From Synechocystis sp. PCC 6803 substr. PCC-P (GTDB taxonomy: Bacteria; Cyanobacteriota; Cyanobacteriia; Cyanobacteriales; Microcystaceae), in contig NC_017039.1 in assembly GCF_000284455.1 (NCBI RefSeq), positions 1,110,001 to 1,142,000 on the forward strand: a stretch of DNA of 32,000 nucleotides, in the 5' to 3' direction. Each line of letters starts with the position of its first letter. The stretch's first letter is position 1. The translations under genes and the position numbers were made by a program. This document shows positions 1 to 32,000 of the stretch, piece by piece. A model generated the notes under the pieces. The model saw only the letters and a program-made list of their open reading frames with translations, had not been told where the DNA came from and did no database searches.

Positions 1-1299
1 CCTAACACCAATGATTGATGCATCAAAGAGACGCATCATTAGCTCTCGTGAACTGTATTTTTCGCAGAGACTTTTAGCCTTCTCTTCAAGAAGAGCGAGA
101 AATTCATCGACGGAATCATAACGATGTTGCGTTTGTCGCAACGATTCGACAAGATCACCGAAGTAAGGGAAAAGACGACGATATTCTTGCTTAAGATCTT
201 CCACCTTCCAGCTACTGTATCGTTCTTCAGATTCCCTAATAGTATCTTTAGACACTTCTATTGCATCACTAGCTGATCTTTTCTGGCACTCTTGAAGAAA
301 CTGAATTACTTCTCGTGGCCTCAAGAAAGTGCGTTTTACTATGTAATTAAAAGGTGCAATACCACCACGCATATCTCCCTCCTCAAATATCTCATCAACA
401 GATATATTATTAGGAAGTCGAGCATTGATCATATCTTTTAAAAGTTCTGGACTCCAAATTATTTCTTCTTCGATTGCTCTATGCTTATCTTTGTCATCAA
501 ATTGAAGACCTTGATAAATATCTGACCGAAGAAAAGTAATCACATGAATACCTTTTCCTGTAGCCAATGAATATTTATCATTTATTTCTTTAGTTGCTTT
601 AAGAAGTCCAATCATTAAACTTTTTGATACCTCTGAACCATCCCATGAGTCATCGAGGCGATCTATCGCAACTATAACACCAAGGTCATTACATACGGCA
701 TTTATCGCGTCGAGGAGCAAATCAATAACTTGAGGCGTTAACATTTGTTGCTGCTTGTCACGTTCGAATCCAATACCAAACCCAAAAGCTTCAAGATTGA
801 ATGCGTTCAAGCCTTTTAGTAATGTCCTTACAGTATTTGTTGGTGTTGGTGCATTCTCGCCAAAGTTATTTGTAACAAATTTACAGATACGATCTAATGC
901 CTTCCGAGCATTTTCGTCAAGCCTTTCAGGAGACACGTCTAACAAGACTGCTGAGGCATCAACTGCAATAGTAAATTTCCAAGCATTAGTATGAGCCTGT
1001 TCTAAAAGTAAGCCTTGCTCTTGGTAATCTTTCATTGCCCCCCAAGCATATTGATCTGGTGTCATTAAGCTTACTCGAACACTTTCTTTGTAGCGTTCCG
1101 TAGCCAATCGCAAGAGTTGAGTAAAGATTGCAGACTTTCCAGCTCCCTTTCGACCAAGAAAATGGGCACTACGAAAACGAAGAGATTGGTCTACCTGTGG
1201 TGTACTAATGAAGTAGTCCGCTAACCTCCGGTCAGCTTCTGCATCAACTGTGCCAAAATCTAAATCTTTAATAGTAAGACCTTTATCGGATAATTTCAT
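1..1299 (-). CDS. P-loop NTPase, 3' end cut by the window edge (>=433 aa); candidate defence ATPase partnered with the upstream Abi-alpha gene
   Basis: I translated the minus strand by hand from ATG (1299-1297). The frame stays open for all 433 codons to position 1, and it is absent from the ORF track because it has no stop in the window. Walker A is FLGRKGAGKSAIF (aa 47-59, nt ~1132-1155). A Walker B-like motif is GVIVAIDRLDDSWDG (aa ~207-221). A downstream ITFLRSD motif is sensor-like, and the C-terminal part is helical. The gene is AT-rich and lies 140 nt downstream of the Abi-alpha gene on the same strand. Confidence 0.8.
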   Translation of the reverse strand, partial: MKLSDKGLTIKDLDFGTVDAEADRRLADYFISTPQVDQSLRFRSAHFLGRKGAGKSAIFTQLLRLATERYKESVRVSLMTPDQYAWGAMKDYQEQGLLLEQAHTNAWKFTIAVDASAVLLDVSPERLDENARKALDRICKFVTNNFGENAPTPTNTVRTLLKGLNAFNLEAFGFGIGFERDKQQQMLTPQVIDLLLDAINAVCNDLGVIVAIDRLDDSWDGSEVSKSLMIGLLKATKEINDKYSLATGKGIHVITFLRSDIYQGLQFDDKDKHRAIEEEIIWSPELLKDMINARLPNNISVDEIFEEGDMRGGIAPFNYIVKRTFLRPREVIQFLQECQKRSASDAIEVSKDTIRESEERYSSWKVEDLKQEYRRLFPYFGDLVESLRQTQHRYDSVDEFLALLEEKAKSLCEKYSSRELMMRLFDASIIGVR

Positions 1300-1439
1300 A
1301 TTGATTTCACTGAAAAATTGAAGAATTTACTGTCTTTGTAAGTGGTGCCCGCCGCATAACGCCAAGAGTCAGAAGCAGGTCGAAGTCTATGAAAAGACAG
1401 ATCGCGGCTGCTCTCGTCTTCTACATCTTGATATTAGCT

Positions 1440-2210
1440 CTAGTCCGCGGCCCTTGAATAATAAAAGCGATCTTCAATTGGAAGAACCTCACTCCCGTCG
1501 CTGAGCGTCATTTTACGATCAGTGCAGACTCGCATAAAGTGAATGCCAAATAAGGTGAGTGAGACATGAGCCTTAAAGCTCCTATTTCCATCTTGCATAT
1601 ACCATATACTAATCCTTGCTTCTTCATCGACCGGAGTGTCATCGTATTTATGGATTATCAAGAGGCCCAGACGCTCCAAGTTGTTCAGTGCAACGCTTAT
1701 CTGAACTATATTATATTTACGGGAGTCATTAGCATATGTGAATTCATCCGGTTTTGCCATTACTCTTAAGTGCAGAAGATATAGGACGTTCAACAGTTCA
1801 GCATCGACAATATCAACTTGTTTTAAGACTTCTACAAAAGACTTTGTTGAGTTAGTGCGATCAGATTCTGTTAAAGCAGAGGCAAGTAGGTTTGCCCAGA
1901 GGGTTTGCAGGTTTTCATCATCTTCGGAAAGTGCTGCACCCAGAAGTGGAAGACCAATCCGCAGAGGAAGACTAGAGATTTCTGGATTGCCCCGTTCAAT
2001 TAATATGCGATCCAACTTGTCGCGCAAATGAAGGGCATTGCTAATTTTCCAGTGTTCTGTGTATTGCTTGACAATGTCGCCCAGATCCTGAATCGCCGGA
2101 CCTATAATTTGAGAAATAAATCGAGACAGTTCAGATGTTTTGTCTATGGCATTACTGGTTGCCTTTGCAATCTCCTGCACTGCCTTTGCTGATTCCTCAA
2201 TCTCTGACAT
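1440..2210 (-). CDS. Abi-alpha (Pfam Abi_alpha / DUF4393-like) abortive-infection family protein, 256 aa
   Basis: The ORF-track protein has an N-terminal helical region, IGPAIQDLGDIVKQYTEHWKISNALHLRDKLDRILIERG...LPLRIGLPLLGAALSEDDENLQTLWANLLASAL. This matches my recollection of the Abi_alpha hallmark (P.LE.aS.EdD..Lq.lWAnLLA.A). I do not recognise the C-terminal ~130 aa. A GGAG Shine-Dalgarno sits 4 nt before the ATG. Confidence 0.7.
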   Translation of the reverse strand: MSEIEESAKAVQEIAKATSNAIDKTSELSRFISQIIGPAIQDLGDIVKQYTEHWKISNALHLRDKLDRILIERGNPEISSLPLRIGLPLLGAALSEDDENLQTLWANLLASALTESDRTNSTKSFVEVLKQVDIVDAELLNVLYLLHLRVMAKPDEFTYANDSRKYNIVQISVALNNLERLGLLIIHKYDDTPVDEEARISIWYMQDGNRSFKAHVSLTLFGIHFMRVCTDRKMTLSDGSEVLPIEDRFYYSRAAD

Positions 2211-2238
2211 GGGTCTCCTGTTGGTAAGCTAGCTAAGG

Positions 2239-2287
2239 ATTATACAGAAACTTTTCGTATATCACTCCCAAATAGAATGATTGTAAA
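2239..2287 (-). promoter_or_regulatory. Candidate sigma70-type promoter elements for the Abi-alpha/NTPase operon
   Basis: On the minus strand there is a perfect TATAAT (2244-2239) about 28 nt upstream of the ATG at 2210. An alternative pair is TTTACA (2287-2282), a 17-nt spacer, then TGATAT (2264-2259). This is a sequence pattern only, with no transcript data. Confidence 0.3.
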
Positions 2288-2327
2288 CAAGGTTTCCACA
2301 TAACGTTCCTAATGGCGATTGGCAATT

Positions 2328-2488
2328 CTATGACCTATCAGTTTCAAGTGAGTTCAAATCTTGTGGATGAATAGTTGTAATACCTGATATACCAATAAAG
2401 TTGCTTGGATTGAGGGTCAAAAGATGTGTAATTCTATTTGCAAGCATAATCGCATAACGACATTGGTATCAAGCAAATATCGCGTCAT
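2328..2488 (-). pseudogene. vapC: vapC-like PIN-domain toxin remnant (internal deletion plus frameshift)
   Basis: The ATG (2488-2486) overlaps the antitoxin TGA in the classic ATGA arrangement. It reads MTRYLLDTNVV..., a PIN N-terminal motif with the catalytic Asp, and stops after 23 codons at 2417. A second frame reads YAIMLANRITHLLTLNPSNFIGISGITTIHPQDL...*, ending at 2328, which resembles a VapC C-terminus (LvT.N..dF..I.GL). The total is ~160 nt against ~400 nt for an intact PIN gene. Confidence 0.6.
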
Positions 2489-2730
2489 TCTTCGTAAATA
2501 CTGTCGCGATCAAAAGCTTCGTCGGTTAAACTTGGGCTACCTTTAGCAAGTTGCGAAACCCATTCACGAAATTCTCTAGCCCTGTCGGATGGCGTTGCTT
2601 TTTGCCAAAATGGAAGAGACGATGCAACTTGTTTAGACTGAAACTCAATGAAAGCCATGAAATCAGCAATTTTTTCAACTTGCTCATCATTCAGTTCGTC
2701 TAATTTTTCTTTTAGATTTTCTCTCAGCAT
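2485..2730 (-). CDS. Type II antitoxin, DUF2281/VapB-like, 81 aa
   Basis: The N-terminus MLRENLKEKLDELNDEQVEKIADFMAFIEF and the C-terminus SLTDEAFDRDSIYEE match the pattern I recall for cyanobacterial PIN-associated antitoxins. The stop codon overlaps the start of the vapC remnant. Confidence 0.65.
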   Translation of the reverse strand: MLRENLKEKLDELNDEQVEKIADFMAFIEFQSKQVASSLPFWQKATPSDRAREFREWVSQLAKGSPSLTDEAFDRDSIYEE

Positions 2731-2785
2731 AGGTAGATTTTGAGAAAATAGATACTTTCCATCGTAACTGATAGGCTCTTAGCTC

Positions 2786-4504
2786 TTAAAACTTAAAGCT
2801 AGTCCTCAAAGCGGCTACCCAAAGGGGATCTCGGCCATTGGCGGGATTAATGCCAATCCAAAAGGCTGGGGTGAGGGAAATGTTATCGTTGAATTGGTAC
2901 AAATAAAAGGTTTCCACAAACCAAGGAGCATCGGTGGTAGCGGGAGTAATATCAGGCACATTATTGTTATTGCTGATAAAAGAAGCATAGGGAGGCTGGC
3001 CCACCGATACCACGCCCACATTACCTTCCTTACCCAAATCGGGAAAAGCTAAGCTAACTTTCCAGTTCCAAATGTCTGCTGTGTCCCCCTGGCGATCGCC
3101 ACTTTTGGCCGTCGCATCGCTATACATACCCCAACCCTCCAAACTAAACCAGTCGGCCAACTGCCAAGTCCAAATAACGGCATAGTGATTAGTACTACTA
3201 GCGGCGTCATCAAACGGATTATCAGTGTTGGCCAAGCCGGTGTAACCCAAAGCGGAAAAACTATCGTATTGCCCCTGGGGAATGTAGTTATGGAGGTAAG
3301 AAAAAGCCACTCCAGTGTTGGCGGCGGGGACATAATTCAACTGGGCCCCTACCCCAAACTGACCGTTAAATAGTCCTTCACTTTGATTGGGGGAAAAACC
3401 CTTACCGGCGGAATAAAAACCTCCCAAACTCAGGTCATCGGTGAAATTATAGGAAAAACCCGCCCCAGGGCCGGAATTGTCGTTGGGTAAATAAATGGGG
3501 GCGATCGCCCCGAAGAAAGACACTGCTCCATCGGTAAAGGAATTGGTGTAGGGAGCGAGGGGGTCCATGATGTCATCCATGGTGATGCGATTACCGGCTA
3601 GCCAGATGCGGGCCCGATCGCCGACCGGGAAACTGTACTGCATTTTATTGATGTTGACATTGCCCTGTTCTTCCGTGGCGGCAAAGTTAAAATCAGTCAA
3701 ATTACTGCCCCCCCGAGCCAGGAAAAAGTTGGCTGATTGTAGACGAATTAGGAGATTATCTTCCCCAGAAAAACTAGTATTAAAGTTAATCCGTTGACGG
3801 AAATTGACCGTAACTTCTCCATTTTGCACCGGTTGATCCGGTGGGCCATCGGCCTGTTCACTGCCTCCAACGCCGGATAAAACCCAAATGGAATCCCCCG
3901 TTAACTTAGTGGTGACGGAAAACTGGCGGTCTTCGAGGTAAGCAATGCGAGTTTCTAGGTTACCAATGCGGGTGTTATAGGCCTGTAATTCCTGTTCAAA
4001 TTGTTGAGCCAAAAGCTTGAGTTTATCAATGTCTTCCCGTAAAACCATCGCATTTTCTTGGATTAAACGCTCCATCACATTCATGCAAGCATTTAAGCCA
4101 GCAGCAAATTCCCAACGACTCAAAGGGCGGGCACGCAGTGTGCCTTCGGCATCGCCTCGGAAGGTACGGTCAGGATAGCCCACAATACAGCCATAACGCT
4201 CCACCAGACTTTGCAGAGCTTCATAAGCCCAGGCTGTGGGCTGCACATCCCGCAACTGATCAACACTGGTCGCTTGGCCCATGGTAGCTTGCAAGCTACT
4301 AACGGAGGTTTTGGCATTGTCGTTGACAGTGAAAGTACTTCCCAAGCGCCGCCGTTGAGGAAAATTATTCTGTGTAGATAAATTGTCTAAATTATTCAAG
4401 GATTGGGCGAAAATGGGCTCCGTATTGCCTCCCCCCACAATGGCTGTGATTAATACAGTAATCCCCAGGGAAGATAGGCAAGTAAACTGTTTAGTGAAGT
4501 TCAT
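2786..4504 (-). CDS. Cyanobacterial outer-membrane porin (N-terminal SLH domain, coiled coil, OprB-type beta-barrel), 572 aa
   Basis: It has a signal peptide (LSSLGITVLITAIVGG) and an SLH motif (DVQPTAWAYEALQSLVERYGCIVGYPDRTFRGD). A coiled-coil linker follows, then an aromatic/Gly-rich barrel ending in ...LRTSFKF. I believe it corresponds to sll1271, from memory. Confidence 0.9.
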   Translation of the reverse strand: MNFTKQFTCLSSLGITVLITAIVGGGNTEPIFAQSLNNLDNLSTQNNFPQRRRLGSTFTVNDNAKTSVSSLQATMGQATSVDQLRDVQPTAWAYEALQSLVERYGCIVGYPDRTFRGDAEGTLRARPLSRWEFAAGLNACMNVMERLIQENAMVLREDIDKLKLLAQQFEQELQAYNTRIGNLETRIAYLEDRQFSVTTKLTGDSIWVLSGVGGSEQADGPPDQPVQNGEVTVNFRQRINFNTSFSGEDNLLIRLQSANFFLARGGSNLTDFNFAATEEQGNVNINKMQYSFPVGDRARIWLAGNRITMDDIMDPLAPYTNSFTDGAVSFFGAIAPIYLPNDNSGPGAGFSYNFTDDLSLGGFYSAGKGFSPNQSEGLFNGQFGVGAQLNYVPAANTGVAFSYLHNYIPQGQYDSFSALGYTGLANTDNPFDDAASSTNHYAVIWTWQLADWFSLEGWGMYSDATAKSGDRQGDTADIWNWKVSLAFPDLGKEGNVGVVSVGQPPYASFISNNNNVPDITPATTDAPWFVETFYLYQFNDNISLTPAFWIGINPANGRDPLWVAALRTSFKF

Positions 4505-4560
4505 TTTTTAAGTGATTTAGTTAACGAAAAAGTCAGACACTAGATGCAAATAAAAAATAG

Positions 4561-4640
4561 ATGGTGGGGAGATTGATCAGTTACAGATTAACTAATAAAA
4601 GGATTGGCAAACTGACTTAATTGGTGGGGAAATTTATCAA
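4561..4640. repeat. Two ~20-nt direct repeats exactly 60 bp apart in the porin upstream region
   Basis: 4561-4580 reads aTGGTGGGGAgATTgATCAg and 4621-4640 reads tTGGTGGGGAaATTtATCAa, 16/20 identical. They lie 57-136 nt upstream of the porin ATG at 4504. Confidence 0.5.
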
Positions 4641-4683
4641 ATGCCTGGATAAACTAAGCATCACAGTTACCGCAGAAACCAAA

Positions 4684-6267
4684 CTAAGCCGTCGCTGCTT
4701 TAGCTTTTTTCTTGGCCCGGCCAATGGGGTCCATGTAATTTTCTAGCCATTTGAAGACGAAGGAAGAAATGGTGGTGAGAAGTAAGTACACCAGAGCGAC
4801 AGCAATGTACACTTCAAATGCTCGATAGGTGGTGGCCACAATTAACTGCCCTTCCCGGAATAGTTCCTGGAAGCCAATCACGGCGGTTAAACTGGTGTCT
4901 TTAATTAGGGTGATAAATTCGTTACCCAGGGGCGGCAAAATACGGCGAAAAGCTTGGGGAAAAATTACTTCCTTCATAGTCTGCCAAGGGGACATACCAA
5001 GGGATTCACAGGCCTCCCACTGGCCCTGATCAATGGATTGGATACCACCTCGAATAATTTCTGCTAGATAAGCGGCCACATTCAAACTGAGGGCAATAAT
5101 GGCCGCCGGGAACCGGTCAATGGTGATGCCCAAGCCAATTTCCTTGAACAGCGCCGGCAAACCGAAGTAGATGATGAATAGTTGCACCAACATGGGAGTA
5201 CCGCGGAAAAACTCCACGTAGATGCGAAATATCAGTTGTAGAGGCTTAATATCGGAAATCAAGGCGATCGCCACTCCGGTGCCACCGATTAAACCAAAGA
5301 AAACGGAAAAGGCGGTGAGGAGAACGGTGAGTATGGAACCTTTAAAGAGATTGCGGAACAGGGTGATGAGAAAGTTATCGTTGGGGTTAGCTTGACTGCG
5401 TTCGGTCAGGCTCTGGGCCGTGCCCACTTTACCCACCAGGGAAGGGGCTACTAGGGGGAGAAAGGGGGGATTTTTTTCGCCAAACCATTTTTCATAGATG
5501 GCGTTATAGGTGCCATTTTCAATAATTTGGAATAAACCTTGGTTGAGCACTTCCCTAGTTTGATTAATTTCCCCAGGAGGAGCCAGGGGCATGGCAATGC
5601 CGTAATAATCTTCACTGCCAACATCGGCACTAATTTTGACGTTTCTCAAACCTGCGTCTTTGATGGCGTAGAGCAATACTGGGCGGTCATTGATCACTGC
5701 ATCGGCGTTCCCGTTGACCAATTCCTGGAGAGCAGAGGTAATGGAATCAAAGTTGGTAACTTTAGCCCCAGGTACGTTAGTCGCTACCATCGCCCCAGTG
5801 GTACCGATCGCCACCGCTAATCTTTTCCCCTCCAAATCCTTCAGGTTTTTGATGGTGTCGTTGCCATCCTGCACGGCGATCGCCAGCACCGATTTAAAAT
5901 AGGGACTGGAAAAGGACACCGACTGGGCCCGCTCTGGGGTAATGGTAATGGCACTGATGGCCGCCCCCACCGTATTGGATTGCAAGGCGGGGATAATGCC
6001 GTCGAAGGGATAGCCCTGAATATCAACGGTGACCTGGGCCGCTTCTCCGATCGCCTGAATCAAATCCACATCAAAACCGGTTAATTGCCCCGTGGCTTCA
6101 TCGGTCATTTCAAAAGGAGGAAAGGTGGGTTCCGTGGCCACAATGATGGTTTGGCGGGAAACCTGGGAAAAGGCCGGTAATAACGGTATGGCGATCGCCA
6201 ACAGTACTCCCAAAGCCAGCAACAGATAATAACGCCAGGTTTTACCCCAATGGCCCAGTTTAACCAT
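4684..6267 (-). CDS. bgtB: Fused periplasmic solute-binding protein and permease of a polar/basic amino-acid ABC transporter
   Basis: The N-terminal half is family-3 SBP-like (FPPFEM...GFDVDL...). The C-terminal half is a HisM/GlnP-type permease with the EAA loop (EACESLGMSPWQTMKEVIFPQA). The fusion architecture matches Synechocystis BgtB (sll1270) as I recall it. I prefer the ATG at 6267 (MVKLGHW), preceded by GAGGAG, over the GTG at 6276 used in the ORF track. Confidence 0.85.
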   Translation of the reverse strand: MVKLGHWGKTWRYYLLLALGVLLAIAIPLLPAFSQVSRQTIIVATEPTFPPFEMTDEATGQLTGFDVDLIQAIGEAAQVTVDIQGYPFDGIIPALQSNTVGAAISAITITPERAQSVSFSSPYFKSVLAIAVQDGNDTIKNLKDLEGKRLAVAIGTTGAMVATNVPGAKVTNFDSITSALQELVNGNADAVINDRPVLLYAIKDAGLRNVKISADVGSEDYYGIAMPLAPPGEINQTREVLNQGLFQIIENGTYNAIYEKWFGEKNPPFLPLVAPSLVGKVGTAQSLTERSQANPNDNFLITLFRNLFKGSILTVLLTAFSVFFGLIGGTGVAIALISDIKPLQLIFRIYVEFFRGTPMLVQLFIIYFGLPALFKEIGLGITIDRFPAAIIALSLNVAAYLAEIIRGGIQSIDQGQWEACESLGMSPWQTMKEVIFPQAFRRILPPLGNEFITLIKDTSLTAVIGFQELFREGQLIVATTYRAFEVYIAVALVYLLLTTISSFVFKWLENYMDPIGRAKKKAKAATA

Positions 6268-6614
6268 GCCCTTCACTCCTCATCGTTGGCGGTAGTTCCT
6301 TGGCATTTTCCCCCAAGGGGGATTATTGCGGCGGAGACCATCAACAAACTTAATAAACTTTTCATAACCTTGGTCAGTATTGTCGCAAAAGCAGACTAAA
6401 ACAGCATTGCAGAATACAGTTTTTCTAGGTTGGGCAGTGTGGGAAGGCAAATTGAGGCAATTTTGGCACAAAAGCAAACCCCCACAGAATCCTAAAATTC
6501 TCCGGGGGAAACGCATAGTTTCGAGTCTATGAAGCTTGCAACGAAGTCGATCGGTACGATAAGTTGGGTCTAATCGAAGGATTAATCACCGTTGGTTAAT
6601 AGGCTTACATCAGT

Positions 6615-6884
6615 CTAGTTAGCCGATACGGGCTCTTGCCGCAGGGCTTGAAAATAGTTGTCCCAAAATTGTTTTTGGGCATCGATCATCATTGTGGCGG
6701 ATTTTTCCTGGGCTTCCAGGTAGCTTTTGACCATTTCCTCTTGTAATTTCAAACTGGTTTCAAAGGTATCGGTCAATTTAATTTCAGCGGTGCCTTTGGG
6801 CAGGCTTTCCATCCAAGTGCTAAAAAATTTCTTTTGCCAGTCCAGTAACTGGGTTTGGTATTCTTCAAAAAACTGGGTGTTCAT
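6615..6884 (-). CDS. phaP: Small all-helical phasin-like protein, 89 aa; possibly the PHB-granule phasin PhaP (Ssl2501)
   Basis: The composition is amphipathic and helical with W/F/Q/E-rich repeats (FFEEYQTQLLDWQKKFFSTWMESL...QKQFWDNYFQAL). The identification with Ssl2501 rests on my recollection of the locus numbering next to sll1270, not on an alignment. Confidence 0.45.
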   Translation of the reverse strand: MNTQFFEEYQTQLLDWQKKFFSTWMESLPKGTAEIKLTDTFETSLKLQEEMVKSYLEAQEKSATMMIDAQKQFWDNYFQALRQEPVSAN

Positions 6885-7361
6885 AGGGCTAAAACCGCTA
6901 ATATCCCTAAACGTTCAAGGGTTTAAGGGGAAGCAGGGCGGTGCAGACCACTTCCAATGAATATCGGTATCGCACGTCTCCATTATAGTGATTGGCCTTG
7001 GCCTCCCCAGGGAAAAGTCCGGGGGAATATCACCAAAGTCTGACATCTTTTGCCCCCTTCTTTTCACTAGTCAACCCTAAAAGCTGAGCTTAGAAGCAGA
7101 AGCGGCGATCGCCAGTGGTTATCATGGACAATCTGTTCACTACGGTGATTAGAAATTGATGGCAAAGGGCAGATTAGTTTTCTGTCACTGTGTCAACTGT
7201 CCTTAACAATGCCCGATGGGGTAGGTGTAGAGTCTTGGCAGAGACCTTACACTACTCTAAAGTTAGCATCGCTGTTGTGAGCCTGGATTGCCGGAGTAAC
7301 TAATGGTGGTTATAGAAGGCGATCGGGCTTCTGTACTTTGAGCTAGCGTCGGCTAGCCTGG

Positions 7362-9929
7362 GTGATGTCACCCCGACTTTTTCATCAGGAACAATCAATG
7401 ATTGATCAATCTACCCTAAACACTTCCCCTCAACCCACTATCACAATTGAAGATGACCGCACCGGCATGAGTGTGGCCACTTTGAAGCGGGCCTTTTTGG
7501 ATAACCTTTTTTATCTACAGGGGATTGATCGTTCCCAGGCAACCCTCTACGACTACTACGTTGCCCTGGCCTATACCATCCGCGATCGCCTGTTGCATCG
7601 TTTCATCAAGACCGTCGCCACCTATAAGCAGGAAAAAGTGAAGGTGGTTTGTTACCTGTCGGCGGAATTCCTGATGGGACGGCATTTAGGCAATAACCTC
7701 ATTAACCTGGGGTTGTACGACAAAATCGACCAGGTAATGAAAGAATTTGACCTGGACTTAAACGAAATTATTGAGCAGGAACCAGACCCCGGCTTGGGCA
7801 ATGGTGGCTTAGGCCGTCTAGCGGCCTGTTTCCTCGATTCCCTTGCTTCCCTAGAAGTGCCGGCGATCGGCTACGGCATCCGCTATGAGTTTGGAATTTT
7901 TCACCAGCGTATTCAGGACGGTTGGCAGGTGGAAGTGCCCGACAACTGGTTACGGTTTGGTAATCCCTGGGAAATCCCCCGGGCTGATGAGTCGGTGGAA
8001 GTAAAGCTAGGGGGCCACACGGAGATCATCCATAACGAAAAAAATCAACCCAAGGTGGTCTGGATTCCCGAAAGGACTATTCTGGCCATTCCCTACGACA
8101 CTCCGGTACCTGGTTATCAAACCAATACGGTCAATCCCCTCCGACTCTGGAAGGCAGAAGCTAGTGAAGAATTTAACTTTGAAGCTTTCAATTCTGGTCT
8201 GTACGACCGGGCAGTAGCGGAAAAGATGGATGCGGAAACCATTTCCAAGGTTCTTTATCCCAACGACAATACCCCCGCTGGCCGAGAATTGCGCCTAGCC
8301 CAACAATATTTCTTTGTTTCTGCTTCCCTGCAGGATCTAATTCGGATTCATCTCCGCACCCACCCTAATCTCGATACTTTCTACGAACTCACCGCCATTC
8401 AGTTGAACGATACCCACCCCGCCGTGGCGATCGCCGAATTGATGCGCCTGTTTGTGGACCGTTATGACTACGACTGGGATAAGGCCTGGGACATCACCCA
8501 AAAAACCTTTGCCTACACCAATCACACCCTCATGCCGGAAGCCCTAGAGCGCTGGTCAGTGGATTTGTTTGCCAAACTATTGCCCCGTCATTTGGAAATT
8601 ATTTACGAGATTAACCACCGCTTCCTAACGGGGTTGCAAACCTGGTTCCCCAACGACGAAGCTCTGGTGGAAAGCCTTTCTTTGATTGAAGAAAACCATG
8701 GCAAAAAAATTCGCATGGCCAACCTGGCCTGTGTGGGTAGCCATGCCATCAATGGAGTAGCCGCCCTCCACACCGAACTGCTGAAAAAAGATACCCTGCG
8801 GGACTTTGCCAAGCTCTGGCCCCAGAAGTTCTTTAACAAAACCAATGGCGTTACCCCCCGCCGCTGGATTTTGCTCAGCAACCCTGAACTATCTGCGTTG
8901 GTAACGGAAAAAATTGGCGATGGTTGGCTGAAGAACCTGGATGAAATGCGACAAATTGAAAAGTTTGTTGATGATCCGGAATTTTGTCGTCGCTGGCGAG
9001 AAATTAAGCAAAATAACAAGCGTAACTTAGCGGCCTATTTGCTCAAGTATCGCAATGTTCAGATTGACGTTAACTCCCTGTTTGATGTGCAGGTCAAACG
9101 GATTCATGAATATAAGCGCCAACACCTAGCGGCCCTAGAAATTATTCACCTCTATAACCGCATCAAACAAAATCCCCATGCGGAAATTGTGCCCCGTACC
9201 TTCATTTTTGGGGGTAAGGCCGCTCCAGGTTATTTCATGGCCAAATTGATTATTAAGTTGATCAATGCTGTGGGGGAGGTGGTCAACAACGATCCCGATG
9301 TGCGGGGAAGGCTCAAAGTTGTCTTTGTCTCTAACTTCAACGTTTCCCTGGGGCAAAGAATTTATCCCGCCGCCGACTTGTCGGAGCAAATTTCCACCGC
9401 AGGCAAGGAAGCCTCCGGTACAGGAAACATGAAATTCGCCATGAACGGCGCCCTCACCATTGGAACCCTAGATGGGGCTAATATCGAAATTCGGGAAGAG
9501 GCAGGGCCAGAAAACTTTTTCCTCTTTGGCCTTACCGCTGAACAGGTATATGCCATGAAAGAAAACGGTTACCATCCCCACACCTACTATGACAATAACT
9601 TTGATCTAAAAGCTGTGATTGACCGCATTGCCCACGGCTACTTCTCCCCCGGTAACCCCAATTTGTTCCATCCCATTGTGGAGTCCCTTCTGCACCACGA
9701 TCCCTATATGCTACTGGCGGACTACCAAGCCTATGTGGGCTGTCAGGATGAAGTCAGCAAAGCCTACGCCGACCAAGACCGGTGGACAAAAATGTCCATT
9801 CTCAACTCGGCCCGCATGGGTAAATTCTCCTCCGATCGCACCATTCGGGAATACTGCAAGGAAATTTGGGATGTGCCCCCGGTGAAAATTTCCCTGGATG
9901 AATACCATCCCGAATACGCCGATTTATAG
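7362..9929 (+). CDS. glgP: Glycogen (alpha-glucan) phosphorylase
   Basis: It carries the PLP-lysine signature EASGTGNMKFAMNGALTIGTLDGANIEI and family blocks throughout (GNGGLGRLAACFLDS, TNHT, RIHEYKRQ). The ORF-track start is a GTG at 7362. An ATG at 7365 or 7398 (MIDQST, preceded by AGGAA) is an equally possible start. Confidence 0.97.
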   Translation: MMSPRLFHQEQSMIDQSTLNTSPQPTITIEDDRTGMSVATLKRAFLDNLFYLQGIDRSQATLYDYYVALAYTIRDRLLHRFIKTVATYKQEKVKVVCYLSAEFLMGRHLGNNLINLGLYDKIDQVMKEFDLDLNEIIEQEPDPGLGNGGLGRLAACFLDSLASLEVPAIGYGIRYEFGIFHQRIQDGWQVEVPDNWLRFGNPWEIPRADESVEVKLGGHTEIIHNEKNQPKVVWIPERTILAIPYDTPVPGYQTNTVNPLRLWKAEASEEFNFEAFNSGLYDRAVAEKMDAETISKVLYPNDNTPAGRELRLAQQYFFVSASLQDLIRIHLRTHPNLDTFYELTAIQLNDTHPAVAIAELMRLFVDRYDYDWDKAWDITQKTFAYTNHTLMPEALERWSVDLFAKLLPRHLEIIYEINHRFLTGLQTWFPNDEALVESLSLIEENHGKKIRMANLACVGSHAINGVAALHTELLKKDTLRDFAKLWPQKFFNKTNGVTPRRWILLSNPELSALVTEKIGDGWLKNLDEMRQIEKFVDDPEFCRRWREIKQNNKRNLAAYLLKYRNVQIDVNSLFDVQVKRIHEYKRQHLAALEIIHLYNRIKQNPHAEIVPRTFIFGGKAAPGYFMAKLIIKLINAVGEVVNNDPDVRGRLKVVFVSNFNVSLGQRIYPAADLSEQISTAGKEASGTGNMKFAMNGALTIGTLDGANIEIREEAGPENFFLFGLTAEQVYAMKENGYHPHTYYDNNFDLKAVIDRIAHGYFSPGNPNLFHPIVESLLHHDPYMLLADYQAYVGCQDEVSKAYADQDRWTKMSILNSARMGKFSSDRTIREYCKEIWDVPPVKISLDEYHPEYADL

Positions 9930-9949
9930 TCCCAGATCTGGTTTGACTG

Positions 9950-9973
9950 CCCCCTGATTCTAAAGTTAGGGGG
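9950..9973 (+). terminator. Possible glgP terminator hairpin
   Basis: The stem pairs CCCCCT (9950-9955) with AGGGGG (9968-9973) around a 12-nt loop, 21 nt after the stop codon. The trailing sequence ATATTTA is a poor U-tract. Confidence 0.3.
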
Positions 9974-10080
9974 ATATTTACCTCAAAATTTACCAGTAAT
10001 ATGGAACTCTGGTGGATTGGGGGATTGAGTCGGCTCTAGGAACAGAAAATCCCAAATCTGGTTAACATTTTTTGCCTAGG

Positions 10081-10764
10081 ATGCCACTAGGATTGTATCG
10101 GCCATCATTTACCCCTGCGGAAAAATGGGGGGACAATGGTGGCTTAACTGTCAGCGGAGAAACTAAGTCCATGCTCTGGCCCTATAAGACCCCAGGAATT
10201 ACAGATGGCCTGTTTGAACGATTACCGGGCATTCCCCTCAGCAAAAGGGAGGTACGCCTGCTGATTATTTCCGCTTTGCAATTGAAGGAGGAATCCATCA
10301 TTTGGGATATTGGGGCTGGCACTGGCACCATTCCGGTGGAACTAGCCCTACTGTGTCCCCGCAGTCGCATTGTGGCGGTGGAAAGGGATGAGGAGGTGGC
10401 GGGTTTAATTCGCCGTAACTGCGAACGGTTTGGGGTAACTAATGTGACTGTCCATGAGGGCAGTGCTCCGGATTGCTTACCGCAGTTAATTGCCCACCCC
10501 ACCCATATTTGCATTGAGGGAGGGCGTCCCATTAAGCAAATTTTGCAGGAAACCTGGGCCCATTTAGCTCCCGGAGGTCGTTTAGTGGCAACAGCGAATA
10601 ATTTGGAAAGTCTCTATGGCATTTCTGAAACCCTGTCGGAACTCCAGGTCCGCAACGTGGAGGTGGTGCAAGCGGGGGTAAATCGTCTAGAAAAACGTGG
10701 TTTACAACAGATTTTTGCAGCGGTGGACCCTACTTTTATTTTGGCGGGAGAAAAGTTGTCTTAG
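10081..10764 (+). CDS. cbiT: Precorrin-6Y C5,15-methyltransferase (decarboxylating) subunit CbiT
   Basis: It has the SAM-methyltransferase motif IIWDIGAGTGTIPVELA and the CbiT-type N-terminus PGIPLSKREVRLLIISAL. The start is uncertain among TTG 10072, ATG 10081 and ATG 10171. The last gives ~198 aa, which is typical of CbiT. Confidence 0.8.
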   Translation: MPLGLYRPSFTPAEKWGDNGGLTVSGETKSMLWPYKTPGITDGLFERLPGIPLSKREVRLLIISALQLKEESIIWDIGAGTGTIPVELALLCPRSRIVAVERDEEVAGLIRRNCERFGVTNVTVHEGSAPDCLPQLIAHPTHICIEGGRPIKQILQETWAHLAPGGRLVATANNLESLYGISETLSELQVRNVEVVQAGVNRLEKRGLQQIFAAVDPTFILAGEKLS

Positions 10765-10897
10765 TCGGGGAGATGTAAGGGAAGGCCTAGGGGTTTGCTT
10801 CTGTTCTAAAATAAAAACTAAGAAAAGGTTAACAAAGAGTAACTTTTTAGTACGAAGTTGACACTTTTCCTTATTTTTGGTCTTTTTTACCTTTACC

Positions 10898-11779
10898 ATG
10901 CCCACCCAGCGAATTATTAGTGCAGTCATCGGTATTGCCTTGGCGTTTTCCCTACTAATTTTGGGGGGCTGGTACTTTAGCGCGGCGATCGCCCTAGTAA
11001 TTTATTTAGGATTGCGGGAATATTTCCAAATGGTGCGGGCTAAGGGCATTGCCCCAGCCGCTAAGACCACCATGGTGCTGTCATTAATGTTGCTGCTGTC
11101 GGCCACGGTTACCCCCCATTTAACTGATGCATTTTTTCCTTTAACCGGGGCATTAATTTGCTTTTATCTGCTGTTTCAACCCAAAATGGCCACCATTGCC
11201 GACATTTCTACTTCGTTACTGGGCCTGTTTTATGGGGGCTATTTGCCCAGCTATTGGGTGCGACTGCGGTTGGGGGATGGAGCCGTTAACCCTATGGGTT
11301 TGCACTTGCCCCTGAATGGTTTTTGGCCGGAGTCCTGGGCCCATCCGGAAAATTTTCCCACGGGCTTACTGGTCACTATCCTTGCCTTTGCTTGCATCTG
11401 GGCGGCGGACATTGGCGCTTACATTATGGGGAAATGGTTAGGACGTACCCGTCTGTCGGACATTAGCCCGAAAAAAACCGTGGAAGGTTCCCTCTGGGGA
11501 GTAGGAGGCAGTTTGCTGGTGGGGGTATTGGGAGCTTGGTATTTGCAATGGCCCTACTGGGAAATTACCGGCGCTTTACTGGGCCTATTAATTGGCATAG
11601 TTAGCCTGCTGGGGGACTTGACGGAATCAATGATGAAACGGGATGCGGGAGTTAAGGATTCTGGGCAATTAATTCCTGGCCACGGAGGAATTTTAGACCG
11701 CACCGACAGCTACGTTTTCACCGCTCCCCTGGTCTATTACTTTGTCGTTTTACTGTTGCCTGTGTTGAATAATTTGTGA
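10898..11779 (+). CDS. cdsA: Phosphatidate cytidylyltransferase (CDP-diglyceride synthase)
   Basis: It carries the CTP-transferase-1 signature SMMKRDAGVKDSGQLIPGHGGILDRTDS and has multiple TM helices. I prefer the ATG at 10898 (MPTQRII) over the upstream alternative start at 10877. Confidence 0.9.
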   Translation: MPTQRIISAVIGIALAFSLLILGGWYFSAAIALVIYLGLREYFQMVRAKGIAPAAKTTMVLSLMLLLSATVTPHLTDAFFPLTGALICFYLLFQPKMATIADISTSLLGLFYGGYLPSYWVRLRLGDGAVNPMGLHLPLNGFWPESWAHPENFPTGLLVTILAFACIWAADIGAYIMGKWLGRTRLSDISPKKTVEGSLWGVGGSLLVGVLGAWYLQWPYWEITGALLGLLIGIVSLLGDLTESMMKRDAGVKDSGQLIPGHGGILDRTDSYVFTAPLVYYFVVLLLPVLNNL

Positions 11780-11881
11780 CTGGAAACTCTTCTGACTGAG
11801 GGGAAAATCAGTTTGCAAAAATTCCCGCTCCCTAATCTGGAATACGCTCTTTGATGCTCAAACAAGGATAAAACTGAACTT

Positions 11882-13399
11882 TTAGTTAGGAACCTGAATA
11901 CTAGACATCAAAGACTGAGCGCCTTGCTCATCGATGGTCTTCCAGTCAGAATTTGCGCCAAGACGATTTTTAACCTTGAAATTGGCAATCGGATTAATCA
12001 CTTCCCAAGTCGTTCCAGTTTGGTGCAATGCGTTGTGGGAACCCTGACCTCCACCAGTCCAACTTTTTGCCCAATAAATTCCGTTCTGGTTTGCCCCTGA
12101 TGAACAGTTGCCAGCATTACCACCACCACTCAAGTTAAGGGTGTAAGTTGGTCCCCAGAAAAAGATACTACAGACAGCAGAATTTCCACCGGTGCTAAAG
12201 GTTCCACTAGCATTAGCTATTGGACCAATTATCTGGACATCAGTTGCGTCACAGCCAGATACCCCAGAGCAATCATGGACAATTTGGGAGTTACCACCAA
12301 TATCCACATTTCCTGTGAGGAACAAAACCACTTTCTGACCGGGGGTGAATTGAAGATTAACTCCATTTCCAGATACGGACTTTCCTGAGGTTGAATTTAT
12401 TGTGTAGTAATAAGTTTGGTTGGCAGAATTATAGTTTGAAGAACTTGTCGTGTCTGTGCCGGAACGGGGTAGAGTGAGATTGCCTGTAACCGTCGGCAAA
12501 GAAGCAGGTGTAACTCCGGCGGGAGCAGAAGTAGGTGGATCGGGCATCGGAATGGGACTGGCTCCCGGGGGATCCATTGAATTTGGTAGAGCAATCCGCT
12601 GAGAACCAGAAACATACTCGGTATAGCCAGAATTTTGACCATTGCCAGCGCTTGTAGTAAAGGTTGGCTTGTCACATTCGTATATGACCTGAGCATTCAC
12701 AGAACCGGGATTGTTGACATTTTGCCCTGCTGTGATAGTTCCTTTAACCCATAAACCAGGCACAACTCCAGTAAATGGGGCACTGCCGTCCGTTATGGGG
12801 AAACTTGCAACCAAATTGGTTTTTGCTTGATTAGGACTATTATCCTCACCAGCTAGACCTCGAACGTGAACCACTCCTTTTTGTTGGCTGGCGTCAAATC
12901 GATAATCCACCATCTGAAATTTAGGAGCTTTGGCCCCATTACCTGACGGGTTAGGCAGGGCTTTGGGAGCAGACATAGTCTGATCATAAAAAGCTGTTAT
13001 TTCAGTTGCCAAAGCATCTTTGACTTCATCCACTGTCATATTTTTATAATTACAACTCGCTCCCTGAAGCTCTGCTGCCGCTTCGGTTAGAAATGCATCA
13101 TTGGGGACAAAAGAGCCACTAGCTGTACTTCCCCATTGGGAAAAGTGTTTCTTAGCTAAAACAGGATTCTTGAGAAGAAAGGCCTGAACCTGAGTTAATC
13201 CAGCTTCAGCCGCTTGGTCAGCAGTAGATTTAGCTGCTTGGGCTGTGACCTGATTTTGATCATTCATGCCCTTCATGACAATCGCCGCCGCGGCCACGGT
13301 AATAACCAACCCACCCATAATCACTAGGGGTAGGGCAAAACCAGCGGAATCTTTTTTCCTACCGGCGGTGAGAAAATTTAAGACAAAACGAGGTTTCAT
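11882..13399 (-). CDS. PilX-N-domain (pseudopilin-like) secreted/surface protein, ~505 aa
   Basis: The N-terminus KKDSAGFALPLVIMGGLVITVAAAAIVMKG...AAKSTADQAAEAGL matches the PilX N-terminal pattern: G-x-ALP, a hydrophobic helix, then AEAG. The remainder is G/S/N/T-rich with paired Cys residues. I prefer the ATG at 13399 (MKPRFV) over the GTG at 13435. I believe this is sll1268, from memory. Confidence 0.7.
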   Translation of the reverse strand: MKPRFVLNFLTAGRKKDSAGFALPLVIMGGLVITVAAAAIVMKGMNDQNQVTAQAAKSTADQAAEAGLTQVQAFLLKNPVLAKKHFSQWGSTASGSFVPNDAFLTEAAAELQGASCNYKNMTVDEVKDALATEITAFYDQTMSAPKALPNPSGNGAKAPKFQMVDYRFDASQQKGVVHVRGLAGEDNSPNQAKTNLVASFPITDGSAPFTGVVPGLWVKGTITAGQNVNNPGSVNAQVIYECDKPTFTTSAGNGQNSGYTEYVSGSQRIALPNSMDPPGASPIPMPDPPTSAPAGVTPASLPTVTGNLTLPRSGTDTTSSSNYNSANQTYYYTINSTSGKSVSGNGVNLQFTPGQKVVLFLTGNVDIGGNSQIVHDCSGVSGCDATDVQIIGPIANASGTFSTGGNSAVCSIFFWGPTYTLNLSGGGNAGNCSSGANQNGIYWAKSWTGGGQGSHNALHQTGTTWEVINPIANFKVKNRLGANSDWKTIDEQGAQSLMSSIQVPN

Positions 13400-13554
13400 A
13401 ATTACCCTTCGATCCCTACAAAGGTCAGTGTTCACTTAAAAGCAACCAGCAGGTGGAGGGACTTTGGCAGAGGCGTCAAACCTGGACTAACCATAGAAAA
13501 CTATGTCCTTTGCATGGCCCCAAACAGGCAGATTAGGCATACTGCCCATTGACC

Positions 13555-13597
13555 ATTGTAGAGATCCAGGCCGTGGCCCTCTGTGATCTAGATCACA
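13555..13597 (-). promoter_or_regulatory. CRP-family (SyCRP1-type) binding site plus -10 box, class II geometry
   Basis: A perfect 16-bp palindrome TGTGATCTAGATCACA lies at 13582-13597. On the minus strand, TACAAT at 13560-13555 begins 29.5 bp from the palindrome centre. The site is therefore centred at -41.5 if TACAAT occupies -12 to -7. The predicted TSS is ~13548, upstream of the PilX-like gene. Confidence 0.6.
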
Positions 13598-13695
13598 ACT
13601 ATTGGGTGACCCAGACCACTTCTATAGCCTGAAAAGGCAGGGCCAAAGGCGATCGCCAGGGGAAAGAAGGGTAAAAATTAGCTAATCAAATGGGG

Positions 13696-14145
13696 TTAGC
13701 TCAACCAGCCATTTTTGGTGCCAGGGATCGTTGGGGCAAAAACCTGGAGTCGTTCAAATTGCGCTTCCCGAATTTCGTACATTAGGCTGATTAAACTGTC
13801 GGCATGGGGAGAATCGAGGATTTTTTGTTTAATTTCCTCAAAGCCCTCATCCAAAATATTGTTAGCTTCAGCTAAATCATCGGTGGCTTGGAGTTGCCGT
13901 TCCAGTTCACCAAACTTATTTTTCAACATCTGTCCTTCGGCGTTATCTGGAAAAGAGGCCACCATCTCGGCGATCGCCACTTGCAATTGTTCCAGTTCCG
14001 CTTGCTCGGCCACAGGATTGGCCATTACCTGGGTCTGTTCCATGGTGAGCGGAGCCCCATCAAAGCTTAAACCATTGGGGACAGGAGCCTCCGTGGGGGG
14101 CATAAACAGGGTAAAAGCGGAAACAACAAAGCAACCAACACACAT
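13696..14145 (-). CDS. Hypothetical acidic coiled-coil protein with an N-terminal hydrophobic (signal/anchor) segment, ~149 aa
   Basis: It begins MCVGCFVVSAFTLFMPPTEAP..., followed by helical acidic sequence (AEQAELEQLQVAIAEMV..., ELERQLQATDDLAEANNILDEGFEEIKQKIL). An AGGAG sits 10 nt upstream of the ATG at 14145. The ORF-track GTG start at 14286 adds 47 implausible residues. Confidence 0.55.
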   Translation of the reverse strand: MCVGCFVVSAFTLFMPPTEAPVPNGLSFDGAPLTMEQTQVMANPVAEQAELEQLQVAIAEMVASFPDNAEGQMLKNKFGELERQLQATDDLAEANNILDEGFEEIKQKILDSPHADSLISLMYEIREAQFERLQVFAPTIPGTKNGWLS

Positions 14146-14325
14146 GGGACTAATTCTCCTAACACAATTTATGGAAATGGAACTATGGATAGCAATTGGG
14201 CCTTGGTCATTCTCCCTGAACCGGGCACCAAAGCGCCCCATGGGGATCGGAAACCACCGCACCGTAAAAGTTGAAATTTGCCCCACCTTAACAAAAAAAT
14301 AGCTCCGGCTTCTAGGGTGCCAGTT

Positions 14326-17300
14326 TTAGAACTGTTTCTCATAGCGGATGATGAACTGGCTGAAATTGTAATCGTAGGTAAAACGCATATATCCCTTATC
14401 TTCCACTTCATAGATCGCTTCGAGGAAAGGCACCACCCGGAAATCGGTGCTTTTAATCTTGTCGCTGATGGCGGTTTCCACATCGTAGACCAATCCCTGG
14501 AAAATCATCGGGATCGCTAACTGGGTAATGCCCACCTGTAATAACTGGCTAGAGTTTTTCCCCTGGAGTGCATCCACTAGGACAATGACCTGTTCTCCCA
14601 ACAGGCGGACAATTTCCCCTTCGGTGCGGGGAGGACTGCTGGTCAAACTCAGGGCCGGATTACTGAAAATTTGCTCATTTTGCACCCCCTGGGCGGCCAG
14701 GATTTGTAGGCAACGGGAAAGGCGATCGAGCTGAAATTCGTCGAAACTACCCACCCCCGTCAGCGGCCGAAAAGTAACAGTAGGGTCACAAACAGCGCTG
14801 TAGCGGGGATTAATGTTGGGTAAAATCTGGCTCAAACTGCCGTCAATGGTCAGGCGCACATCAATCCGTTCAATTTGGTTCAGGCTGTCGTCGGGATATT
14901 CATTGGTTTCCTGGGAGCGCATGCGGGCCGACTGGGGCAAGTCTGACACAATAGTACGCATAGCAATGTTCAAGCTGGGATTAATTAACTCCTCGTTGGG
15001 AGAAAACGTAATCGTGTTGGGGGCCCGGCGATCGAGCAAAAAGCGGGTATCAAGAAAGCTGACCCGACCTCGGTCGAGGCTAATGGTGCCATCGGCCCTT
15101 AGATCATCGAAGTTGGTCAGGGGGCCATTAACTGTGAGCCCACCACCAAAGTTAAAAACGTAGAGGGGTTCCTGCTCGATATGCAGATTGTCCAGGGTGA
15201 TACGCAGATTATTTAACTGGGGCTCCACCATTGGCGATCGCCTCGTCCCTTTGAACCAACCTAATCTAGTACGTAGTTCCGCAATGCGACTGGGCTGATT
15301 CTCCAAACTGCGATCGGGCACAAAAAATCGGCCGTTGGCCAGGGCCACATCCCCCGTCAAACTGGGGGCCAGGGCAGAACCCTGGACGGTGACAAACCCC
15401 GCCAAATTACCTTGGTAGAGATTGGGAATGGTGATATTAGTGGGTTTAATGCTCACCTGAAGCGGATTTTCCAAATCTGGCTGGGGCTCAAACAGGGGTA
15501 AAATTCCCGCCACCTCAATACGGCTTTGATCCAGTTGTCCTGTTAATTGCTCAATGGCGATCGTGGTGTTGTTAAACAGAATTTCCCCATCCACCTGCAC
15601 CGGGGTTGGTAGGGCAGCACTCCTGATCTGGGCTCCGTTGAGACTGACTTTCCCCAAAGCCCTGAGGTCAGAAATGCCAATGCCATTCCTTTGGTCAATT
15701 TCCCCTTCCACTTTCAGATCTGCGGATCCTTCCCCACCAAGCCAGACCAATTGCTCTTGACTGACCACGTCCAATAACTCCAAGGAATTGGGGGGAATTT
15801 TGAATTCAGCACTAAAAGTATTTGGCCCTTCCGCAGTTTTAGCTTCCTGGGGATTCCAATAAATAGGCACATCGGCCCTTAGGTAGAGGGGAGAAGCTTC
15901 CGAAGTGACCAATTGCAATAAATTGTTTTGGTAATCAAATCTGCCCCCCACCTCTTCCGGCACCGGCCTGGCGTTGAGGGTGATCTGGTCAAACTCAAAC
16001 TGCCCCGATAGGTTAGGGCCAGCGGCGGTTCGGGCAAAGCTTCCTTGGGCATTAAGGCGAGCCCCAAAGGCAGAGGGCATTTCCACAAAGGAGTCCAGAT
16101 TATTCAGATTAAAATCCTTAATCGACCATTGCAATTGACTTTTTTCTAGGGAGAAAATTCCTTCGGCCCCCAAGCGAGATTCTTCAATCTGCACAAAGGA
16201 AGGTAGTAAGGCCAGACGGCCATCGGCAAATTTGGCTTCAAGTTGAAACTGTTCGATGGGCAGAAAACGGGTTTCATTCATCACTAGCCCAATGGGGGGC
16301 ACGATGTTGGGGAAGGGCCCCTGGGGATACCAACTCCAATTTTTGCCCTGTACTTTGAGAGCAAGGGCCGGATCTCGCAGGGTGCCATTCAGATTAAGGG
16401 CTGCATCGAAATTACCCTGAACATTTAACTGGGTCGGTACGCCCCCCCGTTCGTACTGCTGGGCGAGGGCGATAATACGTTGGTCAATGACATAAAGGAG
16501 ATTAAGTTGATTTTCCAGTGCCCCATCGGGGTTACCCAAACTGAGAGGGCCAATGGTATCCGCTAATTCTTTAGGGGTAGATTCCAAACCGGTGAGCCGC
16601 AGTAGGGATCCCACATCGGAAATGTTGGCCGCCGCTAGCAAGGGGGCAATATCACCATCTTTGACGTTTACCCTAGCTTCGATGGCTTCGGTTCTGAAGT
16701 TCAGTGACCCCTGGGCTTGGTATTGGCCAAGAGCGGTTTTAAGCTGGCCTTGTTTGAGTTGTAGGGTTTGATTTTGGTAAGCCAGGGCCGCAGTTACTTC
16801 ACCGATCGCCGTGGTGCCAAGGGTAACGCCATCAATAGCTAAATTACCTTGGCCGTGGCCGTTGCGGAGGTTAACCACTAGGTCGGCGTTAAAGTTGCCA
16901 CCCAGTTGCTCGACAATTTGATAACGTAGACCCGGGCGGAGATCCAACAGAGCGACGGGAAAATCCGCCACTTCCATGGCCAGGCGATCGCCGTTGAGTT
17001 TGCCCTGGGCGAGGATGGGTTTTTCCCGTTCATAGGCTTGGCGCAGATTAAAGCTGGTGGGGAGATAGGGGAAGAGGCAATTGCCCCGGCAGGGTTGGAG
17101 GTTTACTGCTAGGCGATCAACTTGTCCCTGGAGATCCAGTAGGACATTTTGGTTTAACTGCACCGCCAGGGGGCCCCGCAATTGGGGTTCAAAGCCAAAA
17201 CCATTAACGGCTAAATTGTTGACCGCCAAATTACCAGCCAGTTTTAAATCCCCAAGCCCTGTGACATTGCGTCCTGTTAATTGGCCAGTAAATTGACTAC

Positions 17301-20262
17301 TACCCTCCAGGGCCAAAGCTTGGGGACGAAATTCCGGTGCTAAGGGTAGTTGAGTTAACAGGGCATTAACGGGCAGTTGGGCAAAACTCAGGCCATTGCG
17401 GACATTGAGATTGACATTGGTTAATGCGGGTCGTTGATTAAAACTGCCCACACTTATCTTGCCCTGGGCAGAAACGGTTTGCTCCCCACTGCGGAACAAC
17501 GCCTGTTGTACTGTGACGGGAATGGCCTCCAAGTTTCCATCATTGGTAAATACATTGCCCAAGTTGCCCGCCAGCTTAACTTCTCCCTCCACTGGGGCAA
17601 GGGATACTCCATCGGTGCCGCCGTACTGAGCCAGAACGGGATTGAGGTTAATATCCTTGGCGGTGAGCCGACTTTGCCAGGCTAAATTTTTCAGAGCACT
17701 GACACTGGTTACAGTACCTCCGGCAACTTCCAAATCTACATTGGCGATCGCCGCTACTCGACTCAGATCCGGTTGAGCTTGCACCAAATCTGCTAAGTTT
17801 ACCCCCAGAGAAATTCGGCCCTTTTCCACCTGGGCCGGGAAGGGAATTTCTGGAGCTAGGGCATTGAGGGGAATGGCCACCACATTGGCGATCGCCGCCA
17901 GGTTGCCATTGAGCAAAGAACCGTTCACCGCTACGGGGCCATTGGCCACGGTTAGGTTCAATTGTCCTTGGCCTTGGAGACGGTTGAGGTCAAAACTGCG
18001 TAAAGCTTGCCAGGTGTTAATGTCCCCTACAAAAGCTTGGGCTTGGATTTCTCCGTTGTTCAACCTAGCCGCCACTGGTAACTGGAGCAAAAAGGTATTG
18101 AGAGAAATGGCTCCGAGATTGGCATTGGTTTGCACGGTGCCCTCCGCCAGTTGGGCATTGGCCGTAACTCGGCGATCGTCCACTAGGGCGGTGAACTGGG
18201 TACGACCTTCTATCTGTCCCAGGGGTAATTGCCCAGCGAGTAAGGGGGCTAACGGTAATTGGCTTTGGGCGGTGAGTTGGCTTAGGGCCACCGGAGCGGC
18301 TAAAGCAGGCAAGTAGTTATTAACGGCTATATTATTGGCTGCCACCTCAGCCTGGATTTGACCCCCTTGGAGACTGGCATTGATGGTGGCGGTTTGTTGG
18401 TTACTGGTTAATTGCAGTTCGGCATTGCCCTGCCAACGGTTGGGATCAAAAGTAAAAATTTCCCCACTCACATTGCCTTCGCCCCGATTGAGGGTGAGGG
18501 GTTGGGCCGCCAGTTGGGGTAAACAAAAATTACTTTTTTCCAAGCCACAAAGGGTTTGCAAAAAAGGTTGCAGGGGGAACTGGGTCGTATTCCAGCGGGC
18601 TTGCCAACGATCCTGGGCAAAATTGGCTTGGCCCTGCACGTTGAAAGAGCCTTCGTTGGTGCTTATCTGCGCTCCAGTTAAGGTCAATCGAGGGCCCGCC
18701 AAATTAGCTTCTCCCCTGGTGCTTAAGTTAAGACGACCCTGGCGATCGCCGTTGGTGGTTTGCCATTGCACATTGAACCGGGGATTGCCCAACGTGCCCC
18801 CCGCTTGGCCCGAAAAACCCAGGTTACCAACTTCTACCTCTTGCAAATTCAGGTCATAGGTATTTAACAAAGCCATGGTGGCGATCACCCCGGAGACTTG
18901 CCCGGCCACGGGAATGGTTTGCCATCGCCATTGGTCTGCTTCTGGGGTTAACAATTGGCGCAGTTTCCAAGGGGACTGGACCCGGGCCTGAATTTCTCCT
19001 CCACTGGTGGGGCGTAAACTGACATTGACTAAAGCAATTTGGTCTAAATCCGCCTGGAAATTTACCCCTAGGCGATCCAAAGGAACCCGGTCCACAGTTA
19101 CTGCAGCTACATTGGTTAACTGGCCCTGGAGTTGGGGGCTGGTGAGGGTTCCTTGCAATTGTCCCTGGGCTTGGACTTGTCCTGTGATGGGTAATGGTAG
19201 GGGCACCGCAATGGTGTCGAGGAAAGCGGCAGTGTCAATGGCCTTGGTGGTGAATTGGAGATCGTAGCCCGATCGCCAATCAATGGTGCCCTGGAGAGCA
19301 GCATTAAGGGGGCCAAGGTTGATCAGGCCCTGGTTAATCTGCAACTTTTGTCCGGTAAAACCTAGGTCTAAACCCACTTGCAAAGGAGCTTTAACCTTAT
19401 CGATGCGGGCCTGCAGTTGCTTCAACTCGACATTGCCGAGAGTTTGTAAAGCGGACCACTGTTGCCAACTAGGTAAACTGCCCCGCACCTGGCCAGAAAT
19501 TTCTCCGGTTTCCAAGGCCACTGGTAAAGGAGGTAATAGGCTGGCTAAAGCCGGTAAATCGAGGCGATTAATGGTGACATTGGTTTGACTTTCCCCCGTG
19601 TTGAGCACCGTTTGCCCCTGGGCCTGGAGATCACTGCCCAGGGATTGCACCCCCAAGTCGTAGCTAACAGTTTGGCGATCGCCTTGGCGTCGATATTGAT
19701 AACCTCCTTGACCGGCTGCAGTGATTTGTACTGGCTGTTGCAAACCTTGGGGTAACAGTTGCAATTGGGCATTTTGTACATTAACTCCCACCGTTAAATC
19801 CAGAGGCAGGGAAAAGGGTTTGTCCCCCTCCGGTAACTTAATGGTGGTCCATTGCCCCGTGGGTTTTTGCTCCAGGTTCACCTGGGGATTAATGATGGTG
19901 GCCCTAACTTCCACCGGTTGTCCCACCAGGAAAGGGAGGGGATTGACATCTATCTCAATGGCTTCAATGGCGATCGCCGTGGCATCATCAACGGTCCGGG
20001 GCAGGGAAGAAGCCCCAAGGCGCACCCCCAGTAAACGAAAATCTTCCACCGGGCCAATGTCCACCGGCCGACCCAACAATCTGGATAATTCCGACTCCAA
20101 AAACGGTGATGCTTCCCGGTAGGCCAGGTGTTGTCCCCCCAGATATAGGCCCGTACCAACCACCGTCAGTCCCCCTAGGGTGATCAAGGTGCTGGGTCTA
20201 GTTAGCCAACGTCTCAATTTGGCGATCGCCCCCGCACTGTGAGGGGAAGGATTATTGCTCAT
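14326..20262 (-). CDS. TamB / TIC236-like translocation-and-assembly-module protein (DUF490 C-terminus), 1978 aa
   Basis: It has a single N-terminal TM anchor (LITLGGLTVVGTGLYLGG). The body is very long, Q/G/N/L-rich and beta-strand-repetitive. The C-terminal block (LRADGTISLDRGRVSFLDTRF...IRYEKQF) looks like DUF490. Size and architecture fit cyanobacterial TamB homologues. Confidence 0.85.
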   Translation of the reverse strand: MSNNPSPHSAGAIAKLRRWLTRPSTLITLGGLTVVGTGLYLGGQHLAYREASPFLESELSRLLGRPVDIGPVEDFRLLGVRLGASSLPRTVDDATAIAIEAIEIDVNPLPFLVGQPVEVRATIINPQVNLEQKPTGQWTTIKLPEGDKPFSLPLDLTVGVNVQNAQLQLLPQGLQQPVQITAAGQGGYQYRRQGDRQTVSYDLGVQSLGSDLQAQGQTVLNTGESQTNVTINRLDLPALASLLPPLPVALETGEISGQVRGSLPSWQQWSALQTLGNVELKQLQARIDKVKAPLQVGLDLGFTGQKLQINQGLINLGPLNAALQGTIDWRSGYDLQFTTKAIDTAAFLDTIAVPLPLPITGQVQAQGQLQGTLTSPQLQGQLTNVAAVTVDRVPLDRLGVNFQADLDQIALVNVSLRPTSGGEIQARVQSPWKLRQLLTPEADQWRWQTIPVAGQVSGVIATMALLNTYDLNLQEVEVGNLGFSGQAGGTLGNPRFNVQWQTTNGDRQGRLNLSTRGEANLAGPRLTLTGAQISTNEGSFNVQGQANFAQDRWQARWNTTQFPLQPFLQTLCGLEKSNFCLPQLAAQPLTLNRGEGNVSGEIFTFDPNRWQGNAELQLTSNQQTATINASLQGGQIQAEVAANNIAVNNYLPALAAPVALSQLTAQSQLPLAPLLAGQLPLGQIEGRTQFTALVDDRRVTANAQLAEGTVQTNANLGAISLNTFLLQLPVAARLNNGEIQAQAFVGDINTWQALRSFDLNRLQGQGQLNLTVANGPVAVNGSLLNGNLAAIANVVAIPLNALAPEIPFPAQVEKGRISLGVNLADLVQAQPDLSRVAAIANVDLEVAGGTVTSVSALKNLAWQSRLTAKDINLNPVLAQYGGTDGVSLAPVEGEVKLAGNLGNVFTNDGNLEAIPVTVQQALFRSGEQTVSAQGKISVGSFNQRPALTNVNLNVRNGLSFAQLPVNALLTQLPLAPEFRPQALALEGSSQFTGQLTGRNVTGLGDLKLAGNLAVNNLAVNGFGFEPQLRGPLAVQLNQNVLLDLQGQVDRLAVNLQPCRGNCLFPYLPTSFNLRQAYEREKPILAQGKLNGDRLAMEVADFPVALLDLRPGLRYQIVEQLGGNFNADLVVNLRNGHGQGNLAIDGVTLGTTAIGEVTAALAYQNQTLQLKQGQLKTALGQYQAQGSLNFRTEAIEARVNVKDGDIAPLLAAANISDVGSLLRLTGLESTPKELADTIGPLSLGNPDGALENQLNLLYVIDQRIIALAQQYERGGVPTQLNVQGNFDAALNLNGTLRDPALALKVQGKNWSWYPQGPFPNIVPPIGLVMNETRFLPIEQFQLEAKFADGRLALLPSFVQIEESRLGAEGIFSLEKSQLQWSIKDFNLNNLDSFVEMPSAFGARLNAQGSFARTAAGPNLSGQFEFDQITLNARPVPEEVGGRFDYQNNLLQLVTSEASPLYLRADVPIYWNPQEAKTAEGPNTFSAEFKIPPNSLELLDVVSQEQLVWLGGEGSADLKVEGEIDQRNGIGISDLRALGKVSLNGAQIRSAALPTPVQVDGEILFNNTTIAIEQLTGQLDQSRIEVAGILPLFEPQPDLENPLQVSIKPTNITIPNLYQGNLAGFVTVQGSALAPSLTGDVALANGRFFVPDRSLENQPSRIAELRTRLGWFKGTRRSPMVEPQLNNLRITLDNLHIEQEPLYVFNFGGGLTVNGPLTNFDDLRADGTISLDRGRVSFLDTRFLLDRRAPNTITFSPNEELINPSLNIAMRTIVSDLPQSARMRSQETNEYPDDSLNQIERIDVRLTIDGSLSQILPNINPRYSAVCDPTVTFRPLTGVGSFDEFQLDRLSRCLQILAAQGVQNEQIFSNPALSLTSSPPRTEGEIVRLLGEQVIVLVDALQGKNSSQLLQVGITQLAIPMIFQGLVYDVETAISDKIKSTDFRVVPFLEAIYEVEDKGYMRFTYDYNFSQFIIRYEKQF

Positions 20263-20567
20263 GGATACTTGGCAAAATCAACTCAGTTCACGACTCACTG
20301 ACCATGGGGTCTAAAGGGACTAGACCACCGCCGGGGACGGTTAGTTTCTGTTTTAGCGAAGAAAGTGGCCTAGGGGGAAATTAGAACAAATTATTCAAGC
20401 CAATCAGGACTGACGATTTTGGAGGAGGAACAGCAGGCGTCTTAGACAAGTTTTTGCTCCATTTCTCCGTAATTAGCAGACTAGAACCAACTAAACTGAC
20501 TCCGATATTTTAGGACACAAGCCCGGGTTAAAGTTGAACATCCACCACAGCAAGCCGGCAAAAAACG

Positions 20568-21938
20568 TCACAATTGCTCATGGAAATAACGTTGGTACAA
20601 AGGACAACTGGCACTACATTGATCACCACTAAGGGTCACCAGACCCATACTTTCCAAACGATAGGCAATGGGGGGGTCTAATTGCACTGGATTTTCACTG
20701 TTCACCACCTGCTTCATGCTAGCGGCTAAGTCCGGTGCCCCGGTCAGTAAGCCCCACAGACGACGGAGATGATTGCTATAAATGCCACTCTGGGTGACGG
20801 CGTTGGCTAAAATGGTTGGTAGGTCCACATTGGTTTTTTGTACCGCATCCAAGGCCAAACGAATCAGATACGGATGGCCCCCCACCAGTTTACCGAGGGT
20901 TAATAAATTTTCCTCTTCAATTTGATTGTCATCAAAACCATAGGCGGCTTTAAGTTGCAGAATTTGTTCTTTGGTAAAACCGGTCAATTTCCATTGGCGA
21001 CCCACATTAAAAGGGGATTGGTTGGCATCTAGTTTGACGTAAGCTTCGGTGGAATTAGCAATAATTAAACGTAGCTTTTGCCATTGAGCCAGGTTATTAC
21101 TTTCTTCATGCCAATAGCGCAACATGGGCAGGAAGTCTTGGGCAATAACGGGAAACTCAAACAAGCGGTCTAGGTTATCAATGGCCATTACTAACGCCCG
21201 GTCAGTTTGACTAAGTAAATAATCCTGTACGTAGGTTTTACAACTAACTAAACTGCCAAATAATTCTTCATCCCAATAGTCATCTAAATTGGGTTTGATG
21301 CCCAATTCTCGACTTAAGTTGGCACAGAACCAACGCAAAAATTTATCTAGGCTACTAAACATGGCGCTTTCCGCCGTTTGTAGGTTGAGATAAATATGGC
21401 GATCGCCCGTTGCTTCCACTTCCGCCAGCAAAAATTGTAGAAGGGAAGTTTTACCCATTTTTTCCGGGGCTTTAATGCGCAAGAGGGCTCCCCCCCTGGT
21501 CAGTTCCTCCAGACATTGTTGTTCTGTGGGTAGCCGTAGAACATAGATAACGTTATCCCCCAGGGGACTGCCACGACCAACCGTCAGTGCGGGGGTAAGG
21601 CCATTAACGCCGACGGCAAACTGCTCACTCTGCCATTGGGGATATTTCACCTCCTTAAACCAGTCCCGCAACAATTGAAATTTACCCGGACCACGACTAC
21701 TGGCATCTAATTCTGGACAACCCCCTGGTTTATCATTGGCAAAAACTCCATAAATTTGGGTCATTTGCTTTTTGTAGGTTTCATGGCTGGCGGCTTCGGC
21801 AATTTCCCACACTTCCAGGTCGGACTTACGCCAATGCTCATAGGCAAAGCGGGCCAAAAACACCTCTTTTAGCTTGCCTCGCAGATTGTAGTCGTGGGTA
21901 ATGTCCAGTAAAAATTGGTTCCAACCAGTTGGTTTCAT
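20568..21938 (-). CDS. AAA_35-type (STAND-like) P-loop ATPase with an N-terminal HTH-like adaptor domain, ~456 aa
   Basis: Walker A is IKAPEKMGKTSLLQ and Walker B is ALVMAIDNLDRLFEF. Family blocks match my recollection of Pfam AAA_35 (PF14516): LDKFLRWFCANLSRELG, DDYWDE, IAQDFLPMLRYWHEE, WQKLRLI, NQSPFNVG, VGGHPYLIRLAL and SMGLV. I prefer the ATG at 21938 over the TTG at 21944. Confidence 0.8.
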   Translation of the reverse strand: MKPTGWNQFLLDITHDYNLRGKLKEVFLARFAYEHWRKSDLEVWEIAEAASHETYKKQMTQIYGVFANDKPGGCPELDASSRGPGKFQLLRDWFKEVKYPQWQSEQFAVGVNGLTPALTVGRGSPLGDNVIYVLRLPTEQQCLEELTRGGALLRIKAPEKMGKTSLLQFLLAEVEATGDRHIYLNLQTAESAMFSSLDKFLRWFCANLSRELGIKPNLDDYWDEELFGSLVSCKTYVQDYLLSQTDRALVMAIDNLDRLFEFPVIAQDFLPMLRYWHEESNNLAQWQKLRLIIANSTEAYVKLDANQSPFNVGRQWKLTGFTKEQILQLKAAYGFDDNQIEEENLLTLGKLVGGHPYLIRLALDAVQKTNVDLPTILANAVTQSGIYSNHLRRLWGLLTGAPDLAASMKQVVNSENPVQLDPPIAYRLESMGLVTLSGDQCSASCPLYQRYFHEQL

Positions 21939-22064
21939 CGACAAATATGGTCTCGGTAATTAGAGGCTAAGCTTTAGCTCAACCTGTTTAATGGTAGCGC
22001 TGAAAACTGCTATGATACCACTGACTAATTAACAATATTTTAGTACAAAAGAGGAGTTAAGCCC

Positions 22065-22502
22065 ATGGTTAAAAGTGCAAGGCAAGGGGCAGGCGGATTC
22101 TGGCGGGACTTTAAGGATTTCATCCTGCGGGGGAACGTAGTAGATCTGGCCGTAGCGGTAGTAATTGGTGGAGCTTTCACCAGTATTGTCAATGCTTTTG
22201 TGGCCTGGTTAATGGCAGTTTTGCTACAGCCAGTACTGGATCAAGCCGGTGTCAGTCAATTGCAGGATTTACCCTTGGGTTTGGGGGAATTAGTTATTGC
22301 TATAATTAACTTTTTAATCATTGCTTTTGTAATCTTCCTCATCATTAAAGCTATCGAAAAAATGCAACGAAAAAAAGCAGTGGAGGAAGAAATTGTGGCC
22401 GAAGCACAACCGGATCCGGTGCTGGAAGCCCAAACTAATTTAACTGATTCCATCAATCGCTTAATTACCACACTGGAAAATCAGCAATCTTCATCCCAAT
22501 AG
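22065..22502 (+). CDS. mscL: Large-conductance mechanosensitive channel
   Basis: It carries the canonical FKDFILRGNVVDLAVAVVIGGAFTSIVNAFV motif and two TM helices. An AAGAGGAG Shine-Dalgarno lies upstream. Confidence 0.95.
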   Translation: MVKSARQGAGGFWRDFKDFILRGNVVDLAVAVVIGGAFTSIVNAFVAWLMAVLLQPVLDQAGVSQLQDLPLGLGELVIAIINFLIIAFVIFLIIKAIEKMQRKKAVEEEIVAEAQPDPVLEAQTNLTDSINRLITTLENQQSSSQ

Positions 22503-22518
22503 ATAGTTAAAGATCATT

Positions 22519-23154
22519 TCAGTGATCACTTAACCAACCGATCGCCTGGCGGATCCACACTTCTGGATCTTCACTCTGGGCCACGTCTGGAACTTGACTG
22601 ACCATGGCGATCGCCTGCTGGATTTCCGTTTGGGTGTAACCCAATGCTAACAAGGTCATTTCCAGGTCTTCCAGGAGGGCAGTGGTGGGCAGAGTAGAGT
22701 CAGTTTCCCCGGTCCCCATTTGTAGTTTGTGCCATTGGGATAATTTAGTTTTTAGTTCTAGGGCTAACCTTTCCGCTCCCTTTTTCCCGACCCCCGGCGT
22801 TTGGCACAATTGTTTGACATTGCCCGTTACCACCGCTTGCACTAAGCCTTCCAAGCCCAACGTTTCAATTAGGGCGATCGCCAACTGGGCCCCAATGCCG
22901 GTTACTCCCATTAATTGACCAAATAAATCCCTTTCTGCCAGGCGGCCAAAACCAAAAAGAGCGATCTGGTCTTGGCGTACCAAGAGGTGGGTAAAAACCT
23001 GTTGGGGTTCCGGGGGGGGCGGAGTCCATTGTTGGGCTAAGGAATGGGGCACCTGCAACTCATAACCCACCCCATTAACGGACAAAATCAAAAACCAACG
23101 GTTCTGAATATTTTTTGTGACTGTAACAACCTGGCCCTGAAGAAATTGAATCAT
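22519..23154 (-). CDS. ruvA: Holliday junction DNA helicase subunit RuvA
   Basis: It has the N-terminal OB-fold MIQFLQGQV...VNGVGYELQV, HhH motifs (GVTGIGAQLAIALI, PGVGKKGAERLALEL) and a C-terminal domain III. Confidence 0.95.
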   Translation of the reverse strand: MIQFLQGQVVTVTKNIQNRWFLILSVNGVGYELQVPHSLAQQWTPPPPEPQQVFTHLLVRQDQIALFGFGRLAERDLFGQLMGVTGIGAQLAIALIETLGLEGLVQAVVTGNVKQLCQTPGVGKKGAERLALELKTKLSQWHKLQMGTGETDSTLPTTALLEDLEMTLLALGYTQTEIQQAIAMVSQVPDVAQSEDPEVWIRQAIGWLSDH

Positions 23155-23168
23155 AACTATTTTCGTAT

Positions 23169-23945
23169 CTAAATCAACTGGGCCGTAGCTTCAATGCCAA
23201 TGGCGATCGCCGCACCAAGAAACGTGTTGATACCATTAACCACCTCATTGGTGAGCCAGGGCCATTTATTTTGCAGAGTTGCACCAATTACACTCTCTAG
23301 ATTGGTGGCAATGAAAGCAGCCAGGGTAGAAAAAATTATTCCCCCAAAGGAAATTAGACCTACGCCGTAACCTAAAACTGCCAGGGCTAAACCCGCCGCA
23401 AATCCCGCCAAGGTGCCTTCTACACTTACCGCTCCTTCCGTCCCCCTGGGCACTGGTTGCAGGGTGGTGATTAAAAAGGTGTTTTTGCCGTAGGCTTTAC
23501 CCACTTCGCTGGCGGTAGTATCCGATAACTTAGTACTAAAACTAGCCACATAGCCCAATGCTAACCAGAGTTGCCATGGTTCCGGCCCAAAGGCGATCGC
23601 CAGGGCACAGAGGGCAGCAGTTAAAGCAGAACCCCAAACATTTTCCGGGCCCCGTTGGCCGGATCTTTTTTCGGCAATGCCCGCCGCTTCTTTTTCTTTT
23701 TGGCCAATGCGGGTCACAGCGGAACCCACAAAAAAGTAGGCTAAAACCACCAAATAACCCCGCCAACCCAGGGCCGCCCAAATAATCACCCCCAGCACCC
23801 AGGCATGGCCGTAGCCCCAGGGGGTTAACAGTTTCTTCGGGGCGATCGCCGCTAGGGCTAGTAAAAAACTGTTGAGAATAACAGCGCTAAGCCAGGGAAA
23901 CGCCAGACTTTGCCGCCAAATTTCGCTGAGCAGGGAATTGTCCAT
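23169..23945 (-). CDS. DUF92/TMEM19 (COG1836) integral membrane protein; homologue of plant VTE6 phytyl-phosphate kinase
   Basis: It is polytopic and Gly/Ala-rich, with a SDTTASEVGKAYG motif typical of DUF92. I recall the Synechocystis COG1836 protein (sll0875) as the VTE6 orthologue. It ends 14 nt upstream of ruvA on the same strand. Confidence 0.7.
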   Translation of the reverse strand: MDNSLLSEIWRQSLAFPWLSAVILNSFLLALAAIAPKKLLTPWGYGHAWVLGVIIWAALGWRGYLVVLAYFFVGSAVTRIGQKEKEAAGIAEKRSGQRGPENVWGSALTAALCALAIAFGPEPWQLWLALGYVASFSTKLSDTTASEVGKAYGKNTFLITTLQPVPRGTEGAVSVEGTLAGFAAGLALAVLGYGVGLISFGGIIFSTLAAFIATNLESVIGATLQNKWPWLTNEVVNGINTFLGAAIAIGIEATAQLI

Positions 23946-24133
23946 GGGAAAAATGCCAGAAGCATCGATGGTTGGTGGATCATTTGTTGATCATAGGATC
24001 GAGCTATGCCAACGACGATCGCCAGGAAAAGGGATTAAATTTTTCCGGGAGTCGGGCCCTAAGGCAGAATAAAGATTGAACTGTGCCAAAACAGTCTGAA
24101 GCAAAAGAGATTATCAGATTTTAGTCAAACACC

Positions 24134-25363
24134 ATGAGTGCATTGAACCATCAAATCATTGTTGTTGGGGGAGGAGCAGCCGGCATCACCGTGGCGGCCC
24201 AATTATTAAAGCAGAAACCCAAACTCGATCTGGCGATCGTGGAACCCTGCGATAAACACTATTACCAGCCCGCCTGGACCCTAGTGGGGGGCGGAGCCTT
24301 CGCCATGGAAGATACCATCAAACCGGAGCAGGATTGCATTCCCAGCGGTGCCAAATGGATCAAAGCCAGTGTGGCCAGTTTTGACCCGGAAAATAACTGC
24401 CTTACCCTCCAGGACGGCCGTAGTCTCAGCTACGAATATCTGGTGGTTTGTCCCGGCATTCAAATCAATTGGCATCTAATTCCGAGGCTCCAGGAATCCC
24501 TCGGTAAAAATGGCGTCACCAGCAACTACGATCGCCGTTATGCCCCCTACACCTGGGAACTGTTGCAAAACTTTAAAGGCGGCAATGCCCTGTTCACTTT
24601 TCCGGCCACCCCGATTAAATGTGCCGGAGCGCCGCAAAAAATCATGTATTTAGCCGACGAAACCTTCCGCAAAAATGGCGTGCGGGAGAAAACCAACATC
24701 ACCTATGGCGTGGCAGTGGGAAAAATCTTCGGCATTCCCGGCTACTGTGAATCTTTGGAAAAGGTGGCGGCAAAGAAAAATATTGACGTACGCTATCACC
24801 ACAATCTCAAAGCCATTAACCCCAACGCGAAAGAAGCCACTTTCACTGTCAATGGGAAAACGGAAGTGACTTTACCCTACGACATCATCCATGTGACCCC
24901 CCCCATGTCCGCCCCGGATTTCATTAAAAACAGTCCCCTGGCCGCAGAGGCCGGTGGTTGGGTCGATGTGGACAAATTCACCCTGCAACATAATCGCTAC
25001 GACAACGTATTTAGCTTGGGAGATGCCTCTTCCCTGCCCACTTCCCGGACAGCAGCGGCGGTGCGGAAACAAGCTCCTGTGGTCGCAACAAACCTTTTGG
25101 GTCTGTTAAACAGCAAAAAACCGTCTGCAGAATACGGTGGTTACACCTGTTGTCCCCTGGTTACCGGCTACGGCAAAACCATCATGGCGGAATTTGACTA
25201 TGGTGGCCAGCCCAAATCCAGTTTTCCCTTTGACCCCACCCAGGAGCGGTGGAGCATGTGGCTAGTGAAACGTTATGTTTTGCCCTGGCTGTACTGGAAT
25301 CGGATGCTCAAGGGAGAGTCCTTTGAACCGGACAAATGGAAGCCCCTGTTGGGGAAATCCTAG
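24134..25363 (+). CDS. FAD-dependent sulfide:quinone oxidoreductase-like flavoprotein (type II / SQRDL-like)
   Basis: It has the Rossmann motif IIVVGGGAAGITVAAQL. The HYYQPAWTLVGGG block resembles mitochondrial-type SQR as I recall it. It also has the CAGAPQK cysteine motif and a second dinucleotide-fold remnant, FSLGDAS. Confidence 0.75.
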   Translation: MSALNHQIIVVGGGAAGITVAAQLLKQKPKLDLAIVEPCDKHYYQPAWTLVGGGAFAMEDTIKPEQDCIPSGAKWIKASVASFDPENNCLTLQDGRSLSYEYLVVCPGIQINWHLIPRLQESLGKNGVTSNYDRRYAPYTWELLQNFKGGNALFTFPATPIKCAGAPQKIMYLADETFRKNGVREKTNITYGVAVGKIFGIPGYCESLEKVAAKKNIDVRYHHNLKAINPNAKEATFTVNGKTEVTLPYDIIHVTPPMSAPDFIKNSPLAAEAGGWVDVDKFTLQHNRYDNVFSLGDASSLPTSRTAAAVRKQAPVVATNLLGLLNSKKPSAEYGGYTCCPLVTGYGKTIMAEFDYGGQPKSSFPFDPTQERWSMWLVKRYVLPWLYWNRMLKGESFEPDKWKPLLGKS

Positions 25364-25591
25364 GGTCAGTTGACCGGGCGCTGGGGAGGGTTTTGGCTAA
25401 AATTTTCCCTTGTGAAGACATCTAGACAAATTGGCCATCAAATTCTGGCGGCAGGTGCTATGATCAGCCAGTGAGATTAAGGATCGGTAGACGCACTTGT
25501 TATGAGTGTTAGTGCATTGTTTATGGTTACGCTTAGCAGGCTTCTCTCCGAAACCCACTCTCTTTCTTTTCTCTGGTTTTGGAGCTAATTT

Positions 25592-25843
25592 ATGTCCATT
25601 TATGTCGGGAACCTTTCTTACCAAGCCACCGAAGATGACGTTTTGACTGTCTTCTCCGAGTATGGCACTGTTAAGCGGGTTCAACTTCCCACTGATCGGG
25701 AGACCGGTCGTATGCGGGGTTTTGGTTTCGTTGAAATGTCTTCCGATAAGGAAGAAGATGCCGCCATTGAAGCTCTGGATGGAGCCGAATGGATGGGGCG
25801 GGATCTCAAAGTTAATAAAGCAAGACCGAGAACCCCTCGTTAA
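25592..25843 (+). CDS. rbp2: RRM-type RNA-binding protein without a Gly-rich tail, 83 aa
   Basis: RNP2 is IYVGNL and RNP1 is RGFGFVEM. The short C-terminus fits the class lacking the glycine-rich domain. The rbp2 (ssr1480) assignment is from memory. Confidence 0.9.
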   Translation: MSIYVGNLSYQATEDDVLTVFSEYGTVKRVQLPTDRETGRMRGFGFVEMSSDKEEDAAIEALDGAEWMGRDLKVNKARPRTPR

Positions 25844-25886
25844 GTTTTTGCCTAATTACCTGAATTTAAGATTTCATTCGTTGTAG

Positions 25887-25920
25887 AAGGGAAGGTGTTT
25901 GAGTCATCTTTCCTTTTTTG
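25887..25920 (+). terminator. Intrinsic terminator of the rbp gene
   Basis: An 8-bp stem pairs AAGGGAAG (25887-25894) with CTTTCCTT (25908-25915), including one G-U pair, around a 13-nt loop. A T-run follows at 25916-25919. The hairpin starts 44 nt after the stop codon. Confidence 0.55.
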
Positions 25921-25970
25921 CTAGGCAGGCTTGCTGATAGACTGGGGGAGGTAAATCTGGCTCTTTCCCT

Positions 25971-27422
25971 ATGTCGCTTATTCGTGCCCTGCACCAACAA
26001 TTAATAGATCAAGAAATTTCCGCTGTTGCCGTGGCCCAGGCGAGTTTGGCGCGGATTGAAGCGGTGGACGACAGATTGAAAAGCTTTTTGCAGGTGACAG
26101 CTCCCCAGGCGATCGCCCAGGCGGAAAAGGTTGACGCCCAGATTGCAGCGGGGGAACCCATTGGTCTACTGGCAGGCATTCCCATTGGCATTAAAGATAA
26201 CCTTTGCACCAAGGGCATTGTTACCACCTGTGCTTCCCAAATTTTGCGGGGTTTTGTGCCTCCCTACGAGTCCACAGTGACGGAGAAGTTGCAAAAAGCC
26301 GGGGCGGTCATGGTGGGCAAAACTAACCTAGATGAATTTGCCATGGGCAGTTCCACGGAAAATTCCGGTTACCAAGTGACGGCTAATCCTTGGGATTTAA
26401 CCAGGGTGCCAGGGGGATCTTCTGGGGGATCGGCGGCGGCCGTAGCAGCGGATGAATGTTTGATTGCTTTGGGGTCTGACACGGGGGGCTCCATTCGTCA
26501 GCCTGCTTCCCTCTGTGGGGTGGTGGGCATGAAACCCACCTATGGTTTAGTGTCCCGTTTTGGTTTGGTGGCCTATGCTTCCTCTTTGGATCAAATTGGT
26601 CCCTTTGCCCGCCGGGTAGAAGATGCGGCCATTCTGCTCCAGGCGATCGCCGGCCATGATAGTAGGGATTCCACCAGCCTAGATGTGCCCATTCCGGATT
26701 ACACCCAAGCCCTGAAGCCAGATTTGAAGGGAGTGAAAGTGGGGGTAATTATGGATGCCTTTGGGGAAGGTTTAGACGATACGGTCAATGAAGCAGTGCA
26801 AACGGCGATCGCCAAACTGCGGGAATTAGGAGCCACCATTGAGGAAATCCATTGTCCCCGGTTCCGTTCCGGTATTGCGGCCTATTATGTCATTGCCCCT
26901 TCCGAAGCGTCAGCTAACCTGGCCCGTTACGATGCGGTGCGCTATGGGCTGCGGGCGGAAGCGGATAATCTGATGGAAATGTACACCCACACCAGAGCCA
27001 AGGGTTTTGGCGCAGAAGTGAAACGGCGCATTATGCTCGGCACCTATGCTCTGTCCGCCGGTTACTACGATGCCTATTACCTCAAAGCCCAAAAGGTGAG
27101 AACCCTGATTAAACAAGACTTTGATCAAGCCTTTACCAAAGTGGACGTGTTGGTTTGCCCCACTGCCCCCACTACGGCCTTCAAAGCGGGGGAAAAAACC
27201 GATGATCCCCTCAGCATGTATCTCTCCGATTTGATGACCATTCCAGTTAACTTAGCTGGTTTACCGGCCATGAGTGTGCCCTGTGGCTTTGACGACAATA
27301 ATTTACCCATTGGCCTGCAATTGGTGGGCAATGTGTTAGGGGAAGAAATGCTATTCCGGGTGGGCTATGCCTATGAACAAGCCACCACATGGCACGATCG
27401 CCAACCGGATTTATCGGCCTAA
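25971..27422 (+). CDS. gatA: Glutamyl-tRNA(Gln) amidotransferase subunit A
   Basis: It carries the amidase signature [13 protein letters not shown]...[13 protein letters not shown] and GatA-type termini along the full length. Confidence 0.97.
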
Positions 27423-27464
27423 TATTTTATTGTTTAGCTGCTTTTCCGCAGGTCCAGCAATATT

Positions 27465-28367
27465 TTGAAATTGAAGCTGCAATCAAAACCGCCACGGCGA
27501 TCGCCAAGGAAAATAATTGTCTTTTTCTCGGCGTTCCTGCTCCTTGGGCCTTTTTTCTGCGGTCGTAGCCCCGCCCAGGAGTTAACCGTTCCTCTCACTG
27601 ACCTGTGTCCCGAACCGATCGCCGAAAGGATGACTCCCCATGTGGTGAAAGCTGGGGAAACCATTGACAGCATCGCCGCCCAATATCAACTAGTGCCGGC
27701 CACCCTGATCAGTGTGAACAATCAGTTGTCCAGTGGTCAAGTTACCCCAGGGCAGACGATTTTGATTCCCCCCTTTAACGGTCGTTTTGTTTCCGCACCA
27801 GCGGGGGCCACTTGGCGGGATTTAGCATCGGCCTATGGTTTACGGGCAGATATTTTATTTGAAATCAACGGTTGCACAGAAAAGCCCAGTCGTGCCTTTA
27901 TTCCCGGCATCAGTTGGGGGGGAAATGCCCCTAGCAATGTGGATAACTACACGGGCTTGGCCCAATGGCCCATTCAACCAACTCCCAAAATTGGCCTAGA
28001 TTACGGCTGGCAAAATCAGGCCGCGGGGCAAGATGCCTTTTTTCACAGTGGCGTAGATCTGTTAGCCCCCTTGGATACCCCCGTTATGGCCGCTGCCGCC
28101 GGGGAGGTGATTTTAGTTAGCCAGGAAGGGGCCTATGGTTTCCTGGTGGTCATTGACCATGGCAATGGCCGTCAAACCCGCTATGCCCATCTGAGTCGAT
28201 TTGCGGTGGATCCTGGGGAAAAAGTCCCCGCTGGTACTGTAATTGGCTATGTAGGCAGTACTGGCCGACCGGATATTGCTTCATCCCATCTTCATTTTGA
28301 AGTAAGGGTTCAATCCCCTGTTGGTTGGGCGGCCCAGGATCCGAAGTTACATTTACCCCGCCCATAG
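27465..28367 (+). CDS. LysM-domain M23 (LytM-type) peptidoglycan endopeptidase
   Basis: The LysM domain is HVVKAGETIDSIAAQYQLVPATLISVNN...GQTILIP. The M23 motifs are HSGVDLLAP, IDHGNGRQTRYAHLS and GSTGRPDIASSHLHFEV. There is an N-terminal signal-like segment. The TTG start is uncertain. Confidence 0.85.
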   Translation: MKLKLQSKPPRRSPRKIIVFFSAFLLLGPFFCGRSPAQELTVPLTDLCPEPIAERMTPHVVKAGETIDSIAAQYQLVPATLISVNNQLSSGQVTPGQTILIPPFNGRFVSAPAGATWRDLASAYGLRADILFEINGCTEKPSRAFIPGISWGGNAPSNVDNYTGLAQWPIQPTPKIGLDYGWQNQAAGQDAFFHSGVDLLAPLDTPVMAAAAGEVILVSQEGAYGFLVVIDHGNGRQTRYAHLSRFAVDPGEKVPAGTVIGYVGSTGRPDIASSHLHFEVRVQSPVGWAAQDPKLHLPRP

Positions 28368-28464
28368 TTAAACGATTTTCAGTCCTTTGTGGACCCAGGA
28401 ACAACCCCTGCCTCCGCCATATTTTTGGTAAACTAACAACGCTGTTGCCTTTAGCGGTTTTGCC

Positions 28465-28863
28465 ATGGAACTGGAACATCCTGACGATCTCTATTATTTG
28501 GATTCCCACGAGTACGTCCGCTTTGATGGGGAAACGGCCACCATTGGCCTGAGTGCCTTTGCCGTGGATGAGCTGGGGGATATTGTCTTTGTGGAGTTAC
28601 CCGAAGAAGGGGACAAAGTGGAATTTGAGCAGTCCATGGGGGCAGTGGAATCGGTCAAGGCCGCCTCGGATTTATATTCCCCTGTGACGGGCACTGTGAT
28701 CGAAAAAAACTCAGCTTTGGAAGATCAGCCGGAGTTGCTCAATCAAGACCCCTACGGGGAAGAAGGTTGGTTGATCAAGGTGCGCCTAGATGATGTGGAA
28801 GATGCCAAAGAAGGATTGATGGCCGCCGGAGACTACCGCGCCACCCTAGAGACGGGAGATTAG
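28465..28863 (+). CDS. gcvH: Glycine cleavage system H protein
   Basis: It has the lipoyl-lysine motif ESVKAASDLYSPVTG and the GcvH N-terminus YLDSHEYVRFDGETATIGLSAFAVDELGDIVFVELPE. Confidence 0.95.
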   Translation: MELEHPDDLYYLDSHEYVRFDGETATIGLSAFAVDELGDIVFVELPEEGDKVEFEQSMGAVESVKAASDLYSPVTGTVIEKNSALEDQPELLNQDPYGEEGWLIKVRLDDVEDAKEGLMAAGDYRATLETGD

Positions 28864-28956
28864 GCAGTCTGGGCGGGGGTTAGAGGTTAATCCTTTTCCC
28901 ACCTAATGGATACTTTGTGACAGTTCATACTTTCGCCGTCAGGGCAAGAAATCATT

Positions 28957-30729
28957 ATGCAAGCTGTTGATTACACTACCCTGATGGCCATTGTTGCTGA
29001 ACTCCAAGGTGATTGGCTACCCGCCCGCATCGAACAGATTTATCAGCATGATCGCCATGGTTTATCCCTCGCTCTGCGCACGTTAGAAAGACGGGGTTGG
29101 CTAACCCTAGCTTGGCATCCCCAGGGGGCAAGAATTTGTTTAGATCCTCCTCCGCCCCAGGAACCGGACACGTTTACTTTTAGCGATCAACTGCGGCATC
29201 AGCTTAAAGGACTGGCCTTAATTTCTCTCAAACCCCTACAGCCCTGGGAACGGGTCATTGACCTGGCGATCGCCAAACGGCCAGGGGATGAACCTCTATA
29301 CCATTTGTTTTTGGAGGTGATGGGCAAATATAGCAACCTGATTTTGACCGATGCCCAACGGCAAATTATCACCGTCGCCCACCAAGTTAACTCCCAACAA
29401 TCAAGGGTTAGAACGGTACAAACGGGGCAACCCTATCAATCTCCACCGGCTTTATTGGCCACACCTCCTTCGTTGACGGAAAGCTTTAGTAGTTGGCAAG
29501 AAAGGGTGCAATTAATCCCTGGTTTATTAAGTAAACAACTGCTGAAAAGTTACCGGGGAGTTAGTCCCATGGTGGTGAAAAATTTGTTAGGCCAAGCGGA
29601 TCTTGATTCCCAGGTCAGTAACCAAGATTTAACCGACGAACAATGGCAAAATATCTTTATTGCTTGGCAAAATTGGCTACAGAGGCTGGAGAAATTAGAT
29701 TTTTTGGGAAAAAGTTTGCCCCAGGGCTACATAGTCTTGGCAGAAACCACTGTTGTTAATGACGTTAAGCCAACTCAAGAAGAAGGTGATCGCCCTTTGC
29801 TCCCCATTAATAAATTGGTAAGTGAATATTACCGGAGAGAGTTAGGGCGGGAAAATTTCCAGCAATTACAACACCAAATTCAACAAAAACTAAATAATCT
29901 AATTGCTAAACTGCAACAAAAAGCCGACACGTTTAAACAAAGGTTAAATGCGGCCGCCAATGCCCAGCAATATCAACGGCAGGCGGATCTGTTGATGGCC
30001 TATCTCCACCAGGGGCAACCAGGGTTAAGCTCCATCACCCTACCGGACTTTGACGACCAATCTCCCGTTACCATTTCCCTGCAGCCGGATAAAACCCTAA
30101 TCCAAAACGCCCAACGACTTTACAAACAACAACAAAAATTAAACCGGGCAGAGGCGGCCATTCTCCCTTTGTTAGCAGAAGTGGAGCAGGAGTTGGCCTA
30201 CCTCACCCAGGTAGAAACCAGTGTGCAGGCGTTGACCGAATTTGATGATCTGGCCGATTGGCAAACGTTAACGGAAATTCGGGATGAGTTGGCGGAACAA
30301 AACTATTTAGCCCTTAGCCATGGCCGCCCCCGCCGTAAAGAAGCGGAAACTTTTGAGCCGCACCAGAGCCTAACCCCTTCCGGTTTTCCCCTCTGGATTG
30401 GCCGTAATAATCGCCAAAATGATTACCTTAGTTTTCGGGTTGCCACCGAGTATGACCTGTGGTTCCATGCCCAGGAAATTGCCGGCAGTCATGTGTTACT
30501 CCGATTACCCCCAGGGGCGATCGCCGAAGATCAGGATTTGCAATCAGCAGCGGATTGGGCGGCCTACTACAGCCGAGGCCGGGAGGAAGAACAGGTACCG
30601 GTGGTCTATACCCAGCCTAAATATGTCTTTAAACCCAAGGGTAGTAAACCGGGCATGGTGGTTTATCAACAGGAAACGGTTATTTGGGGCAAACCTGGAG
30701 CGGTTAATCCAAAGTTGACCCACAATTGA
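28957..30729 (+). CDS. NFACT-family protein (FbpA/RqcH-like, DUF814), 590 aa
   Basis: It has an NFACT-N region (LEVMGKYSNLILTD), a central coiled coil and a C-terminal DUF814/NFACT-R block (LWIGRNNRQNDYLSFRVATEYDLWFHAQEIAGSHVLLR). Confidence 0.85.
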   Translation: MQAVDYTTLMAIVAELQGDWLPARIEQIYQHDRHGLSLALRTLERRGWLTLAWHPQGARICLDPPPPQEPDTFTFSDQLRHQLKGLALISLKPLQPWERVIDLAIAKRPGDEPLYHLFLEVMGKYSNLILTDAQRQIITVAHQVNSQQSRVRTVQTGQPYQSPPALLATPPSLTESFSSWQERVQLIPGLLSKQLLKSYRGVSPMVVKNLLGQADLDSQVSNQDLTDEQWQNIFIAWQNWLQRLEKLDFLGKSLPQGYIVLAETTVVNDVKPTQEEGDRPLLPINKLVSEYYRRELGRENFQQLQHQIQQKLNNLIAKLQQKADTFKQRLNAAANAQQYQRQADLLMAYLHQGQPGLSSITLPDFDDQSPVTISLQPDKTLIQNAQRLYKQQQKLNRAEAAILPLLAEVEQELAYLTQVETSVQALTEFDDLADWQTLTEIRDELAEQNYLALSHGRPRRKEAETFEPHQSLTPSGFPLWIGRNNRQNDYLSFRVATEYDLWFHAQEIAGSHVLLRLPPGAIAEDQDLQSAADWAAYYSRGREEEQVPVVYTQPKYVFKPKGSKPGMVVYQQETVIWGKPGAVNPKLTHN

Positions 30730-30751
30730 TTTTGACGACCCCAATGGTTCG

Positions 30752-31966
30752 CTAACCTAAGCGGTTGCGATAATCTTCATAACCAAAGGTACGCCACAGT
30801 TCAAATTCCCCCGATCGCCGCAGACAACCAATGGCGGGATGGTGGACTCCATTAAAGGTAGTGGTTTTGACCATGGTGTAGTGCATCATGTCTTCAAAAA
30901 TTAGGCGATCTCCCACCTGTAAAGGTTGATCAAAGGCATAATCACCGAGAAAATCCCCCGCGAGGCAACTGGAACCCCCCAGGCGATAAACAGTATCTCC
31001 CGTTTGCGGCACTCTAGCTCCCCTTACTTCTGGCCGATAGGGCATTTCCAAGCAGTCAGGCATATGGGCCGTGAAGGAAACATCGAGCATGGCATGGGTA
31101 AATTCCGGTGTTTCGATCAGATCCTCCACCGTACTAAGTAAAAATCCTGTCTGCCAGGCGATCGCCGACCCCGGCTCCATAATCAACCGCAGATGGGGAT
31201 GGCGTTGGTGGAATTCCCCAATTACTGCAATGGCATAGTCCATGTCGTAGCCTTGGCTGGTCATTAAATGGCCGCCGCCTAGGTTTAACCATTCAATTTG
31301 GGGCAAATACTCGCCAAATAATTTTTCGATCTGCCCTAGGGTTTTTTCCAAAGCTAAATGATCGCTCTCACAAAGGTTGTGGGAGAGAAAGCCCGTAATG
31401 CCCGACGGTAAATTACCCGCCAACATTGCCGCTTGCACCCCCAACCGGGAACCGGACACACAGGGATTATAAAGATCGGTCTGCACGGGGGAATATTCCG
31501 GGTTAATGCGTAAACCTGCTTTTACCGCGGTATTTTTCAACGATTCCCGATAACGATGCCATTGTCCCAAGGAGTTAAAGGTAATGTGGCTAGCCAAGGG
31601 AATAATGGCTGGCAAATCATCGGGGCGATAGGTGGGGGCATAAACGTGCACTTCTTTGCCAAATTCCTCCGCCGCCAGTCGTGCTTCCCAGAGGGAACTG
31701 GCCGACGCCCCTGCTAACCCTGACCGCAACCAGGGAAAACAAGGAAAGAGGGCAAAACCTTTCAAGGCCAACATCACCTCAATCGGGGCGGATTGCTGCA
31801 ACCGTTCGAAAATCGCCAAATTTTGTTGTAACAATTCCTCTTCCAACACAAAACAGGGGGAAGGTAGGCTGGATAACCTGGGGTTTTCGAGAATGTTCAC
31901 CGCAAAACTGCTCACTTTAGCTATAGATAAAGAAAAAAGACTACTGCCAATAAAACAGTAGCCCAA
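30752..31966 (-). CDS. nspC: Carboxynorspermidine/carboxyspermidine decarboxylase
   Basis: It has a PLP-fold type III layout with the blocks PCFVLEE, ALKGFA, NLGGGH and CLAGD, plus the tail FEDMMHYTMVKTTTFNGV. The ORF-track start is a TTG at 31966. A GTG at 31915 or 31900 is a more likely true start. Confidence 0.85.
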   Translation of the reverse strand: MGYCFIGSSLFSLSIAKVSSFAVNILENPRLSSLPSPCFVLEEELLQQNLAIFERLQQSAPIEVMLALKGFALFPCFPWLRSGLAGASASSLWEARLAAEEFGKEVHVYAPTYRPDDLPAIIPLASHITFNSLGQWHRYRESLKNTAVKAGLRINPEYSPVQTDLYNPCVSGSRLGVQAAMLAGNLPSGITGFLSHNLCESDHLALEKTLGQIEKLFGEYLPQIEWLNLGGGHLMTSQGYDMDYAIAVIGEFHQRHPHLRLIMEPGSAIAWQTGFLLSTVEDLIETPEFTHAMLDVSFTAHMPDCLEMPYRPEVRGARVPQTGDTVYRLGGSSCLAGDFLGDYAFDQPLQVGDRLIFEDMMHYTMVKTTTFNGVHHPAIGCLRRSGEFELWRTFGYEDYRNRLG

Positions 31967-32000
31967 TCAAGTCTTGAGATTAACGGAGGTTGCCGGGGAG

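What the first reader, a model, noticed from the sequence alone, without database searches (positions are those of the whole stretch)
1..2210. Abi-alpha (DUF4393-like) + P-loop NTPase two-gene operon: candidate uncharacterised defence module
Two same-strand genes are separated by 140 nt.

- The upstream 256-aa protein carries what I recognise as the Abi_alpha hallmark (LPLLGAALSEDDENLQTLWANLLASAL, after a helical N-terminus). Its C-terminal ~130 aa I cannot place.
- The downstream ORF is at least 433 aa, open to the window edge, and is missing from the ORF track. It has a clean Walker A (GRKGAGKS) and a Walker B-like motif (VIVAIDRLDD), then a helical C-terminal region.

Both genes are AT-rich, HIP1-free and adjacent to a decayed toxin-antitoxin locus, which is typical defence-island context. 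AbiAlpha is known to me only as a single-gene lactococcal prophage abortive-infection determinant. I know of no named system that pairs it with this kind of NTPase. The pairing and any defence role are inference.
Basis: partly seen in the sequence, partly recalled or inferred. Interest (0 to 1): 0.8.

Follow-up and report, generated by a model that had tools for sequence, protein, structure and literature searches.

The report
Two separate defence-type integron cassettes
The two neighbouring genes (sll1272 and sll1273 of Synechocystis PCC 6803) are not a new two-gene immune system: they are two separately mobile single-gene cassettes, probably anti-phage, joined at a decayed integron recombination site in a strain-variable slot of the chromosome.

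Summary
On the minus strand lie sll1272 (256 aa, window 1440-2210) and sll1273 (474 aa; its first 433 codons are window 1-1299), 140 nt apart. Both are AT-rich and HIP1-free.

Domain calls hold:
- sll1272 is an Abi_alpha protein (Pfam 89 bits; PADLOC candidate PDC-S47).
- sll1273 is a "P-loop ATPase, Sll1717 family" (NCBIfam 259 bits). It has an Orc1/Cdc6/BrxC-like AAA+ fold and is a distant relative of the validated single-gene E. coli system DS-41.

The two-gene-system reading fails:
- None of 26 informative loci with sll1273 homologues carries an Abi_alpha.
- None of five contexts of sll1272 homologues carries the ATPase.
- The spacer holds a decayed integron attC site (51.5 bits, E 1e-12).
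- Homology to a solo ATPase gene in Nodosilinea begins exactly at that site's GTTATGC core.
- In an Opitutales genome the ATPase sits alone between two attC sites. In Klebsiella it sits alone in a P2-prophage hotspot.
- Other Synechocystis strains carry a TIR/SEFIR gene or a DUF6602 gene in the same slot.

Verdict: two independent single-gene cassettes of integron origin, probably defensive. Moderate interest.

The parts
1..1299 (-). sll1273, first 433 of 474 codons (the gene continues left of the window): P-loop ATPase of the Sll1717 family, with an AAA+ Orc1/Cdc6/BrxC-like fold
   Evidence: Translation and full length. NCBIfam NF047389 scores 258.8 bits against a cut-off of 75. AF2 model pLDDT is 87.9. 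Foldseek matches 2qby_A Orc1/Cdc6 (E 4e-5), 9zll BrxC (E 7e-5) and RdrA.
1300..1439 (-). 140-nt spacer. It is a mosaic: its 5' ~80 nt (mRNA sense) travel with the sll1272 cassette and its 3' ~60 nt travel with the sll1273 cassette.
   Evidence: blastn limits of homology to the Abi cassette in L038 and to the solo ATPase in Nodosilinea L006; alignment.
1350..1445 (-). Decayed integron attC site following the sll1272 stop codon. R'' is AGCTAAT at 1433-1439, the paired arms are imperfect, and R' is GTTATGC at 1354-1360.
   Evidence: Covariance model of a freshwater integron attC family: 51.5 bits, E 1e-12, full-length match, and the only hit in the 32-kb window. It no longer folds better than shuffles (z +1.2).
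1354..1360 (-). R' core GTTATGC: the junction between the sll1272 cassette and the sll1273 cassette (expected crossover G|TT)
   Evidence: Homology to the Nodosilinea solo ATPase locus begins at exactly this G (L003 10851). Nodosilinea has the same GTTATGC at the end of a different, weak attC-like element.
1440..2210 (-). sll1272, a 256-aa Abi_alpha family protein
   Evidence: Pfam PF14337 E 4.2e-25, residues 65-229. PADLOC PDC-S47 E 1.7e-12. Profile match of residues 125-193 to the TubR winged helix, E 2e-4. AF2 pLDDT 81.
2231..2236 (-). TTAGCT: 5' end of the sll1272 cassette, the half-core left from the preceding R' site
   Evidence: The same GTTAGCT lies at the end of the preceding attC in the metagenomic array L037/L038. 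Homology to that array starts 21 nt before the ATG.
2237..2249 (-). TTCTGTATAATCC: promoter-like motif (-10 TATAAT at 2238-2243) that ends the strain-conserved flank exactly where the variable cargo begins
   Evidence: It is conserved in front of different cargo in three Synechocystis strains. The identical 13-mer lies in front of a solo ATPase orthologue in L172. Promoter activity is inferred, not shown.
2328..2488 (-). vapC (PIN) toxin remnant, frameshifted and internally deleted
   Evidence: Three-frame translation. It is conserved at 90-93% nt identity in strains CACIAM 05 and S. salina.
2485..2730 (-). 81-aa antitoxin-like ORF; the last conserved gene before the variable slot
   Evidence: ORF. 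Present in several Synechocystis lineages. No Pfam hit.

Best explanation
sll1272 and sll1273 are two independent single-gene cassettes of integron origin. They lie side by side in a strain-variable slot of the Synechocystis PCC 6803 chromosome, between a decayed vapBC locus and lspA. They are not a cooperating pair.

Shown here:
1. The sll1272 cassette keeps its own, now decayed, attC recombination site.
2. The sll1273 cassette begins at the GTT core of that site.
3. Elsewhere each gene occurs without the other: in integron arrays, prophage hotspots and defence islands.

Inferred, not shown:
- Each gene is a stand-alone anti-phage determinant.
- Sll1272 would act like Enterococcus Abi-alpha, a single protein that aborts infection by premature lysis or death of the infected cell. 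It has long N-terminal helices followed by a probable winged-helix domain.
- Sll1273 would act like other single-protein ATPase defences such as its distant relative DS-41. It is an Orc1/Cdc6/BrxC-like AAA+ module (Walker A K55, Walker B D213 with the extended D-R-L-D-D, conserved arginines) followed by a helical lid and a small winged-helix-like C-terminus. It would use ATP binding and hydrolysis to switch or oligomerise on a phage-derived nucleic acid or protein. No enzymatic effector domain is detectable.
- In PCC 6803 both genes may be read from the TATAAT promoter of the conserved flank. Any such co-transcription would be a by-product of cassette order, as in integron arrays.
For: Identity:
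- Pfam Abi_alpha scores 89 bits and PDC-S47 matches.
- NF047389 scores 259 bits, and the DS-41 model scores a weak 32 bits aligned in register.

No conserved pairing:
- 31 genome loci carry sll1273 homologues, 23 of them with at least 1 kb upstream. None has an Sll1272-like Abi_alpha and none has a recurrent neighbour.
- The closest homologues are also solo: 90% identity in Nodosilinea L006 and 89% in L172.
- Five distinct contexts of sll1272 homologues have other neighbours: DACNV, an unknown 241-aa gene, terminase, a type III R-M system, and KilA-N.

Cassette structure:
- An ~85-nt element follows three consecutive genes, including the 80%-identical Abi gene, in L037-39.
- Its consensus is GCCTAAC...GTTAGGC, the canonical attC R''/R' cores. 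It occurs in more than 120 freshwater contigs.
- It forms same-strand arrays of up to 6 copies.
- It occurs on contigs that encode integron integrases: TIGR02249 scores 456 and 441 bits against a cut-off of 265.
- The Synechocystis copy scores 51.5 bits.
- Homology to the Nodosilinea solo ATPase starts at the R' G.
- In Opitutales L008 the 76%-identical ATPase is the only ORF between two of seven attC copies.

Defence context:
- The Klebsiella orthologue (70%) is a solo gene between gpA/DinI and the portal gene of P2-like prophages.
- One orthologue abuts Thoeris ThsA/ThsB.
- Abi homologues lie in P2-like and P22-like prophages and next to a type III R-M system.
- The same slot holds a SEFIR/TIR gene in strain CACIAM 05 and a DUF6602 gene in S. 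salina.

Literature:
- Abi-alpha is a single-gene Abi (PMC6356687).
- DS-41 is a validated single-gene system (PMC13092281).
- Integron cassettes often encode single-gene defences, one of them related to Abi-alpha (bioRxiv 10.1101/2024.07.02.601686).
Against: - No functional data exist for either Synechocystis gene.
- The Sll1717 family has no hit in PADLOC v2. Its link to DS-41 is far below that model's cut-off (32 against 370 bits).
- No attC is detectable after sll1273 in Synechocystis.
- No integron integrase lies in the window or in the 20-kb locus L003. The integron origin is therefore a relic inferred by comparison.
- The spacer has no recognisable terminator, so co-transcription, and hence some functional coupling in this one strain, is not excluded.
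- Many neighbours of ATPase orthologues are housekeeping genes. The defence-island association is anecdotal, not statistical.
Confidence: 0.66

Rival explanations
1. Sll1272 (Abi_alpha) and Sll1273 (NTPase) form one new two-gene defence system, co-transcribed as an operon, with one protein sensing and the other executing.
For: The genes are on the same strand, 140 nt apart, with no terminator-like site in the spacer. Both are foreign by composition. Both families are plausibly defensive. Several sll1272 homologues are followed at 105-156 nt by some same-strand gene.
Against: Co-occurrence is 0 of 26 informative ATPase loci and 0 of 5 Abi contexts. The genes downstream of Abi homologues are unrelated to each other. 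The spacer contains an attC relic, and the homology breakpoint falls at its core site. The ATPase is a stand-alone cassette in L008 and a solo gene in a Klebsiella prophage hotspot. GC3 differs between the two genes, 28% against 40%.
Confidence: 0.07
2. Two independent mobile cassettes, but one or both are not anti-phage. For example, the Orc1/Cdc6-like ATPase could serve maintenance or replication of mobile elements or another conflict, or the genes could be silent, decaying cargo in PCC 6803.
For: No experimental phenotype exists. There is no PADLOC hit for the ATPase. The best fold matches include replication initiators. The attC is decayed, no integrase is present, and the adjacent vapC is decayed. 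Many integron cassettes have unknown, non-defence roles.
Against: Both ORFs are intact. The ATPase motifs are invariant over 71 homologues. The ATPase occupies the P2 prophage hotspot, abuts Thoeris, and shares the Synechocystis slot with TIR/SEFIR genes in sister strains. The Abi_alpha family has a demonstrated Abi member.
Confidence: 0.22
3. Ordinary native neighbours: two core Synechocystis genes of unknown function whose adjacency has no mobile-element history.
For: They sit in the chromosome between housekeeping genes (porin, lspA, bioY/bioB).
Against: They are absent from sister strains, which carry different genes in the same slot. GC is low and HIP1 is absent. Orthologues at 70-90% identity occur in unrelated phyla. 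The spacer holds an attC relic.
Confidence: 0.02

Closest known systems
Abi-alpha (EF2833) of Enterococcus faecalis V583 prophage 6; Pfam PF14337 (ex-DUF4393); PADLOC candidate PDC-S47
   Same: Sll1272 scores well above the Pfam threshold. It is of similar length (256 against 272 aa), is a single gene, and has homologues in prophages and defence islands.
   Different: The host is a cyanobacterium. It is carried as an integron-type cassette rather than a prophage moron. No phenotype is known; premature lysis is assumed by analogy only.
DS-41 ('AAA2', WP_033812887.1), a single-gene E. coli anti-phage system validated in the DefensePredictor study
   Same: A single ~470-500-aa protein with the same order of motifs. 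Walker A is G(R/Q)(K/R)GAGKS, the extended Walker B is ID(R/K)LD(D/E), and (S/R)PRE(L/V)I follows in the lid. The NCBIfam DS-41 model aligns in register (res 176-368 to 182-378).
   Different: The score is only 32 bits against a family cut-off of 370, and BLASTP gives 26% identity over 99 residues. Sll1273 is a distant relative and belongs to the separate NCBIfam family NF047389.
Orc1/Cdc6-type AAA+ ATPases and the defence ATPases BrxC (BREX) and RdrA (RADAR)
   Same: Best structural matches of the Sll1273 model: Foldseek probability 0.99-1.0, E 4e-5 to 5e-3. The layout is an ATPase core plus lid plus a small C-terminal helical/winged-helix-like domain.
   Different: TM-scores are low (0.3-0.4) and sequence identity is 9-13%. 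BrxC and RdrA work within multi-gene systems, whereas Sll1273 orthologues are solo.
Integron gene cassettes as stores of single-gene anti-phage systems (sedentary chromosomal integrons; e.g. 'Belisama', a DUF2806 protein related to Abi-alpha, in Vibrio cholerae)
   Same: One ORF plus attC per unit. The content is defence-type, TA cassettes are nearby, and the order of cassettes carries no functional meaning. Sll1272 also has a weak DUF2806 hit.
   Different: In PCC 6803 there is no integrase, only one detectable and decayed attC, and the cassettes sit in an ordinary chromosomal slot behind a local promoter-like motif.
P2-like prophage defence hotspot between the replication gene A and the portal gene Q (described by others; cited from my own knowledge)
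   Same: The 70%-identical Klebsiella orthologue of Sll1273 is the sole cargo gene at that position. A Cellvibrio Sll1272 homologue lies in a P2-like prophage between the regulatory and tail genes.
   Different: The Synechocystis copies are not in a prophage.

Membership tests
Abi_alpha (Pfam PF14337) | Sequence match to the family HMM above the gathering score | tested here: met
   89.3 bits against a cut-off of 29, E 4.2e-25, residues 65-229 matching profile positions 12-196 of 196.
Abi_alpha (Pfam PF14337) | Acts alone as an abortive-infection determinant (premature lysis of infected cells) | not testable with these tools
   Known only for E. faecalis EF2833 (PMC6356687). Variable neighbours of Sll1272 homologues are consistent with solo action.
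P-loop ATPase, Sll1717 family (NCBIfam NF047389) | Whole-protein score above the curated cut-off | tested here: met
   258.8 bits against a cut-off of 75, using only the 433 residues in the window, matching profile positions 1-417 of 454.
DS-41 anti-phage protein (NCBIfam NF053860, equivalog) | Whole-protein score above the curated cut-off | tested here: not met
   32.4 bits against a cut-off of 370. BLASTP E is 0.006 over 99 residues. It is a distant relative, not a member.
Two-gene defence system (Abi_alpha + NTPase) | Conserved co-localisation of homologues of both genes across genomes | tested here: not met
   0 of 31 genome loci, of which 23 have at least 1 kb upstream, plus L172, L173 and the Klebsiella prophages. 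0 of 5 Abi contexts.
Two-gene defence system (Abi_alpha + NTPase) | Match to a named multi-gene system | tested here: not met
   PADLOC-DB v2 gives only PDC-S47 (a single-gene candidate) for Sll1272 and nothing for Sll1273. DefenseFinder was not available.
Integron gene cassette | ORF followed by an attC site: R'' RYYYAAC, imperfect inverted arms with extra bases on the 5' arm, R' GTTRRRY | tested here: met
   For sll1272: CM hit of 51.5 bits, E 1e-12, at window 1350-1445. The cores are decayed to AGCTAAT and GTTATGC. The 80%-identical homologue has an intact copy (73 bits) within an array.
Integron gene cassette | The same for sll1273: its own attC downstream | tested here: inconclusive
   None is detected after sll1273 in Synechocystis or Nodosilinea. 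Its 5' end nevertheless starts at an R' core in both. The Opitutales orthologue is flanked by canonical attC sites on both sides.
Integron gene cassette | attC family associated with an integron integrase and same-strand arrays | tested here: met
   Arrays of 3-6 copies are found in L094, L129, L116 and L055. IntI is found in L086 and L095: TIGR02249 scores 456 and 441 bits against a cut-off of 265.
Active integron in PCC 6803 | intI and attI next to the cassettes | tested here: not met
   tblastn with IntI finds nothing in the 32-kb window or in L003. The attC no longer folds better than shuffled sequence.
AAA+ ATPase, Orc1/Cdc6-like clade | Fold similarity of the ATPase core, lid and C-terminal domain | tested here: met
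   Foldseek matches 2qby_A (E 4e-5) and BrxC 9zll_B (E 7e-5), probability 1.0, though TM is only 0.36-0.41. Clade assignment within AAA+/STAND remains approximate.

The most novel reading that the evidence does not exclude
The Sll1717-family ATPase (NF047389) is an as yet unvalidated, widespread single-gene anti-phage defence family: about 700 cluster representatives at E<=1e-10, found in Cyanobacteria, Proteobacteria, Verrucomicrobia, Actinobacteria and archaea. It travels as an integron cassette and as P2-prophage hotspot cargo. The Synechocystis slot between the vapBC relic and lspA would then be a promoter-equipped landing pad where defence cassettes are exchanged between strains without a resident integrase. 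A still bolder reading is that the two cassettes have become functionally coupled in PCC 6803. That is not excluded, but it is unlikely (about 0.07).
Probability: 0.5. Interest if true: 0.55.

Novelty: new member of a known kind. Interest (0 to 1): 0.4.

Why it matters
- It removes a false lead. The adjacency of an Abi_alpha gene and a P-loop ATPase in a model cyanobacterium is cassette order, not a new two-component immune system.
- It shows that two 'unknown protein' genes of Synechocystis PCC 6803 are integron-derived cargo in a strain-variable slot whose other occupants are TIR/SEFIR and DUF6602 genes. This gives cyanobacterial geneticists a defined, probably dispensable locus and two testable single-gene defence candidates.
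- It flags the Sll1717 ATPase family as a good candidate for experimental validation. It appears as solo cargo in a Klebsiella P2-prophage hotspot, as a stand-alone integron cassette, and as a neighbour of Thoeris.

Tried and rejected
- Rfam searches of the spacer and of the metagenomic arrays found nothing. Rfam seems to hold no attC model, so I built one.
- Folding the spacer as RNA or DNA gave no stable structure in Synechocystis (z +2.0 and +1.2). I therefore rejected a terminator, riboswitch or sRNA reading and call the attC decayed.
- The promoter/terminator scan found nothing in the spacer.
- I looked for an attC after sll1273 with the covariance model (filters off), by alignment with Nodosilinea and by folding. 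None was found.
- Covariation in the attC arms cannot be judged. The seed copies were selected by an exact 18-mer, so the arms are almost invariant.
- PDB sequence searches gave only P-loop noise for Sll1273. Foldseek gave no significant whole-fold match for Sll1272.
- The supplementary transcription-unit tables of the Synechocystis primary-transcriptome paper are not held, so co-transcription could not be checked.
- There is no literature on 'Sll1717' or 'PDC-S47' in the library.
- Neither phage genomes nor plasmids hold close homologues. Plasmids hold only relatives of the ATPase at 22-34% identity. The attC element has no plasmid match.
- The 120 freshwater attC contigs contain no close Abi or ATPase homologue. 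There is one weak ATPase-like hit, in L105.
Full report
**1. What is there**

The window is part of the Synechocystis sp. PCC 6803 chromosome. An exact-sequence look-up finds the 256-aa protein in BA000022.2 and its substrains, and the sources name the two proteins sll1272 and sll1273.

Both genes are on the minus strand:
- sll1272 is window 1440-2210.
- sll1273 starts at the ATG at 1299 and runs off the window after 433 codons. The complete protein is 474 aa.
- The spacer is 140 nt.

One correction: the Walker A lysine is K55, not K54.

Composition supports foreign origin:
- sll1273 is 39.3% GC and sll1272 is 42.8% GC, against 49.6 +/- 2.6% for the rest of the window.
- GC3 is 28% for sll1273 and 40% for sll1272, against 50-57% in the two neighbouring genes.
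- No HIP1 octamer occurs in the first 3091 bases, although there are 32 in the rest.

**2. What the proteins are**

*Sll1272* is a clear Abi_alpha protein. Pfam PF14337 gives E 4e-25 and 89 bits against a cut-off of 29.
- PADLOC's models of the candidate PDC-S47 also match (E 1.7e-12).
- A profile of 25 homologues matches the winged-helix protein TubR over residues 125-193 (E 2e-4).
- The AF2 model (pLDDT 81) shows long N-terminal helices followed by a helix/beta unit. Its only, non-significant, fold neighbours are MarR/ArsR-type winged helices.
- Abi-alpha was defined as a single gene (ef2833, 272 aa) of prophage 6 of Enterococcus faecalis V583. It aborts infection by phage Idefix through premature lysis (PMC6356687). 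It was not defined in Lactococcus.

*Sll1273* has no Pfam domain (AAA_16, E 0.15). It does belong to NCBIfam NF047389, 'P-loop ATPase, Sll1717 family' (259 bits, cut-off 75).
- The family is very well conserved: 62% mean column identity over 71 sequences. Invariant positions include GxKGxGKS, D213-x-L-D-D-x-W, R258-x-D-x-Y, F-D-x-K-D-K-x-R274 and K-R-T-F-x-R-P-R-E.
- The AF2 model is confident (pLDDT 87.9). Its best PDB neighbours are Orc1/Cdc6, the BREX ATPase BrxC and the RADAR ATPase RdrA.
- A weak, in-register match to the NCBIfam model of DS-41 (32 bits, cut-off 370) makes it a distant relative of, not a member of, that family. DS-41 is a validated single-gene E. coli defence system (PMC13092281).
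- No enzymatic effector domain is detectable.
- An exhaustive search finds 1913 cluster representatives at E<=1e-3 and 698 at E<=1e-10. Most are 470-500 aa.

**3. Is the pair a system? No.**

From the ATPase side:
- A scan of one genome per species returned 31 loci with homologues, from 90% identity in the cyanobacterium Nodosilinea down to 32% in Planctomycetota and archaea.
- None contains an Sll1272-like Abi_alpha. The HMM used was built from homologues down to 25% identity.
- All-against-all comparison of neighbouring ORFs finds no neighbour shared by more than two related loci. A Pfam scan of 112 neighbours shows no recurrent partner.
- The two closest relatives are solo: 90% in Nodosilinea L006 and 89% in L172.
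- Further look-ups show the 78% homologue next to Thoeris (ThsA SIR2/STALD plus ThsB TIR).
- The 70% Klebsiella pneumoniae homologue is the only gene between gpA/DinI and the portal gene of P2-like prophages, in at least four assemblies.

From the Abi side, five distinct contexts of Sll1272 homologues (80-43% identity) have something else downstream:
- a DACNV sensor-domain protein,
- an unknown 241-aa protein in a P2-like prophage of Cellvibrio,
- the terminase of a P22-like Delftia prophage,
- a convergent type III R-M system on an integrase island,
- a KilA-N protein in Sulfurimonas.

**4. Why they are neighbours: two integron-type cassettes**

In the metagenomic contigs that carry the 80%-identical Abi gene (L037-L039), an ~85-nt element follows the stop codon of three consecutive same-strand genes.

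An 18-mer from this element retrieves more than 120 freshwater-metagenome contigs.
- Their consensus is GCCTAAC-ATCAAGATRCAGAAGACGGGAGC-(~30 variable)-CCCGCTTCTGATCTTGGC-GTTAGGC.
- These are the canonical attC cores R'' (RYYYAAC) and R' (GTTRRRY), flanking imperfect inverted arms with two extra bases on the 5' arm.
- 98% of the arm positions pair. They are too invariant to test covariation.
- A covariance model finds same-strand arrays of up to six copies spaced 0.7-3.3 kb apart.
- Two contigs with the element encode bona fide integron integrases: TIGR02249, 456 and 441 bits against a cut-off of 265.

The same model hits the Synechocystis spacer with a full-length match at window 1350-1445(-) (51.5 bits, E 1e-12). 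This is the only hit in 32 kb. The copy is decayed: the cores read AGCTAAT and GTTATGC, the 3' arm has a one-base insertion, and the site no longer folds better than shuffles.

The homology breakpoints fit cassette boundaries:
- DNA similarity to the Abi cassette runs from 21 nt before the sll1272 ATG, starting with TTAGCT (the half-core left by the previous site), into the attC.
- Similarity to the Nodosilinea solo ATPase locus (86.5% over 1525 nt) begins at the G of GTTATGC.
- Nodosilinea has the same GTTATGC at the end of a different, weak attC-like element (19.5 bits) that follows an unrelated 149-aa gene.

In an Opitutales MAG (L008), seven same-strand copies of another attC family (R'' GCCCAAC, R' GTTGGGC) delimit single ORFs. 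The 76%-identical ATPase is alone between copies 3 and 4.

The ATPase is therefore demonstrably a stand-alone cassette elsewhere, and the Abi gene likewise.

No attC is detectable after sll1273 in Synechocystis. No integrase lies in the window or in the 20-kb locus. What remains in PCC 6803 is a relic.

**5. The slot**

In Synechocystis sp. CACIAM 05 and S. salina LEGE 06099 the flanks are conserved at 90-95% nt identity. These flanks are the porin gene, the 81-aa gene and the vapC remnant on one side, and lspA-bioY-bioB on the other. Between them lie a 478-aa SEFIR/TIR protein in CACIAM 05 and a 321-aa DUF6602 protein in S. salina.

The conserved flank ends in a promoter-like TATAAT, directly followed by the cargo. 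The 13-mer TTCTGTATAATCC, within about 32 nt of surrounding similarity, recurs in front of the solo ATPase in the unrelated cyanobacterial contig L172. About 0.03 chance matches are expected in the roughly 1 Mb of loci searched (my estimate).

I infer that cargo in this slot is expressed from that promoter. This is not shown.

**6. Mechanism (inference)**

Each gene most probably works alone.
- Sll1272, by family membership, would act as an abortive-infection protein.
- Sll1273 would act as an ATP-driven switch or oligomeriser of the Orc1/Cdc6/BrxC type that recognises a phage nucleic acid or protein.
- The extended Walker B (D-x-L-D-D/E) resembles those of STAND/NACHT and KAP NTPases. This comes from my own knowledge and was not tested.
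- An invariant glycine-rich loop (F-N-L-x-A-F-G-F-G-x-G, residues 167-177) is modelled with low confidence and remains unexplained.

**7. Verdict**

The domain and context interpretation is right. The 'new two-gene system' is not supported.

What remains of interest:
- a well-documented integron-cassette relic in a model cyanobacterium,
- a strain-variable defence slot,
- a good candidate single-gene defence family (Sll1717-type ATPases).

Noticed in passing
window 2226-2255 (left edge of the variable slot); right edge about 285-300 bases left of window base 1 (L003 12495-12513); L048 6474-8100; L049 6513-7568: The stretch between the vapBC relic and lspA is a strain-variable slot. PCC 6803 has sll1272 plus sll1273 there. 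Synechocystis sp. CACIAM 05 has one 478-aa SEFIR/TIR gene. S. salina LEGE 06099 has one 321-aa DUF6602 gene. The flanks are 90-95% identical.
   Followed up: partly
window 2237-2268(-); L172 4905-4937: A ~32-nt motif (GAGTGnTATACnGAAAnnTTCTGTATAATCC) ends exactly where the cargo starts in three Synechocystis strains. It recurs, with an identical 13-mer, in front of a solo ATPase orthologue in an unrelated cyanobacterial contig. It may be a portable promoter or an insertion-site motif.
   Followed up: partly
window 2328-2488(-) and 2485-2730(-): A vapC (PIN) remnant keeps its N- and C-terminal pieces in different frames, and its start overlaps by ATGA the stop of an intact 81-aa antitoxin-like ORF. 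The same decay is shared by three Synechocystis lineages, so it is old.
   Followed up: partly
L050-L169 (freshwater metagenome contigs), e.g. L094 1234-11639, L129, L116; IntI at L086 1780-2988(-) and L095 1-909(+): A very homogeneous attC family (GCCTAAC...CCCGCTTCTGATCTTGGCGTTAGGC) is abundant in lake metagenomes. It forms arrays typical of a sedentary chromosomal integron. On L086 the integrase lies on the same strand as the attC. The host is unknown; a flanking DUF3134 gene in L038 hints at a picocyanobacterium.
   Followed up: partly
L008 1-5390 (Opitutales MAG JAFIGF010000260.1): Seven same-strand copies of a 131-nt attC (R'' GCCCAAC, R' GTTGGGC), spaced 597-1600 nt apart, form a cassette array. 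The Sll1273 orthologue is one of the cassettes.
   Followed up: yes
L174-L177 (Klebsiella pneumoniae P2-like prophages), ATPase at L174 6001-7425: The 70%-identical orthologue of Sll1273 is the sole cargo gene between gpA/DinI and the portal gene. This position is known, from my own knowledge, as a P2 defence hotspot.
   Followed up: partly
Sll1273 residues 149-182 (window about 754-855, minus strand): An invariant glycine-rich loop (FNLxAFGFGxG) is inserted in the ATPase domain and modelled with low confidence (pLDDT 54-66). It is too short for a membrane span. Its role is unknown.
   Followed up: no
sll1273, chromosome 1109887-1110178 (about window 290-580, mapped by me from the locus ranges): A published ChIP-seq study lists an intragenic NtcA-binding peak in sll1273, with lower expression under nitrogen starvation (PMC5714215). 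Its relevance to the gene's function is unknown.
   Followed up: no
L170 4992-7001 and 228 further plasmid records: Distant relatives of Sll1273 (22-26% identity, full length, often ~670 aa) are common on conjugative IncF-type plasmids of Klebsiella and E. coli. In the one locus examined (L170) the gene lies next to a small resolvase gene.
   Followed up: no
L006 4469-5095 and 7516-9554 (Nodosilinea sp. FACHB-131): The 90%-identical solo ATPase is flanked by a 208-aa tyrosine recombinase, a 149-aa membrane protein, a HEAGH metalloprotease-like ORF and a 469-aa unknown ORF. This looks like a small mobile island.
   Followed up: no
window 14326-20262(-): A very long ORF of 1978 aa, not examined.
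   Followed up: no
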